Assembly (NCBI GenBank): GCA_947623305.1
Contig: CANQGQ010000008.1
Coordinates: forward strand, 13,434-77,433
Direction: 5' to 3'
Length of the DNA stretch: 64,000 bases
From: an uncultured Alistipes sp.
Lineage (GTDB): Bacteria; Bacteroidota; Bacteroidia; Bacteroidales; Rikenellaceae
In this document: piece by piece, positions 1 through 64,000 of the stretch
Layout of the letters: the number at the start of each line of letters is the position of its first letter
Position numbering within the stretch: the stretch's first letter is position 1
The notes under the pieces: model-generated
The model's database searches: none
Told to the model about the DNA's origin: nothing
The model's input: the letters and a program-made list of their open reading frames with translations, nothing else
Made by a program: the position numbers and the translations under genes

Positions 1-2
1 TG

Positions 3-764
3 GCAGAATCGCGTGCTATCTATGGCGAAGGGCGTTATTGGAGCGATGATCTTAATGCTTATGTTTATCCCGCTGAACGCCATGAAGATACAATGTCTAA
101 AGGTGATTTTGAAGTTAAATATCCTGGTTGTGTTAAGCCTCTCAAGCTTGTCGGCACCACTGAGGACTCGAAAATTCATCCTGGATCGGTATATGGTATC
201 ACCAAGCAAGTGCAAGGGCAACTCGTACATATGGTATGTCAGTCAATCGGTATCGAATCCGTTTCATTTCGTTATCAGAATGTCTACGGCCCGGGGCAAT
301 CGTTGTCAAATCCGTACACTGGAATTCTATCGATTTTCTCTACGCGTATTAAGAATGGCAAAGGCATCAATATTTTCGAAGATGGACATGAAACCAGAGA
401 TTTCGTTTATATTGACGATATCGTTGATGCGACAATCCTTGGTTTGATGGTTCCTGGTATAAGTGGACATGCATTCAATATCGGTACTGGAGTGGCTACC
501 GATGTGCTCACCGTTGCTAATACACTCAAAAAATATTATGGGATAGATGTTCCTATAATAATTTCAGGCAACTATCGTCTTGGCGACATACGTCATAACT
601 ATGCTGATATCACTAAAGCTCGAGCATTGCTCGGCTTCGAGCCGAAATGGACATTCGATGCCGGCATTGAGCAGTTCTGTCAATGGGTCAATAGTCAACC
701 TATTCAAGAAGACAAGTATGAGAAATCAATCGAAGAAATGAAACAAAAAAAGCTTTACAAGTGA
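3..764 (+). CDS. NAD-dependent epimerase/dehydratase, 5'-truncated by the window edge
   Basis: The frame is open from base 3 (AESRAIYGEGRY...) into the 93..764 ORF. SDR motifs: YGITK (YxxxK), FRYQNVYGPGQS, RDFVYIDD, GDIRH. Confidence 0.85.
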   Translation, partial: AESRAIYGEGRYWSDDLNAYVYPAERHEDTMSKGDFEVKYPGCVKPLKLVGTTEDSKIHPGSVYGITKQVQGQLVHMVCQSIGIESVSFRYQNVYGPGQSLSNPYTGILSIFSTRIKNGKGINIFEDGHETRDFVYIDDIVDATILGLMVPGISGHAFNIGTGVATDVLTVANTLKKYYGIDVPIIISGNYRLGDIRHNYADITKARALLGFEPKWTFDAGIEQFCQWVNSQPIQEDKYEKSIEEMKQKKLYK

Positions 765-868
765 AATATTTGATCAATTATTTGATAATAGTCTTTTGCT
801 ATTTTTGGGGTTAAATAGTAATTAATTCTATACATTGGACTTTGTGTTTGATTTTTTTCTTAGTATAA

Positions 869-1819
869 ATGAAAAAAGCGATATTTATATGTCCCAAATT
901 TTATGGTTATGAGGAGCATATCATAGCAGCCTTGTCGAAACAAAATTACGAGACATCTTATGTAACACATCATCTTAATAGATTGTTAAATTTTTTTGTC
1001 CAGTTTTTGCCTGTTATTGTGCAAAAAAAAATCTATGAGAAATCTATAATGATGAAATTGAGAAGATTAAATGGACGTTTTGATCTTCTTTTAGTGATTA
1101 AAGGTGAATATTTGACATCGGATCATCTTTCTTTTATACAGAAAAATAGTCCTAATATTGATTGTGTTATGTATCAGTGGGACTCTGTGCATAATCATAA
1201 TTATCTTTATTTAACAGATTATTTTAATCGAGTTTATACATTTGATTTCAAAGATTCAAAAGAATTTAGTATTCCGTATCTCCCTTTGTTTTACACTGAT
1301 GACGTTGTTGAAGATAAATATATAGAGAAAGATTTTGATTTTTTTTTGATAGGTGTTTTTAATCCTGATAGATATAAGTATTACCTTCAAATGAAGAAAT
1401 TTTGTCATACATATGGCAAAAAGATGATGGCTTATATTTATATTCCGTTCGGCTATTATTTAAAAAATCAAATATTGAGAAATAGATTTCATATTAAATC
1501 TTTACATGATGTCAAATTCAAACCATTATCACGTGAAAGATTAATTGAATATTATAATAGAACAAAAGTTATTATTGATGTATGTCGGTCTCATCAAACT
1601 GGACTTTCTATGAGAATTGTTGAGAGTTACGGACTTAATAAGAAAATATTGACGACGAACGATATGTTTTCCAATGATCCATATGTAAAGGAAATAGAAT
1701 TCCTGGATATTGATTCTACTGATCGTCAGATTCTTGAATTTGTTGATAAAAAAGTGCAGACTTATAGAAATAAAGGTAATTTGACAATAGATCAATGGTT
1801 GAGGCAGTTGTTAGCTTGA
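869..1819 (+). CDS. Putative glycosyltransferase-like (GT-B/CgeB-like) polysaccharide biosynthesis protein
   Basis: 316 aa soluble protein inside the polysaccharide cluster. Motifs YQWDS, RVYTFD, YLPLFY, GLSMRIVES, KKILTTN resemble a GT-B C-terminal nucleotide-binding half. Confidence 0.5.
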   Translation: MKKAIFICPKFYGYEEHIIAALSKQNYETSYVTHHLNRLLNFFVQFLPVIVQKKIYEKSIMMKLRRLNGRFDLLLVIKGEYLTSDHLSFIQKNSPNIDCVMYQWDSVHNHNYLYLTDYFNRVYTFDFKDSKEFSIPYLPLFYTDDVVEDKYIEKDFDFFLIGVFNPDRYKYYLQMKKFCHTYGKKMMAYIYIPFGYYLKNQILRNRFHIKSLHDVKFKPLSRERLIEYYNRTKVIIDVCRSHQTGLSMRIVESYGLNKKILTTNDMFSNDPYVKEIEFLDIDSTDRQILEFVDKKVQTYRNKGNLTIDQWLRQLLA

Positions 1820-1857
1820 TTGTATATTTGGTATTTTAAGGATTCTTTAATAAAATC

Positions 1858-3099
1858 ATGAGGATTCCTAATCGAGTCATTTCTTCTATATACATATCGA
1901 AACAAGGTTTGATTACTTTGATTCTTTTTATTGTGTATCCATTATTATCGTTGCCGTTTATTATACAGGGAATGTTTAAGTATCAGAAATGGGCATTTAT
2001 ATTGTTTTCTTGTTTTATGGGATTGGTCGGACTGCTTTTCCCTCCGACCGGAGATTTTTATCGTTATACACAAGATGCTTTATTCATCAAGAATCTAAGC
2101 TGGGATGAATTTTTAGTTTATTCATTTGTTAAATTTGATTATTTTTTAGTGTATCTTTCTTATGTTTTGACGCATCTGGGTGTAAATTTCGATATATCAA
2201 GGTTTATTTATAATACCATAGGCTATTTGTTGTTAAGTAAAATTTTTCTTGAACTTTTGGAATATAATAAAGAAATCAAAAAAAAATATAGGTGCATATT
2301 TTTCGGTTTGTTTATTTGTATTAGTTTGAATATGTTCTTATATCGCTTTTTCTTTTCTATGATATTGTTTTTATATGGAAGTTATCAGATCATTATTTTT
2401 CATAGAAAAACAGGTGCTTTGTTTCTCATGTGGGCTGTTTTGAATCATTTGTCATTCATTATTTTTGTGATAGGATTCATTGGACAACGTTTAGGCCTTT
2501 TCCGTTTCAATCGATACATTATTGCTATTCTTTGTTTTATAGCTTGTTTCTTAGATTCGAATGTTGTGAAGAATTTATTTCAAATTCTTCCAGTACAATA
2601 TATTGACAGATATATGATTTATCTTGATGGATATTGGGCTGGTGATTATTTGGAGGATCATTCTCTGAGGTATAGAATTATGTTAATTGTTAGTTCATTT
2701 ATAACTTACTCTTCTATATTAATTTATTATTTAATTTATGATAAAATTAATAAAGAAAAGAAAGCATTGACAAATTATATACTTCTTTTAGTTGCTTTCA
2801 TGTCACCATTTGCAACAATCGTTGGGCGCTTTTTGACAGTGTTATCTTTGTCGATTAAAATTATTTTTATGTATTCGTTTAAAGATAATTCATTATTTCG
2901 AAAATGTGCTTATGTCCTTTTTTATTTAACACTTCTTGATGATGGAATGGGAATATGGTCGTGCCGAAAAGAATTAATTATGAGTGATAGTAATATATTG
3001 TTGTATGGTTCTTTTCCATCTATAATTACACATTCTTATTCTGAAGATTGGCTTAATCGGAATGTATTTGAGGATGGTGATTTTAAACGTAAAGAGTGA
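1858..3099 (+). CDS. wzy: Wzy/EpsG-type polysaccharide polymerase
   Basis: 413 aa with about 10 hydrophobic segments, very AT-rich, lying between glycosyltransferase genes. D-F-Y-R-Y loop and H-x-S motif typical of EpsG-like polymerases. Confidence 0.7.
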   Translation: MRIPNRVISSIYISKQGLITLILFIVYPLLSLPFIIQGMFKYQKWAFILFSCFMGLVGLLFPPTGDFYRYTQDALFIKNLSWDEFLVYSFVKFDYFLVYLSYVLTHLGVNFDISRFIYNTIGYLLLSKIFLELLEYNKEIKKKYRCIFFGLFICISLNMFLYRFFFSMILFLYGSYQIIIFHRKTGALFLMWAVLNHLSFIIFVIGFIGQRLGLFRFNRYIIAILCFIACFLDSNVVKNLFQILPVQYIDRYMIYLDGYWAGDYLEDHSLRYRIMLIVSSFITYSSILIYYLIYDKINKEKKALTNYILLLVAFMSPFATIVGRFLTVLSLSIKIIFMYSFKDNSLFRKCAYVLFYLTLLDDGMGIWSCRKELIMSDSNILLYGSFPSIITHSYSEDWLNRNVFEDGDFKRKE

Positions 3100-4130
3100 T
3101 TAATTGCAATACAGTTATAGATATGGATCGGAATCATAAGGCTAAAAAGAAATTACGAGTTTCTCTAATCGTTCCGATTTTTGGAGTGGAAAATTATATA
3201 GCAGAATGTGTAACTTCTTTGATGCTTCAAACATATTCGAATATAGAGTATATTTTTGTGAATGATTGCACTGAGGATAGAAGTATTGATATCTTGCATG
3301 AAATTTTATTGAAATATCCCGCTCGTTGTAAAGATACAAAAATAATTAATCATCAATACAATAGAGGATTGGCTGCTGCTCGGTTGACTGGGATAGAGGC
3401 GGCAACAGGAGATTATATTTATCATCTTGATAGTGATGATTGGATAGAATCGGATACAATCAGTAAATTTATCGATTCGGCTGAGAAAAATGACGCAGAC
3501 ATGGTTGTTGCGGATTTTATGCTTGAGTTCTCGAATTATTCGGTTTATTCATCTTTGAATATTCATGAAAACATTAAAGTCTATATAACTCAAATACTAT
3601 TGAGAAATCGTAAGTACCCTTGGAATTTATGGAATCGATTAATACGTAGGGATATACAATTAAAAGCATTGCCGATCGAAGGATTAAACATGGGTGAAGA
3701 TTATGTAACTATTCCTCGGCTTTTATATTATACAAAAAAAATAAATAAATTAAATACTGCAACATATCATTATCGACAAACAAATGTCAATTCTTATACT
3801 AAATGTTTAAATACGAAGGCGGCTAATGATTTAATTTTGTCTACTGAAATTTTAAGTAAGTTCTTTGATGATCAGTCTTTCAAAGAAGTTATACCTCAAA
3901 TGAGGGCCAAAACAAAGGTGTTATTACTTTCTATTGGGTCAAAAGCCATTCGACTTCAAGCGCTTCAGTATTTTGAAGAATCGATAGTTATAAGCAATCT
4001 AACTGTAATAGAACGGTTGATAATCATTTTGGGTGAGCGTCGTCAATTTTATTTGATAGATTTTGTTATGCGATTTGGACTTACTTTGAAAAAAGTTATT
4101 CGTAAATTACATAATTTAATTAGTAATTGA
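3096..4130 (+). CDS. Glycosyltransferase family 2
   Basis: VSLIVPIFGVENYI, IFVNDCTED, GDYIYHLDSDD, MGED motifs. GTGA overlap with wzy. Confidence 0.9.
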   Translation: MINCNTVIDMDRNHKAKKKLRVSLIVPIFGVENYIAECVTSLMLQTYSNIEYIFVNDCTEDRSIDILHEILLKYPARCKDTKIINHQYNRGLAAARLTGIEAATGDYIYHLDSDDWIESDTISKFIDSAEKNDADMVVADFMLEFSNYSVYSSLNIHENIKVYITQILLRNRKYPWNLWNRLIRRDIQLKALPIEGLNMGEDYVTIPRLLYYTKKINKLNTATYHYRQTNVNSYTKCLNTKAANDLILSTEILSKFFDDQSFKEVIPQMRAKTKVLLLSIGSKAIRLQALQYFEESIVISNLTVIERLIIILGERRQFYLIDFVMRFGLTLKKVIRKLHNLISN

Positions 4131-4296
4131 TTTAGTTATGGACTTATTATTGTGACGATAACTCATTGTATACCATATATTTTTTCTGTTTTTTCTTCTT
4201 TTAGGCGACCGCTATTTATTTTTTGACTGTTTCCCCAATTTATAAGGCTTGATGATTCTTTATTTGTAAGTTTTGTAGTTGCTTGAATAGTATTGG

Positions 4297-5364
4297 ATGT
4301 TTATGAGAATTGCAATGATTTTGCCATCGTTAGCTGCCGCAGGGCCAGGGTTCGTAGTTAAAGATTTATGTACTGAATTTGTGGCGATGGGATATGTGTG
4401 CAAGGTGTTTTATTTCGATGATGTGAAAGAATTGGAAATGCCTTGTCCGACTAAAAGAATAAAATTTTTTGATCAAATAGATTTCGAGGATTGGGATATT
4501 ATCCATTCGCATATGTTTCGTCCAGATGCATATGTGTGGTGGCATAGGCGAAAAATTCGAAAAGCCGGTGTGAAAACCGTTTCGACACTTCACAATCCGA
4601 TTGGTTATGAAGCTAATAGAAAAAGTTTCAATATCATAAAATCCAGTATTTTGTATATCGGTTGGCGATTTTTTCTGAGATCAGTGGACCGAGTTGTTAT
4701 TTTGAATTCTGATAGTCAATCTGAATTGCCGGTTTTTTTGAAGAAAAAATCCCAGGTTATTTTCAATGGTCGCGTTATCAATCAAGAATCGTTTGAGAAA
4801 GAGGTATTGGAGAAGAATGATATTAAAGAACTTAAGAAACGGTATAAAATAATAGGAGCGATTGGTAGTCTGACGAACCGAAAAGGTTGTGATCAAATGG
4901 TTAAAGTTCTTTCCTCATTGGATGATTATGCTTTGATAATTGTTGGTGAAGGGCCAGAAAAAGAAGCTCTGATTCGACTTGCAAAAGCGAATGGTGTTGA
5001 GCATCGATGTCTTTTAATTGGATTTAAAGAAGATCCATTAGCTTATTTGAAATATTTCGACATTTTTTTGATGTGTTCTTCTTCGGAAGGATTTCCTCTT
5101 GCGCTTATTGAGGCTGCATCATCCGGATGTCCTTGTGTCCTATCTGATATTTCTATATTTAGATCTATTATCACTGAATCGAATGGAGCTGAATTTTATA
5201 AATGGGGTGATATAACTTCTCTTGCTCATGCAATTAAAATAATGGAGACGAAGAGAGCGCAAGAAGCTAAGCAAATTCGTAGTTATTTTGAATCATATTT
5301 GACGAGTAAAAAAATGGGTGAAAATTATAATCGTCTTTACAAAATTTTATTGACGGAAAAATGA
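4297..5364 (+). CDS. Glycosyltransferase family 4 (GT-B)
   Basis: DIIHSH, GSLTNRKG, VGEG, DIFLMCSSSEGFPLALIEAA (Ex7E motif). Confidence 0.9.
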   Translation: MFMRIAMILPSLAAAGPGFVVKDLCTEFVAMGYVCKVFYFDDVKELEMPCPTKRIKFFDQIDFEDWDIIHSHMFRPDAYVWWHRRKIRKAGVKTVSTLHNPIGYEANRKSFNIIKSSILYIGWRFFLRSVDRVVILNSDSQSELPVFLKKKSQVIFNGRVINQESFEKEVLEKNDIKELKKRYKIIGAIGSLTNRKGCDQMVKVLSSLDDYALIIVGEGPEKEALIRLAKANGVEHRCLLIGFKEDPLAYLKYFDIFLMCSSSEGFPLALIEAASSGCPCVLSDISIFRSIITESNGAEFYKWGDITSLAHAIKIMETKRAQEAKQIRSYFESYLTSKKMGENYNRLYKILLTEK

Positions 5365-5989
5365 TCGTTTCGAAAATAACTAATAATTATTCGTTTGGGG
5401 ATAAATTGCAGTTAGGGTATTGGTGGTTTTTGACGAAATTATTCAATTATCGTTCCCGTCTTATCCGACGACCATTTACGATAAGGGGGCGTGAAATGAT
5501 CGATTTTGGGACTCGGCTTACGACTGGTGTCGGGTGTCGAATAGAGGCTTTCCGAACAAAGGATGATAAAAAAATAAGAAAAAAGAAGATTCGCTTTGGT
5601 AATCGGGTGCAATTGAATGATTATGTACATATTTCAGCGATCGAATCGGTTTCTATTGGCGACGATGTTCTGATAGCATCTCATATATATATTTCGGATA
5701 ATTCCCATGGCTCGTATAAATCTGAAGTCGGAGGATTTCCCTCTTCTCCCGAAATTGCACCTTGTGAACGACCTTATTTCGTTTTGCCTGTAAAAATCGG
5801 AAATCGGGTTTGGTGGGTGAAGGAGCAATGGTTTTGCCTGGAGTAACTATCGGCGACGGTGCAATTATAGGCGCTCATTCGATTGTCAACAGAGACGTAC
5901 CTGCCAATACGATTGTTGTAGGAGCACCTGCCACGGTTATCAAACAGTGGGATTCATTGCAGAATAAATGGATAAAATCTGATATATGA
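5361..5989 (+). pseudogene. Hexapeptide-repeat (LbH) O-acetyltransferase with a 1-nt frameshift near 5814
   Basis: The 5361..5846 frame gives LbH repeats up to VKIGNRVW. The typical C-terminus (GEGAMVLPGVTIGDGAIIGAHSIVNRDVPANTIVVGAP...SDI*) continues in another frame from 5816 to TGA 5987-5989, which overlaps the next ATG at 5986 (ATGA). Confidence 0.85.
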
Positions 5990-6792
5990 TAACAGCTTCG
6001 GTTGTTGCGTTTCATGCGCGACACGATGAGTTGGGGCGGTTGATCGATTGTGTGATGCGGTCGCCAATCGACGTCCTCTACGTCATCGACAATTCAACTA
6101 ATGACGAATTACGAGATTTTGTCAACGGAAATCTTCGTATAAGATATATCTATAGTCTCAATCAGGGCTATGGTGCGGGCCATAATATCGCGATTCGGAA
6201 ATCAATGGAGGCGAAAGCTGATTATCACGTCGTGTTGAATCCGGATATTTATTGGGATGGGGATGTGATCGGAGAAATAGCATCATTTGTGAATCAGCAC
6301 GATGATATAGGTCAAGTAATGCCCAAGGTTTTTTATCCAGATGGACAATTGCAATATTTATGCAAACTTTGCCCGTCACCAATTGATTTGATATTCAAGC
6401 GGTTCCTGCCTGTTAAATGGATGAAGAAAAGAATGGCAAAATTTCAATTGGAATTTACAGACTATTCCATTCCGATGAATGTGCCGTATTTATCAGGATG
6501 TTTTATGTTTTTTAGGATCGACGCGTTGAAAAAAGTAGGATTATTTGATGAACGTTTTTTTATGTATCCTGAGGATATAGATCTAACTCGAAGAATCCAC
6601 AAATATTATAAAACAATGTTTTATCCTGCTGTGTCGATTGTTCATGCACATGCGGCTGCTTCCAGGACAAATAAAAAGATGTTGAGGATACATATCGTCA
6701 ACATGATAAAATATTTCAATAAATGGGGGTGGATATTCGATTCGGAACGTCGTGCATTCAATAAACGGTTACTCTCGGAATTAAATCATTAA
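5986..6792 (+). CDS. Glycosyltransferase family 2 (WbbL/rhamnosyltransferase-like)
   Basis: VIDNS, NQGYGAGHN, VLNPD, SGCFMFFR, FDERFFMYPEDIDLTRR motifs. Confidence 0.85.
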   Translation: MITASVVAFHARHDELGRLIDCVMRSPIDVLYVIDNSTNDELRDFVNGNLRIRYIYSLNQGYGAGHNIAIRKSMEAKADYHVVLNPDIYWDGDVIGEIASFVNQHDDIGQVMPKVFYPDGQLQYLCKLCPSPIDLIFKRFLPVKWMKKRMAKFQLEFTDYSIPMNVPYLSGCFMFFRIDALKKVGLFDERFFMYPEDIDLTRRIHKYYKTMFYPAVSIVHAHAAASRTNKKMLRIHIVNMIKYFNKWGWIFDSERRAFNKRLLSELNH

Positions 6793-6798
6793 AATAAT

Positions 6799-7794
6799 AT
6801 GCGAATAGCAATGATTGGTGCCAGTGGGTTCGTTGGCACAAGGCTTCTTTATCTTTTGCGGGAGGAGCCGGAGAAATACGATTGCAAAAATGTCGACCTG
6901 TTGCCGAGCCATTTTTTCAATGATTTGACAACGATCGGCGACGTACGGTCGCAGGAACAGATGGATCGTGAATTAAGTGGGGCCGATGTCGTGATTCTGT
7001 TGGCGGCTCAGCATCGCGATGATGTTTCGCCCGTATCGCTCTATTACGACACGAATGTCGGCGGTATGGAGACGACCTTGCGGGCGATGGAGAAAAATGG
7101 TTGTAAACGGATCATCTTTTTCTCGTCGGTTGCCGTATATGGTCTTAATAAAAAGAATCCCGATGAAAATCATCCGGCCGATCCGTTCAATCATTACGGT
7201 AAGTCGAAGTGGCAGGCGGAGCAGGTACTCCAAAAGTGGTACGAATCGCATTCCGATTGGAATATCGACATCATTCGGCCGACGGTCATCTTCGGCGAGC
7301 GTAATCGGGGAAATGTATACAATCTTTTGAAACAGATTTCATCGGGTAAGTTCCTGATGGTCGGTAAGGGCGAGAATAAGAAGTCGATGGCTTATGTCGG
7401 TAACATCGTGGCTTTTGTGAAATATTTGATTGATAATGTCGTTGTCGGATATAACGTATTCAATTACGTCGATAAGCCCGATAATAATATGAACCAGCTT
7501 GTGGCTCACGTCAGCAAAGTGCTCGACAAGCATATTCCTGCCACGCATTTCCCTTATTGGCTCGGGATGTTCGGCGGGTATTGTTTCGATCTGCTCGCTA
7601 AACTCTCAGGTAAAAAACTTACCATTTCTTCTGTCCGGGTCAAAAAATTCTGCGCTACGACCGAGTTCGACGCAAAGAAAGCGCACTCCTCCGGTTTCAA
7701 AGCTCCTTATACGCTCGACGAGGGGCTTGCTCGTACATTGGAATTTGAATTCATTCATCCGAAACCGGACGATGTCGTATTCAAGACGGAATAA
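6799..7794 (+). CDS. gnu: Gnu-type GlcNAc-PP-undecaprenol 4-epimerase (NAD-dependent)
   Basis: 331 aa. IGASGFVGTRL, AAQHRDDVSPVSLYY, NHYGKSKWQAE, RPTVIFGERNRGNVYNLLKQI, SSVRVKKFCATT match E. coli Gnu as I recall it, over the full length. Confidence 0.75.
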   Translation: MRIAMIGASGFVGTRLLYLLREEPEKYDCKNVDLLPSHFFNDLTTIGDVRSQEQMDRELSGADVVILLAAQHRDDVSPVSLYYDTNVGGMETTLRAMEKNGCKRIIFFSSVAVYGLNKKNPDENHPADPFNHYGKSKWQAEQVLQKWYESHSDWNIDIIRPTVIFGERNRGNVYNLLKQISSGKFLMVGKGENKKSMAYVGNIVAFVKYLIDNVVVGYNVFNYVDKPDNNMNQLVAHVSKVLDKHIPATHFPYWLGMFGGYCFDLLAKLSGKKLTISSVRVKKFCATTEFDAKKAHSSGFKAPYTLDEGLARTLEFEFIHPKPDDVVFKTE

Positions 7795-7837
7795 ATGAGA
7801 CGATAGAGACCGCAATTTCGTTTTGGGGTATGGTTTT

Positions 7838-7866
7838 GAGACGATTCACAAGGATCGTCTTTTTTT
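7838..7866 (+). terminator. Intrinsic terminator ending the polysaccharide cluster
   Basis: AGACGAT-tcacaagg-ATCGTCT followed by a T run. Confidence 0.6.
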
Positions 7867-7995
7867 GTGCTTGTGGTTCGGCGAATCCTTTGACGCGTCG
7901 AGTTTGACGAAATGTATTTTTATGGTACTTGACGTACGACTCGGGAATGATTCTTGCCCGAAAAGCGAGAGAAACCTCCTAATACGAATATAGGT

Positions 7996-8403
7996 ATGAT
8001 TGAAAAAGTAACTTTGCATCTGACTGATGGTGTCCGTTTTGAATCCGAAGGCGAACCGAAATGCGATACGATGAATCCCAAAGCCCTGCTGCTCTATGCG
8101 GGCGCAAAGTGTGCCGGACTGACGGCCCTGCACATCCTGGGAAAGGAACGCATTGTGCCGAAACGATTCGAAATCAGTCTGTCGGGCGAACTGACTACCG
8201 AAACGGTGCAGGCGGGCAGTGAATTCCGTTCGTTCCACATCGTTTACAATATCGAATGCGATACGGATGTCGACCAGACGAAAATCGGTCGTGCGGTGAA
8301 GTTGGCGCAGGAAAAGTATTGCGGATTGATGCAGATGCTGCGAAAAATCGCACCGGTTACACCCGAATATGCGGTTGTTTGTACGGAACCGGCGGTTGTA
8401 TGA
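7996..8403 (+). CDS. OsmC-like family protein
   Basis: NPKALLLYAGAKCAG and LAQEKYCG give the two conserved OsmC/Ohr cysteines. ATG 7996 is preferred over TTG 7954. Confidence 0.75.
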   Translation: MIEKVTLHLTDGVRFESEGEPKCDTMNPKALLLYAGAKCAGLTALHILGKERIVPKRFEISLSGELTTETVQAGSEFRSFHIVYNIECDTDVDQTKIGRAVKLAQEKYCGLMQMLRKIAPVTPEYAVVCTEPAVV

Positions 8404-8427
8404 TACTGCCGATCGAAATACACTCCG

Positions 8428-8463
8428 GAGTGTATCCCCCCAGGGGGGTGCACTCTTTTTTTT
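8428..8463 (+). terminator. Intrinsic terminator after the osmC-like gene
   Basis: GAGTGTA-T-CCCCCC-A-GGGGGG-TGCACTC stem followed by T8. Confidence 0.7.
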
Positions 8464-8494
8464 GCAGGAATGATAAAAAAATTGGTACTTTGTA

Positions 8495-8525
8495 TTGCAT
8501 AATAATAAATTTTGTATTATATTTG
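8495..8525 (+). promoter_or_regulatory. Bacteroidota sigma-A promoter of the pspC/padR operon
   Basis: TTG (8495-8497), 20-nt spacer, TATATTTG (8518-8525), matching the TTG/TAnnTTTG consensus. Confidence 0.65.
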
Positions 8526-8595
8526 CATCGTGAAAGTAGTAAGAGAGTCAGAGGAACTGAATAATTGCACGAAAAAAACAGGAAACCTTACGATC

Positions 8596-9117
8596 ATGAA
8601 ACAGACTGTCAATGTGAATATCGGGTCGATGCCGTTCACCCTCGACGAAGATGCTTATCAGGCCTTGCGTGATTATTTCGCCGACGTGCGCAGCCGCTTG
8701 CCCGAGGACGATACCGAAACGGAGGCCGATGTCGAAACCCGTATGGGCGAGATTCTTCGCGAAAAGGTCGCTTCGCCCATGTATGTCGTGTCGCTCGACA
8801 CCGTGCGGGCGGCTATCGCCCGTCTCGGGACGCCCGATTGCTTCGGCGCCCGCCACGACGACCCCCGGAGTGAAGAAGACACGACGAACGGCCGTCCCGA
8901 CAAACTACGCCGTTCGCGCACCGACCGTTCGATTGCCGGTGTCTGCGGCGGTCTGGCCGAGTATTTCGGGATTGATTCGAGCTTGTTGCGTTTGATTACG
9001 CTGCTGCTCATTCTCTTCGGTGGCATTTCCATCTGGATCTATGTCATCCTGTGGATCGTCATCCCCGAGGCCCCTTCGCAGTTTACCCTGCACGATACGA
9101 AGGGCCGGAACAAATAA
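8596..9117 (+). CDS. PspC-domain protein with N-terminal HAAS-like helical domain
   Basis: N-terminal VNIGSMPFTLDEDAY...DVETRMGEIL. C-terminal KLRRSRTDRSIAGVCGGLAEYFG plus a TM helix (PspC). Confidence 0.85.
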   Translation: MKQTVNVNIGSMPFTLDEDAYQALRDYFADVRSRLPEDDTETEADVETRMGEILREKVASPMYVVSLDTVRAAIARLGTPDCFGARHDDPRSEEDTTNGRPDKLRRSRTDRSIAGVCGGLAEYFGIDSSLLRLITLLLILFGGISIWIYVILWIVIPEAPSQFTLHDTKGRNK

Positions 9118-9129
9118 AATTATCGTCTT

Positions 9130-9333
9130 ATGGAAACGAATGAAAAAAAACGACTTTATCGCACGCGCAACGGCGTTCTGGCCGGCGTGTGCGGCGGAAT
9201 TGCGGAATTCTTCGGACTGAACGCATCGACGATCCGTTGGGTTACGCTGCTGTTGATTCTTTTCGGCGGTCTCTCCATCTGGGTCTATATCCTCCTGTGG
9301 CTGATCGTCCCCAAGAAACCGAAAAACCTGTGA
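9130..9333 (+). CDS. Stand-alone PspC-domain protein
   Basis: KRLYRTRNGVLAGVCGGIAEFFG plus a TM segment; 67 aa. Confidence 0.9.
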   Translation: METNEKKRLYRTRNGVLAGVCGGIAEFFGLNASTIRWVTLLLILFGGLSIWVYILLWLIVPKKPKNL

Positions 9334-9337
9334 TGCC

Positions 9338-9676
9338 ATGACCGAAGATAACGTGAAAGCGCAGATGCGCAAAGGAATTCTGGAGTATTGCGTCCTCGCC
9401 ATTCTATCTCGCGAAGATTCCTATGCTCCGAAGATCATCGCCGAGCTGAAACAGTCGGAGATGATCGTGGTCGAGGGTACGCTCTACCCGATCCTCACCC
9501 GGCAGAAGAACGCCGGATTGTTGACCTACCGCTGGGAGGAGTCGCCGCAGGGGCCTCCGCGGAAGTATTACACCCTCACGGACAAGGGCCGCGAATACCT
9601 CGCTTCGCTGGATGTTGCCTGGGATGAACTGGTGGCTCAGATACGAACCATCCGCCACGGAAAAGAGGAAAATTAA
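9338..9676 (+). CDS. PadR-family transcriptional regulator
   Basis: QMRKGILEYCVL, EGTLYPILTR, GPPRKYYTLTDKG motifs. Confidence 0.92.
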   Translation: MTEDNVKAQMRKGILEYCVLAILSREDSYAPKIIAELKQSEMIVVEGTLYPILTRQKNAGLLTYRWEESPQGPPRKYYTLTDKGREYLASLDVAWDELVAQIRTIRHGKEEN

Positions 9677-9704
9677 CCCGAAACATCAAATAATCGAGAA
9701 AATC

Positions 9705-10526
9705 ATGAAAACCTGTTTGTTGAAACTCTTCGTCCTGATCGGATTGTGCCTGGGGTTGTTGGTGGCTCCGGCGGGTTATTCAGCTACGCGCCGTTCCGAT
9801 AAGACGGACGTATGGAACGGCCGCCGCACCACCGTCCGCGGAAGCGGCAACCTGGTTACCCGCACGAAAGCCGCGTCCGATTTCCGCGCTGTCAGCGCTG
9901 CGCGGGGCATCGAGGTCGTCATCGGCGGCAGCGATAAGATCGTCATCGAGGCCGACGACAATGTGCTGGATTACGTCGTGGCCGAAGTCGAGGCCGAAAC
10001 ATTGAAAATCACCCTCCCCGAGAAGGTGAACGTGCGCAACGCCTCCATCACCGTGCGGATACCGAACAACGGGAAGATCGAGGCCATCCGCGCATCGAGC
10101 GGCGCTGAGATTCGTACCGAAACAGCCTTGAAAGCCTCCGATCTGGATATTCGCTTGTCGAGCGCCGCTTCGCTGGACGCCGCGCTGAAGGCCAAACGAT
10201 GCACGATCCGCATGTCGAGCGGCACGGAGATGAAGGCGGCCGTCGATTTCGGACAGTGCAACGTCGGTTTGTCGAGCGGTTCGAGTGTCCGACTTTCCGG
10301 CAAGACCGATGCGCTGTCCGCCGACCTTTCGTCGGGCTCCGAACTCAACGCATTCGAATTGGAGGCACGCATGTGTCGGGTCGAGGTGTCGAGCGGGGCC
10401 GAAGCCGAGGTCAACTGCTCCGGCGAACTCACAGCCCGGGCCTCGAGCGGCGGCAGCGTCGAGTACAAGGGCGATTGCGAGGTCGATAAACAGAGCAGCT
10501 CCGGCGGCGAAGTCAGAAAACGCTAA
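9705..10526 (+). CDS. Secreted DUF2807 (head GIN / Toastrack-like) beta-solenoid protein
   Basis: Signal peptide, GSGNLVTR, then repeated xxSSG[AS]xx turns. ATG 9705. Confidence 0.8.
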   Translation: MKTCLLKLFVLIGLCLGLLVAPAGYSATRRSDKTDVWNGRRTTVRGSGNLVTRTKAASDFRAVSAARGIEVVIGGSDKIVIEADDNVLDYVVAEVEAETLKITLPEKVNVRNASITVRIPNNGKIEAIRASSGAEIRTETALKASDLDIRLSSAASLDAALKAKRCTIRMSSGTEMKAAVDFGQCNVGLSSGSSVRLSGKTDALSADLSSGSELNAFELEARMCRVEVSSGAEAEVNCSGELTARASSGGSVEYKGDCEVDKQSSSGGEVRKR

Positions 10527-10544
10527 TCCGAAAATCCGCGTATC

Positions 10545-11765
10545 ATGAACGAAGTCAAAAAATGCAGCATATCGGGCGTCGCTTTCACGCTGGACAACGA
10601 TGCCTACGAAGCGTTGGAGCGTTACATCGAGAGCCTCCGGCAGGCTTACAAAAACTCGCCCGACGGGGCGGAGATCATCGCCGACATCGAGGCTCGCATC
10701 GCCGAGCTGATCCTCTCGGCGCAGGACGGCGGACGGGTCGTCGAGAAACCGTTGGTGTTGAACATCATCGGGCAGCTGGGCAGCGCACAGGACATTTCCG
10801 AAAAGGAGGAAAATCCCGATGCCGACCTGCAATCCGAATCGCCCCGTATCCCGCGCCGCCTCTACCGCGACATCGACAATGCCAAATTGGGCGGCGTCTG
10901 CGCCGGTCTGGGCCGTTATTTCGGCATCGACGCCGTATGGATCCGTTTAGGCATCTTCCTGCCGATCCTCCTCAAAATCGTTTTCGGATCGTATTTTTGG
11001 TTCGTCGGCAATGTATTCGGAAACATCTTCGGGGTCTTTCTGCTCTGTTATTTAGTCATGTGGTTCGCCGTGCCGGTGGCCCGCTCCGCCCGTCAGAAGT
11101 TGGAGATGAACGGTGATCCGATCACGACCCAGTCGGTGGCCGACGCGACCGCCGCTGCGGCCAATGACGTCGACAGCAAGGCCAAATCCGTCGTGGCCGA
11201 AACCGTGTCGGTATTCGGCAAAGTCGTGTTGATCTTGTTGAAACTTTTCGCCGGCCTGCTCGTTTTCGGATTGATCTGCGCCGCCTGCGCCTTGATCGTC
11301 GGTTTGATCAGCGTGGCCGTCGGCGGATACGAATTCCTGCACCTCTCGCCCGATGAATACTCCATCTGGCTGCCGATTACGGGCATCTTGGTCGTGCTGG
11401 TTCCCGTCTTCCTGTTGATTTACGTGTTGATGTGCCTGATCGCTTCGCGCAAGCCCGGCGGCAAAACCATTCTGGCGACTTTCCTGCTTTGGATCGTTAC
11501 GATCATCGCCTGCGTGATTTTCGCGATTCGCAGCGATGTAACCGATGGAATGCGTCATATCATACGGAGCAACAATATCCGGGTCGAAACGCCGCGTCCG
11601 GATATGGAGGAATTGGAGCAGCAGCTCGAAGCGTTGGAGAGTTACTCCATCGACATTCGGGACAGCACCAACAACGTGAACATCACCGTGCGGGCGAACC
11701 GCAAGGCGCCGAACAAAGAGCATCCGGTCGTCGTCAAACAGACGCAGACCGATACGATCCATTGA
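10545..11765 (+). CDS. PspC-domain membrane protein with N-terminal HAAS-like domain
   Basis: SISGVAFTLDNDAY...DIEARIAEL, RRLYRDIDNAKLGGVCAGLGRYFG, several TM helices. Confidence 0.85.
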   Translation: MNEVKKCSISGVAFTLDNDAYEALERYIESLRQAYKNSPDGAEIIADIEARIAELILSAQDGGRVVEKPLVLNIIGQLGSAQDISEKEENPDADLQSESPRIPRRLYRDIDNAKLGGVCAGLGRYFGIDAVWIRLGIFLPILLKIVFGSYFWFVGNVFGNIFGVFLLCYLVMWFAVPVARSARQKLEMNGDPITTQSVADATAAAANDVDSKAKSVVAETVSVFGKVVLILLKLFAGLLVFGLICAACALIVGLISVAVGGYEFLHLSPDEYSIWLPITGILVVLVPVFLLIYVLMCLIASRKPGGKTILATFLLWIVTIIACVIFAIRSDVTDGMRHIIRSNNIRVETPRPDMEELEQQLEALESYSIDIRDSTNNVNITVRANRKAPNKEHPVVVKQTQTDTIH

Positions 11766-11797
11766 CCGTTAGTTGAGTTGTTTAGATAAAGTTCATT

Positions 11798-11838
11798 AAG
11801 AGCCGTCCGCCCGACAATTCGTCGGGCGGACGGCTCTT
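11798..11838. terminator. 18-bp perfect inverted repeat between convergent genes (probable bidirectional terminator)
   Basis: AAGAGCCGTCCGCCCGAC-aattc-GTCGGGCGGACGGCTCTT. Confidence 0.6.
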
Positions 11839-12014
11839 CGTCAGAGGCGTTGGGCTTGCCTTTGGTTTGTCGGAGCCTTCGGCGCATCGCAGCGCTGGGA
11901 GGCATTGAACGAGTTGTTTGTTCGGCTGGTATCAGACCGCGCCGGCCCACCGCAGTCCTCTCCCAAGGGTGGAACCGATTCTCAACCGGAAGCGCCGCTA
12001 ACCGCCGCGAACGT

Positions 12015-13304
12015 TCAGCTTTTATGGGTCATGATGTCGAGTACCATGCGGTCGGTTTCGTTCATACCGTCGCGGCCGATGCGGGTCAGATTGTGGATGC
12101 AGCAGTCGACATTCTGGTCGATGATGCCCTCGACCGGCGTAACGCAATGACCGTCCATCGCCATCATTGCCGACAGCACGGCCGTCGATACGCCGCTCAT
12201 CAGCTTCATTGCGCAGCTCGGTTTCGCGCCGTCGCAGATCATGCCCGTCAGATTGGCGATCATGTTTTTGACCGCTGCGACGATTCGGTCGTAGTCGCCG
12301 CCCATCAAGTAGGTGATGCCGCAGCTCGAACCGGTTGCCGCCACGACGCAGCCGCACAAGGCCGAAAGCCGGCCGAGACTTTGTTTGATGTAAATCACGG
12401 TCAGGTGGCTCAACGTCAGGGCCCGAACGGTCTGTTCTTCCGATGCGCCGATTTGTTCGGCATAAACCACTACCGGAAGCGTCGCCGCGATACCTTGGTT
12501 GCCGCTTCCCGAATTGCTCATCACGGGAATTTTCGCACCGGCCATGCGGGCATCGCAGGCAGCCGAGGTGTAGGAGAGAATGCGCGAAAAGATGCTGTCG
12601 CCCATCACTTTCAGCTCCCGTTCCCGTCGGAGCGTGCGACCGACGCTGTGTCCGTAGTCGCCCGTGAAGGCTTGTTCGGCCGCTGCTTTGTTCAGCCGCC
12701 GCGATTCGAGGATGAAACGCAATTCATCGACCGGTGTGGTCGTGGCGAATTCCCATACGCGGGCAAGCGAAAGGCCGACCGCTTCTTCGGCTTCTTCGGC
12801 AGACGCCGGTGTACGTTTGTCGAGCGTCGCCTGCCCGTCGCGGGCCGCATAGACGAAACGGGTATGTCCTCCGGCGATGATGGCCGTTGCCGTGTGGCCG
12901 GCCGCCGAGACTTCCACTTCGATATAGAGTTTTTCGTTGATTCCCTCTTTGAGTGCGATGGCGATGCCCTTTCGGTCGATGAACGCCTTGCCCCGTTCTA
13001 CGGCTTCGGGCGTAACGTCGCGCAACACCTCTAATTGATATTCCGATTTCCCGACCAATGCACCGAGCGCCACGGCGATGGGCAGACCGATCATGCCGCC
13101 CGTGCCCGGAATTCCGACGCCCATCGCGTTTTTCAGGATATTGGCGCTCAGCCGGACGTCGATGCGTTCCGGACAGCGCCCCAGTTCTTCGGTCGCACGG
13201 GCCGTGCACAGGGCGACGGCAATGGGTTCGGTGCAGCCGATAGCGGGCACCACTTCGCGATGGATGAGCGCGATGATGCGCTCCCGTTCGGGTTTCGGTA
13301 TCAT
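12015..13304 (-). CDS. cyuA: L-cysteine desulfidase (UPF0597, CyuA/YhaM family; serine-dehydratase-alpha-like)
   Basis: VVPAIGCTEP, KNAMGVGIPG, MSNSGSGNQG, LSALCGC, MICDGAKPSCAMK motifs. Confidence 0.8.
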   Translation of the reverse strand: MIPKPERERIIALIHREVVPAIGCTEPIAVALCTARATEELGRCPERIDVRLSANILKNAMGVGIPGTGGMIGLPIAVALGALVGKSEYQLEVLRDVTPEAVERGKAFIDRKGIAIALKEGINEKLYIEVEVSAAGHTATAIIAGGHTRFVYAARDGQATLDKRTPASAEEAEEAVGLSLARVWEFATTTPVDELRFILESRRLNKAAAEQAFTGDYGHSVGRTLRRERELKVMGDSIFSRILSYTSAACDARMAGAKIPVMSNSGSGNQGIAATLPVVVYAEQIGASEEQTVRALTLSHLTVIYIKQSLGRLSALCGCVVAATGSSCGITYLMGGDYDRIVAAVKNMIANLTGMICDGAKPSCAMKLMSGVSTAVLSAMMAMDGHCVTPVEGIIDQNVDCCIHNLTRIGRDGMNETDRMVLDIMTHKS

Positions 13305-13400
13305 AGAGGTCGAAATTTAGCTTGTTCGAAAGCGAAGATACGAAAAAAATGTTATTTTTGTCCGAATGAAGCGATCTGCATTCAATAAATCCGTATAGGT

Positions 13401-13964
13401 ATGGTGAAAGAACCGAAACCCCGTTCGTGGCGGGTCGTTACGAGCGAATATCTCTCCCGAAAACCCTGGTTCACCGTGCGCCACGAGTGCATCGAGGGGC
13501 CGGACGGACGTCGGGTTCCCGATTATTATGTCTTCGAATACCCCGATTGGGTCAACGTGATCGCCGTAACAGCGGAAGGGCGGTTCGTTTTTATCGACCA
13601 GTATCGCCACGGGCTGGGGCGTACGGATTATGAGATTCCGGCCGGCGTGATCGAATCGACCGATGCCTCTCCGCTGGCGGCGGCTCAGCGCGAACTGCTG
13701 GAGGAGACTGGGTTCGGCGGCGGCGAATGGCGACCGATAACGACCTTGTCTCCCAATCCGGCGACGCAGAATAATCTGACGCATAGTTTTCTGGCCGTCG
13801 GCGTAACGCGCCAGTCGGAACAACATCTCGATGAAACGGAGGACATCGGCATCCATCTGCTGACGAAAAACGAAGTTTTGGAGTTGCTGCGTACCGATCG
13901 GATTCGTCAGGCGTTGATGGCAGCGCCGTTGTGGCGTTGTTTGGCCGAGGAATTGATTCCATGA
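13401..13964 (+). CDS. NUDIX hydrolase (ADP-ribose pyrophosphatase-like)
   Basis: Nudix box AGVIE...AAAQRELLEETG; QYRHG. Confidence 0.88.
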   Translation: MVKEPKPRSWRVVTSEYLSRKPWFTVRHECIEGPDGRRVPDYYVFEYPDWVNVIAVTAEGRFVFIDQYRHGLGRTDYEIPAGVIESTDASPLAAAQRELLEETGFGGGEWRPITTLSPNPATQNNLTHSFLAVGVTRQSEQHLDETEDIGIHLLTKNEVLELLRTDRIRQALMAAPLWRCLAEELIP

Positions 13965-13982
13965 CCTTGCCCCAAGAGATAC

Positions 13983-14018
13983 AAAAAAGCGCTTCGAATC
14001 CGAAGCGCTTTTTGTTTT
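13983..14018. terminator. Bidirectional intrinsic terminator
   Basis: AAAAAAGCGCTTCG-aatc-CGAAGCGCTTTTTG between convergent genes. Confidence 0.8.
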
Positions 14019-14046
14019 GCGACTTAGCGAATCAACGTGTCGCGAA

Positions 14047-14307
14047 TTACTCGGCTAACGGAGTTACGCTGACATAGGAGCGGCCTTCGCGTTTTTTGCA
14101 GAACGAAACCGTCCCGTCGACCAAGGCGAAGAGCGTATGGTCTTTGCCCATGCCGACATTCTCGCCGGCATTGTGAACCGTGCCGCGCTGACGGACGATG
14201 ATGTTGCCCGCCTTTGCGAACTGGCCGCCGAACAATTTGATGCCGAGCCGTTTGCTTTCCGACTCACGGCCGTTCTTCGAACTACCTACACCTTTCTTGT
14301 GTGCCAT
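14047..14307 (-). CDS. rpmA: 50S ribosomal protein L27
   Basis: [31 protein letters not shown]. Confidence 0.98.
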
Positions 14308-14327
14308 GATGCTTCGTTTTTAAAGGT

Positions 14328-14639
14328 TTATGCAACGATTTCTTCCACAAGAATCTGGGTCAGCGCCTGCCGGTGTCCGTTGCATTTCTGGTATCCCGTG
14401 CGGCGTTTTTTCTTGAACACCAAGACTTTGTCGTCTTTCAAGTGTTTCAGAATCTTGCATTTTACCGTGGCGCCTTCTACTACAGGTGCGCCGACTTTGA
14501 CCTGACCGTCGTTGTCTGCGAGCAGGACACGGTCGAAACTTACGGACGAATTTTCGTCGCCCTGGAGACGGTGGACATAAAGTTTCCGACCTTTTTCAGC
14601 CTTGAATTGCTGACCTGCAATCTCTACTATTACGTACAT
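14328..14639 (-). CDS. rplU: 50S ribosomal protein L21
   Basis: [29 protein letters not shown]. Confidence 0.97.
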
Positions 14640-14679
14640 TTGAAATCGTTACCGGTATTTGAACCGGTGTTTCGGGTTG

Positions 14680-14687
14680 CAAATATA
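14680..14687 (-). promoter_or_regulatory. -7 promoter element of rplU-rpmA
   Basis: TATATTTG on the minus strand, 40 nt upstream of the rplU start. Confidence 0.6.
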
Positions 14688-14807
14688 CGCATTTTTATCG
14701 GAACTGCAATACCCGAGGCCGATTTTTTCGGCATCGTCGGTCTCTGGCACGGTTTTGGGCGAGGAGCTGCGCGCCGGAAGCGTTGTGCCGGCACACAGTG
14801 GAGGATC

Positions 14808-15179
14808 ATGCATCGTCGTATATTGATTGTTGCCGAAGAGCCGTTCGTGCGCGATGTCGTTCGGCTATCGTTGGTCGGATTGGGCGCCGAGGTGCGCTGC
14901 ACGTCCGACTGCGAGGGGATGCGTGCATCGTGCCGCCGCGCGACCTTCGATTTGATTATCGTCTTGCAGGCGGCGATGTTTTTGTGCGGCGGCAATCCCG
15001 TGCGTGAAGTACGGCCCGCCGGTCTGCGGCATCCTGCGATCTATGTGCTGTCGTGGCAGCAGGCCGAGCAGACGGTGCTGAGCCTTCTGGAAGCGGGCGT
15101 CGACCAGTATATGACTTTTCCGGTGAATCTGCAACGGTTGCGCCGCAAAGTGGCCGACGAACTCGACCGACGATTGTGA
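14808..15179 (+). CDS. Stand-alone atypical receiver domain (pseudo-receiver)
   Basis: CheY-like pattern ILIVAEE...DLIIVL...IYVLS...AGVDQYMTFP. Phospho-acceptor Asp and the conserved Lys are absent. GGAGG precedes ATG 14808. Confidence 0.75.
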   Translation: MHRRILIVAEEPFVRDVVRLSLVGLGAEVRCTSDCEGMRASCRRATFDLIIVLQAAMFLCGGNPVREVRPAGLRHPAIYVLSWQQAEQTVLSLLEAGVDQYMTFPVNLQRLRRKVADELDRRL

Positions 15180-15184
15180 ACCCG

Positions 15185-16129
15185 ATGACCGATACGCTCT
15201 ATAAAATTTATACGGTTCTCGCGCTCGCTGTAGCGTGTGCGCTGTCGGTGGGCACCTTGTTCGCCGCCTTGCGCGAACGCCGCCGGCGGGGGCACGATGC
15301 GATTCTGCGGGCCAAGTATCTGCATGCGTTGATGCTGGCATTGAGCGGCGACGAAGGGCGGATGCCCTATTTCCCGCTTTTCGGCCATTACGGCACCCGG
15401 CTGTTGTTGTGCGAAACCATCGCGGGTCTCGTGTCGATCACCTATGGATTGAACACTGCGCTGTTGCGGCACGCGATCGACCGCTACGGGCTCGATCGCT
15501 GGATGCTGCGGCATGTCCGTCGATGCCGAGGCTACCGGCGGGCGCGGACATTGGCTCTGCTCGCGTGTTTGCCCTCCGATGAGACGATGGCTGCGGCCGT
15601 CGTCCCGTATCTTCGGAGCCGGAACCGTTATGTCCGCTTTTACGCATTGACGGTGCAGTTGGCCGCCGATCCGGCGCACGCCTTGCGGTACATCGAATCG
15701 TATCCCAGCCCGTTGGCGGCTTCGGAAGTGGCGGAATTGATGGCTTTGCTGCGGCGCGGCATCCTGCCGGTCGCTTACGGGCCGTTGCTGGAATCGCGTT
15801 CGCTCAATCTGCGCAGGGTCGGATTGGCCATTGTCCGGCAGTTCGGCATCGAGGAGGCCGAAGGCCGGTTGTTGCAATTCGTGGCCGACTCCTCCGAACC
15901 TGAACTCGGACGGGAAGCCCTCTATGCGCTGTGTTCGTTGCGGTGTTCCCTGCTGCGGCGCGAGGTCGCCGTTTTCATCACGGGGATGGATCTTCGGGAG
16001 CGCCGGGCGCTGTTGCGCTGCATGGCGCTCGAAGGCTATGCCCTGAACACGATGCAGCGGCTGTTCGAAGACGACGAACGGCCCTATTACGAAACGCTCG
16101 TGCAATCCTATAAACGTTCGTTGGCATGA
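15185..16129 (+). CDS. Membrane-anchored HEAT/ARM-repeat-like protein
   Basis: N-terminal TM helix, then helical repeats (RRARTLALL, PYLRSRNRYVRFYAL, LLESRSLNLRRVGLAI). ATG 15185. Confidence 0.6.
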   Translation: MTDTLYKIYTVLALAVACALSVGTLFAALRERRRRGHDAILRAKYLHALMLALSGDEGRMPYFPLFGHYGTRLLLCETIAGLVSITYGLNTALLRHAIDRYGLDRWMLRHVRRCRGYRRARTLALLACLPSDETMAAAVVPYLRSRNRYVRFYALTVQLAADPAHALRYIESYPSPLAASEVAELMALLRRGILPVAYGPLLESRSLNLRRVGLAIVRQFGIEEAEGRLLQFVADSSEPELGREALYALCSLRCSLLRREVAVFITGMDLRERRALLRCMALEGYALNTMQRLFEDDERPYYETLVQSYKRSLA

Positions 16130-17073
16130 AAGTCGTCTTGTTGCTTCTGTTGTGCAGCGTCGGTGCAGCCGCCTGCCTCGTTTTGCGGTTGGTTCTTCGG
16201 GGTCGGGACAAACGGTTGCTGCTCCGGGATGCGCACGGCATCGGCAGCAGTCTGTCGGAGGAGATCGGCATTTCGGTGCTGTGCAGCGGCATTGATACGC
16301 CCGAACGGATCGACGCACTGTTGGGTTCGGAATATACCCGTTTCGAAGTGATCGTCGTGCTCGACGCAGGCGGATTCCCCGAGGAGTTCGCCCATTTGTC
16401 GGCTCGCTATCGGATGATTCGGGTCGAATGGCACGGTTCGCAGGAGTTTCCGACGGCGGGCATCCGTTCGTTGTGGCGTTCCCGACGGCGGAGTTGCCGG
16501 CGGTTGGTGCTGGTCGACCGTCCGCAAAGAGCGGGCGGAACGGCTGCGGAATCGTCCGTTGCCGATTGGAATGCAGCCGCTTCCGTAGCGGCCTACGATT
16601 ATCTGCTTCCGTTGGACGGGCGAACGGCCTTATTGCCCGATGCCGTGATGCGGTTGGTAGCGGAGTTGGGCGAACATCCGGCCGGTGCGGTCGATGTCGT
16701 GCGGTCGCACATCGGGATACCGGTGGCGTTGATTGCCCGCGACGTCGTGATGGAGGCCGGCGGCTTCGGAAAGCGGTTGCTGCGGCAGATTCCGCGACGG
16801 AAGCGGCTGGAGCTGTGGGAACCGTTGGCCGGTCGGGCCGATCGGACGGATGCGGCGAAACGGGCCCGGGTGGAAAAGTTGGTGCTTCGGGCGGCGGTGA
16901 TCGTGGCGTTCATCGTTACGGGATGGGCCGCCGTGGCGGGCTATTGGACGGGAGCGGCCGTAACGGCTACGGTGGCGGTCGTCGCAGGGGCCGCGGCTTA
17001 TGGGCGGCAGGCGCTGGCACCCAATAGGGAAGTTGCTTATTTAGGGAGGAGATCGAATAAAGGTGATTCGTAA
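16126..17073 (+). CDS. Degenerate GT2-like membrane protein
   Basis: N-terminal TM, FEVIVVLD, LVLVD, WNAAASVAAYDYLLPLDG, RDVVMEAGGF, two C-terminal TMs. No DxD, TED or QxxRW. ATGA overlap with the upstream gene. Confidence 0.6.
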   Translation: MKVVLLLLLCSVGAAACLVLRLVLRGRDKRLLLRDAHGIGSSLSEEIGISVLCSGIDTPERIDALLGSEYTRFEVIVVLDAGGFPEEFAHLSARYRMIRVEWHGSQEFPTAGIRSLWRSRRRSCRRLVLVDRPQRAGGTAAESSVADWNAAASVAAYDYLLPLDGRTALLPDAVMRLVAELGEHPAGAVDVVRSHIGIPVALIARDVVMEAGGFGKRLLRQIPRRKRLELWEPLAGRADRTDAAKRARVEKLVLRAAVIVAFIVTGWAAVAGYWTGAAVTATVAVVAGAAAYGRQALAPNREVAYLGRRSNKGDS

Positions 17074-17187
17074 CGTTCGATAGAAAGACGACCCCTTAAT
17101 ATTTGTGTTAAAAAATTCACAATATCGCAAAAATATAGTACCTTTACCATGACAACCGAGACTACGGAATACCAAATACGCACGACG

Positions 17188-18033
17188 ATGATAAACGACG
17201 AGGTGAAAACTTATCTGTTGCCGCCCCTGTTCAATGCGGCGGTACGGGCCGGCGGCGCCATCATGAAGGTCTACAAGCATTTCGACGATTACGACATCAG
17301 CATGAAGGACGACAAGACCCCGATCACGGTGGCCGATCGTCAGGCTCATCGGGCCATCCGCGAGTATCTGGGCCGTACGCGGATTCCGGTGCTTTCGGAG
17401 GAGGGGCGCGCGATGCGTTACGAGGAACGCCGCAACTGGGAGCTCTATTGGTTGGTCGATCCGCTCGACGGTACGGTCGAGTTCATCAAGGGCAACAACG
17501 AATTTACGGTCAACATCGCCTTGATGGAGAACAACATCTGCATCGGGGCGGTCATCTACGTGCCCTATTTCGAGAAGATGTACGTCGCCTGGCGGGGAAG
17601 CGGGTCTTTCCTCAAAGAAGGCGTTCCGGCCGACGCCGACGCCGAATACGATTACGCCGGCATCCACGAGGCGTGCCGTCGGCTACCGCTCGTCGACGAA
17701 CCGGCTCGCGATCACCTGATCGTCGCCGTGTCTCGGTCGCATCAGACGCCAGAGACGCATGCGCATATCGACCGGTTGCGCCAGCAACGGGGCGATGTGG
17801 AGGTGGTGGAGCAGGGCAGCTCCTACAAATTCTGCCTTTTGGCCGAAGGCAAGGTCGACTATTACGTCCGTACGACGCAGACCTACGAATGGGACACGGC
17901 GGCCGGCGAGCTGATCCTTTCCGAGGCGGGCGGACACGTCGAATCGCTGCCCGATGGCCGTGCATTGCGTTACAACGAAGCGGATTTGCACAATCCGTGG
18001 TTCGTGTGCCGGTCGAAATTTTGCAAATTGTAG
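17188..18033 (+). CDS. cysQ: 3'(2'),5'-bisphosphate nucleotidase CysQ
   Basis: PITVADR, LSEEG, WLVDPLDGTVEF, WDTAAG motifs. The start may be 17149 or 17188. Confidence 0.9.
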   Translation: MINDEVKTYLLPPLFNAAVRAGGAIMKVYKHFDDYDISMKDDKTPITVADRQAHRAIREYLGRTRIPVLSEEGRAMRYEERRNWELYWLVDPLDGTVEFIKGNNEFTVNIALMENNICIGAVIYVPYFEKMYVAWRGSGSFLKEGVPADADAEYDYAGIHEACRRLPLVDEPARDHLIVAVSRSHQTPETHAHIDRLRQQRGDVEVVEQGSSYKFCLLAEGKVDYYVRTTQTYEWDTAAGELILSEAGGHVESLPDGRALRYNEADLHNPWFVCRSKFCKL

Positions 18034-18158
18034 GTTTTTCGGGCGGCCCTCGGACCGGAGGGCTGTCGCACCGTGCGATTTTTTGTGCGGGAAGCGGCAG
18101 ATTTACGCACGATTTTTATACCTTTGTGCCACGAAAATCATAAAACTGCATCATACCC

Positions 18159-18887
18159 ATGGGAAGAGCATTCGAATATCGCAAAGCGCGCAAACTCAAA
18201 CGCTGGGGGCACATGGCCCGTACATTCACCAAGATCGGCAAGGAGATCGAAATCGCCGTCAAGGCGGGCGGCCCCGATCCGTCGGGAAACACCCGTCTGC
18301 GTATCCTGATTCAGAATGCCAAGGCCGAGAACATGCCCAAGGAGAATATCGAACGGGCGATCAAACGGGCGACTGAAAAGGATGCGGCCGATTACAAGGA
18401 GGTGATTTACGAAGGCTACGGCCCGCACGGCATCGCTTTCCTTGTGGAGACGGCAACCGACAACACCAACCGTACGGTGGCTAACGTGCGCATGCACTTC
18501 AACAAGTGCGGCGGTGCATTGGGCAACAGCGGTTCGGTGGCATTCATGTTCGAGCACAAATGCGTGTTCAAATTCCATCCGGCTGCGGGCGTCGATCCCG
18601 AGGAACTGGAACTCGACATGATCGACTTGGGGGTCGACGAATTTTACGCCGAGGAGGACGGCGTAACGGTTTATGCTTCCTACGAATCGTTCGGGGCCAT
18701 TCAGAAGTGGTTGGACGACCGCGGGTACGAGATCGTCTCCGGCGAATCGGCTTATCTACCGATGGACACGAAGGAGTTGGACGCCGAGGGGCGCGAATCG
18801 GTGGAGCGGTTGGTGGAGCGGCTCGAAGAGGACGACGACGTTACGAACGTTTACCACAACATGAAAGAGGAGGATTCGGCCGAATAG
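18159..18887 (+). CDS. yebC: YebC/PmpR family DNA-binding protein
   Basis: MGRAFEYRKARK, ENMPKENIERAIK, YEGYGPHG, TDNTNRT. TACCTTTG lies upstream. Confidence 0.95.
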   Translation: MGRAFEYRKARKLKRWGHMARTFTKIGKEIEIAVKAGGPDPSGNTRLRILIQNAKAENMPKENIERAIKRATEKDAADYKEVIYEGYGPHGIAFLVETATDNTNRTVANVRMHFNKCGGALGNSGSVAFMFEHKCVFKFHPAAGVDPEELELDMIDLGVDEFYAEEDGVTVYASYESFGAIQKWLDDRGYEIVSGESAYLPMDTKELDAEGRESVERLVERLEEDDDVTNVYHNMKEEDSAE

Positions 18888-18920
18888 GATTTTCGATAGG
18901 GGTTTGCGTATAACCCGCCA

Positions 18921-18965
18921 TTAATGAAAAAGCCGCTCGACAAAATCGAGCGGCTTTTCATTAAG
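18921..18965 (+). terminator. Intrinsic terminator after yebC
   Basis: TTAATGAAAAAGCCGCTCGA-caaaa-TCGAGCGGCTTTTCATTAA. Confidence 0.75.
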
Positions 18966-19064
18966 GATAGGGCCGACCGATCATCTGTTTTCGATTTTGC
19001 AGACCGGTGCTGAAAAAGTATTGCGGGCGGGGAAATTTGGCATATTTGCAACAAAACCGTCGCC

Positions 19065-19940
19065 ATGAATAAAGTCATCACGGAGATCACTCCGCTTTCG
19101 TCTCAAGACTGTTTCTATCTGATCGACCGTTACAAAAACAAATTCGATTACCCGCTGCATCGACATGCCGAATACGAACTGAATTTCGTGGAGAACTGCA
19201 AGGATGCACGGCGCATCGTCGGGGACTCGGTGGAAATGCTCGGCGATTATGACTTGGCTTTGATCGGGGGCGGTCTCGAACATACGTGGGAAGCCTATCG
19301 GTGCACCCATTCCCGCATCAGGGAAATTACCATTCAGTTTTCTCCCGACCTGATCGACGATACATTCTTCGGCAAAAACCAGATGCGAACGCTCAAAGAA
19401 CTGTTCGAACGGGCTAAATCCGGCGTGGCATTCGAGATGCCGGCTATCATGCGGCTGTACGGCAAACTCGATTACGTAACCCATGCGCAACCGGGTTTCT
19501 ATCAGGTCATCCGAATCCTCGAAATCCTGTATGAATTGTCCGTCGATGAGCACTATCACGAACTCGCCAGCGCTTCGTTTTCCAACAAGGGGGCGGCGAG
19601 CGATTCGCGTCGCGTGTATAAGGTAGAGGAGTTCATCTCCCAAAATTACCGGCAGCCGATCCGGCTTCGGGAACTCGCCGATATGGCGGGCATGACACCG
19701 ACGGCATTCAGCCGATTCTTCAAATTGAGAACGGGCCGGACCGTTTCCGATTACATCATCGATACGCGGCTCGGATTCGCCGCTCGCAAACTCGTCGACA
19801 GCACCATGTCGATCGTGGAGATCTGTTACGATTGCGGCTTCAACAACATCTCGAATTTCAACCGCAGCTTCAAAAATAAAAAAGGTTGTACGCCGAAGGT
19901 CTTCCGGGAAAACTATCGCAAAAACAAAGTGATCGTGTGA
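19065..19940 (+). CDS. AraC-family transcriptional regulator (cupin + HTH)
   Basis: YPLHRHAEYELN, RIVGDS; C-terminal LADMAGMT...FSRFFK...CGFNNISNFNRSFK. Confidence 0.93.
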   Translation: MNKVITEITPLSSQDCFYLIDRYKNKFDYPLHRHAEYELNFVENCKDARRIVGDSVEMLGDYDLALIGGGLEHTWEAYRCTHSRIREITIQFSPDLIDDTFFGKNQMRTLKELFERAKSGVAFEMPAIMRLYGKLDYVTHAQPGFYQVIRILEILYELSVDEHYHELASASFSNKGAASDSRRVYKVEEFISQNYRQPIRLRELADMAGMTPTAFSRFFKLRTGRTVSDYIIDTRLGFAARKLVDSTMSIVEICYDCGFNNISNFNRSFKNKKGCTPKVFRENYRKNKVIV

Positions 19941-20328
19941 GGCGACGTTCGCCGATTCATGCGATTCGGCGGGCAATGATACTATTTTATCCGATCGTTA
20001 TATTCTCGAATCTTTTAACGGACTATCGGTCCGTCGGATTCGAGACTGTCCGTGCGTTTTAGCGCAATGCGAGCCGATTGACTGTGCGCCGCTTCAGGAC
20101 GGATCTTGCGGTTGTCCGTAATGGTCGATGAGCTGCCGAAGGCGGCTTCTTGTAATAGTTCGACCCCGATATTCGATGGACTTCGATGCCGGTGGGTGCG
20201 TGTCGAATCGGTTCTTTCGGCTGCGGAAGTTCGATTCGTCGCGGCAATTCGTTTCCAACTATACGTTTCCAGCTCCGAATGAATAAGGATAATGGCGGTC
20301 GGGCGGAGAAAATCGGCTCGAAGTCATA

Positions 20329-20387
20329 ATAGTATTATATTCCGGTAATATAGTATTCAATTACCGATTTATTTCGCGCTACTTTTG
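20329..20387 (+). promoter_or_regulatory. susC promoter with two ATAGTATT direct repeats (putative AraC operator)
   Basis: ATAGTATT at 20329 and 20350 (21-bp period); TACTTTTG at 20380-20387. Confidence 0.55.
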
Positions 20388-20450
20388 TCCATGGAACGGT
20401 TCTTATGCTGTTTGTGTGAAAAAAGATACTAACCTTAAATCTTAGCGAAT

Positions 20451-23400
20451 ATGAAAAAACTCTTTATCGCAATGATGATAGGCTTGTGCGCGCATGCCGC
20501 CGCTCAAAACAGGCCTGTCAACGGTTTGGTAGTCGATGCCTCTACCGGAGAACCGCTGGCCGGAGCCTCCGTCTATGCAGTTGACGGCCGAACCGGAACG
20601 ATCACCGGTTCCGACGGCCGTTTTGCACTTTCCGTACCCGACTTGTGCAAAAATTTGGAGATCGACTTCCTCGGTTATGAAAAACGAACCGTCGCGCTTA
20701 CTTCGTCGAAGACCTATTACGAGGTGGCGATGGAGAGTATCCAGGCCGAAATCGATCAGGTAATCGTGATCGGTTACGGTACGGCGAGAAAAAGCGATCT
20801 GACCGGTTCTGTCAGTTCGATCGGTTCGAAAGACCTCGTAAAATCGAATCCGGTCAGCCTCGAAAAGGGGCTTCAAGGACGGATGTCCGGTGTGAACGTC
20901 GTGCAGAATGACGGTGCGCCCGGTTCCGGAATCAGTGTGCAGATTCGAGGCACCAACTCGTTCCTCGGAGGGACGGAGCCGCTTTATGTCGTGGACGGAG
21001 TGCCCATTACGACCTCCAACGATCAGGAGTCGATCAATTTCGAAGAGAATACCTATTCCTATCGCAACGCTTTGAGCTTTCTCGATCCGAACGACATCGA
21101 ATCCATCGAGGTGTTGAAAGACGCTTCTTCGACGGCGATCTACGGATCGCGCGGGGCGAACGGCGTCATTCTCGTTACGACCAAAAGCGGGGCGGGTCTG
21201 GCGTCCAGCAGCGTGGTGAACTTCAACTATAATTTCACATTGAGCAGTCCGGTGCGCAAAATCCGCATGCTGACCGGACAGGAATACGCCGCCTATCGCA
21301 ACGAATCGTATGCCAATACGCAACTGGCCAACGGCGCGAGTTATACCCAGAGCGATCTGCCGTTTCCGGGCATGGAAATCGAACAGTCGGGCTATGTGAA
21401 AGGGCCCGAGGATTTCGGAACGGATCCTTACTATTGGCAAGAACAGATATTCCGGACGGCGCAGTCCCACAACATCAATCTGACCGTTTCGGGCCAGGGA
21501 CGCGGAATGGACTATTCGTTGAGCGGCTCCTATCTTTCGCAGGAGGGAACGATCATCAACTCCGATTACAACCGTTACGGGTTCAAGATCAACTTCAACA
21601 AACAGGTCAATTCCTGGCTCAAGATGGGCACCTCGACGAATATCTCCTATGCCAAGTCCAATATGCTCAAAACGACGATCGACAGTCAGGCGAACGGTAC
21701 CGAAGGTGTCGTCCGTTCGGCTTTGATGTACCCTCCTGTCTATACGGTGGACGACGAAATTTCGAAGGACAACGAGTTTTCTACAGTTACCACGCCGACG
21801 CTTTACACGCAGGCGCTCAATGAGCATAAGAACATCAATGTCTATACGTCGAACTATGCCAACCTCTCGTTGACGAAACATCTGATGTTCCGCACGGTCT
21901 TGGGATGGAACTATTCGGCGAACGATGCCAATCAGTATTGGCCGGTCTATCTTTACGAAGGACGCAACGTCAACGGCAAGTCGTATGCCGGCGACACTTC
22001 GTGGAATTCGCTCGTATGGGACAACCTGCTGATGTATAACCGGAGTTTCGGAAAGCACAATATCGCGGCGACCCTCGGTTCCTCCTGGGAGGAATCCCAT
22101 TGGTACAACAAGCGCATTTCGGTGCAGACGTTCGGTACCGACATCACCAACGGCTGGCTGTTGCAGGATGCGGCGACCGTCAATACGCCCTACTCGTCGA
22201 AAGGCGATTCCCGACTCTTCTCGATCATCATGCGTGCATCGTACAATTATGCGAACAAGTATTACTTGACTTTTACGGGGCGTGAAGATTATTCAAGCAA
22301 ATTCGCGAAAGGGAATCGTTCTTCGTTCTTCCCGTCGATCGGCCTCTCGTACCGGATTTCCGAAGAGGCGTTCATGAGTTCGGCCCGTAAGGTGATCGAC
22401 CATCTCAAAATACGTTACAGCTACGGAACCTCCGGCAACCAGGCGATCAACTCTTATCAGACTTTCGCCTTGATGCGATCGGCGAATTACCCGTTCGGCA
22501 ATTCCGTGCAGAACGGATTCGCACCCGATCCTGCCAACCCGGGCAATGCGAATCTGAAATGGGAAACTACGCGTCAGCATGACGTCGGACTGGAATTGCG
22601 ATTGCTGAACCGGATCGACCTCACGGTGGACTACTACCACAAACGCACCGAGGACCTGTTGCAATACAAGGAGGTCGCTTACAGTACGGGGTTGCAGCGG
22701 ATTCTCTCCAATGCGGGATGCGTCGTCAACCGAGGCTGGGAAATCGGCCTGAATGCAACAGTGATGGACAAGCCGCATTTCACGTGGAATGTCGGAGGAA
22801 ACATTTCGTTCAACCGCAACCATCTCACCGATTTCAACGATGCTCCCATGTTCCCCAACTCGTTGTGGAATACACTGCGGCCGTTTGCTTTGCAGAACGG
22901 GCATGCGATCGGCTCACTGTACGGCTTCGTGGAGGACGGAATCTGGAGTTCGCGCGAGGAGGTCATCCGAAGCGACCAGTTCCAGGCGCAATACCCCGGC
23001 TATACGGTCAACGACAACAACCAGGCTACCGAACTCATCATCATGCGGAAATGGCTGGGGGAAATCCGTTACAAGAATCTGGACGACGACCCCAACATAA
23101 CGGATGACGACCGAACGTACATCGGCAATACGAATCCCGACTTTTTCTATGGTCTGCACATGGACTTCAAGCTCTACAATTTCGACCTGAGTTTCCTGTT
23201 CCAGGGCGTGCACGGCAACGATATTCTGAATATGAACAGTTTGCGCTTCTACGACATCGGCAATTCCAAGAACCTTCCGCTGGAGGTCTACCGTGAATCC
23301 TGGACACCCGAGAGCGGAGGAACCGCGCCCAAGAATTTCTACGACAACGGCCGGACGATCCGTTTCTCGCGGCGGTATATCGAAGACGGTTCCTATTTGA

Positions 23401-23624
23401 AATTGCGCAATATCCAGCTCGGCTATACGATCGACAAACCTTTCAAGGGCGTATCGGCTCTTCGGATTTATGTCGCCATGAATAATGTGTTTACGATTAC
23501 GGACTATTCCGGTTATGATCCGGAGGTGAATTCGTTCGGATCGGATCCTGCGCTGCGGGGTGTCGATTCGGGCGGCTATCCTCAAGCTCGGAGTACGGTG
23601 TTCGGAGTCAGTTTAACCTTTTAA
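20451..23624 (+). CDS. susC: SusC/RagA TonB-dependent transporter
   Basis: Signal peptide, VIVIGYG, DLTGSV, DIESIEVLKDASSTAIYGSRGANGVILVTTK, LKWETT, C-terminal Phe. Confidence 0.97.
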   Translation: MKKLFIAMMIGLCAHAAAQNRPVNGLVVDASTGEPLAGASVYAVDGRTGTITGSDGRFALSVPDLCKNLEIDFLGYEKRTVALTSSKTYYEVAMESIQAEIDQVIVIGYGTARKSDLTGSVSSIGSKDLVKSNPVSLEKGLQGRMSGVNVVQNDGAPGSGISVQIRGTNSFLGGTEPLYVVDGVPITTSNDQESINFEENTYSYRNALSFLDPNDIESIEVLKDASSTAIYGSRGANGVILVTTKSGAGLASSSVVNFNYNFTLSSPVRKIRMLTGQEYAAYRNESYANTQLANGASYTQSDLPFPGMEIEQSGYVKGPEDFGTDPYYWQEQIFRTAQSHNINLTVSGQGRGMDYSLSGSYLSQEGTIINSDYNRYGFKINFNKQVNSWLKMGTSTNISYAKSNMLKTTIDSQANGTEGVVRSALMYPPVYTVDDEISKDNEFSTVTTPTLYTQALNEHKNINVYTSNYANLSLTKHLMFRTVLGWNYSANDANQYWPVYLYEGRNVNGKSYAGDTSWNSLVWDNLLMYNRSFGKHNIAATLGSSWEESHWYNKRISVQTFGTDITNGWLLQDAATVNTPYSSKGDSRLFSIIMRASYNYANKYYLTFTGREDYSSKFAKGNRSSFFPSIGLSYRISEEAFMSSARKVIDHLKIRYSYGTSGNQAINSYQTFALMRSANYPFGNSVQNGFAPDPANPGNANLKWETTRQHDVGLELRLLNRIDLTVDYYHKRTEDLLQYKEVAYSTGLQRILSNAGCVVNRGWEIGLNATVMDKPHFTWNVGGNISFNRNHLTDFNDAPMFPNSLWNTLRPFALQNGHAIGSLYGFVEDGIWSSREEVIRSDQFQAQYPGYTVNDNNQATELIIMRKWLGEIRYKNLDDDPNITDDDRTYIGNTNPDFFYGLHMDFKLYNFDLSFLFQGVHGNDILNMNSLRFYDIGNSKNLPLEVYRESWTPESGGTAPKNFYDNGRTIRFSRRYIEDGSYLKLRNIQLGYTIDKPFKGVSALRIYVAMNNVFTITDYSGYDPEVNSFGSDPALRGVDSGGYPQARSTVFGVSLTF

Positions 23625-23637
23625 TCAATAGCTTATT

Positions 23638-25302
23638 ATGAAAAAGATAATTTTCGGTTTGATTTCGATCGCATCGCTGACGGCTTGTTCGCTCGACGAA
23701 ACGCCCTATACCGTTTCGAGCGAGGAGCTGGCCAACAGCCAGAACGGTGCGGAACAGTTGGTTACGGGTATCTACAACTGCTTCTGGGATACCTACATGA
23801 TGAAAAAGACCTACATGGAATGGTTGGATATGGATCACGACCATGCCGGTGCGGAGTCGTGGGTCATGTCCGGCGCCGGCGAGGGGAACGTAACCACCCA
23901 CTGGGGCTACAACAACAGTTCCGATTTGTGGAATGTCTTTTACCAGATGATCAGTCGGGCCAACAAGGCGATGGAATCCATTGCCGAAAACGGCGATCTG
24001 GAGCAGAATCGTACGATCCGTCAACTTTATGGCGAAGCCTTGTTCCTGCGGGCATGGGCCTATTTCCATTTGGTGCGGATGTACGGAGCCGTGCCTTTAC
24101 GGCTGGCCTATATTCAGGAGAACGATCTGGAACGCTCGCCGGTCAAAACGGTCTTCGAGCAGATTGTCGAGGATTTGAAACAGGCGTGCGATTACATGAG
24201 CTATCGTTCGGAGGGTTCCGTTGGCGAGTGGGGGCATGCCGATAAGACCGCCGCCCAGTTGTTGCTGGCCAAAGTGCTGTGTACGATGGGCAGCGGGTCG
24301 CGCGGAGCGAACGGAATCGAGATGATCGTGCCGATCAAAGGGACGGATATACGTTATTCGAGCGATCGGGAGGCGCTGGTCGGTTACCGCGAAATCGACG
24401 CCGAGGCGTGTTATCGGCAGGCCAAAGAGTTATGCGACGAAATTCTGAAACGCAAGGGTGTGGACTACGATCTGATGCCTGCGTTCACCGACGTGTGGGG
24501 AACGGTCAACGCCCGTAACAAGGAGTTCATCTGGGGCGTGGCATCGAGTAGCAATCAGGATTATCAGACCGAACATTTGGCCATTTATTATTCCATGCCT
24601 CCGTTCGGTGGACAGCGCCGGTGTTTTATGGCCGAAGGGCTTTACGATCAGTACGAACAGCAGGATCATCGGCTCATATATGGCGTGTTCCACTATTTCG
24701 CGACCGGTTACGACAACATGTTCAGTTACGGATGGGTTCCTTATCCCAACGAGACGGAGTACAGTTACGAAGCGATGCCCGAGAACCTGAAAAGCCATTG
24801 TTCCAAATGGTACGGCAATTTCGCGAAATCGACTCCGACCATTGCCAAGTGGTACATCGGCGATTTGCAGAAGTTGGAACCCCGTATGGCCGTCGACGGA
24901 AACAGCGTGCAAGAGGATATTCCGTTGCTGCGGTTCGCCGAGGTGTATTTATTGAAGGCCGAGGCCGAAATCGAATTGGGGAATCTCGCTGCCGGTATCG
25001 CTGCCGTGAATGAAATCCGCCGTCGATCCAGAGCGTCCGAGCTGCCGCAGACGAGCGATGTCGTCGAGGCACGCAGTTGGGTGTTCAAGGAGCGTTCGTT
25101 GGAACTGGTCGCCGAGTTCAACCGTAAATTCGACCTGTTGCGCTGGGGGTTGTACCTCGACGTCATGAACGGTACGGTGTCGGTGATGGCTTACGGTTAC
25201 ACCAATTCCAAGGTGCGCGAACGCCGCAATCTGCTTTACGCCGTCCCGACGGCTGAGGTTACCGAAAACAAGTTGTTCGGTCCGAACAATCCTGGGTGGT
25301 AA
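23638..25302 (+). CDS. susD: SusD/RagB glycan-binding lipoprotein
   Basis: Lipobox LTAC, GEALFLRAWAYFHLVRMYG, LLRFAEVYLLKAEA, ERSLEL...RKFDLLRWG. Confidence 0.95.
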   Translation: MKKIIFGLISIASLTACSLDETPYTVSSEELANSQNGAEQLVTGIYNCFWDTYMMKKTYMEWLDMDHDHAGAESWVMSGAGEGNVTTHWGYNNSSDLWNVFYQMISRANKAMESIAENGDLEQNRTIRQLYGEALFLRAWAYFHLVRMYGAVPLRLAYIQENDLERSPVKTVFEQIVEDLKQACDYMSYRSEGSVGEWGHADKTAAQLLLAKVLCTMGSGSRGANGIEMIVPIKGTDIRYSSDREALVGYREIDAEACYRQAKELCDEILKRKGVDYDLMPAFTDVWGTVNARNKEFIWGVASSSNQDYQTEHLAIYYSMPPFGGQRRCFMAEGLYDQYEQQDHRLIYGVFHYFATGYDNMFSYGWVPYPNETEYSYEAMPENLKSHCSKWYGNFAKSTPTIAKWYIGDLQKLEPRMAVDGNSVQEDIPLLRFAEVYLLKAEAEIELGNLAAGIAAVNEIRRRSRASELPQTSDVVEARSWVFKERSLELVAEFNRKFDLLRWGLYLDVMNGTVSVMAYGYTNSKVRERRNLLYAVPTAEVTENKLFGPNNPGW

Positions 25303-25329
25303 GTCCGTACCGAACGATTTTCAAACGAG

Positions 25330-27075
25330 ATGCCTATGAAAAACGGATTATCGATTTTTGTGCTCTGGTTCGCAGTCATCGTTTCGCTGGTTGCGTCCGG
25401 AAGTCCCTCGCATGCTCAATTCATCCATGACCTGACCGGCGATCGGCGACCGTGGACCAAACCGGTCGAAGTCGGTGGCGGCGATTATCGGTTCGTTGTG
25501 TTGGCCGACAAGACCGGCGGCCCCGAGACGGGGGCATTCCAGCAAGCGATCGAGGAGGTCAACCGGTTGGCGCCCGATTTTGTCGTTGCGATCGGCGATC
25601 TGGTCGACGGGTATGTCGCTGCGCCCGAAGCGATCCGGGGTCAATGGCGACGGTTGTTGGCCATGACGGAACGATTGGAGGCTCCGCTTTTTTTCGTGGG
25701 CGGGAATCACGATTTGTCGAACGAGGCGATGCGTCGGGAATGGATCGCCCGATTCGGCGCGACTTACTATCATTTCCAGGTCGGACGCGATCTGTTTTTG
25801 GTGCTCGATACCGAAGAACAAGGCGGAATTTCCGACCGGCAAATCGATTATTTCACGCAAGTGCTGCGCCATTGGAAGGGCCGTTGGATCTATCTGTTCA
25901 TGCACCGGCCGTTGTGGTATCCGCACGACCACGGCGGATTCGAACCGATTGATTCGCTTTTGCGGGGGATTGACTACACCGTTTTCAGCGGACACGAACA
26001 TCGTTATTACAAGGAGCTGCGCAATGGCCATGCGTATTACATCCTGGCGACGACCGGCGGGGATTCCGCTCTGCGAGGAACTCGATTGGGCGAATTCGAT
26101 CATTATTTCCACATTACGGCCCGCGATCCCGCGCCGGTCATCGCCAATCTGTCGTTGGGCGGCATGCTGCCGGACGATGTCGTAAACAGCGAGACCAAAC
26201 CGATGGTCGATGCGATGACCGGAACGAGTTATATCGAGACCGTGCCGGTCGTGTTGTCCGGTGAATACCCCGAATCGTTCGATTTTGAGATCAAGGCGGT
26301 CAACCGATGTACCCGGGAGATGGCTTTTACGGCGACATTGCCCGATCTCGAAGGGCTGACGTTCGCCCCATCGCATATCGAAGTACGTATCGCCCCCGAT
26401 TCGGAACGGATTTATTCTATTCATGCTGTCAATGCCTCGAAACTGTCGGCGGAGCGATTCGCTCAGTTTCCCGTACGGAGTTCGTGCGGTTATCGGTTGG
26501 CGGGAGAGCCGGTCGTTGTCTCGACGGAAAAAACGATGCTGCTCGATTGGAATCGCACCGTGCGAACGGGTGAGGCCTGCTGCATCGTTTGCGACAATCC
26601 GGCCTATGTCGGGGAGCGTTGGGACTGGCATGGGCCCGATGATGGGCGATTCGCCTTTCGCGTCGAACGGATCGGGGAGGAACTGGTCATAACGGTCTCT
26701 ACGACCGATGATCGGTTGATTCGGTCTGCCGATGCGACCGCTCCGCAAGATCGGATATCCGTTTTTCTTGCAACTGATGCCGCCGACGGATTCACCGATA
26801 AGGTTCGGTACGATTTCGTGCCGGGGAAACCGATGCAGGGAGGAACGGAGCAGAAACATGGAAAAGTGCGAGGTTCGTGCCGGGCCGAAGACAACGGCAT
26901 GACGGCGGAACTGACCGTTCCGATGAGCAGTTTGCAGACGGATCGCATCCGGCTGAATGTGGCGTTTACCGACAGCGACGACGACCGGAACACGAAACCG
27001 TCGGTCTTGTGGTGGAAACCTCCATGGGACGCTTCCTCCGATTTTGTCGGGTCGGGCGTATTCGTTTTTCGATAA
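25330..27075 (+). CDS. Secreted calcineurin-like metallophosphoesterase with C-terminal CBM9/DOMON-like domain
   Basis: Signal peptide. Metal-binding motifs LADKTG, IGDLVDG, GNHD, FMH, SGHEH. C-terminal beta-sandwich (TDD...QDRI...AELTVP...LNVAFTDSD...LWW). Confidence 0.75.
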   Translation: MPMKNGLSIFVLWFAVIVSLVASGSPSHAQFIHDLTGDRRPWTKPVEVGGGDYRFVVLADKTGGPETGAFQQAIEEVNRLAPDFVVAIGDLVDGYVAAPEAIRGQWRRLLAMTERLEAPLFFVGGNHDLSNEAMRREWIARFGATYYHFQVGRDLFLVLDTEEQGGISDRQIDYFTQVLRHWKGRWIYLFMHRPLWYPHDHGGFEPIDSLLRGIDYTVFSGHEHRYYKELRNGHAYYILATTGGDSALRGTRLGEFDHYFHITARDPAPVIANLSLGGMLPDDVVNSETKPMVDAMTGTSYIETVPVVLSGEYPESFDFEIKAVNRCTREMAFTATLPDLEGLTFAPSHIEVRIAPDSERIYSIHAVNASKLSAERFAQFPVRSSCGYRLAGEPVVVSTEKTMLLDWNRTVRTGEACCIVCDNPAYVGERWDWHGPDDGRFAFRVERIGEELVITVSTTDDRLIRSADATAPQDRISVFLATDAADGFTDKVRYDFVPGKPMQGGTEQKHGKVRGSCRAEDNGMTAELTVPMSSLQTDRIRLNVAFTDSDDDRNTKPSVLWWKPPWDASSDFVGSGVFVFR

Positions 27076-27090
27076 ACTTGTCTGTGCACG

Positions 27091-28275
27091 ATGAAAAAAA
27101 GGATTTTGCTATTGTTCCGCATGCGGTTCGAAGCCTTCCGCACAAGCCGCGGTCGAATCCAGTTGTTGTTGTCCGTGGCATTGACCGGTCTTCTCGTTTC
27201 CTGTTCGGCGCAAGATACAGAGACGATGACGCCGCGCGAGCGGTTGCTCGCACGGTTGCGCCGGATCGAACGGCTAAACGGTTGTGTTTTCGGGCATCAT
27301 GACGACCCCGTCTACGGCCATGACTGGAACGGATGCGGGATCAGCGACGTGAAAACCGTAACGGGCGATTTCCCAGGTCTGATGAGCTGGGATATCGGGC
27401 TGATAGAATACGGAAGCCTGCGAAATCTCGACGATGTACCGTTCGACCGCATTCGTCGCGAAGCGATCGCGCAACACGATCGCGGGGGTCTCAATACGTT
27501 CAGTTGGCATCTGCGGAATCCGGTTACGGGCGGCGATTCCTGGGATGTCGAAGGTCATGCGGTACGGGCCTGTCTTACGGAGGGAACGGCACTATCCGAC
27601 ACGTTGCGGCGATGGATCGCTTCGGCGGCCGATTTCCTGGGCGGATTGCGGGACGCTTCGGGACGGCGCATCCCCGTGATCTTTCGTCCCTGGCATGAAC
27701 ATACCGGAGACTGGTTCTGGTGGGGTGAAAGTTCGACCTCGCCCGAAGACTACAAAGCCTTGTGGCATCTGACGCGAAGCATTTTCGACGAAAGTGGGGT
27801 CGATAATGTCGTGTGGGCCTATTCGCCCGATGCGATCGCTTCGGCCGACGAATATGTCGAACGCTATCCGGGAGACCGTTATGTAGATATATTGGGGTCC
27901 GATATTTATCATTTCGACGGAGAAGAAGGGGTGGCGGATTTTCTGCGACAGGCTTGTTCGCAACTCGATGCAGTAACGGCCCTTGCTGCACGTAAGCGAA
28001 AACCGGTCGCCTTGACGGAGACCGGCAGCGAAGGAATCCCCATGAAAAACTGGTTTACGGAGGTGTTGTTACCCTTGTGTGAACGTTATCCCCTCGTCTA
28101 TGTCTGCGTTTGGAGGAACGCGCACGATCTTCCGGCGCATTATTACACGCCGTATCCGGATCATCCGGCGGCGCCGGATTTCTGTCGGTTTTACGAATCG
28201 CCGCGCATTTGGTTCGCCCGGGAGGTGCAGACGAAATGTCCCGATCCGGATGAACCGAATCCCGCATACGATTGA
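27091..28275 (+). CDS. GH26 beta-mannanase (lipoprotein)
   Basis: FGHHDDPVYG, SWHLRNP, IFRPWHEHTGDWFWWG (acid/base), ALTETG (nucleophile); lipobox LVSC. Confidence 0.92.
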   Translation: MKKRILLLFRMRFEAFRTSRGRIQLLLSVALTGLLVSCSAQDTETMTPRERLLARLRRIERLNGCVFGHHDDPVYGHDWNGCGISDVKTVTGDFPGLMSWDIGLIEYGSLRNLDDVPFDRIRREAIAQHDRGGLNTFSWHLRNPVTGGDSWDVEGHAVRACLTEGTALSDTLRRWIASAADFLGGLRDASGRRIPVIFRPWHEHTGDWFWWGESSTSPEDYKALWHLTRSIFDESGVDNVVWAYSPDAIASADEYVERYPGDRYVDILGSDIYHFDGEEGVADFLRQACSQLDAVTALAARKRKPVALTETGSEGIPMKNWFTEVLLPLCERYPLVYVCVWRNAHDLPAHYYTPYPDHPAAPDFCRFYESPRIWFAREVQTKCPDPDEPNPAYD

Positions 28276-28294
28276 ATATAGCATTCTGTTTGAC

Positions 28295-29464
28295 ATGAAT
28301 TTCGAAGAGAGAAAACAACTGATCGAACGACGTTATGAACAGCTCATCGAACGTCCCAACGTTGCGATCGAAGGAAATGGCGTGTTCCACCGCTACGAAT
28401 ATCCGGTATTGACGGCCGAAATGGTTCCTCCGTTTTGGCGTTACGACTACGATGCCGCGACCAATCCCTTCTTCATGGAACGCATCGGCATGAATGCCAC
28501 GTTCAATGCGGGAGCTTTGAAATGGAAGGGTCGTTATCTGTTGATGGTTCGGGTGGAGGGGAGCGACCGCAAGTCGTTTTTCGCTTTGGCGGAAAGTCCG
28601 ACGGGGATCGACCGGTTCCGGTTTCGGGATCGGCCGGTCGTCATCCCCGAAACCGAATTCCCCTGTACGAATATGTATGACATGCGGCTTACGCGCCACG
28701 AAGACGGTTGGATTTATGGGTTGTTTTGCGTGGAGCGCCATGACGACACCCGTCCGCACGATCTTTCGGCGGCTACGGCGACCTGCGGCATTGTCCGCAC
28801 GAAGAATCTGATCGACTGGGAGCGGTTGCCCGACTTGAAAAGCCGCTTTCAGCAGCGCAACGTGGTGTTGCATCCCGAATTCGTCGGCGGACGATATGCC
28901 CTGTACACCCGGCCGCAGGACGGTTTTTTCAATGCTGGCAGCGGCGGAGGCATCGGGTGGAGTTACGTCGACGATATGACGCAGGCCGAAATAGACGATG
29001 AAGTGATCGTCGATTCCCGATGTTACCATACGGTGAAGGAGTTGAAAAACGGAGAGGGCCCGGCTCCCATCAAGACGAAGCACGGGTGGCTACACCTTGC
29101 GCACGGGGTACGCCGTTGCGCCTCGGGGTTGAGGTATGTGCTCTATCTGTATATGACGGCCCTGGACGAGCCGTGGCGAACCGTCGCTGCACCGGGCGGT
29201 TATTTCATGGCTCCCGAAAACGGGGAATATATCGGCGATGTCATGAACGTCCTCTTCTCGAACGGTTGGATCGTCGATGACGACGGCACGGTATTCATCT
29301 ATTACGCTTCGAGCGACAAACGGTTGCATGTGGCGACTTCGACGGTCGATCGGTTGGTCGATTATTGCTTCCATACGCCTATCGACGGGCTCTCTACGAG
29401 CGAGTCGGTCAAAACGATCGGTGCCCTCATTGATCGCAATTTCGCCTTGATGAACGGAAAATAA
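28295..29464 (+). CDS. mgp: GH130 4-O-beta-D-mannosyl-D-glucose phosphorylase
   Basis: ERIGMNATFNAG, VRVEGSDRKSFFA, NMYDMRL, QQRNVVLHPEF, KNGEGP, GDVMNVLF, close to B. fragilis MGP. ATG 28295. Confidence 0.9.
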   Translation: MNFEERKQLIERRYEQLIERPNVAIEGNGVFHRYEYPVLTAEMVPPFWRYDYDAATNPFFMERIGMNATFNAGALKWKGRYLLMVRVEGSDRKSFFALAESPTGIDRFRFRDRPVVIPETEFPCTNMYDMRLTRHEDGWIYGLFCVERHDDTRPHDLSAATATCGIVRTKNLIDWERLPDLKSRFQQRNVVLHPEFVGGRYALYTRPQDGFFNAGSGGGIGWSYVDDMTQAEIDDEVIVDSRCYHTVKELKNGEGPAPIKTKHGWLHLAHGVRRCASGLRYVLYLYMTALDEPWRTVAAPGGYFMAPENGEYIGDVMNVLFSNGWIVDDDGTVFIYYASSDKRLHVATSTVDRLVDYCFHTPIDGLSTSESVKTIGALIDRNFALMNGK

Positions 29465-29477
29465 GAGGGGTTTCGGT

Positions 29478-30878
29478 ATGACCTCATTGCGCGAAAAGAT
29501 CGGTTATGGATTCGGCGATATGGCGTCGTCGATGTTCTGGAAGATATTCAGTTACTATCTTCCGTTTTTCTATGCGCATGTCTTCGGCCTGACGGTGCGG
29601 CAGGCCGCGATGCTGTTCCTCGTTACGCGTATTTGGGACGCAGTTTCCGATCCGTTGATGGGGATCGTCGCCGACCGTACGGTCTCGCGGTGGGGAAAAT
29701 ATCGTCCCTATTTGCTGTGGGCGGCGCTTCCGTTTTCCCTGTGCGGGATATTGTTGTTTTCCACACCGTCGTTCGGAACCGACGGCAAACTGATCTATGC
29801 TTACGCCACCTATCTCCTGATGATGACTGTGTACACGGTCATCAATGTTCCGTACGGGGCGATGCTCGGGGTCATCACGACCGATTCGAACGAAAAGACG
29901 CTCTTTTCGAGTTTCCGCATGTTTTTCGCTTACGGCGGTTCGTTTCTCGCTTTGGCTTGTTGGGAGCCGTTGTGCAGTTTTTTCGAGACGCGGTGGCACG
30001 TCGCGCCGACAATCGGTTGGCAATGGGCCATGATCGTGGTTGCCGCAGGTTGTTTCATCTGTTTCCTGCTTTGTTTTCTGATGACGCGGGAGAAAGTGAA
30101 GACCCGGAATACCGTGTCGGTAGGGGCCGATTTCAAGGCTTTGTTGAGGAACAAACCTTGGTGGATGCTGGTCGGCGCGGCCCTGTCGAACAATCTTTTC
30201 AATACGGTCCGCGGGTCTGCGGCCGCCTTCTATTTCGCCGACGTGATCGGTGGCCATGCCTCCTTGTCGTTCTTCGCATGGGAGATCGCCTTTTTTGCCG
30301 GGTTGTTTCTCTCTGTCGGCGAGATCGCCAACATGCTCGGGGTCGCTCTGGCGACTTATGTAACCCGCCGGATCGGCAAAAAATATACGTTCATCGGGGT
30401 CGAGGTCGCGTCGGTTCTGTTGAGTATCGCCTTTTTCTATCTTCCGTGCACCCAGGGCGGGTATTGGGCGATGTTGATGCTGCAAATCGGAATCTCCGTC
30501 GGTACCGGTATCGTCTCGCCGCTCATCTGGTCGATGTATGCCGATGTCAGCGATTACGCCGAATGGAAACATCGGACAGCTTCCACGGGTTTGATTTTCT
30601 CGTCCGCATCCATGGCGCAAAAATTCGGCAGCGCTTTCGGCGGTTCGGGGACTTTGTGGATACTCGGAGCATTCGGTTATGTAACGGTTACGGGAAATGC
30701 CGGTCTTGTGCAGACCCCTTATGCCCTCGACGGATTGCGTTATTTGATGAGTTTCATTCCTGCGATGATCGCTGCTGCGGGTTTGCTGACGATCAGTTTT
30801 TATCCGTTGACGGCGGAGCGGATGCGCAGAATCGACGCTCAGCTTCATTTGCAACGAGCTCGACAAAACGATCGGTAG
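29478..30878 (+). CDS. GPH/MFS sugar:cation symporter (mannobiose-type)
   Basis: REKIGYGFGD, RIWDAVSDPLMG, WGKYRPY, INVPYGAM, WSMYADVSDY; about 12 TMs. Confidence 0.9.
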   Translation: MTSLREKIGYGFGDMASSMFWKIFSYYLPFFYAHVFGLTVRQAAMLFLVTRIWDAVSDPLMGIVADRTVSRWGKYRPYLLWAALPFSLCGILLFSTPSFGTDGKLIYAYATYLLMMTVYTVINVPYGAMLGVITTDSNEKTLFSSFRMFFAYGGSFLALACWEPLCSFFETRWHVAPTIGWQWAMIVVAAGCFICFLLCFLMTREKVKTRNTVSVGADFKALLRNKPWWMLVGAALSNNLFNTVRGSAAAFYFADVIGGHASLSFFAWEIAFFAGLFLSVGEIANMLGVALATYVTRRIGKKYTFIGVEVASVLLSIAFFYLPCTQGGYWAMLMLQIGISVGTGIVSPLIWSMYADVSDYAEWKHRTASTGLIFSSASMAQKFGSAFGGSGTLWILGAFGYVTVTGNAGLVQTPYALDGLRYLMSFIPAMIAAAGLLTISFYPLTAERMRRIDAQLHLQRARQNDR

Positions 30879-30885
30879 AAAAACT

Positions 30886-32091
30886 ATGAATGAAGTGAAT
30901 CTTTCGATTTTCCGTCGGGAGTTGATCGACGTCTTGCAACGGAATATTCTTCCGTATTGGATGAACAAGATGATGGATCCGCGCGGCGGCTTTTACGGAC
31001 GGCGCGACGGTTACGACCGGCTCGATCCCGATGCGCCCAAAGGCGCCGTGTTGCATGCCCGCATTCTGTGGACGTTTGCTACGGCTTATCGGATATTGGG
31101 CGAGGAAGCCTATCTTCGCGTTGCCGAATATGCCGAACGTTATGTCGTCGAGCGGTTCCTGGATGCCGTTTACGGGGGAGCCTATTGGTCTCTGACCGCC
31201 GACGGAACGCCCCTCGATGAGAAAAAACAGTTTTATGCACTCGCATTCATGCTTTACGGATTGGCGGCTTATCATCGTGCGACCGGCGATGCCGATGCTT
31301 TGCAACAGGCGACCGCCTTGTTCCGTACCATAGAGAAGCACAGCCGCGACCGCCGATTCGGAGGATACATCGAGGCGACGACCCGTTCGTGGGCTCCGAT
31401 TTCCGACATGCGTCTCAGTTCGAAAGACCGGAATGCCTGCAAGACGATGAACACCCATTTGCATATCATCGAGGCTTATACGGAACTGTATCGGGTGTGG
31501 CGCAATCCCGAATTGTCGGAAGCTATCGTTGCCCTGCTCGATCTTTTTTTTACGAAGATCGAAAATCCCGAAACGCACCATTCGGTTCTTTTTTTCGACG
31601 AACATTGGCGACCGCTCGATCGGGGCATCTCCTATGGGCACGATATCGAAGCCTCGTGGTTGTTGCTCGACGCTGCACGGACACTCGATGACCCGCTTCT
31701 TTTGCGCCGTGCCGTGTCCCACACAGCCCGAATGGCCGATGCGGCTTCGCAGGGAATTCGGGACGACGGTTCGTTGATCTACGAAATCCGGAACGACGGA
31801 ACGGTCGATGACGATCGTCATTGGTGGGTGCAGGCCGAATGCGTTGTGGGACAATTATACCGGTATCGGTATCATGGCCGTCCCGAAGCCTTGGCGGCGG
31901 CTTGGCGGACTTGGAAATATATCGAATTCTGTTTGGTGGATTCAGCCGGCGGCGAGTGGCATTGGAGCCGTCGCGGGAGAGACGGGACGATTGATTTCGA
32001 GGACGACAAGGCCGGTTTCTGGAAATGTCCGTATCACAACAGCCGTATGGTGTTGGAAGCGGTGGAACATATTTTCGATTGCGATTGTTGA
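30886..32091 (+). CDS. AGE-family cellobiose/mannobiose 2-epimerase
   Basis: HARILWTF, KKQFYA, KTMNTHLHIIEAY, SYGHDIEASWLL, WWVQAE, WKCPYHNSR. Confidence 0.92.
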   Translation: MNEVNLSIFRRELIDVLQRNILPYWMNKMMDPRGGFYGRRDGYDRLDPDAPKGAVLHARILWTFATAYRILGEEAYLRVAEYAERYVVERFLDAVYGGAYWSLTADGTPLDEKKQFYALAFMLYGLAAYHRATGDADALQQATALFRTIEKHSRDRRFGGYIEATTRSWAPISDMRLSSKDRNACKTMNTHLHIIEAYTELYRVWRNPELSEAIVALLDLFFTKIENPETHHSVLFFDEHWRPLDRGISYGHDIEASWLLLDAARTLDDPLLLRRAVSHTARMADAASQGIRDDGSLIYEIRNDGTVDDDRHWWVQAECVVGQLYRYRYHGRPEALAAAWRTWKYIEFCLVDSAGGEWHWSRRGRDGTIDFEDDKAGFWKCPYHNSRMVLEAVEHIFDCDC

Positions 32092-32279
32092 CTCTTACGT
32101 GCCGATGCCTTTTGACCCGAATTTTTGAACTCGCTTCTTTTTTGCCGCATTTGCCGTATGCCGTTCCATCCATCCGCCTTGGTGGGGCATCGGTCGGAAT
32201 TCCGAATCTTCCGAGCCTTGGGGATGTTGGGGGACGGATGATTGTCCTAAAATTTTGCAGCAAAGCGACCGCAAAGTCG

Positions 32280-32310
32280 TTGTTTCCCGAATAATTTTTC
32301 CCTATATTTG
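32280..32310 (+). promoter_or_regulatory. Bacteroidota promoter upstream of the structured leader and XRE gene
   Basis: TTG (32280-32282), 20-nt spacer, TATATTTG (32303-32310). Confidence 0.7.
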
Positions 32311-32346
32311 TCTCGCAGCCTGTACGGACTGTGGATAGTTGAATAA

Positions 32347-32511
32347 AAAGCGCATCGGCTTTTTTCTTACGACCGAAATCTGGAAAATTTCAACAAAGTA
32401 AGGAACAAAGGTTGATGCTCTCGCTGTTTTCCGGCGTGGGCATATTCCGTCATCTTACTTTGTGGGCATTCCAGAGCCTCGGTCGTGGATTCGGAATCTT
32501 GTCCGCGCTTT
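32347..32511 (+). ncRNA. Putative rod-shaped structured 5' leader RNA
   Basis: Five nested helices: 32347-53/32505-11, 32369-76/32479-86, 32379-85/32469-75, 32393-402/32454-63, 32415-26/32432-43. Confidence 0.6.
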
Positions 32512-32527
32512 GTTATGGGATGACGGC

Positions 32528-32770
32528 ATGATACATATCGGTAAATTGATCGAGGCGGAGCTGCGACGGCAGGAGCGGACGGTGAGCTGGTTCGCCCGAA
32601 AACTCTATTGCGAACGTACCAATGTCTACGACATCTTCAAGCGTCGGAGCATAGATACCGATATGCTGCTGCGAATCTCGTTCGTTTTGCATCACAATTT
32701 TTTCCGCTATTATTGGTGCGAGGCCGAGGGGCTCGGTTCCGAGCCGGCCGAGCCTGCGGAGCGTCAATAA
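32528..32770 (+). CDS. Small XRE/Cro-type HTH transcriptional regulator (Bacteroidales type)
   Basis: MIHIGKLIEAELRRQERTVSWFARKLYCERTNVYDIFKRRSIDTDMLLRISFVLHHNFF; 80 aa. ATG 32528. Confidence 0.8.
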   Translation: MIHIGKLIEAELRRQERTVSWFARKLYCERTNVYDIFKRRSIDTDMLLRISFVLHHNFFRYYWCEAEGLGSEPAEPAERQ

Positions 32771-32833
32771 TTTTCAACACTTCCGTACGATTTTCGAGTA
32801 CACTCGATTCGCTGTGCGAACGTCCGTTCGACG

Positions 32834-32841
32834 TATTTTTG
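32834..32841 (+). promoter_or_regulatory. -7 promoter element of the lipoprotein gene, preceded by two palindromes
   Basis: TATTTTTG; palindromes at 32794-32807 and 32817-32830. Confidence 0.5.
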
Positions 32842-32883
32842 CACCCGACAAACAAACATTCATTCATTAAATCAATTTGTGTT

Positions 32884-33228
32884 ATGAAAAAAATGAAACT
32901 TTTCTTGATGATGTTCATCGCAGCTGCCAGCGTATGCGGTTTCACGGCTTGCGACGACGATGACGACAAGGGGGCGTCCTCTCCGATTGTCGGAACATGG
33001 GAATATCGGGAGCCCGGATTGGTTGACACCTACACCTTTTCGGCAAACGGTTCGTACACTAACAGTTGGTATGAGGAAGGCTATGATTCGGACTCCGATC
33101 ATGGTACTTATACCTATGAAGGGACGACGCTTACACTGAATAGTCCCGAGTATGGTGTAGATACATACACGGCGACGATTTCAGGCGATAAACTGACTCT
33201 CGACGGTGATGTGTATATCCGTAAATAG
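32884..33228 (+). CDS. Small lipocalin-like beta-barrel lipoprotein, probably surface-exposed
   Basis: Lipobox FTAC followed by DDDDDK (acidic export-signal-like), IVGTW, GTYTY; 114 aa. Confidence 0.75.
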   Translation: MKKMKLFLMMFIAAASVCGFTACDDDDDKGASSPIVGTWEYREPGLVDTYTFSANGSYTNSWYEEGYDSDSDHGTYTYEGTTLTLNSPEYGVDTYTATISGDKLTLDGDVYIRK

Positions 33229-33252
33229 TCTTAATGGACTTCTGACCGAAAG

Positions 33253-33295
33253 CGCGGCCGCTTCTTTTCTTTAGGAAGCGGCCGCGGGCTTTTTT
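33253..33295 (+). terminator. Intrinsic terminator (probably bidirectional)
   Basis: CGCGGCCGCTTC...GAAGCGGCCGCG, then GGCTTTTTT. Confidence 0.7.
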
Positions 33296-33386
33296 AGGTA
33301 AGACAGGGCGGCGCGAACGTATTGATTGAAGGTCTCAAATGCGTCGGCGTGCTATTTTACAAACGTCGGATATTCTTCCGACCGAG

Positions 33387-34046
33387 TTAATAAAATTGCA
33401 CGAAGCGGCCCCGTTCGGTCAGACAGTAGGGACAGAAATCGGGTTCGTGTTCCGTGAGCGCGAGGTTGCCGCATACGGGACAAACCGTATAGGTTCGGAC
33501 CGTGTCTTGCGGGTGCCGTCGGTTGAGGCTCTGTTCCAGCAGGATGATGTGCTGCCGGTCGCCGGCATCGGCCCGGGCCAGAATCTGGGCCGCATAACGG
33601 TTGCCTGCCGACATGGCCCGATGAATCTCCTTGCCGCATCGCGTATGGAGCGATTGTTGTTCGTAGCGCAGACTGCGTTCTAAATTGCCGTCGGTCGTGC
33701 CGCGGAACACGATCACCTTGACCGGCGGCTCGTAGTGCCCGCCCAACCGGACGATGGCTTCGGCGCAGATGCCCTCATGCACCCGTTCGGAGAGCGCCAT
33801 GGCGCGGAACAGACGTGCCGTGTGCTCCTGCTGTTCGCGATGGGCGATGTCGGCGAAGTATTCGTATTGCATCGACTTGGCGTGTTTGCGGCGGCCGCAG
33901 GCATCGAGATCGGCGAGCGTTTCGGCTTGGCGGGGTTTCGCAGCCGGCCGCTGTTCTTGCTTTCGGGTTGCGGCGTAATAGATCCACGTCAGCACACCGG
34001 TGGAGAGCACGAAAAGCAACAGAATGAAGAGGGGACGCACTTTCAT
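33387..34046 (-). CDS. Rubrerythrin-like protein with N-terminal membrane anchor and degenerate diiron site
   Basis: Ferritin-like helices (ARLFRAMALSERVH) and C-terminal rubredoxin-like CPVC...CPYC; hydrophobic N-terminus. Confidence 0.7.
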   Translation of the reverse strand: MKVRPLFILLLFVLSTGVLTWIYYAATRKQEQRPAAKPRQAETLADLDACGRRKHAKSMQYEYFADIAHREQQEHTARLFRAMALSERVHEGICAEAIVRLGGHYEPPVKVIVFRGTTDGNLERSLRYEQQSLHTRCGKEIHRAMSAGNRYAAQILARADAGDRQHIILLEQSLNRRHPQDTVRTYTVCPVCGNLALTEHEPDFCPYCLTERGRFVQFY

Positions 34047-34106
34047 GTTTCGACGTTTTGGTTGAGGGGTGCGCCGAAAAGAGCATCTTTTGTGCCAACG
34101 GGCTTG

Positions 34107-34946
34107 CTACGGCCTGGAAATGTAGAGAAAAATCGGCAGCCGCGATCCATATCCGCCCCGATAGCGGGTGTATTCGTAGGTCGGCAGCGGTTTGCCGTTC
34201 TGCGGGTCGAGCAGCCAGCGGCGCACGTAGACGTCGCACCGTTCAATGTGCAAGGCCGTATCGGCGGCGATGCGGTCGCGCATCTGCCATCCGGCACGTC
34301 GGAAAAAGTTGCCCCGACCGGCCCTTTCGGCTCGTGCCGTGGCATCGCGGAACCCGCGGCTGCGGATTTCAGCAGGCTTGAAACGTCCCAGAATCAACAG
34401 TTTCGCATTCGGACGCTCTTTGCGCAGGTAGTTCGACAGCATGTAGGCCATCCGTTCGTTGCGGCAAAGCAGCAGGCCCAACGTATCGCACGGTTCTCCG
34501 CGGTTGGCTGAGAGCGAGCCTTCGATATAGAGGTAGTTGTTTCCGGGCTCGGTGTAGTGCGGGAAGAAACGGTCGCCGTAGTAGAGCAGGGCGAAATCCA
34601 ATCCGTCGGGTTTGTTGAGCGTGCGGTGGAAATAGGAATAATCGCTGCGGCAGGCACGGACGAGGTCGCGCACGACCGCTTCGTTCTCCACGCCGTAGAG
34701 CGCCACGAGCGGAAGGGCCATCGAATCTATGACGGCTGCCGTGTGGACGATTTTGCGGCGGTAACGTTCCGTGTTCCAGCGCAGACGCCCCTCGGGCGTA
34801 TAATCCGTATCGTTGTAGAAAGGCGAGACGACCGTATCGTAAAGCCGTTCGACATCGTAGTAAGCGATGCCAATTCGTTGGGCTGACAACCGGTGCGTGC
34901 CTATGCAGATCGTCAGCACCCAAAGAATCGCAAGTCGGCGCAACAT
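34107..34946 (-). CDS. Secreted endonuclease/exonuclease/phosphatase (EEP)-like protein, catalytically degenerate
   Basis: YYDVERLYDT, YTPEG...W...Y..K, GVEN, GLDFALLY match the Bacteroidota EEP family. The GDxN and SDH motifs are replaced. Confidence 0.65.
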   Translation of the reverse strand: MLRRLAILWVLTICIGTHRLSAQRIGIAYYDVERLYDTVVSPFYNDTDYTPEGRLRWNTERYRRKIVHTAAVIDSMALPLVALYGVENEAVVRDLVRACRSDYSYFHRTLNKPDGLDFALLYYGDRFFPHYTEPGNNYLYIEGSLSANRGEPCDTLGLLLCRNERMAYMLSNYLRKERPNAKLLILGRFKPAEIRSRGFRDATARAERAGRGNFFRRAGWQMRDRIAADTALHIERCDVYVRRWLLDPQNGKPLPTYEYTRYRGGYGSRLPIFLYISRP

Positions 34947-34964
34947 CGGTTTCGCGGTGTACGC

Positions 34965-35513
34965 CTACTTCGTTTTATAGGCGCATTTGTACTTGCCCTT
35001 CGCCAGATTGAGCAATTTGCCCTTGAGCAGGTTGCGGCGCAGCGGCGAAACGCGGTCGGTGAATACGATCCCTTCGATGTGGTCGTATTCGTGCTGGATG
35101 ACCCACGCTTTCAGTCCCGTGAACTCCTCGTCGTGGGGTTGGAAGTCGGTGTCCAAATAGCGCATGCGGATGGAGATCGAACGCTTCACATCGGCGTAGA
35201 GTCCGGGAAACGACAGGCAGCCTTCGCTGTACGTTTTCGTCTCGGTCGAACGTTCGTAGATTTCCGGATTGATGAAAGCCCGTTTGTAGTCCGCGCAGGC
35301 AGGATCGTCTTCGGCCCACGGCGTGCAGTCGATGATGAACAGCCGGAGACTGCGGCCGATCTGCGGCGCGGCCAACCCGACGCCGCCAGCCTCGCCGAGC
35401 GTCAGGAACATGTTCTCGATCAGCGTTTTCGTTTCTGCCGCTGTGTCGGGCGACAGCGGTTCGCAGGGCTTGCGGAGCACTTCGTCGCCGTATATTACGA
35501 TAGGGTAGATCAT
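34965..35513 (-). CDS. def: Peptide deformylase
   Basis: GVGLAAPQIG, EGCLS, QHEYDH. Confidence 0.97.
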   Translation of the reverse strand: MIYPIVIYGDEVLRKPCEPLSPDTAAETKTLIENMFLTLGEAGGVGLAAPQIGRSLRLFIIDCTPWAEDDPACADYKRAFINPEIYERSTETKTYSEGCLSFPGLYADVKRSISIRMRYLDTDFQPHDEEFTGLKAWVIQHEYDHIEGIVFTDRVSPLRRNLLKGKLLNLAKGKYKCAYKTK

Positions 35514-35938
35514 AGTCGTTCGTTCGTTTGCATTCGTTCCATGTATCCTTGCAGGATGATCGTCGCCGAAATTTTATCGACCAGCGCCTTGTCGCGACGG
35601 GCCATGCGTCCGATGCCGCTGTCGAGCATCGTCCGATGGGCGATGACCGACGTCAGCCGCTCGTCGTAGAAAACCACCTCCTTGTCGGGATAGGCTTTGC
35701 GGAGCCGTGCGGCCAGCGGTTCGATGTAACGCCACGTCTCGGACGGGGTGCCGTCCATGCGCGACGGACGTCCGAGCACGAGGATATCCACTTCTTCTTT
35801 AAGAAAATAATCTGCCAGCCATTTTTCGAGCGCTCGGGTCGGGACGGTTTCCAACCCTCCGGCGATGATGCGCAGCGGATCGCTCACGGCGATGCCCGTG
35901 CGTTTCGTGCCGTAGTCTATCGCGAGGATGCGTCCCAC
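35510..35938 (-). CDS. ruvX: YqgF/RuvX family nuclease (pre-16S rRNA processing)
   Basis: ILAIDYGTKRTGIAVSD, DERLTS, VDKISATIILQ. Confidence 0.95.
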   Translation of the reverse strand: MGRILAIDYGTKRTGIAVSDPLRIIAGGLETVPTRALEKWLADYFLKEEVDILVLGRPSRMDGTPSETWRYIEPLAARLRKAYPDKEVVFYDERLTSVIAHRTMLDSGIGRMARRDKALVDKISATIILQGYMERMQTNERL

Positions 35939-35951
35939 AACCTCACGCGGC

Positions 35952-37496
35952 TTACAGGTTCAGCTTTTTGAACAGCTTGCGGTAGGAGCACTCTTCGTCG
36001 ACCATCGCATGCAGAGCGTCGATCGCCACGCGCTCCTGTTGCATCGTGTCGCGGTGGCGGACCGTTACGGTGTCGTCTTCTGTCGTCTGGCCGTCGACCG
36101 TGATGCAGAACGGCGTGCCGATGGCATCCTGCCGGCGATAGCGCTTGCCTACCGAATCTTTCTCATCGTAAACGATGTTGTAGTCGTATTTCAGCAGGTT
36201 GACGATCTCTTGCGCCTTTTCGGGCATGCCGTCCTTTTTGACGAGCGGCAGTACGGCTGCCTTGACCGGCGCCAGCGCCGCAGGCAGGCGCAGTACGACG
36301 CGCGTATCGCCGCCGTCGAGCTGCTCCTCGGTGTAGGCCGCCGACATCACTTGCAGGAACATGCGGTCGACGCCGATCGAGGTCTCCACCACATAAGGCA
36401 CATAGCTCTCGCCCGTCTCGGGATCGAAGTATTGGATCTTCTTGCCCGAGAACTTTTGATGATTGCCCAAGTCGAAATCCGTCCGCGAGTGGATGCCCTC
36501 CACCTCCTTGAATCCGAACGGGAAATTGTATTCGATGTCGGTTGCGGCATTGGCGTAGTGAGCCAGTTTGTCGTGGTCGTGGAAACGATAGTTATCGTCG
36601 CCGAAGCCCAACGCGCGGTGCCAAGCCATGCGGGTCTCTTTCCAGCGGTTCCACCACTCCATTTCGGTGCCCGGGCGCACGAAGAACTGCATCTCCATCT
36701 GCTCGAACTCGCGCATGCGGAAGATGAATTGCCGGGCGACGATCTCGTTGCGGAACGCTTTGCCGATCTGCGCGATACCGAACGGCAATTTCATTCGTCC
36801 GGTTTTCTGTACGTTGAGGAAATTGACGAAAATGCCCTGGGCCGTCTCCGGTCGCAGATAGATGGTGTTGGCGCCGTCGGCCGTCGAGCCCATCTGGGTC
36901 GAAAACATCAGATTGAACTGGCGCACCTCGGTCCAGTTGCGTGTGCCGGAGATGGGGCAGACGATTTCGCAGTCGAGGATGATCTGGCGCAAGGCATCGA
37001 GATCGTTGGCATTCAGCGCATCGGCGAACCGTTTATGCACGGCGTCGCGATGGGCCAGCGTCTCGACCACACGGGGCGACGTGGCGCGGTATTTGGCTTC
37101 GTCGAACTGTTCGCCGAACCGTTTGCGGGCCTTTTCGATCTCCTTTTCGACCTTTTCGTCCTGTTTGGCGAGCCAGTCTTCGATCAGCACATCGGCGCGA
37201 TAGCGTTTTTTCGAATCGCGGTTGTCGATCAACGGGTCGTTGAACGCGCTGACATGGCCCGATGCCTCCCACGTGCGGGGGTGCATGAAGATGGCGGCGT
37301 CGAGACCCACGATATTGCCGTGCAGTTTGACCATCGAATCCCACCAGTAACGTTTGATATTGTTTTTCAGCTCCACGCCGTTCTGACCGTAATCGTAGAC
37401 GGCTGCCAGGCCGTCGTAGATTTCGCTCGACGGGAATACGAATCCGTACTCCTTGCAGTGGGCGACCAGTTTCTTGAAAAGTTCTTCCTGCGTCAT
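35952..37496 (-). CDS. glyQS: Glycine--tRNA ligase (alpha2 type)
   Basis: SEIYDG, YDYGQNG, LRPETAQGIF, FRNEI, REFEQME, KLAHYA, IGKRY-like anticodon domain. Confidence 0.97.
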   Translation of the reverse strand: MTQEELFKKLVAHCKEYGFVFPSSEIYDGLAAVYDYGQNGVELKNNIKRYWWDSMVKLHGNIVGLDAAIFMHPRTWEASGHVSAFNDPLIDNRDSKKRYRADVLIEDWLAKQDEKVEKEIEKARKRFGEQFDEAKYRATSPRVVETLAHRDAVHKRFADALNANDLDALRQIILDCEIVCPISGTRNWTEVRQFNLMFSTQMGSTADGANTIYLRPETAQGIFVNFLNVQKTGRMKLPFGIAQIGKAFRNEIVARQFIFRMREFEQMEMQFFVRPGTEMEWWNRWKETRMAWHRALGFGDDNYRFHDHDKLAHYANAATDIEYNFPFGFKEVEGIHSRTDFDLGNHQKFSGKKIQYFDPETGESYVPYVVETSIGVDRMFLQVMSAAYTEEQLDGGDTRVVLRLPAALAPVKAAVLPLVKKDGMPEKAQEIVNLLKYDYNIVYDEKDSVGKRYRRQDAIGTPFCITVDGQTTEDDTVTVRHRDTMQQERVAIDALHAMVDEECSYRKLFKKLNL

Positions 37497-37738
37497 CGTG
37501 TATCTCGTTTTTTAAGTTTTCGCGTCTGCAAAAGTACAAAATAAAAAGGGAATCCGGCGTATGTCGTCGCGGTTTTTTGCAGTCGCGGTCGTTCCGCTTC
37601 AGGAGCAGCCGGAATAAGGCTGCTGCACGCTTGCATGCGACGGTCGGCAACTCGCCGCGACGAAGGTGCCGCAACTGAAATCGCCGATGGGCATCCCCGC
37701 ATCCGGAATGGAGAGGGCGTGTTTGTGCGCAGGTCTCG

Positions 37739-38377
37739 TTATTCGAGCAGTCCGGCGCCGCGGAACGAAAATTCGCCTTCGTGCGAGAGGATGATGTGGT
37801 CGAGCAACTGAATCTCGAACAAGGCGGAGGCTCGGGCGATTTGCCGGGTCATGATTTTGTCTTCGGGGCTCGGTTCCGCGGCTCCCGACGGATGGTTGTG
37901 GATCAAAATCAATTGCGAAGCCAGTAATTCGAGGGCCCGTTTGACTACGATGCGCGGATCTACGACGGTTGCTTGCACGCCGCCCTGACTGATGCGTTGC
38001 CGTTCGATGATGCGGTTCGATGCCGTGAGATAAATCGCCCAGCACTCTTCGTGGGCAAGCCCTTCCAACTGGGGCCGGAACAATCGTACGATGTCGTCGC
38101 TTTGCCGGATGACCGTGTCGGCATCGACCGCGTGTTTGGAGGCTGTGCGCCGACCGTATTCGGTCGCTGCCATCAGCAGCTGCGCACGCCGCAGGCCCAA
38201 CCCTCCGATCATCCGCAGCCGCGACAGATTGAGACGGCCTAACCGCTCGATTGATCCCCCGACCTCGGTCAACAGCTGTTCGGCGATCGTTTCATCGCCC
38301 GTCAGTACGGTCAGCAACTCTTTGTCCGTGAGCGATTCGGCTCCGTGCAGCGCGATTTTGTCATTGAGGGAATCCAT
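37739..38377 (-). CDS. radC: RadC family JAB-domain protein
   Basis: HEECW, HNHPSG, PSPED, LLDHII; N-terminal HhH region. Confidence 0.9.
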   Translation of the reverse strand: MDSLNDKIALHGAESLTDKELLTVLTGDETIAEQLLTEVGGSIERLGRLNLSRLRMIGGLGLRRAQLLMAATEYGRRTASKHAVDADTVIRQSDDIVRLFRPQLEGLAHEECWAIYLTASNRIIERQRISQGGVQATVVDPRIVVKRALELLASQLILIHNHPSGAAEPSPEDKIMTRQIARASALFEIQLLDHIILSHEGEFSFRGAGLLE

Positions 38378-38448
38378 CTTGATGATTCGGCTCCGTGTGG
38401 TCGTTCAGGAGGCCGTTGGCAGGTGAAAGGTCGTAGATTACAGCGGGG

Positions 38449-39222
38449 TTATCGGGTGAGCCGGTCGTAGTGGTCGAGCAGCGAGGCGCATTGTTCGTCG
38501 TTCATGGCGTGGGCGACCGAGTAGGCGGCCTGTTGTTCGGCCTCCTTTTTCGATTCGCCGGCCCCGAATCCGACCTCCATGCCGTCGATCTCGACCATGG
38601 CGCTGAAATGCGGATGCGAAAGCGAACTGCCTTCGTCCCGATTTGACCGGAATACAATATGATGATGCCCCTTCTGGCACCATTCGATCAACCGGCTTTT
38701 GTAATCGGGGTCGGAGTGAGTCAGATCGTCGATATTCAGGTAACGGTAGAAAAGACGGTTGATGAGCAGCCGGTTGACGAATTCGTAACCTTGATCCAAA
38801 TAGATCGCGCCCATCATCGCTTCGAAAGCGTCGCCGAAGATATGCTTCTGGGCCAAACCGGCTCCGGCACCTGCGATGACCTGTTTGTCGAGCCCCAGTT
38901 TAATAGCCAGTGCATTGAGCGACTGCCGCGAGACGATCCGCGATCGCAGCTGCGTCATGAATCCCTCGTCCTTGTCCGGAAACTCGATGAAGACGTAATC
39001 CGACGTTACGGTCTCGATGACGGCATCGCCCAGAAATTCGAGCCGTTCGTTGTTGATCGGCTGCCCGTCGTCCAAAACCAAAGAAGCTGACTTGTGAATC
39101 AAAGCCAGCTTGTAGAGTTCGATGTTGTGCGGAATGAATCCGAACAGATCATCGACGAGTCTGTAATAAGTCTTGTCCCGACCGATATTCCTTCGAAAAG
39201 GGCGTAAGATGAAATCCACCAC
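38449..39222 (-). CDS. rnc: Ribonuclease III
   Basis: NNERLEFLGDAV, GDAFEAMMGAIYLD, C-terminal dsRBD with SKKEAEQQAA. Confidence 0.96.
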   Translation of the reverse strand: MVDFILRPFRRNIGRDKTYYRLVDDLFGFIPHNIELYKLALIHKSASLVLDDGQPINNERLEFLGDAVIETVTSDYVFIEFPDKDEGFMTQLRSRIVSRQSLNALAIKLGLDKQVIAGAGAGLAQKHIFGDAFEAMMGAIYLDQGYEFVNRLLINRLFYRYLNIDDLTHSDPDYKSRLIEWCQKGHHHIVFRSNRDEGSSLSHPHFSAMVEIDGMEVGFGAGESKKEAEQQAAYSVAHAMNDEQCASLLDHYDRLTR

Positions 39223-39238
39223 GGCGGGACAGCGCGTT

Positions 39239-40486
39239 TCAATATTTGCGGAAAATGACCGTGGCGTTGTGGCCGCCGAATCCGAACGTATTGCTCAATG
39301 CACAATTCACTTCGCGCTTCTGAGCCTTGTTCAGCGTCAGATTGAGCTTGCTGTCGATTTCGGGATCGAGTTCCTGGCAGTTGATGGTCGGGGGCACCGT
39401 GCTGTGCGTGATGGCATAGATGCAGGCCAATGCCTCGACTGCGCCGGCTGCACCCAACAAGTGGCCGGTCATGGATTTCGTCGAAGAGATGTTCAACTTG
39501 TAGGCATGTTCGCCGAATACGCCCGTAACGGCTTTCAACTCGGCGATGTCGCCCAGCGGGGTCGACGTGCCGTGAACGTTGATGTAGTCGATATCTTCCG
39601 GCGTAAGATGCGCATCTTTGAGTGCGTCGCGCATGGCTTTCATGGCACCCAATCCTTCCGGATGCGGCGCCGTGAAGTGGTGGGCATCGGCCGATGCGGC
39701 ACCGCCTGCGATTTCGCAATAGATTTTCGCTCCGCGGGCTTTGGCGTGCTCCAACTCTTCGAGAATCAGGGCGCCGGCGCCTTCGCCGATGACGAACCCG
39801 TCGCGGTCTTTGTCGAAAGGACGCGAGGCGGTAGCCGGATCGTCGTTGCGCGTCGAGAGTGCCTGCATGGAGTTGAATCCGCCGACAGCCGGTTCGTTGA
39901 CGGCCGCTTCCGAACCGCCCGCCACCATCACGTCGGCTTTGCCGTAGCGGATGGCGTCGAAAGCGGCGATCATGCCGTGGTTCGAGGAGGCGCACGCCGA
40001 AACGCAGCAGTAGTTGGGCCCCATGAAGCCGTACTTCATGGAGATGAACCCTGCGGCGATGTCGGAGATCATGCGGGGAATGAAGAATGGGCTAAACCGA
40101 GGGGTCATTCCGCCCTCGGCATAGCCCAGACATTCGTCGAAGAACGATTTGAGACCGCCGATACCCGAACTCCAGATGACGCCGACCTGTTCCTTGTCGA
40201 TGGCGTCGAGGTCGAATCCCGCATCTTCGACAGCCTGCGTAGCGGCCACGAGGGCATACTGCGTGAAGAGGTCGTATTTGCGCACCTCTTTTCGGTCGAA
40301 ATGTTGGGCCGGATCGTAATTTTTGACTTCGCAAGCGAACCGTGTCTTGAATTTTTCGGCGTTGAAATGAGTGATCGCTGCGGCGCCGCTGACGCCTTTC
40401 TCCAGATTCGAAAAATATTCTTCAACGTTGTTGCCGAGCGGGTTGATGGTTCCGATACCCGTTACTACTACTCTTCTTTCTGCCAT
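39239..40486 (-). CDS. fabF: 3-oxoacyl-ACP synthase II
   Basis: RRVVVTGIG, VSACASS, YINVHGTSTPLGD, SSTKSMTGHLLGAAG, SNTFGFGGHN. Confidence 0.97.
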   Translation of the reverse strand: MAERRVVVTGIGTINPLGNNVEEYFSNLEKGVSGAAAITHFNAEKFKTRFACEVKNYDPAQHFDRKEVRKYDLFTQYALVAATQAVEDAGFDLDAIDKEQVGVIWSSGIGGLKSFFDECLGYAEGGMTPRFSPFFIPRMISDIAAGFISMKYGFMGPNYCCVSACASSNHGMIAAFDAIRYGKADVMVAGGSEAAVNEPAVGGFNSMQALSTRNDDPATASRPFDKDRDGFVIGEGAGALILEELEHAKARGAKIYCEIAGGAASADAHHFTAPHPEGLGAMKAMRDALKDAHLTPEDIDYINVHGTSTPLGDIAELKAVTGVFGEHAYKLNISSTKSMTGHLLGAAGAVEALACIYAITHSTVPPTINCQELDPEIDSKLNLTLNKAQKREVNCALSNTFGFGGHNATVIFRKY

Positions 40487-40590
40487 ATCGAGACTCTGGT
40501 TGTTCTTGATGCGAAGTCGGAAAATCCGCGTCCGTTCATCCGTGCGGCGGAGCGGATCTCGGTTCGTCTTCTATTATACTGTATGGTAAA

Positions 40591-40827
40591 TTATTTCTTG
40601 TGTTCTTCGATGTACTTGATCGCATCGCCTACGGTAGCGATCTTTTCAGCGTCCTCATCGGGGATCGTGATGTCGAAAGCCTTTTCGAACTCCATGATCA
40701 ATTCTACGGTATCGAGCGAATCCGCACCGAGGTGGTTCGTGAAACTTGCTTCGGGAACGACTTCCGATTCCTTGACACCGAGTTTGTCGACGATGATCTC
40801 GACAACTTTGGATTGAACTTCTGACAT
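40591..40827 (-). CDS. acpP: Acyl carrier protein
   Basis: [11 protein letters not shown]. Confidence 0.98.
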
Positions 40828-41039
40828 AATCGTAAATTTTTAGTTAAACATTATTATTAATACGGTTGTTTTTCTAATTAACCTCGTTATAATTCGGTCG
40901 TTTTGCTACCGTTGGTTCGGTTACAGCCGTTCCATTTACGGCCATCCCGCTAAACAGGGGCCTTGTATCGCAACGCTCGATTTCCTGCTTACCTCGTCGG
41001 TTCCCGAGCCGGAAACTTTCGATTTTATGGAAATCTGCG

Positions 41040-41073
41040 CAAAAATAACACTTTTTTTATTACTTTTGACAAA
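41040..41073. promoter_or_regulatory. Overlapping divergent promoters for acpP-fabF-rnc (minus) and pepE (plus)
   Basis: TATTTTTG on the minus strand at 41040-41047; TACTTTTG on the plus strand at 41061-41068. Confidence 0.5.
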
Positions 41074-41150
41074 ACGCACGTTTTTTTTGTTGACAATTTT
41101 CCCGACAAATGGAACAATCGTTTGTACAAATCGCTAAAATGTAATCGCTT

Positions 41151-41852
41151 ATGAAATTGCTGTTGATCTCCAATTCGACGAATGCCGGCGAGGAGTATCT
41201 GCGTTACCCGATGCCCGAAATCGCATCGTTTCTTCGGGGCGTTCGCGAAATCGTGTTCGTGCCGTATGCGGCCGTAACATTCTCTTATGCAGCTTACGAA
41301 CGGAAGGTGCAGACCCGTTTCGCGGAATTGGGCATCCGGGTCCGTTCGGTGCATCGAGCCGAAAATCCGGTCCGGCTCGTCCGCGAGGCCGAGGCCATCT
41401 GCGTCGGCGGGGGCAATACGTTCGCATTGGCCAAAAAGATGCAGGAACAGGGACTGATGAAGGCCATTCTGCGTAAGATCAAGGCCGGAACGCCGTATGT
41501 GGGGTGGTCGGCCGGAAGCAACGTTTGTTGCCCGACGCTCTGCACGACGAACGACATGCCGATCGTTCAGCCCGAGTCGTTCCGGACGATCGGCGCCGTG
41601 AAATTCCAAATCAATCCTCATTACCTCGATGCCAATCCCGAGGGGCACGCCGGCGAGACACGCGAACAGCGCATTTTGGAGTACATCGAGGCCAATCCGC
41701 GCCGTTGGGTCGCCGGTTTGCGCGAGGGGTGCATGCTTCGATACGAGAACGGCCGGTTCGAATTGATCGGCAAACGTCCCATGCGGATGTTTCGCAAGGG
41801 CGTCGAACCGTTCGAGGTGCAGCCCGGCAGCGATCTGTCGTTTCTTTTATAA
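41151..41852 (+). CDS. pepE: Dipeptidase E (peptidase S51)
   Basis: VGGGNTF, GWSAG, INPHY, HAGETRE. Confidence 0.93.
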   Translation: MKLLLISNSTNAGEEYLRYPMPEIASFLRGVREIVFVPYAAVTFSYAAYERKVQTRFAELGIRVRSVHRAENPVRLVREAEAICVGGGNTFALAKKMQEQGLMKAILRKIKAGTPYVGWSAGSNVCCPTLCTTNDMPIVQPESFRTIGAVKFQINPHYLDANPEGHAGETREQRILEYIEANPRRWVAGLREGCMLRYENGRFELIGKRPMRMFRKGVEPFEVQPGSDLSFLL

Positions 41853-41871
41853 TATAATTGTGAGGTGGAAA

Positions 41872-42444
41872 ATGAGAGCAAGGAGATGGATTGGATGGGT
41901 GGCATGTATGGCGCTCGGTTTCGTCCTTTCGGGGTGCGGCGATCGGACTTCGAACAAGGAGCTGACACAGGAGCACTATGTCGAACGGTTGCGCAGCGAG
42001 GGGTATCTCGGACCGACCGATACGGTGCGGATGTTTACGCCCGAGGAGTTCGCCGCTTGCATGAAACAGGAAGGGCTGATCGGCCCCGACAGCCTGTGGA
42101 CGTCCGACGTGCGGCGACGTGCGGCGGCGTTGTACGACGTGCTTTTCCATTCGGTCGTCGTGCGCGAAAATTGCTGGTGGTTGACCTGCAACCGGCAGAC
42201 CCTCGTCGACCGAGGCGTTCCGGCTATCTATTACGATTTGCTCGTCTACAATTGTTGGTCGATGAGCGAGGCCACGAATCGTTGGATCGCTGAGGGGCGG
42301 ATAACACCCGAACAAGGGAACATGGAACGAGCGTTCGAAGAATTTAAAGCATTGATTATATCGTTCGGATTCGATACGGACGAAGCCGTAGATACAGAAG
42401 CGGATGCACAGCTGCTGAATGAAAAAGCATCGGAGACGCCATGA
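41872..42444 (+). CDS. Hypothetical lipoprotein
   Basis: Lipobox LSGC. ATG 41872 (GTG 41860 is an alternative). ATGA overlap with yraN. No family recognised. Confidence 0.65.
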   Translation: MRARRWIGWVACMALGFVLSGCGDRTSNKELTQEHYVERLRSEGYLGPTDTVRMFTPEEFAACMKQEGLIGPDSLWTSDVRRRAAALYDVLFHSVVVRENCWWLTCNRQTLVDRGVPAIYYDLLVYNCWSMSEATNRWIAEGRITPEQGNMERAFEEFKALIISFGFDTDEAVDTEADAQLLNEKASETP

Positions 42445-42833
42445 ACGACTTTCCGAGAATGGGTGCCCCGATGACGACTGCCGAAATCGGTCAGGCGGGC
42501 GAACGGGCTGCCGCGGAGTTCTTGCGCCGTGAGGGATACGAGCTGTGTGCATCGAATTGGCGCAACGGCCGTTACGAATTGGACATTGTGGCTTGCAAAG
42601 CGGGCGAGTTGCACATCGTGGAGGTCAAATCCCGTCGCGCCGATGGACTGACTTCGCCTGAGGAGGCCCTGACCCCGCAGAAACAACGGGCCCTGTTCCG
42701 TGCGGCCCGCGCGTATGTCGCCTGGACGCATTGGGAGGGCGAAGTGCGGTTCGATCTGGTCGCTGTCGATCGTTATGCCGACGGCTCGGTGGAGGTGCGT
42801 TTCATCCCCGATGCTTGGCAATGTCATTGGTAA
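42441..42833 (+). CDS. yraN: YraN (UPF0102) family PD-(D/E)xK protein
   Basis: GQAGERAA, ELDIVA, IVEVKSR, RFDLVAV. Confidence 0.9.
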   Translation: MNDFPRMGAPMTTAEIGQAGERAAAEFLRREGYELCASNWRNGRYELDIVACKAGELHIVEVKSRRADGLTSPEEALTPQKQRALFRAARAYVAWTHWEGEVRFDLVAVDRYADGSVEVRFIPDAWQCHW

Positions 42834-42918
42834 GTTTTGCATCTTCGGCAAATTATGCTATCTTTGCGCTGCTTTGGAAAAATGATTGACTGCGAATTTT
42901 GCAAATTTCCCTGTCGCG

Positions 42919-44145
42919 ATGTGGTTTTATGATCTCGGTTTGATGATTTACGCATGGGTCGTTCGGCTCGTGTCGTTCCGGTATCCGAAAGCGAAGCTAT
43001 GGGTGGAGGGACGCAAGAATTGGTTCCGCCGCATGACCGAAGCGATTGATCCGGCGGCCCGCATCGTTTGGATTCACGTCGCGTCGCTCGGCGAATTCGA
43101 GCAGGGGAGGCCTATCATCGAGCAGCTTCGCCGGACGCATCCCGAATACAAAATCCTTTTGACCTTCTATTCGCCTTCCGGCTACGAAATCCGCAAGAAT
43201 TACGAGGGGGCCGATTATATCTTCTATCTGCCGCTCGATACGCCGCGCAATGTCCGGCGTTTTCTGGACGTGGCCCATCCCGAGATCGCCGTTTTCGTGA
43301 AGTACGAATTTTGGTTGAACTTGTTGCGGGAGTTGCGCCGTCGGCGGGTGCGTACGTTCATCATATCGGCCATCTTCCGGCGCAATTCGGTCTTTTTCAA
43401 ATGGTACGGCGGTTGGTGGCGCCAGGCGTTGGAGACGTTCGAGGTGCTTTTCGTGCAGAACGAGGAATCGAAAAAATTGTTGGGCGAATTGGGCTTCGAT
43501 AATGTAACGGTTGCGGGCGATACGCGCTTCGATCGGGTTGCCGAAATCGCGGCCCATACCAAACGGATCGACATCGTCGAGCAGTTCCGCGGCGACAAAC
43601 GACTGTTCGTCGCCGGTTCGACGTGGGGCCCCGACGAGGAGTTGTTGATCCGCTTGATGAACGACAATCCCGATGTGAAATTCGTCGTTGCGCCGCACGA
43701 GATGGACGAAAGCCGCATCGAACGGTTGATGTCCGAAACCGAAGGCGGCGCTTTGCGTTTCACGCAGTGTTCGCCCCGTACGGCTTACGGCTCGCGGCGG
43801 TTGTTGGTGCTCGATACCGTGGGGATGTTGTCTTCGGTTTACGGTTATGCGACCTGGGGATATATCGGCGGCGGATTCGGCGTCGGCATCCACAATACGC
43901 TCGAAGCGGCTACGTTCGGACTGCCGATCGCATTCGGCCCCAATTATTTGAAATTCAAAGAGGCCTGTGATTTGGTTACGCTCGGCGCCGCTCGTCCGGT
44001 GGCGGATTACGAGGCTTTGAAGGCTTGGTTCGTGCCGTTGCGGGACAATGAGGTCTTTTTACAGAAAACGAGCCGTATCGCCAAGGACTACACGTCGCGT
44101 CATCAAGGGGCTACCGATATTTTCCTGAAAACGGTGTTTCATTAA
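42919..44145 (+). CDS. waaA: 3-deoxy-D-manno-octulosonic acid (Kdo) transferase
   Basis: WIHVASLGEFEQG, YLPLD, KYEFW, GDTRFD, AGSTW, HNTLEAA. Confidence 0.93.
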   Translation: MWFYDLGLMIYAWVVRLVSFRYPKAKLWVEGRKNWFRRMTEAIDPAARIVWIHVASLGEFEQGRPIIEQLRRTHPEYKILLTFYSPSGYEIRKNYEGADYIFYLPLDTPRNVRRFLDVAHPEIAVFVKYEFWLNLLRELRRRRVRTFIISAIFRRNSVFFKWYGGWWRQALETFEVLFVQNEESKKLLGELGFDNVTVAGDTRFDRVAEIAAHTKRIDIVEQFRGDKRLFVAGSTWGPDEELLIRLMNDNPDVKFVVAPHEMDESRIERLMSETEGGALRFTQCSPRTAYGSRRLLVLDTVGMLSSVYGYATWGYIGGGFGVGIHNTLEAATFGLPIAFGPNYLKFKEACDLVTLGAARPVADYEALKAWFVPLRDNEVFLQKTSRIAKDYTSRHQGATDIFLKTVFH

Positions 44146-44313
44146 GGGCGGTTTCTGCCTCGGGGCGTTATTGAGAGGCGGTATCCGTTTCCCGATATGA
44201 CAAGCAAAACACCGCGATTCCTTTAGGGGTCGCGGCGTCTTAATTTATTAGGTGCAATGTCGATGCGTGGAATTTCTTTTTCCGGCTCATCGTCATCGGT
44301 CATTCGTTCGGAG

Positions 44314-45075
44314 TCAGATTTTGTCGCGTCCCTGGAGGATCTTTTGCAGATAATATTTGAGCCGGTTCGAGTATTTGAGCATCTTCCACGGACGGCTGCC
44401 GTGGGGACGGTGCAACACCCGCAAATCGCAGAACAGATAGTTGCGGAAATTTTCACGCAGCGCCATGTGCGAAATCGGCACATCGAACCATTGTTTTTCG
44501 GCATTGAGTTCGTCGAAATCCGCTTTTTTCAGAAACGCATGCGTCAGCAGCGTGCAGCAGAAACTCAAGTGGCCTTCCGCTTCCACGACCCCCCCCCTTG
44601 TCGTCCGTATGGATTCATAGGGATAGTTCACCTCGTTGCGTTCATCGACCGTGATGGCTGCCGCCAGCGCGCAGTCCGGTCGGGCCGTTGCGCCTTCGAG
44701 CAGGCGTTGCAGGGTCTGTTCGCCGACCACGACGTCCGATTCGACGATCGCGAGCGACGCTTCGTCGGCAAGCGCTTCGCGGAGCGCCATACGGAGCGTC
44801 AGCCGGTAATTGGGCGACGGCGTATCGGTCAGGTCGCACAGATTGATCAGCGTGAAGCCCTTTCCCATGCGGATCGCAGCCTCTTCGAGTCGTTTTGTAT
44901 TTTCGGGTGTGCTGAAATCGTTGTAGACCGTATAGGTGAACGGCCTTTCGATTTTCGAATCGAGCACCGACCGAATCGTCTGAAGCGTCAGATCAATGGA
45001 GTCCTTGACGGGTGTGATGATATGCAGCCGCTTCCCGATGTTGCTTTCCGGCGATGACTTCGCTGCGTTTGGCAT
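44314..45075 (-). CDS. Glycosyltransferase family 2
   Basis: HIITPVKD, VYNDFS, IVESDV, SFCCTLL. ATG at 45075 is preferred. Confidence 0.75.
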   Translation of the reverse strand: MPNAAKSSPESNIGKRLHIITPVKDSIDLTLQTIRSVLDSKIERPFTYTVYNDFSTPENTKRLEEAAIRMGKGFTLINLCDLTDTPSPNYRLTLRMALREALADEASLAIVESDVVVGEQTLQRLLEGATARPDCALAAAITVDERNEVNYPYESIRTTRGGVVEAEGHLSFCCTLLTHAFLKKADFDELNAEKQWFDVPISHMALRENFRNYLFCDLRVLHRPHGSRPWKMLKYSNRLKYYLQKILQGRDKI

Positions 45076-45221
45076 AACCTGTTCCGAATTTGTAATTTTC
45101 GTTTGAAAACAGTATCTTTGTTTGCGTATTTCCGTAGCGGATTCACGGAAGACGGTCGCCTCTTTGAACACCGCACGGTCATCGTATGGTTGACACACGA
45201 CATAAAAGCAGAGCAAAGTTA

Positions 45222-46223
45222 ATGATTATTTTCAGAAAATCAATAATTCTCATCGGAATCCTCTTCGTTCCCGTCTTCGGAGTGCAGGCCCAAAAGCGGA
45301 CGACGCGTCAGACGCGCGAGGAGTACATCGAACGATACAAGTCGATCGCTATCGGCGACATGGAGCGTTACGGCATACCGGCCAGCATCACGTTGGCGCA
45401 GGGTATCCTGGAATCGGACAGCGGCAACAGCCGGTTGTCGGTTCAGTCGAACAACCATTTCGGCATCAAGTGCAAGCGCGACTGGAAGGGGGCGAGGGTC
45501 TACCACGATGACGACGCCAAGGGCGAATGTTTCCGCAGTTATCCGTCGGTCGAGGCGTCTTACCGCGACCATGCGGAGTTTCTCGACCAGTCGCCCCGAT
45601 ACGATTCGTTGTTCGCCTACTCATCGACCGATTACAAGAGTTGGGCCAGGGGGCTCAAGGCGGCGGGTTATGCCACGGCACCCGATTATGCGCAACGACT
45701 CATCCGCATCATCGAGGAAAACCAGCTCTATCTGCTCGACCGGCCCAACGGAAGCCGCCTTTATGCTTCGCGCAAGCGGGTGTCCGGTAAGCACGGCGGT
45801 CGTACGGGTGTCGGTAAAGCGACCTCCGGTGCGGTCATCGACCCGGACGACTATCGGGTTACCGTCAACGCCCATAACGGTTACAACGTTTATACGGCGA
45901 ACGGGGTGCATTATGTGTTGGCCAAAGCGGGCGACACGTTCGAAACGATCGGAAAGCAGTTCCGCATTTCGGCGCGTAATCTGCGCAAATTCAACGATCT
46001 GACGGATCGTCGGTCGCAGCCGTTGAAAGACATGCCGGTCTACATAGAGCGGAAAAAACGGCGATGGACGGGCGATACGGCGATTCATGTGTGCCGTGCA
46101 GGGGAGACGCTCTACACGGTGGGGCAAATTTATGGCATCCGCAGCCGGTCGTTGGCGAAGATGAATCGGTCGTATGCCGGCGACGCAGTGCTTCCCGAAG
46201 GATTGGAAATACGAATCAAGTAA
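45222..46223 (+). CDS. Glucosaminidase (GH73) peptidoglycan hydrolase with two LysM domains
   Basis: GIPASITLAQGILESDSG, NNHFGIKC, AGYAT; two LysM repeats. Confidence 0.9.
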   Translation: MIIFRKSIILIGILFVPVFGVQAQKRTTRQTREEYIERYKSIAIGDMERYGIPASITLAQGILESDSGNSRLSVQSNNHFGIKCKRDWKGARVYHDDDAKGECFRSYPSVEASYRDHAEFLDQSPRYDSLFAYSSTDYKSWARGLKAAGYATAPDYAQRLIRIIEENQLYLLDRPNGSRLYASRKRVSGKHGGRTGVGKATSGAVIDPDDYRVTVNAHNGYNVYTANGVHYVLAKAGDTFETIGKQFRISARNLRKFNDLTDRRSQPLKDMPVYIERKKRRWTGDTAIHVCRAGETLYTVGQIYGIRSRSLAKMNRSYAGDAVLPEGLEIRIK

Positions 46224-46231
46224 AAAGAACC

Positions 46232-46918
46232 ATGGATAATTCCCCGCTGCGGACGAAGATTCTGGAGGAGGTCGTTCGCAAATCGAATCTGAAACAAAAG
46301 GTGTTCGACCAGGCCTTTTCGGCCTTCAATCTGTTGAAGGAGACCCTGTTGGAGATGGCTTCGGAGTTGGACGACGCTCTGGAGGGCCGGCTCGACCGCC
46401 GCGTCCGAATCGAATACCGCGACCGCGGCAAGTTCGAGGCGCAGTTGCAGGTGGCCAACGATCTGCTCGTCTTCCGCATGCACACCGATGTCTTTCAGTT
46501 CGCTGCCGACCATCTGTTGTGGCAGAATCCCTACGTGCAGGCCGACCGCGAAAATGCTTATTGCGGCATCATCGACATCTATAACTTCCTTTCCGATTCG
46601 TTCAAGTTTAACCGCAATGCCGACGAAGGGTATCTGATCGGCCGGATCTTCATCAATCGCGAACGGCGTTATTTCGTCGAGGGCAAAGGGCAGGCTTCGA
46701 TGCGGGTCATGCACTTCGGCGAACGGGAGATCGACCGCGAGGCTTTGGTCGTCATGTTGGAATCGGCGATCCGTTTCGCCTTGGATTTCGACCTGTTGAC
46801 GCCTCCCTACGAAGAGAACAAGCGGGTTACGGTCGACCAGTTCAATACGAAGATGGACAATTCGAAGTTCGTTACGGGCAAGCGGCTCGGCTACGATTTC
46901 GAGGTCGAAGATATTTAG
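46232..46918 (+). CDS. Conserved hypothetical protein (Bacteroidales type)
   Basis: 228 aa with normal codon usage, tightly linked to both neighbours. No recognisable catalytic motif. Confidence 0.7.
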   Translation: MDNSPLRTKILEEVVRKSNLKQKVFDQAFSAFNLLKETLLEMASELDDALEGRLDRRVRIEYRDRGKFEAQLQVANDLLVFRMHTDVFQFAADHLLWQNPYVQADRENAYCGIIDIYNFLSDSFKFNRNADEGYLIGRIFINRERRYFVEGKGQASMRVMHFGEREIDREALVVMLESAIRFALDFDLLTPPYEENKRVTVDQFNTKMDNSKFVTGKRLGYDFEVEDI

Positions 46919-46921
46919 GGG

Positions 46922-49060
46922 ATGAAACGGAGATTTTCGATAGGGGCGATCGGGTGGTTGGCTGTCGCATTAGCTCCGACGGGCGTTTCGGCTCAAAACG
47001 AGTTCGCCGAAATCGAGCGGTTGCAGCAGTTGAACGCTCATATCAGCGGCATCCGGTCGATGGCCGACGGGGAGCATTATACCTTGTTGACCGACGAGGG
47101 GATTTTGCGTTACCGTTACGACCGCGATGCGGCTGGCGAGCAGCTTTTGCCGGCAGGGGCTCCGAAAGTCGACGATTATGCCTTTTCGCCCGACGGAGAG
47201 CGGATTTTGCTTGCTTCGGGGCGGACGCCGATTTATCGGCATTCCTATACGACGACCTATTATCTCGTGCAGGACGGCAAGGTCGTTCCGGCTTTGCCCG
47301 ACGCCCAAAAGCCGCGCGACGCTTCGTTTTCGCCCGATGGTCGGATGATCGCCTACTCCGACCGCAACGACCTTTACGTTTGCGATTTGGAACGGCAATC
47401 CACCCGTCGCATCACCGACGACGGCGAATGGAACGCTGTGATTAACGGGACGACCGATTGGGTCTACGAGGAGGAGTTCGGCCTTACGCGGGCTTACGCC
47501 TTTTCGCCCGACAGCCGACGGTTGGCCTATCTGCGGTTCGACGAGCGCGAGGTACCGATGATGGAGCTGATGCGTTACGACGGCAAGTTGTACAATCAAG
47601 CCTTTTCGTTCAAATATCCCAAGGCGGGCGAACGCAATTCGACGGTCGAGTTGTGGGTTTGCGACCTCGCTACGGGGCAGCGCGAACGCATCGACACAGG
47701 TGCTGAGACGGATCAGTATATACCGCGCATCGGCTTCACGCCCGACGGACGGTTATGGTTCTATCGGCTCAACCGGCGTCAGAACCGCTTCGAAATGATC
47801 GTCTGCGAGCCGCACGGCGCCCAGCGCACGGCCTATTCCGAGGGGGCGCAGCAGTATGTCGAACGGGTCGACGCTGAGACGATTACGTTCGTCGACAACG
47901 ATCGGTTCATCGTGCGCCAGGAGGGGCATACGGGCTACATGCACCTCTATCTGTACAGCATCCGCCGCGGCCCGCTCGCCCAGTTGACCAAGGGCCCGTG
48001 GGAGGTAACCGATGTCGTCGGTACCGACGGCAAACGGGTTTGGTTCCTTTCGACCGAGACGTCGCCGTTGCGTCGGAATCTTTATTGCGTGGGGTTGGAC
48101 GGCAGGGGCAAACGCCGCCTTACCGCTGACGAAGGTTTCTATTCGGCGGTCGGAAGCGCCGGCATGAAATATCTGCTCACGACCTTTTCCAATGCCCGAA
48201 CCCCCAATCGGATTACCATCTGCAAGGGTACGGGCGAACCGGTCCGTACGTTGGCCGACAGCCGCGAACTCGTTGCGGAGTTGGCCGCCTCGCAGCGTCC
48301 CGTCAAAGAGTTCTTCACTTTTGCGACCGAGCGCGGCGATACGCTGAACGCTTATATGATTCGGCCGCGCAACTTCGACCCGTCGAAACGTTATCCCGTC
48401 TTGTTGACGCAGTATTCCGGCCCCGGGTCGCAGTCCGTGCAGGACAAATGGTCGTTGGATTGGGAGGATGCTCTGGTCGACAAGGGGTATATCGTCGTGT
48501 GCGCCGACGGTCGCGGAACGGGATTCCGCGGCGAAGCGTTCAAGAAATCGACTTATGGGCGGATGGGGGCCTTGGAGACCGAAGATCAGTTGTCGTTCGC
48601 GCGTTACATGGCGGCGCAGCCTTATGTCGATCCCGAACGGATCGGCATCTACGGTTGGTCTTACGGCGGATTCATGGCATTGAGTTGTGCGCTGAAGGGA
48701 CACGGATTGTTCCGGATGGCGATTGCTGTGGCCCCCGTTACTTCGTGGCGGTTCTACGATACGATCTATACCGAAATCTATAACGGTTTGCCGCAGTACA
48801 ATGCTGCCGGTTACGACGACTATTCGCCGCTCAACTTCGCGCGGATGTTCGACGACCGGAAGACGCGGTTGTTGTTGATTCACGGCACGGCGGACGATAA
48901 CGTCCATTTCCAGCATACGGCCGAGATGGCCCGCGCGCTCAATCGTTGCGGCAAACGCTACGACATGATGGTCTATCCCGACCAGAATCATTCGATGCGT
49001 CCCGACGCGATGCAGGCCGTGCGGCAGAAGATGATTGATTACACGTTGGAGCACCTTTGA
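46922..49060 (+). CDS. S9B dipeptidyl peptidase IV
   Basis: DWVYEEEF, GWSYGG, HGTADDNVH, YPDQNH; signal peptide. Confidence 0.95.
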   Translation: MKRRFSIGAIGWLAVALAPTGVSAQNEFAEIERLQQLNAHISGIRSMADGEHYTLLTDEGILRYRYDRDAAGEQLLPAGAPKVDDYAFSPDGERILLASGRTPIYRHSYTTTYYLVQDGKVVPALPDAQKPRDASFSPDGRMIAYSDRNDLYVCDLERQSTRRITDDGEWNAVINGTTDWVYEEEFGLTRAYAFSPDSRRLAYLRFDEREVPMMELMRYDGKLYNQAFSFKYPKAGERNSTVELWVCDLATGQRERIDTGAETDQYIPRIGFTPDGRLWFYRLNRRQNRFEMIVCEPHGAQRTAYSEGAQQYVERVDAETITFVDNDRFIVRQEGHTGYMHLYLYSIRRGPLAQLTKGPWEVTDVVGTDGKRVWFLSTETSPLRRNLYCVGLDGRGKRRLTADEGFYSAVGSAGMKYLLTTFSNARTPNRITICKGTGEPVRTLADSRELVAELAASQRPVKEFFTFATERGDTLNAYMIRPRNFDPSKRYPVLLTQYSGPGSQSVQDKWSLDWEDALVDKGYIVVCADGRGTGFRGEAFKKSTYGRMGALETEDQLSFARYMAAQPYVDPERIGIYGWSYGGFMALSCALKGHGLFRMAIAVAPVTSWRFYDTIYTEIYNGLPQYNAAGYDDYSPLNFARMFDDRKTRLLLIHGTADDNVHFQHTAEMARALNRCGKRYDMMVYPDQNHSMRPDAMQAVRQKMIDYTLEHL

Positions 49061-49063
49061 GCG

Positions 49064-49567
49064 ATGACCTATTCTTGCCGTATCGACTCGCTCGTCGGCC
49101 CGTTGACCGTCGTTTCCGATGAATCGGCCGTTACGGCCATCCATTTTGGCGATCGGGTTCCGGACGATGCCGCTTTAACCGAGCCGACCGATTGCGCTGG
49201 GTCGGAGGTGTTGCGGCAGGCAGTGCGCGAACTGGCCGAATTTTTCGCCGGTGAGCGCCGGAACTTCACCGTGCCGCTCGCACCGGTCGGCACGCCGTTC
49301 CAGCAGCAGGTTTGGCGGGCATTGCAGACCATTTCTTACGGTGCGACATGCAGTTATCGGGACATCGCCCGCCTCATCGGGCGGCCTGCGGCCTGTCGGG
49401 CCGTCGGCATGGCCAATCATTGCAATCCCATTCCGATCATCATTCCGTGCCATCGGGTCGTCGGGGCCGACGGACGTTTGACCGGTTATGCCGGTGGTTT
49501 GACAATTAAATCAAAGTTGTTGCAGTTCGAACGGGAAAATTGCGGCGAATCCTTGTTGCCCTTTTAG
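49064..49567 (+). CDS. ogt: Methylated-DNA--protein-cysteine methyltransferase
   Basis: GTPFQQQVW, RAVG, IPCHRVVG. Confidence 0.95.
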   Translation: MTYSCRIDSLVGPLTVVSDESAVTAIHFGDRVPDDAALTEPTDCAGSEVLRQAVRELAEFFAGERRNFTVPLAPVGTPFQQQVWRALQTISYGATCSYRDIARLIGRPAACRAVGMANHCNPIPIIIPCHRVVGADGRLTGYAGGLTIKSKLLQFERENCGESLLPF

Positions 49568-49673
49568 AACGTTTTTTCGTTTGCGGTTCCTTGGGAGCCG
49601 CGCGAGCCGCAGCCTCGGCGTGCGGAGGCTTGCTGTGTTTGCTCCGCTGGCTGCTTTCCGCGATTTTATAGAA

Positions 49674-51329
49674 TTAGTTCCATTTCTCTCGCCCTAACAG
49701 AATCCGGGCCTGTGCCAACGCTGCATCGGTGATGCGGCTGCCCGAAAGCATCTTGGCGATTTCCTCGATGCGCCCTTCTTCGGTCAGACGGGTAAGATCG
49801 GTGTGCCCTTCGTGCTTGTAGACCACGAAATGGGCCGCGCCTTTTGAGGCGACCTGCGGCAGATGCGTGATGTCGACCACCTGCATCGTCTTTGAGAGCC
49901 GGACGATGATTTCGCCCATCGCATCGGCGATGCGTCCCGAAACGCCTGTGTCGATCTCGTCGAACAGAATGGTCGGTAGTTGCATCCGTTCGGCCAGCAG
50001 GGCTTTGATCGAAAGCATCACGCGCGACAATTCACCGCCCGAGGCGATCCGTTCCACCGGTTGCGGTTCCCGATTTTTGTTTGCCGTAAAGAGAAATGCC
50101 ACCGCGTCGTTGCCTGTGCGTCCCAACGTCTCGCTCTGGGTCAGTTCCACTCGGAAAATCGTGTCGGGCATGCCCAACTGACCGAGGGTTTCGAGGATAC
50201 GGCCGGCAAACTTCGGGGCCTGTTCGGCGCGGGCATCGTGTAGCTGCTTCGCCAGCGTTTGCGCCTCTTTTTCGGTCGTTTGCAGCTCTTTTTCGGCTGC
50301 GGCGATCGCTTCGTCGCTGTGGGCGATCGCCGATAACCGGGCGGCATAATCGTCGCGGATAGCGATCAACGCCGCTTCGTCCGCTGCGCGGTGCTTTTGT
50401 TGCAGCGAAAGCAACAAATCCAGTCGGTTGGTGAGTTTTTGCAGCCGTTCGGGATCGGCGTCGATGCGTTGCCCGTCGGCCGTAACCGAAGCGTCGATGT
50501 CTTTCAACTCTTCGACGACGGCATGCAGCCGGCCGGCATAGTCCGCCGCGGCCGGGTAATTGGCCCCGAGACGGGCGAGTTCATTTTCGGAGTTGCGCAA
50601 GAGCGTCAGGATGCCTACCTCATCGGCTTCTAATGCGTTCCGCAAATGAATAAATGTTTCGCCGATGCGGTCGGCATGTTCCAGTACCGCTAATTCCGCT
50701 TCGATTTCGGCCTGTTCGTCCGCCCGCAGCGTGGCGGCCGTGAGTTCTTCGCTTTGATAGCGGAGCCACTCTTCGTCGCGGCGGCTTGCTTCGGCGGTTT
50801 CGCGCAGCGCGGCGACCTTTCGTCGCAATTCCTGCATGCGGGTGTAGGCCGCAGCGTAGCGGGGGAGCAGGGCGCTGTTCCCGGCCATCGTGTCGAGCGC
50901 CGAAGTGCGGAATTCTTCCGACGAAAGAATCAGATTTTGATGTTGCGAATGGATGTCGACCAACCGTGTGCCCAATTCGCGCAGCTGCTGCAACTGCACC
51001 GGCAGATCGTTCACGAAAGCACGGCTCTTGCCTGCGGGCGTGATGATGCGCGTGAGGGTCGTCTCGGCGGCATAGTCCAGATCGTTTTCCTCGAAAAACG
51101 GCTCCAGCCCGAGGCCCGTCAAATCGAATACCCCTTCGACCCGACAGTTGCGGGCCGTGTCTTTCATGGCCGAACCGTCGTTCTTCGCGCCGAGCAGCAG
51201 CCCGAGCGCGCCGAGCAGAATCGACTTCCCCGCACCCGTTTCACCCGTGATGATGTTCAGATGCGCGTCCAGCTCCAACTGAAGCCGGTCGATCAGCGCG
51301 TAGTTTTCGACTGTGAGGCGGCGTAACAT
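49674..51329 (-). CDS. recN: DNA repair protein RecN
   Basis: TGETGAGKS, ASGGELSR, FDEIDTGVSG, ITHLPQVA. Confidence 0.97.
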   Translation of the reverse strand: MLRRLTVENYALIDRLQLELDAHLNIITGETGAGKSILLGALGLLLGAKNDGSAMKDTARNCRVEGVFDLTGLGLEPFFEENDLDYAAETTLTRIITPAGKSRAFVNDLPVQLQQLRELGTRLVDIHSQHQNLILSSEEFRTSALDTMAGNSALLPRYAAAYTRMQELRRKVAALRETAEASRRDEEWLRYQSEELTAATLRADEQAEIEAELAVLEHADRIGETFIHLRNALEADEVGILTLLRNSENELARLGANYPAAADYAGRLHAVVEELKDIDASVTADGQRIDADPERLQKLTNRLDLLLSLQQKHRAADEAALIAIRDDYAARLSAIAHSDEAIAAAEKELQTTEKEAQTLAKQLHDARAEQAPKFAGRILETLGQLGMPDTIFRVELTQSETLGRTGNDAVAFLFTANKNREPQPVERIASGGELSRVMLSIKALLAERMQLPTILFDEIDTGVSGRIADAMGEIIVRLSKTMQVVDITHLPQVASKGAAHFVVYKHEGHTDLTRLTEEGRIEEIAKMLSGSRITDAALAQARILLGREKWN

Positions 51330-52546
51330 GCCCGTAGATGGTTTTCGATTTTATCGGCGATGCGGCTCGCGACCTCCGTTTTGCTCATTAGCGGGAGCTC
51401 TTCGCGGCCCGAGCGGTCGATGAAACTGACTTTGTTCGTGTCGACGCGGAATCCCGCGCCCGCGTCCCGCAACGAGTTCAGCACGATGAAGTCGAGGTTT
51501 TTTTTGTGCAGTTTGGCCTCGGCATGGGCTTGTTCATCGTGCGTTTCCAAGGCGAATCCGACCAGCAGCCGGTCGCCCTTGTCGGCGCCCAATGCGGCCG
51601 CAATGTCGCGGGTGCGTTTCAACGTGAGGGTCATCTCGCCGTCGCCTTTTTGCAGTTTCCGATCGGCGACTTCGGCGGGGGTGTAGTCTGCCACGGCGGC
51701 ACATAGGACGGCCCCGTCGGCCTGTTTGAAAGCCTCGACTGCAGCATCGTACATTTCGGCGGCAGACAACACATCGACCCGTTCGACACCGGACGGAACG
51801 TCGAGCGACGTGCGGCCGCTGACCAATGTTACCGCGGCTCCGCGTCGGGCCAGCTCTCCGGCGATGGCATAACCCATCTTGCCCGACGAGTGATTCGAAA
51901 GGAATCGCACGGGGTCGATCGCCTCGATGGTGGCGCCGGCCGTTACGACGAAGCGTTTACCTTGCAGCGTCTTTTTTTTTTCGGTGAGCAGTTCGCCGAC
52001 GAATGCGGCGATCGTTTCGGGTTCGGCCATCCGTCCCTTGCCATGCAGTCCGCTCGCCAACTCGCCTTCGGCCGGTTCGACGATGCGGACATTGCGTTCA
52101 GCGAGCGTCCGCAGGTTTTGTTGCGTAGCGGCGTGCGCATACATGTCCAAATCCATCGCCGGAGCGACGACGACCGGACAGCGGGCCGATAGATAGGTCG
52201 TCAACAACAGATTGTCGGCGATGCCGGCAGCCATCTTGGCCAGCGTGTTGGCCGTGGCGGGAGCGATCAGGTAGCAATCGGCCCATTCGCCCAGCGAAAC
52301 GTGCGAATGCCAGGCACCGTTTTCGGGATCGAAGAACTCGACCCGAATCGGATGTTTCGACAGCGTGGCCATCGTCAGCGGCGTGATGAACTGTTTGGCG
52401 AGCGGTGTCATCACCACCTGCACCTCGGCACCCGCCGTAACCAACAGCCGGCACAGTTGTGCGGCCTTGTATGCGGCGATGCTTCCGGTAACGCCCAACA
52501 GAATGCGACGCCCTTTCAGACTGACAGCCGACTCGTTCTGTCCCAT
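51293..52546 (-). CDS. coaBC: Bifunctional phosphopantothenoylcysteine decarboxylase/synthetase
   Basis: GVTGSIAAYK, APATAN, PAMD, GKGRMAEP, VRFLSNHSSGKMG, AAVADY, VGFALET. Confidence 0.96.
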   Translation of the reverse strand: MGQNESAVSLKGRRILLGVTGSIAAYKAAQLCRLLVTAGAEVQVVMTPLAKQFITPLTMATLSKHPIRVEFFDPENGAWHSHVSLGEWADCYLIAPATANTLAKMAAGIADNLLLTTYLSARCPVVVAPAMDLDMYAHAATQQNLRTLAERNVRIVEPAEGELASGLHGKGRMAEPETIAAFVGELLTEKKKTLQGKRFVVTAGATIEAIDPVRFLSNHSSGKMGYAIAGELARRGAAVTLVSGRTSLDVPSGVERVDVLSAAEMYDAAVEAFKQADGAVLCAAVADYTPAEVADRKLQKGDGEMTLTLKRTRDIAAALGADKGDRLLVGFALETHDEQAHAEAKLHKKNLDFIVLNSLRDAGAGFRVDTNKVSFIDRSGREELPLMSKTEVASRIADKIENHLRACYAASQSKTTR

Positions 52547-52586
52547 ATCCGTACGATGCGGAGTTCGTTACTTTTTCGGGGATGCG

Positions 52587-52916
52587 TTACTCCTTCTTGG
52601 CGGGTTCAGCCATCCGGTATTGCAATTCGTGGTCGAGGAACTCCTCGGTCGCGATGATGGTCGGTTTGGGCAGCCGTTCGTAGTAGCGCGAAATTTCGAT
52701 CTGCTCGCGGTTTTCGAAAGTCTCCTCCATCGACGTGTCGGTCGGCGACGAAAAATCGGCCAGTTTACGATTGAGTTCGGTTTTCAACTCCGTGGAGATC
52801 TGGTTGGCCCGACGGGCGAGGATGTTGACCGTTTCGTAAATGTTGCCCGTCTCGCGGTCCAGGTCCACGAGCTTGCGCGTAATGGTGTTGTTCGGAATGT
52901 TTTTCTTGATTTCCAT
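52587..52916 (-). CDS. rpoZ: RNA polymerase omega subunit (Bacteroidota type)
   Basis: TGNIYE...RRANQI, ENREQIEISRYYERLPKP; conserved position between bamD and coaBC. Confidence 0.85.
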   Translation of the reverse strand: MEIKKNIPNNTITRKLVDLDRETGNIYETVNILARRANQISTELKTELNRKLADFSSPTDTSMEETFENREQIEISRYYERLPKPTIIATEEFLDHELQYRMAEPAKKE

Positions 52917-52924
52917 CGTATCTA

Positions 52925-53743
52925 TCAGCTATTGTTATCGGATTTGTTGCGTGCGAGGTAGTCGCGGGCATGTTTGGCCATCCGTTCGACCTCCTTGATG
53001 TACTTCGATTCGGGATAGGCCTCCTTGAACGACAGATAGGAGTCGAGCATGGAGAGGTAGCGGTCGGTCTGCTTTTCGGCGACGGAGTTGCTGGCCAGCC
53101 GGTATCCAGCGTCCACGATGAGGAACATGATCTCCTCGCGGTATTTGCTTTCGGGGTAGAGTTTCAGCGCATTTTTCAACGCCACGATTGCCGACTTGTA
53201 ACGCCCGATTTTATAATACGTATAGGCATTCAGATAGGCTTTCTCATGCAGGCGTTCGGTCAGCTCCGCATTGATTCTTTCGAACTCCTCGATGCGGTCG
53301 CTGTTGGGGTAGTGCGACATGAATTCGTTGATGGCGACCAATGCCTGCCCCGTTCTCGTCTGGTCGCGCGTAGGGCCCGGAGCGAGGAAATAGTGGCAGA
53401 GCGCATACATGCCTTCGGCATCTTCGATGAAAGCACTGCGGCCGAATTTGCGGCGGAATTCGTCCAGCAGGGTGGCCGCCGTGTCGTAATCGCGGTTCTT
53501 GAATTTGCAACGGGCGTTGTAGAACGAGATCGTATCTTCGCGCGAAGTACCGTGATAGTAGCGTTCCGCCCCCTCGAAGAGGGTCGAGGCGCGCGACCAC
53601 TTCTCTTTTTCGTAGTATTCGAGGGCTTTCGCGTAAATCTGATCGGGTTTGCCGGATTTCAGTACCTGATTGATACCGGCGCAGCCGTTCAACAGGGCTA
53701 CGAACAAGGCTCCATACAAAAGATGTGGAAAGAATGATTTCAT
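52925..53743 (-). CDS. bamD: Outer membrane protein assembly factor BamD
   Basis: Lipobox LNGC, TPR helices, RDQTRT, AYTYYKIGRYKSA. Confidence 0.92.
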   Translation of the reverse strand: MKSFFPHLLYGALFVALLNGCAGINQVLKSGKPDQIYAKALEYYEKEKWSRASTLFEGAERYYHGTSREDTISFYNARCKFKNRDYDTAATLLDEFRRKFGRSAFIEDAEGMYALCHYFLAPGPTRDQTRTGQALVAINEFMSHYPNSDRIEEFERINAELTERLHEKAYLNAYTYYKIGRYKSAIVALKNALKLYPESKYREEIMFLIVDAGYRLASNSVAEKQTDRYLSMLDSYLSFKEAYPESKYIKEVERMAKHARDYLARNKSDNNS

Positions 53744-53771
53744 CGCGGTCTCGTTTACGGCGCTTATCGTG

Positions 53772-53803
53772 CAAAGGTATGCATAAATTATGCGATTTCC
53801 AAA
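53772..53803 (-). promoter_or_regulatory. bamD operon promoter
   Basis: Minus strand TTTG (53803-53800), 20-nt spacer, TACCTTTG (53779-53772). Confidence 0.7.
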
Positions 53804-53804
53804 A

Positions 53805-53913
53805 TTTTTATTAGCGCGATAGACCCTTAATACGGGTCGGTAGGCTTTCTGCGCTTCCCAATCCGTATTAAGGGCCTATCGCGCTAATAAGAGAGTTATC
53901 GCGCTAATAAAAA
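53805..53913. repeat. Long inverted repeat with duplicated end (REP/MITE-like)
   Basis: 28-bp arms 53808-53835 and 53863-53890 with one mismatch. An extra TATCGCGCTAATAA copy sits at 53897-53910. Confidence 0.7.
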
Positions 53914-56766
53914 GTCGAAAGCAACGTCTAAATGCAATCCTTCGTCGCCGCTTTTGATGCGGATGTTCCCGGGTTGGCTGTTCGGGCCCTGTTGCTTGAT
54001 GGGCTTGAACGACTGAATGGCGGGAATATCCAGCAGGAACGAAAGATCGCCCTCCGGAAATGCCGGCATCGTCTTGCCGTTTCCTCCGACCGGCTCGCGC
54101 GGGGTGAACAGTCGCAGGTAAATCCCGTCGCTCAACGCATAGACCGTCAGCGGGGCAGTCGGGTTTTCGAGCGTCGCCCAATAGAGATTCCCGTGATAGC
54201 CTTTGAACTCCGGATAGACCAACTGTTCGAAATCCGCACCCGTCGCCGTATCGTTGTAGGCTTTGTGCCAGATGCCGTAGCGGGCGCCTGCCAGACGGTT
54301 TTTCCAGACGCGATAGGGGCCGCGGCCCAGCCAACGCATGCCCGTGCAGGCTGTCTCGGGATAGGAGAAGGTCAGCCCTAAATTGTAAACTTCGTTGTCC
54401 ATGAAGGCATCGTCGAACCCTTGGCCGCCCGATGCTCGGTTGAGCAGCAGGGCATTCATGTGAAGCAGACCGTCGTCGGTCAGCCGCCAGACGATCGAAT
54501 CGACGCCTCCGCTGTAGCGGGCGCAATAGACAGCTCCTTCCGGCGTGTTGCGGATGGTGCTTTTCGCCGGTTCGTAGCGCATCTTCATGCCGACTGCCAC
54601 GGGGCCGTTCGTGAGCGGAATCTCCGTGCTGTCGGGCTTGCGGATGCCGCACAGCATGCCGGTCGCCGCATCGAACGTAACGCGCAACCCATCGTTCGTC
54701 AGCTCGATTTTGCCGTCGTGCTGTTCCGCGCGGGCCGTTCCGGTCGGTTGGCCGGCCTTGTATTCGCGGGCGAAATAGGGTGCTGTCAGACGAATCGGAT
54801 AGCTCCATTCACAGATGCTTTGTCCGTCGGGCCCGAAAGCCTCCAGTTCCAGCAGATCGCCCTCGAAGAAGGTCTTAGGCAGTTCGAAATGGGCCGTGCG
54901 GGTCTCGCCCGGGGCGGCATTCGGAAGCATTACTTCGCCGCTGGCTACGATGGACGGATTCGCTTCGCCTTGCAGCGGCGACGGGGTACGAACTACGCGG
55001 TAGTTCATCCGGCAACGATCGAGGTCGGTGTAAATGTATTCGTTCGTTACGCGGAACGAGCCGTCGAAATGCGAGGTGATGGCGAACGGTCGGATTTGGA
55101 TCGGCGACCATTGTTCGCGGATGGCGTAGTAGCTGCCCTCTTTTTCGCGGCGCGGGCCGACGATGCCGTCCGGTGCGTTCGATCCGTCGGAATCGAGCTG
55201 GCCGCCGCGGTCGGTACGCATGGGGGCTTCGTCGCAGAAAGCCCAGATCATGCCGCCGGCGAAGTAGGGCGAGGTGCTCCAACGATCCCAGAAATCGCGC
55301 AGGCCGGCACCGCCTCCCTGGTCGTACAGGGCGTGCATGAACTCCGTCGGCAGGAAGACCTTGTAGCCGTTCGTCAGACGTCCGACGCCGGTCAGATAGG
55401 TCGGATAGTGGTGGGTGTCCAGCTCGTTGAAATCGGCCCACGGGTGGATGACATGCCGTTGCTGCAATGGGTCGTGTTCCGCGAAGAGTTTGTCCAGTTT
55501 CGTGTTCCAGCCGCCTTCGTTGCCGTTGCCCCAAAGGATGATGCAGGGGTGGTTGACATCGCGTTCGAGCATCTCGCACAGCAGCTTTTCACCGACTTGC
55601 GTGTCGTAGGCATCGTGCCAGCCGGCCAGTTCGTTCAGATAGAGCAACCCCAACGAATCGCACATATCCAAGAAATGTTCGTCGGGCGGATAGTGTGAGC
55701 GGACGGCATTCATGTTCATGCCGCGGATGAGTTCGGCATCCTGACGGCTCATTGCGGCACTGGTCGCTCGGCCTCCTTCGACCGAGAACGAGTGGCGGTT
55801 GACGCCCTTCACTACCAGCTTTTTGCCGTTCAGATAGAGCCCGTCTTGCGGGAAGAACTCCAGCGTGCGGAAGCCCGTGCGGACTTCGCGGGTCTGGACG
55901 ACCTTCCCCGCAGGGTCGCACAGCTCCAGCCGAACCGTATAGAGATGCGGCGTCTCCGGCGTCCAGGGCTGCACATCGGCCCAGCGGCTTTCCGCAAGGG
56001 TTACGCTCTCTTTCAGCGGCACGGTTACGCTCGCAGCGCCCGATGCGTCATGCAGCGGGGCGCCATCGGCCAAATCCTTGACTGACAGGCGTAGCGTATA
56101 GCCGTCGGCTGCTTCGGCCATTTCGATGCGGGTTCGCAGTGTTCCGTCTTGAAGACCGTCGAGCACGAAATGGCGCAGGTGCACTTCGGGCACGACCTCC
56201 AGCCACACGGGTCGGTAGATGCCTCCGAACAGCCACCAGTCGGCTTTGCGTTCGGCGGCGTTGACGGATTCGTTGGCCGAATGTTTCGCCACCTTGACCT
56301 CCAGCAGGTTGCGGCTTCCGAACCGGAGCAGCGGCGTGATGTCGTAGCCGAACCGATAGAATCCGCCCTGGTGGAGTTCGCCTGCGGACTGGCCGTTGAC
56401 GAACACTTCGGTATCGGTCATCACGCCGTCGAACCAAAGCTGTACACGTTGGCCGTTCCAGCGCTTCGGAACATCGAACCGATAGCGATAGGTGCCTTCT
56501 TCCTTGCTCGGTTGCGTGCCGCGCACCGTGTACCAGCGTCCGTAGGTGTAGTCGCCGAATCCTTGCAGCTCCCAGTTGCAGGGTACTTCGATTTTCTTCC
56601 AGGTTCCGCTGTTCTGGCCATCGGTGCAGCGGAACTCCCACGTCTTCGTGTCGTCGATGCCGGTGCCCGAAAGATAGATCCGTTCCGGATGCGGCGTTTG
56701 GGCTGCAACCATGCCGCAACCAGTGGCCAGAACGAGGCTCAGCAGCCCTTTGTCAAGCAATTTCAT
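53896..56766 (-). CDS. Glycoside hydrolase family 2 (beta-galactosidase/galacturonidase-like)
   Basis: VPCNWELQG, FDGVMTD, GGIYRPV, GVNRH, NAVRSHY, WGNGNEG, TEFMH; signal peptide. Confidence 0.9.
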   Translation of the reverse strand: MKLLDKGLLSLVLATGCGMVAAQTPHPERIYLSGTGIDDTKTWEFRCTDGQNSGTWKKIEVPCNWELQGFGDYTYGRWYTVRGTQPSKEEGTYRYRFDVPKRWNGQRVQLWFDGVMTDTEVFVNGQSAGELHQGGFYRFGYDITPLLRFGSRNLLEVKVAKHSANESVNAAERKADWWLFGGIYRPVWLEVVPEVHLRHFVLDGLQDGTLRTRIEMAEAADGYTLRLSVKDLADGAPLHDASGAASVTVPLKESVTLAESRWADVQPWTPETPHLYTVRLELCDPAGKVVQTREVRTGFRTLEFFPQDGLYLNGKKLVVKGVNRHSFSVEGGRATSAAMSRQDAELIRGMNMNAVRSHYPPDEHFLDMCDSLGLLYLNELAGWHDAYDTQVGEKLLCEMLERDVNHPCIILWGNGNEGGWNTKLDKLFAEHDPLQQRHVIHPWADFNELDTHHYPTYLTGVGRLTNGYKVFLPTEFMHALYDQGGGAGLRDFWDRWSTSPYFAGGMIWAFCDEAPMRTDRGGQLDSDGSNAPDGIVGPRREKEGSYYAIREQWSPIQIRPFAITSHFDGSFRVTNEYIYTDLDRCRMNYRVVRTPSPLQGEANPSIVASGEVMLPNAAPGETRTAHFELPKTFFEGDLLELEAFGPDGQSICEWSYPIRLTAPYFAREYKAGQPTGTARAEQHDGKIELTNDGLRVTFDAATGMLCGIRKPDSTEIPLTNGPVAVGMKMRYEPAKSTIRNTPEGAVYCARYSGGVDSIVWRLTDDGLLHMNALLLNRASGGQGFDDAFMDNEVYNLGLTFSYPETACTGMRWLGRGPYRVWKNRLAGARYGIWHKAYNDTATGADFEQLVYPEFKGYHGNLYWATLENPTAPLTVYALSDGIYLRLFTPREPVGGNGKTMPAFPEGDLSFLLDIPAIQSFKPIKQQGPNSQPGNIRIKSGDEGLHLDVAFDFLLAR

Positions 56767-56778
56767 AAAAAGCTGCGA

Positions 56779-57909
56779 TTAGCGGAGTTTATAAACTTCG
56801 GAACCGGCCAGCAGGAAGCAGCCCGTACCGTAATCCTCGAAATCGGGAACCGAATCGTAAGCGACCGGTTGTCCGTCTTTCGGCTCTTTCCCCGTGCCCT
56901 GCACATAGCCCAAAAATCCGTTTTCGTGAACGGCTTCGTTGACCATCGCGTTCCAGCCTTTGATCGTGGCAGGCAGATACTCCTTGCGATCGAGTACGCC
57001 GTTGTTGATGCCCCAGGCCATGCCATAGACGAACAGCGCCGTGCCGGTCGTCTCCTTGCCGCCGAAATCGGATTCGTCGAGCAGATTCACGTTCCAGAAT
57101 CCGTCGGCGCGCTGGCAGGCTTTGGCGGCCTTGCACATCGCTTGCAGATCGGCTACATAGGTGGCCCGATGCGGATCATCCGCCGGAAGGTCTTGCAGAA
57201 CGCGCACCAATGCGGCTACGACCCAGCCGTTGCCGCGCGACCAGTAGCAGTTTTTGCCGTTGGGCGACTTGTAGGGGGGAACGAAATCCTTGTCGCGCCA
57301 CCAGAATCCCTCTTTCGGATTGTAGAGACCGCCGGCCAACGTGTTGCGCGACCACGCATACATTTCCCACGCCTTTTCGTAGTAGCGCGGATCGCTTTTC
57401 AGTTTGCCCAATTTGACCAGAACGGGCATCCCCATCTGGATGGCGTCGATCCACGTCCAGTCGTCGACCTGCGGCGTATTGACGAGCATGTTCATGCAGG
57501 CGATGGTCTTCGTCAGCATCTTCGGCTCGGGGGTCAGGTTGTAGAGGTCGATGTAGGTCTGCGAGCAGCAATAGTTGTCGGCGTTGCGGGTCGTCGTGTT
57601 GTCCTGACGCATGCCCCACTTGTGGAACTCGGCCCAGTCGTAGGCGTAGTCGTAGTAGCGGTTTTCGGGATAGATGGAGTAGAGGGCCATCAATCCTTCG
57701 TAGTAGACGCCGCGCGTCCAGATATTCGATTCGTAGGTCTTTTTGCGCGAGAAGTAGGGCATGACGGCCGTGGGATCGGCATACTTTTTCATGAAGTGGT
57801 CATTGACCCGTCGCATGGCGGCGAGCGTTTCGCGCTGCGGCGGAATTTCCTGTGCCGTCGTGGTTGCGGCGACGGCCAGCGTGAGCAAGCTGATAAGTAG
57901 TTTTTTCAT
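56779..57909 (-). CDS. GH105/GH88 unsaturated uronyl hydrolase
   Basis: WTRGVYYEG, NADN, WTWIDAIQM, WSRGNGW, ETTGTA, GYVQGTG. ATG at 57909. Confidence 0.88.
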   Translation of the reverse strand: MKKLLISLLTLAVAATTTAQEIPPQRETLAAMRRVNDHFMKKYADPTAVMPYFSRKKTYESNIWTRGVYYEGLMALYSIYPENRYYDYAYDWAEFHKWGMRQDNTTTRNADNYCCSQTYIDLYNLTPEPKMLTKTIACMNMLVNTPQVDDWTWIDAIQMGMPVLVKLGKLKSDPRYYEKAWEMYAWSRNTLAGGLYNPKEGFWWRDKDFVPPYKSPNGKNCYWSRGNGWVVAALVRVLQDLPADDPHRATYVADLQAMCKAAKACQRADGFWNVNLLDESDFGGKETTGTALFVYGMAWGINNGVLDRKEYLPATIKGWNAMVNEAVHENGFLGYVQGTGKEPKDGQPVAYDSVPDFEDYGTGCFLLAGSEVYKLR

Positions 57910-58048
57910 ATTTTTATTATTTGGTTGTCTGGAATCTGTCGATTGGTCTGTTTTTCGCATCTGCCGGCCGAGGCCGACGGATTTTGCTGCAGGCTGCCGG
58001 TTTTCGCGGCGGGCCGGCGGTTCGGTCGGCTTCGGGTCGGTGGTCGAT

Positions 58049-61024
58049 TCAACGCATCTTCGCTTTGATCGGACAAAGCCTTACGACACCGCTCAGTCCG
58101 GCCGGTTCGACCGGCCATTTCGACGTATCGAGCAGACGGCCGTCGGTGGAGCTGACGATGTTGGCATCTTTGAAGATGCGCCATTCCACGCCGCGCCGGT
58201 CGAGATCGGCGATCAGATTGGCCGGAAGGTTCGTTACTTCGATTTCGATGCGGTTGTCGCCCGCCACGAGCCACTTCGTAACGTCGAGTTCGAACGGCAC
58301 CGACCACGCCGTACCGGCTTCGTGGCCATTGACCCGAACGCGGGCCGATTCGTGGACTTCGCCCAATCGAAGCAGCCACGCATCGGCTGCACGGGGATTC
58401 GCTACGGTGAAGGTCGCCGCGTAGCGTCCTGTGCCGCAAAGCCGTACGAGGTCGGCGAGTGCACGTTCCGTCTCGGTCGAGCGTGCGTTGCGTTGCGCCG
58501 CGGCATTTTTTAAGGTTGTGGGTTCGTCGTCGTTGCGAAGCGTCGCTTCGGGAGCAGCCTCGGGCAGCGGAACGAGCGTCGTCCACGAATGGGGTTCAGC
58601 GATGGCGAACTGTCGGTTTACCGCCGGCAGCGATTGCGGAAAATCCAATTGCCAGCCATGGCCCGAAACGGGGGTTCCGGCGGCTTCGTAGCAGGTCCAT
58701 TTCGGAAGCGATGCGGCGGCCGGTTGCGAATCGCTCTCCAACAGCAGCGATTGCCCGGGTTGCAGTTGCAGCGCGACCTCCGTTGTACCGTGCTGCGTCT
58801 TGCGGGAATCGGCGATTCCCTGACGTCCGGTCAACGGGTCGGTTACGATGATTCGGTCGGCTTCGATGCCCAATTCCACCGTGCCGTCGATCTTTTCACC
58901 GTTCAGCAGGGCGATGAAATAACGGTATCCGTCGTCCGTTCGGCGGCGGGTCAGTTGGCATCCCGCCTTTTTGAGCGGTTCGTATCGGGCGCCTGCTGTC
59001 TCTGCCAGCTCGTTCAGATTGCTTCCCGTGATGATTCGGCCCGCTCCGTAGGGGTGGATTTCGATTTGGGCGAAGTCGGCTGCGGGCAGTCGGCGAGCGA
59101 GTTTATTGAACGTGCGGCGGCGGGCTTTGAGCTTGCCGAATCCGGGGACATCCTCGGGATAACGTTCCGTAAAGACGACCGTTGCGCCGTCGTTCGCCAG
59201 CTCGAGCAACTTTTCGAGCGTCCCGACCGGAATCAACCGGCAATTCGGCAGGATAATCGCCTTGTAGCGGGTGCCGCCCTGGGTTACGATCGACCCGCTT
59301 TCGACCCGTGCACCGGCCAGATAGCGATCCGAAATGTAATCGGCCTCGTATCCGTTACGAACGAGCGAGTTCATCGTCCGTTTCAGTTCGGGCATGGTCT
59401 GGCCCATTTTGTGGATGTCGAAGAGCAGCAGGTTGCGGCCGCGCTGCGAATTGCTGATGTCCTCCATCGGGATGTAGAGCAGCAGTTCGTTGTCGGGCCG
59501 ACCCTCTTGCAGGAAGGATTGGCAGCGGCCGATGTATTCGAGCATCGCACCGGCATCGCGCCAGAGCGGGGCCGTGGGCGACAGGTTGATGGAGGCGTAG
59601 AAGAGCCATCCGGGGAAGGTCGCATTATGGGGCGAGTAGGGCGCGCCGTGAAAATAGACATGGTTCACGCCCGAGGCCAGAATCTGGTCGATTTCGGGTT
59701 TGCAACTGGCTAATGAGGTGCGGAAATGTTCGGTGAGCCACGTCAGCGTCTCGCACGAAGTCAGCGGCTTGCCCATGACGTGGGCCGCCGACGAGGCGAA
59801 TTTCAGCACCGCCGGATCGGCATCGCTGTGTTTGGCATCGGGGTCGCGGCGCAGGCCCGGGATGTCGAACTCCGTGCGGCCGAACGATTCGCATTCGGGG
59901 ATATCGACCGCTGCATAGAAATCGAAGATGTTGCCCGGCGAACCGTGTGCCTGGTTGCGGACGCGGCTGCCGTGCGCATGAGCCCAATCCGCCCATACGG
60001 TCGTGAAGTTGCGCAGCAGCATGTCGGCCAGCGTCTGTCGATAGTCGCGTACGATGCGGGCCGAAAGGTCGTCGGCCCCCTCGGCGGCAAATTCGGGCAG
60101 ATAGTCCTGCAGCCGGTAGCCGTGGTTGCGTTCGAACTCCGCCAGCAGTGTCTTGTCCCAACTGGAACCGTAGACCTCGAACGAATCGTTGAAGAAGGTG
60201 TCCGGCCACGGGGCGCCCGATGCGGCGAAGGCTTCGTCGAAACGGGCCAGATAGTGCTCTACGGCATCGCGGTTGTAGTGGTTCAGCACATAGCCCACGC
60301 CGCCCGGCGCAGCCCGTTTCACCAGCTGAAACGTGCGCCCCGCATAGAGTGCATAGAGCGTCCATTCGCCGGCGGGAGCCTGCCAGTCGAGCAAGCCGTC
60401 GGCATTCACCCGCGCGGTCAGATCCAACCGTTTGCCTTTGTCGCTGACTGCTTGCAGCGCTTCGAGCGTCGCCACTTTTTGTTGTTTCGCATCGGTCGGA
60501 CGGAGGGGTTTGGTCAGGCGTTCGCCGCCCCGCAACGTCCGTTTTTCGAGGATGTATTTCTGTGCGCTTTCGTCCGTCGATACCCACGGCCCGCCGAAAG
60601 GCCAGCCCGTGCAGTTGCTCATGTCGACTTGGATGCCTAATTCCGCACCCCGTTCGACCGTATAGCGATAGGCGTCCATCCAGGCGGGCGAAAGGTACTC
60701 TAAGTCGTTGGCTTCGTTTCCTTTGACGCCGTAGATCGGGGTGATTTCGACCCCGCCGATGCCTTTACGGGCGAACTCCGAGAGATTGTAATCCAATCCT
60801 TCGCGGTCGACAGCGCTGCCTAACCACCACCAACGCACATAGGGTTTGTGTTCGGGCCGCGGCCCGCGGGCTTCCGGCTGCCGGTCGGCCGGTTGTTGAG
60901 CCGCGGATTGCCGGTCAGTCGGTTGCGCGGCTTCCGGACGCGGAGCCGCCCCGACCGCACCGGTCGAAAAGAGGGCTGCTGCAGTCGCGAACGAAAATAC
61001 GATGTGTTTGAAATCCAGGTTCAT
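58049..61024 (-). CDS. GH106 alpha-L-rhamnosidase
   Basis: RWWWLGSAV, GIGGVEITPIYG, FNDSFEV, RNQAHGSP, CETLTWL, GVNHVYFHG. True start is ATG 61024 (MNLDFK...), not the 1560-aa ORF start. Confidence 0.85.
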   Translation of the reverse strand: MNLDFKHIVFSFATAAALFSTGAVGAAPRPEAAQPTDRQSAAQQPADRQPEARGPRPEHKPYVRWWWLGSAVDREGLDYNLSEFARKGIGGVEITPIYGVKGNEANDLEYLSPAWMDAYRYTVERGAELGIQVDMSNCTGWPFGGPWVSTDESAQKYILEKRTLRGGERLTKPLRPTDAKQQKVATLEALQAVSDKGKRLDLTARVNADGLLDWQAPAGEWTLYALYAGRTFQLVKRAAPGGVGYVLNHYNRDAVEHYLARFDEAFAASGAPWPDTFFNDSFEVYGSSWDKTLLAEFERNHGYRLQDYLPEFAAEGADDLSARIVRDYRQTLADMLLRNFTTVWADWAHAHGSRVRNQAHGSPGNIFDFYAAVDIPECESFGRTEFDIPGLRRDPDAKHSDADPAVLKFASSAAHVMGKPLTSCETLTWLTEHFRTSLASCKPEIDQILASGVNHVYFHGAPYSPHNATFPGWLFYASINLSPTAPLWRDAGAMLEYIGRCQSFLQEGRPDNELLLYIPMEDISNSQRGRNLLLFDIHKMGQTMPELKRTMNSLVRNGYEADYISDRYLAGARVESGSIVTQGGTRYKAIILPNCRLIPVGTLEKLLELANDGATVVFTERYPEDVPGFGKLKARRRTFNKLARRLPAADFAQIEIHPYGAGRIITGSNLNELAETAGARYEPLKKAGCQLTRRRTDDGYRYFIALLNGEKIDGTVELGIEADRIIVTDPLTGRQGIADSRKTQHGTTEVALQLQPGQSLLLESDSQPAAASLPKWTCYEAAGTPVSGHGWQLDFPQSLPAVNRQFAIAEPHSWTTLVPLPEAAPEATLRNDDEPTTLKNAAAQRNARSTETERALADLVRLCGTGRYAATFTVANPRAADAWLLRLGEVHESARVRVNGHEAGTAWSVPFELDVTKWLVAGDNRIEIEVTNLPANLIADLDRRGVEWRIFKDANIVSSTDGRLLDTSKWPVEPAGLSGVVRLCPIKAKMR

Positions 61025-61029
61025 AGGTC

Positions 61030-64000
61030 TTATTCTCTTTGGAGGGTTACGGCCATCAGACCGATCACCACGTCGTTCGATAAAGTTTCCAATTCCAGTC
61101 GGTCGAGTTCGCGGGTCGGGTCGAGCGGAATGTCCAGCAGGATGCCGGCACCGCCGTCGATCAGTCGGCCGTAAACGCCTTCGATGCCCAATTCCTCGCC
61201 CAACCGGCGGCTGATGCGTCCCGTGCCGAAGTGGATGCGATAGGGCGGTACGCTGCCTGCGATCGGCCGGAACGCTCCGCGATCGTAATAGATGTCCTGT
61301 TCGATGGGTACCCACGTTGTCGGATTGATCAATTCGACCGCTTGTTCCGTGCCGTCCCTGTAGCGGATGCGGACGACCCCGTTCGCCATCTTGTATTGCA
61401 TGTGGTTCGTCGAGCCCGCCATCATCAGATAGGCGTGTGTTGCTCGGCCGTGCAGCGGCACCGAAGCCGTGTCCGGATAGTTGTCCCACAGCGAGGTATA
61501 GCGGATGTTCGCTCCCGTCTGCGGCGTGCGGAACACGATGCCGAGCGAGGTGTGCAGCAGGCCGTCTGCGCCGACGAGGACCCGCAAGCCACTGTCGTCG
61601 ATTTCGGCCGTCTGCGTCGGATGGCACCATTCGCCGATCCCTTGCGACGGCAGTTGCAGGGTCGTGTAGGGCGGTCGGGGCGAGAGGTAGCGGTTCTTGA
61701 AAATATCGCTGACCGAAGCATTGTAGTCCATCGGGATCGGCTCGCATTGCTCGGGAACGATCGCGTCGAATCCGCCCGACACCGCCGACGTTTCTGATCG
61801 GGACGTACTTTCGAGTCGCGGGAGTTCTTCGGGACGCCACCAGCGCAGCGAACCGGCTGCGACTTCGCGGAAGCAGGTGGGGCCTACGCATTTTTCGGCT
61901 CCCGTCGGACGGATTTTCGGGAGGTCGCCCCATGCGATCTCCACCGTCGCCTGACGGTCGGTGCCCGCCTCGATGGCGATGATGGCCTGTCCGATGGAGG
62001 GTTCGACTGTGCTCCAGTGGGCCGTTTTCCCATTGACCGTTACGCGATCGACCTTGCCGCGAGCAGCAACTTCCAATCGAACGGTGAGCGGTTCTGTAAA
62101 TCGTTGTTCGATGCGATAGGTGTCGCGGTTTCCGTTCCGACGGAACGTGTAGGCGATGTCCTGCATCGAGATTTCGGCTTCGTCCCAGGCTGCTGGGAAT
62201 CCCGGGTGCAGCGTGATACGTCCGTGAAGGGCATCGGGACGGATGCCGTACAGCCCTTCGACCATCGCGCGGCTCCAGACGCCGATCGGATCGCCGAAAT
62301 CGCGGTAACATTCGCCGCGGGCCGCATCGTAATGGCTGATCTGGCCGAAGTTGAGCGGCGAAGCGCCCATGTACATGTTGTCCAGTGCCGTGCTTTTCAT
62401 CAACCGGAACGCCTCTTCCGGACGGTCCGCCTGCCAGTAGGCCAGCGCCGTGTGCATCACTTCGGCGATAGCTACGTTGTTGATGCTCCACGAGTAGGGC
62501 TTCCAGTCGGACGTGGAGATTACGGCATAATCCTCCTCCAGCCCCTCCGCCGTAACGGAAATATGCGGGATTTCGGTATCGACGTAACAGGTTGCCGCAT
62601 AGGCTTGGAACGGGTCGGCCGTCTCCGAGTCGATAGCATGATAAATTGTCCAGACAGCCGCATCGGGATGCAGGCGTTTGTGGCCCATGAAATCGCGGTA
62701 TTCGGCCCAATGGCCGCGATCGTTCATCCACAGCACGGTGTTCATTGCCGCAAGAATGGCTTCGGCCTCTTCGCGATAAGGGGTCGGGTCGCGGCCGATC
62801 AGCTCGGCGATCCGCGCCGCCTGGCGGTTGGCATAGTAATTATAGGCCGACGAATGGGTTACGGCACCAGCCGTGTAGTAGAGCGCATCGCTGGCCCAGA
62901 TGCAGCAATAGGCATCGTAGAGATGATCGCCGTCGGGGTCGTAGTTGCGTTTTTCCCACGCCAAGTGCCGCTCGATGACGGGAAATATCCGGCGGGCATA
63001 CGCCTTGTCGCCCGTCCAGGCGAGGTGGCGCAACAGTTCGTCGATGTAGCACAGATTCATGTCGTAGTGCGACATTTCATCCTTCTTGCCCGGGCGGCGG
63101 GTGATGTAGCCGTTGCTGTACATCGGCGTGCCCCACCGTTTTTCGGCCCGTGCCAAGTTGAGCGTCGTGTCCTGCCGCGGATGGGCCAGCACGGGCGGTA
63201 CGTCCGTAATCTGATTGGCCGCGTAGGTATCGAAATGTTTGCGGGCACGGTCGTGCCAGCCCAACGCATCGCCCACGTAAGCGCCGCGCCATCCGCTGTA
63301 AGGCGTGCGCCAGCCTATGGCGCCGTGCAGCCAGGCCTCGCCGCTCCAGATGCCGTCGGCTGCCAGCGCAAGGGCCTCGCCGATCGGGGTGATGTAGGGA
63401 TCGGGCGTGCGGATGTAGAGCGCTTGCGCAAGGTCGGCGCGTTGGGTTTCGGCTTCGGCGAAACGGTCGGCCAAGGCTTGTTGAGTCGTGCAGTCGGCTG
63501 GCGTTGCATCGGGATAGATGGCTAAATAGCGTACCTCTTTCGGGGCAAGCGTGAACGAAGCCTGCAACGACGGATATTCGGTGAGCGTAATCCGGTCGGT
63601 GGGGAGTGTCAGATGAAGCAGAGCCCGTTGTTTGACGCCGTATTCCACCGTAACCCGATGGCCATCGGCGCGGTAGAGGTTTCCTTGGCAGTATTCGGGT
63701 TTGAAATCGAAGCAGTCGGGTTTGTCTACGCCGAGATCGCCCTCGCGATAGAACTTTTTATCGGCCACGCCGCCGAAGGCGAGGTCGATCCGTTCCGGAC
63801 AGGTGCCCGTGTTTTCGATCCGCCACAGCGCCGCATCTTCCGACCGCAGGACTTGCGCTTCGATCGTCAGCCGGTCGTCCAACCGATAGTGCATCCGCCC
63901 TGCTTCGTAGCGGGCCGTGCAGTGGTCGTAGTCGATGCCGAATTGCAGGTTGCCGCCCATGCGGGGCAGATAGAGACCGAACTCGGGCCGGTCGCTGCAC
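61030..64000 (-). CDS. DUF4450-type large glycoside hydrolase-like protein with (alpha/alpha)6 barrel, 5'-truncated by the window edge
   Basis: The frame is open to the window end (DRPEFGLYLPRMGGNL). Motifs HGAIGWR...GWRG, YDMN, YCCIWASDALYY, WSINNV. A possible link to GH142 is from memory and uncertain. Confidence 0.65.
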   Translation of the reverse strand, partial: CSDRPEFGLYLPRMGGNLQFGIDYDHCTARYEAGRMHYRLDDRLTIEAQVLRSEDAALWRIENTGTCPERIDLAFGGVADKKFYREGDLGVDKPDCFDFKPEYCQGNLYRADGHRVTVEYGVKQRALLHLTLPTDRITLTEYPSLQASFTLAPKEVRYLAIYPDATPADCTTQQALADRFAEAETQRADLAQALYIRTPDPYITPIGEALALAADGIWSGEAWLHGAIGWRTPYSGWRGAYVGDALGWHDRARKHFDTYAANQITDVPPVLAHPRQDTTLNLARAEKRWGTPMYSNGYITRRPGKKDEMSHYDMNLCYIDELLRHLAWTGDKAYARRIFPVIERHLAWEKRNYDPDGDHLYDAYCCIWASDALYYTAGAVTHSSAYNYYANRQAARIAELIGRDPTPYREEAEAILAAMNTVLWMNDRGHWAEYRDFMGHKRLHPDAAVWTIYHAIDSETADPFQAYAATCYVDTEIPHISVTAEGLEEDYAVISTSDWKPYSWSINNVAIAEVMHTALAYWQADRPEEAFRLMKSTALDNMYMGASPLNFGQISHYDAARGECYRDFGDPIGVWSRAMVEGLYGIRPDALHGRITLHPGFPAAWDEAEISMQDIAYTFRRNGNRDTYRIEQRFTEPLTVRLEVAARGKVDRVTVNGKTAHWSTVEPSIGQAIIAIEAGTDRQATVEIAWGDLPKIRPTGAEKCVGPTCFREVAAGSLRWWRPEELPRLESTSRSETSAVSGGFDAIVPEQCEPIPMDYNASVSDIFKNRYLSPRPPYTTLQLPSQGIGEWCHPTQTAEIDDSGLRVLVGADGLLHTSLGIVFRTPQTGANIRYTSLWDNYPDTASVPLHGRATHAYLMMAGSTNHMQYKMANGVVRIRYRDGTEQAVELINPTTWVPIEQDIYYDRGAFRPIAGSVPPYRIHFGTGRISRRLGEELGIEGVYGRLIDGGAGILLDIPLDPTRELDRLELETLSNDVVIGLMAVTLQRE

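Follow-up and report, generated by a model that had tools for sequence, protein, structure and literature searches.

What does a three-gene module do when both of its would-be catalytic products have lost the residues for their chemistry? We addressed this question for a receiver-HEAT-GT2 trio from an uncultured Alistipes sp., within a 64,000-nucleotide stretch of DNA (the window). The three open reading frames are intact at 14808-17073 (+), with a 5-nt gap followed by an ATGA overlap, and diverge from rplU, confirming the initial annotation of the locus (Table 1). A cysQ-type gene starts 75 nt downstream of the trio and is context, outside the module; the two are possibly co-transcribed. No terminator-like site was found after 17073 by a terminator scan, and no sigma-70 type promoter by a sigma-70 scan, both scans being uninformative for Bacteroidota. 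The rplU/receiver upstream region is also kept in trio-less Alistipes, where it lies directly 5' of cysQ.

Table 1. Features of the trio locus and its flanks, in window coordinates.
Feature	Position	Strand	Length	Remark
rpmA	14047-14307			accompanies rplU
rplU	14328..14639	-		divergent neighbour marking the conserved syntenic position
Candidate Bacteroidota -7 motif TACATTTG	14635..14642	+		rplU/receiver divergent region; pattern match only
Second -7 motif copy TATATTTG	14680-14687	-		candidate for rplU; pattern match only
Pseudo-receiver ORF	14808..15179	+	123 aa	stand-alone
Receiver-HEAT gap	15180-15184		5 nt
HEAT/ARM-like solenoid ORF	15185..16129	+	314 aa	single-pass membrane
HEAT-GT overlap			4 nt	ATGA
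Pseudo-glycosyltransferase ORF	16126..17073	+	315 aa
cysQ-type inositol-phosphatase-family gene	17149..18033	+		Pfam Inositol_P on orthologues

The initial annotation had described receiver, HEAT and GT2 operons, some with a YaiO-type barrel, as putative exopolysaccharide systems of other Bacteroidota, and such operons were found. Of twenty loci with a canonical HEAT protein, 14, in other Bacteroidales, have a stand-alone receiver of ~121 aa in one operon with the HEAT protein and a GT2, and a YaiO/TPR barrel is also present in 11 of those 14. The canonical operons (L028, L085-L104) share with the Alistipes trio the order receiver, HEAT, GT2 (as in L088, L092 and L100) and a stand-alone receiver of ~121-124 aa. 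Their receivers keep DD, D, T/S and K, and their GT2s keep DxD, GEDMEL and QRNRW, whereas the Rikenellaceae versions do not. A literature search found no published study of the receiver-HEAT-GT2 module.

The first protein of the trio retains the receiver fold. It matches Pfam Response_reg (PF00072) over residues 5-115 at 31.6 bits (cut-off 30.2) and receivers in the PDB at E down to 7.5e-6. Reading the pocket from an alignment to YycF and CheY, we found Leu at the phospho-Asp site (CheY D57; DLIIVL vs DLILLD), Phe at the conserved Lys (K109; TFP vs TKP), A-E-E for the acidic pair DD, and Ser at the Thr/Ser position. The earlier description of a receiver without its phospho-Asp and Lys is thereby borne out. 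The phospho-acceptor position is non-Asp in 23 of 27 aligned Rikenellaceae orthologues, and all 14 receivers from canonical operons have Asp there; at the K109 position every orthologue carries F, L, M or Y, and the DD position is non-acidic in many. One Alistipes subclade (L024, L026, L027, L029) has Asp at the phospho-acceptor position, yet neither DD nor K. Scored with the pseudo-receiver profile, canonical receivers linked to the operons reach 67-78 bits, and the other receivers of this genome 56.5 bits or less.

By published definitions (PMC12632262), a receiver domain is a PsR when one or more of its five pocket residues are absent, and an ALR when the D site is. Without D, K and part of DD, the window receiver falls under both definitions. 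Pseudo-receivers and aspartate-less receivers are also covered by a survey (PMC4395418). Like them, the Alistipes protein combines the receiver fold with loss of the phospho-Asp and other pocket residues; what sets it apart is its setting, that of a stand-alone ALR whose fixed operon partners are a HEAT protein and a dead GT2, a context that no paper in our literature search described. A role in anti-phage defense was considered and rejected: the sole PADLOC hit, PD-T4-6 (E 4e-5), was a generic match to the receiver domain, and the HEAT and GT proteins had none.

The HEAT-like protein of the window (P0002) has no Pfam match, HEAT_2 included, and HEAT_2 is matched by 8 of its 121 orthologues. 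Its AF2 model (pLDDT 89.3) opens with a single long N-terminal helix, after which all-helical repeats form an alpha-solenoid; ARM/alphaRep repeat proteins are the best PDB matches. The protein annotated earlier as HEAT-like with one N-terminal TM segment is thus modeled as a single-pass solenoid, which should be cytoplasmic because RERRRR follows the TM helix. Canonical operon HEAT proteins likewise have an N-terminal TM helix, and the homology is visible only by profiles: hhalign aligns the two families over 240 columns (probability 96.4%, E 1.2e-9) and the HEAT-like profile matches the canonical HEAT of L028 at 1e-8, while pairwise BLASTP against one canonical HEAT protein was not significant.

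The third protein comprises an N-terminal TM helix, a reduced GT-A core (~47-238) and a C-terminal two-helix hairpin (241-297). AF2 predicts a GT-A fold (pLDDT 82.7), and Foldseek matched the model to hyaluronan synthases, SpsA, WrtF and BcsA (probability 1.0, E 3e-6 to 1e-3, TM-score 0.4-0.5 normalised to the query). Against the PDB this fold search alone worked; neither the protein nor its profile gave a usable match to PDB chain sequences. The score for Pfam Glycos_transf_2 (PF00535), 22.3 bits over residues 148-206 only, lies below the 23.3 cut-off, and that for TIGR03937 is 10.2 bits (cut-off 422). The protein aligns to residues 78-236 of the canonical PgaC-like GT2 P0123 at E 4e-10, its profile matches canonical GT2s at 1e-20 to 4e-25, and a canonical GT2 searched against this genome has the pseudo-GT as its best HMMER-scored match.

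Canonical GT2s are ~475 aa long and carry PAYNE, DGSxD, NGGKAD, DxD, GEDMEL, QRNRW and channel helices, whereas the 315-aa Alistipes protein lacks these. Its LDGR aligns with VDAD (DxD) of a canonical relative, at a position unconserved among orthologues. The GEDMEL base, QRNRW and the C-terminal channel helices have no counterpart, and NGGKAD and a ~58-residue block (canonical positions 201-258) are missing. Alignments and model agree with the initial account of a GT2-like protein that keeps the fold landmarks, has DGR for DxD, lacks TED and QxxRW and is shortened in its C-half. Both groups have a Y(K/R)S...RRLxV(I/V)D hairpin and a GGY/F motif; the family-specific basic hairpin LYRSRxRxYRRLVVVD is the best-conserved element common to pseudo-GTs and active enzymes.

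Could the GT-like protein still be an enzyme? Metal-independent GT-A enzymes exist, and by such chemistry, with an Arg cluster replacing the DxD-bound metal, it would glycosylate a lipid or protein acceptor at the cytoplasmic face. The GT-A core is indeed retained under purifying selection (dN/dS 0.23); D80, D131 and a six-Arg cluster (R114, R118, R120, R122, R125 and R126, five of them invariant) are conserved; and Asp is kept at the catalytic ED position in four other genera. However, the Arg-rich hairpin is no substitute for a metal site, because canonical enzymes carry it alongside an intact DxD. The variable DxD position, the Pfam GT2 score under the cut-off and the absence in Alistipes of NGGKAD, the ~58-residue block, the GEDMEL base and the acceptor-binding QRNRW likewise argue against catalysis, and we regard a surviving enzyme as very unlikely.

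A second alternative is a ligand-sensing version of a non-catalytic complex, in which the pseudo-GT would sense a UDP-sugar or nucleotide through its nucleotide-binding half, and the HEAT protein and pseudo-receiver would relay occupancy to another target. D80, the equivalent of the uracil-contacting Asp in that half, is kept in most orthologues, so the pseudo-GT may bind nucleotide. The conserved part is the N-terminal Rossmann-like half (GISV...YEVIxVxD...VVVD), and the receiver is the most constrained of the three proteins (dN/dS 0.01-0.04), as an output adaptor would be. Against this, the pseudo-GT has lost the GK motif and DxD, which bind phosphate and metal. We consider such a sensor rather unlikely.

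All three Alistipes proteins are homologous to parts of the canonical module, whose two active centers have been lost along with its membrane channel and outer-membrane barrel. The trio is probably a reduced descendant of the Bacteroidales receiver-HEAT-GT2 polysaccharide-synthase module that is now a non-catalytic complex. Canonical GT2s and pseudo-GTs separate on a tree branch with 99/99 support, consistent with one ancestral degeneration, and the pseudo-GT evolves 3-5 times faster than canonical GT2s, its C-terminal hairpin being nearly relaxed (dN/dS 0.63). We propose tentatively that the whole module (switch, adaptor and enzyme) became a pseudoenzyme complex in an ancestor shared by much of the Rikenellaceae, so that two unrelated active sites would have died together while the assembly stayed selected. 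A canonical-type GT2 was also seen in another Rikenellaceae genus (L057), with no Pfam match among its neighbors.

Active partners were sought beyond the locus. The YaiO barrel (PF19413) is absent from 25 Alistipes genomes (E. coli control positive), and no canonical GT2, HEAT or YaiO gene was found elsewhere in this genome. The genome search for a barrel proposed at the outset therefore returned neither barrel nor canonical synthase in this genome and 24 other Alistipes. The idea that the trio regulates a separate canonical synthase, HEAT or YaiO copy was rejected, as the genome has no such copy that we could find.

Most canonical loci have an outer-membrane barrel, whereas the Alistipes trio has none, and the combination that marks Pga-like synthase-dependent secretion, an active synthase with an outer-membrane export porin, was not found. 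The resemblance to the PgaABCD and IcaADBC poly-beta-1,6-GlcNAc systems lies in the ancestor: its GT2 is PgaC-like (P0123 vs TIGR03937, E 5e-38) and its barrel resembles PgaA, a TPR-plus-barrel porin. At 131 bits against the 422 cut-off of TIGR03937, P0123 indicates that even the ancestor was no PgaC equivalog. Compared with Pga and Ica, the trio lacks PgaB, PgaD, a c-di-GMP element, a porin and the catalytic motifs.

All three genes are nonetheless under purifying selection at the amino-acid level. Against close relatives (dS 0.2-0.33), dN/dS is 0.01-0.04 for the receiver, 0.09-0.11 for the HEAT gene and 0.18-0.29 for the GT gene, with bootstrap 95% upper bounds no higher than 0.39 in these close pairs and 0.52 across all pairs tested; the neighbor controls cysQ and yebC gave 0.08-0.13 and 0.02-0.04. 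The initial annotation had named dN/dS as a test, and dN/dS near 1 with frameshifts in relatives as a refuter. Selection is clear on all three genes, and neither frameshifts nor internal stops occur in 27 orthologous loci from nine genera. A decaying operon was rejected on the strength of dN/dS and intact frames.

A more elaborate version of decay holds that the trio is a functionless relic whose frames stay open only because any nonsense mutation would exert polarity on cysQ downstream. The loss of the catalytic sites, barrel and channel, the repeated deletion of the trio in Alistipes, the lack of a terminator between the GT gene and cysQ, and the accelerated evolution all fit this account. 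Yet polarity selects against stops only, not against amino-acid changes, and dN/dS is 0.01-0.29, with upper limits of at most 0.52. With a receiver as constrained as yebC, specific motifs kept across nine genera and 27 loci without a frameshift or stop, we judge a relic highly improbable.

The trio is also conserved as a unit. The degenerate genes occupy the same rplU/cysQ position in nine Rikenellaceae genera and are adjacent, in the same order, in 27 of 27 other loci examined, more than chance would produce. Of 28 loci, 19 have receiver and HEAT genes that overlap by 4 nt, and in 26 the HEAT-GT junction lies within 16 nt, so that coupling is both tight and conserved. Motif losses, intact ORFs and conserved adjacency together uphold the initial claim that both catalytic partners lost their chemistry yet kept frame and coupling. 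Where the trio is missing from Alistipes, all three genes are excised and both flanks retained (8 of 8 loci), which leaves cysQ 215-290 bp from rplU. The trio is thus present or absent as a unit. Such clean loss happened at least twice within Alistipes, so its function is not essential.

The Alistipes trio is therefore likely to be a phosphorylation-independent, non-catalytic complex at the cytoplasmic face of the inner membrane. The three proteins would still bind one another, the pseudo-receiver through its strongly conserved alpha4-beta5-alpha5 region and the pseudo-GT through its basic hairpin. The complex would neither make or export a polymer nor switch by phosphorylation; selection would preserve the assembly itself, which would act as scaffold, adaptor or ligand sensor in some envelope or regulatory process, one that certain lineages could do without. 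Weighing against this reading are the repeated loss of the trio, the fast evolution of the GT with its nearly relaxed hairpin, the Asp kept by one Alistipes subclade at the phospho-acceptor position, and the mostly conserved D80. Scaffold, sensor and envelope signaling are labels that we infer for the trio. Non-catalytic GT-fold partners are known, such as streptococcal GtfB with GtfA, in which the fold is kept for protein-protein function. Partners of the GtfB type adopt a GT-B fold and support an active paralogue, whereas the Alistipes protein is GT-A and has no active partner synthase in the genome.

Pseudoenzymes are usually found singly; here an entire operon is without its chemistry and yet conserved across a family prominent in the mammalian gut. 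For the receiver-HEAT-GT2 polysaccharide module, the trio serves as a separation-of-function experiment made by nature: whatever its proteins still do jointly in Alistipes belongs to the assembly, not to the polymer. If the tentatively proposed conversion of the whole module is correct, the assembly would have a second role at the inner membrane that is independent of the polymer, for example organizing or regulating another envelope process, and the widespread active systems could harbor this role as well, hidden. Annotation pipelines currently label the proteins 'hypothetical', or would say 'response regulator' and 'glycosyltransferase', and these latter two labels would mislead predictions of metabolism or glycans in Alistipes. 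The trio is carried by cultured strains (A. timonensis DSM 25383, A. muris DSM 112343 and A. montrealensis kh20), and natural trio-less relatives exist as well, which makes their comparison straightforward.

The trio comprises a pseudo-receiver, a HEAT-like and a glycosyltransferase (GT)-like gene, joined by a 5-nt spacing and then an ATGA overlap and divergent from rplU-rpmA. The initial annotation, which proposed a de-enzymed receiver/HEAT/GT2 module here, had described these ORFs correctly. GC content across the trio is 0.62–0.64, against 0.53–0.58 in the flanks, with a positive GC skew of up to 0.18, above that of the flanks, between 15000 and 17000. Long antisense ORFs crossing the trio look like a by-product of this GC-rich, GC-skewed composition.

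Coordinates of the trio and associated features, with dN/dS of the window against its four closest relatives
Feature	Position	Strand	dN/dS	Remark
Pseudo-receiver ORF	14808-15179	+	0.01-0.04	over Pfam receiver threshold
HEAT-like ORF	15185-16129	+	0.09-0.11	alpha-solenoid in AF2 model
GT-like ORF	16126-17073	+	0.18-0.29	GT-A fold in predicted model
cysQ-type (Inositol_P family) phosphatase gene	17149-18033		0.08-0.13	always follows the trio in Rikenellaceae; neighbour control
yebC			0.02-0.04	neighbour control
Antisense ORF (example)	15041-16318	-		425 aa

A catalytically intact, canonical form of the module is present in other Bacteroidales. One genome of another family encodes a barrel of the TPR/YaiO type (PF19413, E 5e-34), along with a TM-HEAT_2 protein of 431 aa and a PgaC-like GT2 of 475 aa (P0123); this GT2 has the motifs VNDGS, NGGKADALNAG, DAD, GEDMEL and QRNRW. 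Homologues of the 431-aa protein occur in 38/301 Bacteroidales genomes, and at 14 of 20 loci fetched among these 38, a stand-alone receiver of ~121 aa shares an operon with the HEAT protein and the GT2. The barrel is also present in 11 of the 14, confirming that the operon described in the initial annotation, receiver plus HEAT plus GT2 with an optional YaiO barrel, exists. The other three (loci L088, L092 and L100) have the barrel-less gene order of the window. The search for a barrel partner that the annotation had prompted came back empty: YaiO was absent from all 25 Alistipes genomes searched, the window genome included, with a positive E. coli control, and the rest of the window genome yielded no gene for a canonical GT2, HEAT protein or barrel. 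No paper describing a receiver-HEAT-GT2 module, intact or degenerate, emerged from our literature search.

Each of the three window proteins has a homologue among the parts of the canonical module. Pseudo-receivers and aspartate-less receivers have reportedly been surveyed. The window receiver scores 31.6 bits on the Pfam receiver model (threshold 30.2); alignment with YycF and CheY places Leu at the phospho-Asp, Phe at the conserved Lys, A-E-E at the acidic pair and Ser at the Thr, and the protein fits the published definitions of both classes (PMC12632262). Canonical operon receivers retain E/D-D, D57, T/S and K109. In Rikenellaceae, every orthologue aligned has a hydrophobic residue in place of K109; 23 of the 27 carry L, V, I, Q, S, H, G or T instead of D57, and the acidic pair has degraded. 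A single subclade of Alistipes (L024, L026, L027, L029), the only one of these groups with Asp at the phospho-acceptor position, keeps D57 but lacks both DD and K; its HEAT protein is shorter (~250–270 aa) and its GT-like protein lacks the C-terminal TM hairpin. Conservation in the pseudo-receivers falls on the alpha4-beta5-alpha5 region (VLSLLExGVDQYxTFP...RLRxK), not on pocket residues. Scored with the pseudo-receiver profile, canonical receivers linked to the operon reach 67–78 bits, versus at most 56.5 bits for any other receiver in the window genome.

The HEAT-like protein itself has no Pfam match, and HEAT_2 is matched by 8 of its 121 orthologues. Its AF2 model (pLDDT 89.3) shows a single long helix at the N-terminus and then an alpha-solenoid whose top PDB matches are ARM/alphaRep proteins, and its profile matches the canonical HEAT profile at 96.4% probability over 240 collinear columns from the TM helix onward.

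The GT-like protein falls slightly below the Pfam GT2 cut-off. Its model (pLDDT 82.7) has a GT-A domain with a TM helix on its N-terminal side and a helical hairpin on its C-terminal side; hyaluronan synthases, SpsA and WrtF are the top matches in the PDB. It aligns to canonical GT2 residues 78–236 (E 4e-10), its profile matches canonical GT2s at 1e-20 to 4e-25, and it is the best HMMER-scored match of the canonical GT2 in the window genome. Compared column by column with 20 canonical GTs, 28 degenerate ones retain GISV, YxRYEVIxVxD, LYRSRxRxYRRLVVVD, VASYDY and GGF; PAYNE, DGSxD, NGGKAD, DxD, canonical block 201–258, GEDMEL, QRNRW and the channel helices are missing. Lengths fall from ~475 aa (canonical) to 351–435 aa in other Rikenellaceae genera and 219–350 aa in Alistipes. 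The window GT is a GT-A pseudoenzyme, outside the processive GT2 synthases by sequence membership and by every catalytic criterion. Conservation in the GT falls on a family-specific basic hairpin that the active enzymes also have, not on pocket residues; this unusual element is shared by the pseudo-GT and the canonical GT2 (YKSKKHVHRRLTVID / WRSRRRSCRRLVLVD). That the protein is a residual non-canonical enzyme is unlikely, because deletion has removed its acceptor and base elements and because active enzymes combine the Arg hairpin with DxD. In the GT tree, a 99/99-supported branch splits canonical from degenerate sequences, and degenerate branches are several-fold longer, which fits a single ancestral degeneration, after which evolution was faster but remained constrained. 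Many GT orthologues (L014-L016, L020-L021, L048-L053, L059) share a conserved KNF(x)xS-like C-terminal motif that aligns with the C-terminal ...GF of canonical synthases; the window GT and its closest relatives lack it, the C-terminus being ...RRSNKGDS.

Of 24 Alistipes species sampled, 16 show the rpmA-rplU/trio/cysQ arrangement, which also recurs in other genera of Rikenellaceae. Profile searches found the trio adjacent, in unchanged order and free of internal stops in 27/27 loci; receiver and HEAT genes overlap by 4 nt in 19/28, and the HEAT-GT junction is ≤16 nt in 26/28. Six close metagenome relatives were compared with the window, and Nei-Gojobori dN/dS was taken from the four closest, at unsaturated dS (0.2–0.33). 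On this check, which the initial annotation had named, all three genes lie below 0.3, with bootstrap upper limits ≤0.39 for close pairs and ≤0.52 across all pairs tested. Constraint on the GT is much stronger in the GT-A core (0.23) than in the C-terminal hairpin (0.63). Low dN/dS, open frames and the same order in 27 loci rule out a decaying operon. A functionless relic, its frames open only through polarity on cysQ, is highly improbable, being contradicted by the low dN. The interest lies in a family-wide "dead" operon maintained by selection.

The GT-like gene is missing in 18 of 37 sampled Alistipes species. In eight GT-less genomes (L105-L112), 215–290 bp separate rplU from cysQ and none of the three genes is left; the trio is therefore kept or discarded as a unit. 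The leftover intergenic DNA aligns to both flanks of a trio-bearing relative (L013), the rplU-side match ending ~20–100 bp short of the receiver start and the cysQ-side match picking up 8 bp past the GT stop. Trio loss is a clean excision, nearly from receiver start to GT stop, that leaves the upstream region before cysQ. Such near-exact excision with both flanks kept suggests that cysQ uses the promoter region from which the trio is driven in genomes that carry it. The cysQ tree requires at least two and up to five losses. Joint retention and loss is the pattern expected for parts of one machine with a conditionally dispensable role.

These comparisons establish where the trio came from, that both catalytic centres and export have been lost, that the amino-acid sequences are under constraint, and that the three genes are coupled and inherited together. 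Basic stretches after each N-terminal TM helix (RERRRR and RGRDKR) predict a cytoplasmic location for both the HEAT solenoid and the GT-A domain, beside the soluble pseudo-receiver. Because the conserved receiver and GT elements lie outside the pockets, we propose that protein-protein assembly of the three is the preserved property. The assembly would work with neither phosphorylation nor glycosyl transfer and would serve as a scaffold, an adaptor or perhaps a nucleotide-sugar sensor; the variant in which the trio senses a UDP-sugar is conceivable, if doubtful.

At L057, in another Rikenellaceae genus, a GT2 of canonical type (with AEDMDM and QRIRW; 37% identity to P0123) adjoins a HEAT-like ORF at a locus different from the trio position; active-type and degenerate versions therefore coexist within Rikenellaceae. 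Three canonical loci (L090, L095, L097) carry additional receiver-containing ORFs of 245–445 aa immediately upstream of the stand-alone receiver, possibly phosphorelay components of active systems.

What the first reader, a model, noticed from the sequence alone, without database searches (positions are those of the whole stretch)
32311..32527. ~165-nt rod-shaped 5' leader between a strong promoter and an XRE gene
Seen: after a consensus promoter, the 217-nt untranslated region folds back into five nested helices: AAAGCGC/GCGCTTT (32347/32505), ACGACCGA/TCGGTCGT (32369/32479), TCTGGAA/TTCCAGA (32379/32469), ACAAAGTAAG/CTTACTTTGT (32393/32454), and the apical ATGCTCtCGCTG/CGGCGtGGGCAT with G-U pairs. 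The 5' arm can instead form a small terminator-like AAAAAGC-gcatcg-GCTTTTTT (32345-32365), which competes with the outer helix. The rod ends 16 nt before the ATG. I recall similar leaders in other Bacteroidales but cannot assign a named Rfam family. Inference: an undescribed cis-regulatory RNA (attenuator, RNase III-processed leader or translation switch) controlling an HTH/surface-lipoprotein cassette.
Basis: partly seen in the sequence, partly recalled or inferred. Interest (0 to 1): 0.72.

Follow-up and report, generated by a model that had tools for sequence, protein, structure and literature searches.

The report
Two-fold leader RNA, multicopy Bacteroidales family
The rod-shaped stretch is real and is one somewhat decayed copy of a large RNA family, absent from Rfam, that sits in front of surface-protein and small regulator genes across gut Bacteroidales and can refold from a long rod into a transcription terminator, so it probably decides whether the gene behind it is expressed.

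Summary
The fold is far more stable than shuffles (z -5.9). It is not specific to this gene. A covariance model finds about 16-19 copies in this Alistipes genome. It also finds copies in 27 of 31 genera of the family and in about 50 other Bacteroidales families. No Rfam 15 family matches.

Across 93 copies the rod shows massive compensatory change. Each half of the rod can also fold alone. The 3' half then forms a long hairpin whose G+C-rich base (CGUGGGC:GUCCCACG) abuts a conserved U-tract, which is an intrinsic terminator. Nucleotides that are conserved but unpaired in the rod pair in this second fold.

Of the 93 copies, 80 lie a median of 52 nt before a co-oriented gene. Of those genes, 71% have a signal peptide, against 24% in the background.

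Best reading: a bistable attenuator leader resembling the zipper type, with an unknown trigger. The window copy, its paralogue and its orthologue all precede an 80-aa HTH-like gene and have degraded U-tracts. No expression data could be obtained.

The parts
32279..32310 (+). Promoter: -33-like GTTG (32279-32282) and -7 box TATATTTG (32303-32310). The inferred transcription start is near 32317-32320.
   Evidence: Sequence read. The TAnnTTTG/TTTG form is the established Bacteroidetes sigma-ABfr consensus (named in PMC11697453). A TAnnTTTG box lies within 110 nt upstream of 63 of 93 family members. The start site is inferred, not mapped.
32316..32331 (+). Small copy-specific 5' hairpin CAGCC-UGUAC-GG(A)CUG. 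It contains GCCTGTA (32318-32324), a degenerate form of the family's GCCUAUG mini-ORF box with no ATG left.
   Evidence: other copies have a variable hairpin in the same place; 60 of 93 copies carry GCCTATG plus a 1-7-codon ORF.
32345..32364 (+). P1, the weak 5' hairpin AAAAAGC-GCAUCG-GCUUUUU. Its 5' strand is also the 5' strand of the closing helix P0.
   Evidence: Family-wide it is 95.8% paired with compensatory changes (pair 31-47: GC 78, AU 11).
32347..32511 (+). Rod fold:
- P0: 32347-32353 with 32505-32511
- P2: 32369-32376 with 32479-32486
- P3: 32379-32385 with 32469-32475
- P4: 32393-32402 with 32454-32463
- P5: 32415-32426 with 32432-32443, loop 32427-32431
   Evidence: Fold. Covariation: P2 98.8% and P3 99.7% paired, with up to 4-5 pair types per position. 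P0 is 87% paired but hardly covaries.
32353..32417 (+). H5, the alternative hairpin of the 5' half alone. CAUCGGCUUUUUUCUUAC pairs with GUAAGGAACAAAGGUUGAUG, and the apex is GAAAU...AUUUC.
   Evidence: -23.5 kcal/mol for the window copy. H5 is the minimum-energy fold of the growing transcript until about 32460; family pair counts.
32433..32509 (+). T, the alternative hairpin of the 3' half alone. The base GGCGUGGGCA (32433-32442) pairs with UGUCCGCGCU (32500-32509), and the apex is GGGC...GCCU. In the family this hairpin is the intrinsic terminator.
   Evidence: -33.7 kcal/mol. RNAalifold on the 3' halves alone predicts it, with covariation; family pair counts; free-standing relatives of this hairpin lie after genes.
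32484..32507 (+). Short local hairpin CGUGGA-(12 nt)-UCCGCG. This is a smaller terminator-like alternative that needs only the bottom 3 bp of P2 to open.
   Evidence: Read from the sequence. It is perfect in close relatives (CGCGGAUAAA-GGAA-UUUGUCCGCG; sequences). It is not general in the family.
32509..32516 (+). Degraded U-tract, TTTGTTAT.
   Evidence: 79 of 93 copies have at least 7 T in 8 nt here; the window has 6, and they are interrupted. The two other HTH-linked copies are also degraded (GCGCCTTTTGTGT and GCGCCCCTTTATT).
32528..32770 (+). 80-aa HTH-like protein, the gene directly behind the leader.
   Evidence: Translation. Profile support is weak only: HigA antidote E = 0.013, and HTH_28 E = 0.038 for the paralogue. 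A paralogue lies behind another copy of the RNA (G000:C6:74371) and an orthologue behind the RNA in another Alistipes (L065).
32835..33228 (+). Separate unit: -7 box TATTTTTG (32835-32842) and a 114-aa lipocalin-like surface lipoprotein gene (32884-33228).
   Evidence: Pfam Lipocalin_4, E = 1.8e-6.

Best explanation
The stretch 32316-32516 is one member of a widespread, uncatalogued family of 5' leader RNAs of Bacteroidales, about 175-235 nt long, that can take two mutually exclusive folds.

Fold 1 is the long rod (P2-P5). It is closed by pairing of the 5' A-rich AAAGCG segment with the CG and U-tract at the 3' end (P0). This ties up the 3' strand of the terminator.

Fold 2 is two side-by-side hairpins. 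The 5' half folds on itself (H5). The 3' half folds on itself into a long hairpin (T) whose G+C-rich base stands directly before a U-tract, which makes it an intrinsic terminator.

I infer that the choice of fold during transcription decides whether RNA polymerase stops after about 180 nt or reads on into the gene, typically 30-80 nt downstream. That gene has no promoter of its own.

Shown here by computation: the family, both folds, their conservation, the U-tract, the gene context, and use of the T hairpin as a free-standing terminator elsewhere in the genome.

Inferred: that termination and read-through really occur, which fold is the default, and what flips it. Candidates for the trigger are a protein, polymerase speed, or ribosomes on the conserved 2-3-codon reading frame near the 5' end.

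The window copy has lost that small reading frame and has a weakened U-tract. It stands only 16 nt before the start codon of a small HTH-like gene. Here the element probably leaks more. It may act as much on translation or stability of the HTH mRNA as on termination.
For: Family and spread:
- There are 16-19 copies in the window's own genome.
- The model hits 22 of 24 genomes of the genus.
- It hits 98 of 151 genomes and 27 of 31 genera of the family.
- It hits 70 of 301 genomes and 58 of 209 genera of the order, under strict filters.
- Named hosts include Alistipes putredinis DSM 17216, A. muris, Rikenellaceae, Prevotellaceae, Paludibacteraceae, Bacteroidaceae, Tannerella, Muribaculaceae and Odoribacter.

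Rod: covariation is strong.

Second fold:
- The 3' halves alone fold to a mean of -28.6 kcal/mol (z about -3.7), with the stem base next to the U-tract. The 5' halves fold to -21.7 kcal/mol.
- RNAalifold on 59 3' halves, aligned without reference to the rod, predicts T with compensatory pairs (8-86: UA 30, CG 16, UG 12; 40-52: UA 47, CG 8).
- On the 93-sequence alignment the H5+T pairs are 83.6% paired, against 40-52% when slid. Cells changed on both sides number 177, against 97 in shuffles.
- The tail varies together with the apical strands (CACG/CGUG, CGCG/CGCG, CACA/UGUG, CAUGC/GCGUG).

Terminator:
- The U-tract has at least 7 T in 8 nt in 79 of 93 copies.
- Eight free-standing hairpins of the same design (-28 to -41 kcal/mol, followed by UUUCUUUUU) occur elsewhere in the genome. 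For five of the eight my gene caller finds a co-oriented coding ORF ending 78-221 nt upstream.

Leader position:
- 80 of 93 copies are followed within 200 nt (median 51.5) by a co-oriented ORF.
- 57 of those ORFs look like signal-peptide proteins and 34 like lipoproteins, against 24% and 6% of 918 background genes.
- Only 2 of 80 have a TAnnTTTG box between the U-tract and the ATG.

Folding order and zipper logic:
- In the window copy H5 is the minimum-energy fold until about 32460, and the rod from 32470 onwards.
- In the rod fold the tail pairs with the 5' region in most copies. This matches the zipper-type logic described for pLS20 (PMC13401043).
Against: - There are no transcript data.
- The rod is on average about 19 kcal/mol more stable than H5+T. 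It should also nucleate quickly from the apical hairpin. T may therefore rarely form without a factor that nobody has identified.
- Covariation for H5, T and P0 is much weaker than for the rod, because those segments are conserved in sequence. In addition, I derived the H5/T structure from the same sequences on which I then counted it.
- Six or seven copies in this genome have a promoter and a strong terminator but no gene behind them. Those copies look like small RNA genes, not leaders.
- In the window copy the U-tract is interrupted, so termination may be weak or lost there.
Confidence: 0.6

Rival explanations
1. It is a family of trans-acting small RNA genes (paralogous sRNAs). Each copy is made from its own promoter and ended at the U-tract, and it acts on other mRNAs or titrates a protein. 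On this reading its position next to genes is incidental.
For: - Six or seven copies in this genome, 85-90% identical to one another, have a TAnnTTTG box 10 nt upstream and a strong GCCCGC-U7 end. They are followed by convergent genes.
- Multicopy sRNA families with canonical promoters are known in Bacteroides: FopS with 14 copies and the BTnc020 group (PMC11697453).
- Terminated leaders can also act in trans.
Against: - 80 of 93 copies stand 10-200 nt before a co-oriented gene that has no promoter of its own. Those genes are strongly enriched for secreted proteins.
- The window copy abuts its ORF (16 nt), and the arrangement is kept in an orthologue.
- There is no conserved single-stranded seed. 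The conserved unpaired bases are explained by the second fold.
Confidence: 0.15
2. It is a static structured 5' UTR with no switch. The rod simply stabilises the mRNA, or is cut by RNase III to give a processed 5' end. The apparent second fold is a by-product of the element having evolved from a terminator hairpin.
For: - The rod is far more stable than the alternative.
- The fully zipped rod is a long duplex with G-U pairs and small internal loops, which is a typical RNase III substrate. This rests on established knowledge and was not tested here.
- The window copy and the two other HTH-linked copies have degraded U-tracts.
Against: - The U-tract is kept in 79 of 93 copies.
- The tail directly before it stays complementary to the apical 3' strand through compensatory changes.
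- The bases that are conserved yet unpaired in the rod are exactly those that pair in H5 and T. A static rod would not need any of these three features.
Confidence: 0.15
3. It is a DNA-level repeat (a MITE-, REP- or Correia-like palindrome) that spread through the genome and has no RNA function.
For: It is multicopy, palindromic and intergenic. Other short repeat families lie nearby.
Against: - Copies differ by 20-30% yet keep pairing through double changes.
- Many pairs are conserved G-U, which would be A-C on the other strand (for example 106-303 UG in 88 of 93, 108-301 UG in 81, 167-250 UG in 72).
- Orientation relative to the promoter and the downstream gene is fixed.
- Hits on the reverse strand score far lower.
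- Homology ends at the RNA borders, with no terminal repeats or target duplications noticed.
Confidence: 0.04
4. It is the mRNA of a type I toxin. The conserved ATG in the apical stem (32415) would open a 21-38-aa hydrophobic peptide, and the rod would hide the start codon.
For: In the copies in this genome the ATG opens MLALFFSAGISSIFF-like peptides (read from the sequences). Type I toxin mRNAs are multicopy and tightly folded (established knowledge).
Against: - The ATG is missing in most relatives (GTTGGTG, GTAAACG, TTTGACG, GTGGACG).
- The reading frame after about 15 codons differs between paralogues.
- Changes follow base-pairing, not codon, logic.
Confidence: 0.01

Closest known systems
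Zipper-type transcriptional attenuator cATT of Bacillus subtilis plasmid pLS20 (Gonzalez-Alvarez et al., NAR 2026, PMC13401043)
   Same: [quoted passage not shown]
- In both, the upstream segment is complementary to the terminator region, so the long stem can zip further and block the terminator.
- Here P1 is the weak upstream stem-loop, P2-P5 the long stem, and P0 the zip extension. P0 pairs with the CG and U-tract.
   Different: - There is no sequence relationship.
- The hosts are Gram-negative Bacteroidales, not Firmicutes plasmids.
- There are many copies per chromosome, placed before unrelated secreted-protein genes rather than one copy before a conjugation operon.
- In most members the terminator is not a small local hairpin. 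It is a refolding of the whole 3' half of the rod (T), mirrored by a 5' hairpin (H5).
- A conserved 2-3-codon reading frame lies upstream.
- Nothing has been tested experimentally.
Classical terminator/antiterminator leaders (trp-type attenuators, riboswitch expression platforms, BglG/LicT RAT leaders)
   Same: One strand (here CGUGGGC plus the 3' strand of P4) has two mutually exclusive partners. One pairing forms a hairpin followed by a U-tract directly before the regulated gene.
   Different: - No leader peptide rich in a regulatory amino acid.
- No recognisable aptamer and no shared metabolic theme among the downstream genes.
- No RAT-like motif and no adjacent antiterminator gene.
- The antiterminator is a rod of about 55 base pairs.
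FopS and other multicopy sRNA families of Bacteroides thetaiotaomicron (PMC11697453)
   Same: Many paralogous copies per Bacteroidales genome, canonical TAnnTTTG promoters, and U-tract ends. The six or seven orphan copies in this genome look similar in layout.
   Different: - FopS RNAs are 65-70 nt, with a single-stranded 5' seed and one terminator hairpin, and they are in Rfam.
- This family is 175-235 nt, fully paired and mostly gene-linked, and it matches no Rfam model.
UpxY (NusG-like) antitermination in the leaders of Bacteroides capsule operons (PMC11685472; only the title and the start of the abstract were seen)
   Same: A Bacteroidales system in which elongation through a long 5' leader decides expression of surface structures.
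   Different: That system depends on a locus-specific NusG paralogue encoded by the first gene of the operon. No such gene follows this leader, and no sequence or structure similarity was examined.

Membership tests
Any Rfam 15 family | A covariance-model match at or near the family's gathering score | tested here: not met
   No match overlaps the element at E <= 10 in the window, at E <= 1 in 7 loci of this genome, or at E <= 1 in 12 loci from other genera.
This uncatalogued Bacteroidales leader family (model R1) | A full-length match to the covariance model and the same helices P1-P6 | tested here: met
   The window copy scores 171 bits, E = 3.5e-41. It was one of the 7 seed sequences. Independent members score 40-160 bits.
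This uncatalogued Bacteroidales leader family (model R1) | A 3' half able to form the T hairpin directly before a U-tract | tested here: inconclusive
   The T hairpin is present (-33.7 kcal/mol). The U-tract is interrupted (TTTGTTAT, 6 T in 8, against at least 7 in 79 of 93 copies).
This uncatalogued Bacteroidales leader family (model R1) | An upstream GCCUAUG mini-reading frame | tested here: not met
   The window has GCCTGTA at 32318-32324 and no ATG. The motif is present in 60 of 93 members.
Zipper-type attenuator (cATT, pLS20) | [quoted passage not shown] | tested here: met
   P1 (32345-32364), the rod P2-P5, and T or the local hairpin plus U-tract. This is a resemblance in design only.
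Zipper-type attenuator (cATT, pLS20) | Upstream stem-loop sequence complementary to the terminator, extending the long stem | tested here: met
   P0 AAAGCGC/GCGCTTT in the window. In the family it is 87% paired. In the rod fold the tail pairs with the 5' region in most copies.
Zipper-type attenuator (cATT, pLS20) | Demonstrated termination and antitermination; location before conjugation operons of Gram-positive plasmids | tested here: not met
   The context is chromosomal genes for secreted proteins and an HTH-like protein in Bacteroidales. Function is not testable with these tools.
FopS sRNA family | A 65-70-nt RNA with a single-stranded 5' seed (R1') and one terminator hairpin | tested here: not met
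   The description is in PMC11697453. This element is about 180 nt and fully paired, and it does not match the Rfam model the authors deposited.
Type I toxin mRNA | A conserved short hydrophobic ORF with a conserved start codon | tested here: not met
   The start codon is absent in most homologues.
MITE / REP-type DNA repeat | Strand-symmetric palindrome, near-identical copies, target-site duplications | tested here: not met
   Conserved G-U pairs, fixed orientation and 70-90% identity with compensatory changes.
Riboswitch | A conserved ligand pocket and downstream genes that share a pathway | tested here: inconclusive
   The downstream genes are diverse secreted proteins and lipoproteins. The conserved unpaired bases are accounted for by the second fold. 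Ligand binding is not testable here.

The most novel reading that the evidence does not exclude
The family is a genome-wide switch for the variable surface and secreted proteome of gut Bacteroidales. Up to about 19 copies per genome (counted in this genome) would read one common signal by choosing between the rod and the terminator fold. The sensor could be a so far unknown RNA-binding factor. More unusually, it could be ribosomes on the conserved 5'-proximal GCCUAUG reading frame of only 1-7 codons (mostly 2-3). That would be a new form of translation-coupled attenuation in a phylum that lacks Shine-Dalgarno-led initiation. Orphan copies would add a trans-acting arm.
Probability: 0.3. Interest if true: 0.85.

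Novelty: new variant of a known kind. Interest (0 to 1): 0.7.

Why it matters
Bacteroidales dominate the mammalian gut. Their surface lipoproteins and secreted proteins shape nutrient capture, phage and immune recognition, and competition.

If this reading is right, one uncatalogued leader RNA stands before many of these genes. Under strict search filters it is present in at least a quarter of Bacteroidales genera, including cultured Alistipes strains. Its design is also unusual: the antiterminator is a 55-bp rod, and the terminator is made from half of it.

The family gives a concrete, testable handle on co-ordinated control of accessory surface genes. It would also give Rfam and genome annotation a new, abundant family. 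Many 'orphan promoters', long hairpins and odd long terminators in these genomes would be explained by it.

Tried and rejected
1. Rfam 15 scans of the window, 7 loci of this genome and 12 loci from other genera found nothing overlapping the element.
2. FopS was read about and rejected on size and architecture.
3. A type I toxin ORF starting at the apical ATG was rejected, because the ATG is not conserved.
4. A specific link to the HTH ('XRE') protein was tested. The protein occurs in only 3 of 41 related genomes, and its other homologues mostly lack the RNA. An orthologue in another Alistipes does keep the RNA (L065). The link is therefore local, not a family trait.
5. A MITE or REP origin was rejected on G-U pairs, fixed orientation and compensatory changes.
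6. The outer helix P0 as the main switch partner of P1 was tested. P0 is compatible but shows almost no covariation. The larger H5/T refolding explains more.
8. The Fremin & Bhatt catalogue of candidate RNAs (PMC8040213) mentions palindromic, terminator-like Bacteroidetes candidates (for example HMP2_4205, 132 bp). Its sequences were not checked, so overlap with this family is possible but unverified.

Full report
**1.

- The -7 box TATATTTG is at 32303-32310. This is the Bacteroidetes TAnnTTTG form. GTTG lies 20 nt upstream.
- The small hairpin AAAAAGC/GCTTTTT is at 32345-32364.
- The nested helices are P0 (32347-32353 with 32505-32511), P2 (32369-32376 with 32479-32486), P3 (32379-32385 with 32469-32475), P4 (32393-32402 with 32454-32463) and P5 (32415-32426 with 32432-32443).

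RNAfold of 32311-32527 gives -83.5 kcal/mol against -60.0 +/- 4.0 for shuffles, z = -5.85. The ORF behind it starts at ATG 32528 and encodes 80 aa.

**2. It is a large family, not a one-off leader**

A DNA search of the window's own genome found six further copies at 71-80% identity. I built a covariance model from seven copies. It finds 16-19 places in this 2.9-Mb genome.

| Search scope | Genomes with a hit | Genera with a hit |
|---|---|---|
| Same genus | 22 of 24 | – |
| Same family | 98 of 151 | 27 of 31 |
| Same order (strict filters) | 70 of 301 | 58 of 209 |

The hits were almost all Bacteroidales: Alistipes (including A. putredinis DSM 17216, A. muris and A. senegalensis), Rikenellaceae, Prevotellaceae, Paludibacteraceae, Bacteroidaceae, Tannerella, Muribaculaceae, Odoribacter and Symbiothrix. 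A handful of hits in unrelated phyla are about what chance predicts.

One contig of a 'same genus' genome has the same length as an A. muris record that carries a pattern match at the same position. The window's genus is therefore Alistipes.

No Rfam 15 model matches the element in the window, in other copies in this genome, or in members from other genera.

**3. The rod is a conserved RNA structure**

On 93 members aligned to the model, 90.9% of cells are paired. That compares with 71% in shuffles and 32-49% when partners are slid. Of 55 pairs, 51 show changes on both sides, in 997 cells against 273 expected; 0 of 500 shuffles reach this.

P2, P3 and P4 each show three to five pair types per position. 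Many pairs are conserved G-U, so the structure belongs to the + strand RNA, not to DNA.

**4. There is a second, mutually exclusive fold**

The consensus has blocks that are conserved yet unpaired in the rod: GAAAcUU, UUUCAA, GGUAGUC, AAGACCUC and the tail GUCCCACG before the U-tract.

- The tail is always complementary to the 3' strand of the apical helix. It changes with it: CACG/CGUG, CGCG/CGCG, CACA/UGUG, CAUGC/GCGUG.
- Folded alone, the 3' halves form long hairpins (mean -28.6 kcal/mol, z about -3.7). Their G+C-rich base abuts the U-tract and their apex is GGU...ACC.
- The 5' halves form a hairpin (mean -21.7 kcal/mol) whose apex is GAAA...UUUC.
- RNAalifold on 59 3' halves, aligned without reference to the rod, predicts this hairpin with compensatory pairs.
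- Counted on the 93-sequence alignment, H5+T is 83.6% paired against 40-52% when slid, with 177 double-change cells against 97 in shuffles.

This support is weaker than for the rod, because these segments are conserved in sequence, and because I derived the structure from the same sequences. The rod is on average about 19 kcal/mol more stable than the two hairpins together.

**5. The 3' hairpin looks like a real terminator**

- The U-tract has at least 7 T in 8 nt in 79 of 93 members.
- Eight free-standing hairpins of the same design occur elsewhere in this genome. Their base is GCGUGGGG/CACCACGC, the middle CUUAUUU/GAAUAAG and the apex GGUAUCCUACGACC. They fold at -28 to -41 kcal/mol and are followed by UUUCUUUUU.
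- For five of the eight my gene caller finds a co-oriented coding ORF ending 78-221 nt upstream.

**6. Most members are leaders**

- Of 93 members, 80 are followed within 200 nt (median 51.5) by a co-oriented ORF of at least 60 aa.
- Of those, 57 have signal-peptide-like N-termini and 34 have lipoprotein boxes. The background is 24% and 6% of 918 genes from this genome (examples).
- Only 2 of 80 have a TAnnTTTG box between the U-tract and the ATG. The genes therefore depend on transcription through the element.
- A TAnnTTTG box lies within 110 nt upstream in 63 of 93.

**7. There are exceptions in this genome**

Six or seven copies, 85-90% identical to one another, have the promoter box 10 nt upstream and a strong GCCCGC-U7 end. 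They face convergent genes. They look like small RNA genes or orphaned leaders.

**8. The window copy**

It is a divergent member. After the promoter comes a small copy-specific hairpin (32316-32331) containing GCCTGTA. In 60 of 93 members the corresponding place holds GCCUAUG, which opens a reading frame of 1-7 codons, mostly 2-3. The window has no ATG there.

Its energies are:

| Fold | Coordinates | kcal/mol |
|---|---|---|
| T hairpin | 32433-32509 | -33.7 |
| H5 hairpin | 32353-32417 | -23.5 |
| Rod, 183 nt | – | -69 |
| Rod with 5' leader zipped onto the tail | 32311-32527 | -83.5 |

Folding of growing transcripts shows H5 as the best fold until about 32460. The rod is best from 32470 onwards.

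The U-tract is interrupted (TTTGTTAT), and the ATG follows 16 nt after P0. Another copy in this genome (G000:C6:74371) precedes a paralogue of the same 80-aa protein. A copy in another Alistipes genome (L065) precedes an orthologue. Both have degraded U-tracts as well. In this sub-lineage the terminator is probably leaky, and the structure next to the start codon may matter for translation.

The protein has only weak HTH support: HigA E = 0.013 and HTH_28 E = 0.038 for the paralogue. It has no Pfam hit of its own. It is rare, occurring in 3 of 41 related genomes, and its other homologues mostly lack the RNA.

The lipocalin-like lipoprotein gene (32884-33228; Pfam Lipocalin_4) has its own TATTTTTG box at 32835-32842.

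**9. Mechanism**

The design is closest to the zipper-type attenuator described for pLS20: a weak upstream stem-loop, a long imperfect stem, a terminator, and upstream sequence that can zip onto the terminator region (PMC13401043). Here P1 is the weak stem-loop, P2-P5 the long stem and P0 the extension. In the rod fold the tail pairs with the 5' region in most members.

The difference is that in most members the terminator is built from the whole 3' half of the rod, mirrored by a 5' hairpin.

I infer that the rod lets polymerase read on and that H5+T stops it. Which fold is the default, and what tips the balance, is unknown. A protein, polymerase speed, or ribosomes on the mini-frame are candidates.

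**10. What could not be done**

No start site, 3' end or read-through could be checked.

**11. Earlier notes of this scan**

These are leads, not evidence. Other agents met what appears to be the same Bacteroidales family (e1-5200078, e1-4020053, e1-3746151, e1-5172315) and reached similar readings. I had found the multicopy family, the covariation and the small reading frame from my own analysis before I read any note naming them. The secreted-gene context and the two-hairpin fold had been mentioned in notes read; I then tested both on my own data.

Noticed in passing
L012:1688-1797 (G000:C1:84270-84379), with 7 more places in the genome: A family of eight free-standing long hairpins on the strand opposite to several orphan RNA copies. 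The hairpins begin GCGUGGGG, have GGUAUCCUACGACC at the apex and end CACCACGC followed by UUUCUUUUU. They have the same design as the 3' half (T) of the leader and lie behind convergent genes, so they look like unusually long intrinsic terminators related to the leader family.
   Followed up: partly
Relatives, e.g. L057:1430-1500, L073 and L030 (10-85 nt upstream of the RNA): The conserved motif (U/G)GCCUAUG opens a reading frame of only 1-7 codons (mostly 2-3) near the 5' end of the transcript. It occurs in 60 of 93 family members and is usually followed by a variable small hairpin. The window copy has the degenerate GCCTGTA (32318-32324). Whether it is translated is unknown.
   Followed up: partly
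G000:C10:65888-66068, C1:124104-124283, C15:27744-27924, C1:84083-84264, C2:57750-57929, C1:397123-397303 (loci L009-L014): Six copies of the RNA, 85-90% identical to one another, have a promoter box 10 nt upstream, a strong U-tract and no co-oriented gene behind them. A 5'-truncated copy lies at C18:11839 and a 3'-truncated copy at C16:39925. They may be small RNA genes derived from leaders.
   Followed up: partly
G000:C19:36090-36296, C14:38719-38932, C9:71857-72072, C20:33545-33779 (L022, L023, L026, L027): Longer relatives (207-235 nt) share only the P3 region (CUGGAAAAUUUCA ... GGGCAUUCCAGAGCCUC) and the ends, and have an expanded apex (CACUCAUCAC ... GUGUGGGGUAUUGUUUAUUU). Three of the four precede lipoprotein or secreted-protein genes, one of them next to an integrase gene; what follows the C20 copy is unclear.
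   Followed up: partly
Flanks of several copies in this genome, e.g. 55-115 nt upstream of C10:65888, C15:27744, C1:397123 and C16:39925; further copies about 3.3 kb away: A promoter-region repeat of about 85 nt (…CTCGGCAAAAATTGCAAACAAGTTTGCATTTTTGCGCTCGATTTTCGTATCTTTGTC) recurs in both orientations at many intergenic sites. It looks like a shared promoter cassette.
   Followed up: no
window 32794-32842: Between the HTH gene and the lipoprotein gene lie a TATTTTTG -7 box (32835-32842) and short palindromes noted by another first-stage finding (e1-5267745). These are candidate operators for the HTH protein.
   Followed up: no
window 33251-33295: GC-rich hairpin AAGCGCGGCCGCTTC...GAAGCGGCCGCGGGC followed by TTTTTT, directly after the lipoprotein gene. 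It looks like an ordinary intrinsic terminator.
   Followed up: no
window 30886-32091 and 33387-34046 (-): The flanking genes are ordinary: an N-acylglucosamine 2-epimerase family protein upstream (Pfam E = 3e-33) and a rubrerythrin-like protein downstream on the minus strand.
   Followed up: yes
L044:935-1077 (-): A Bacteroid-trp leader (RF01692) scores 52.7 bits against a gathering score of 49. It lies about 400 nt upstream of a family member in a related genome and is unrelated to the element.
   Followed up: no
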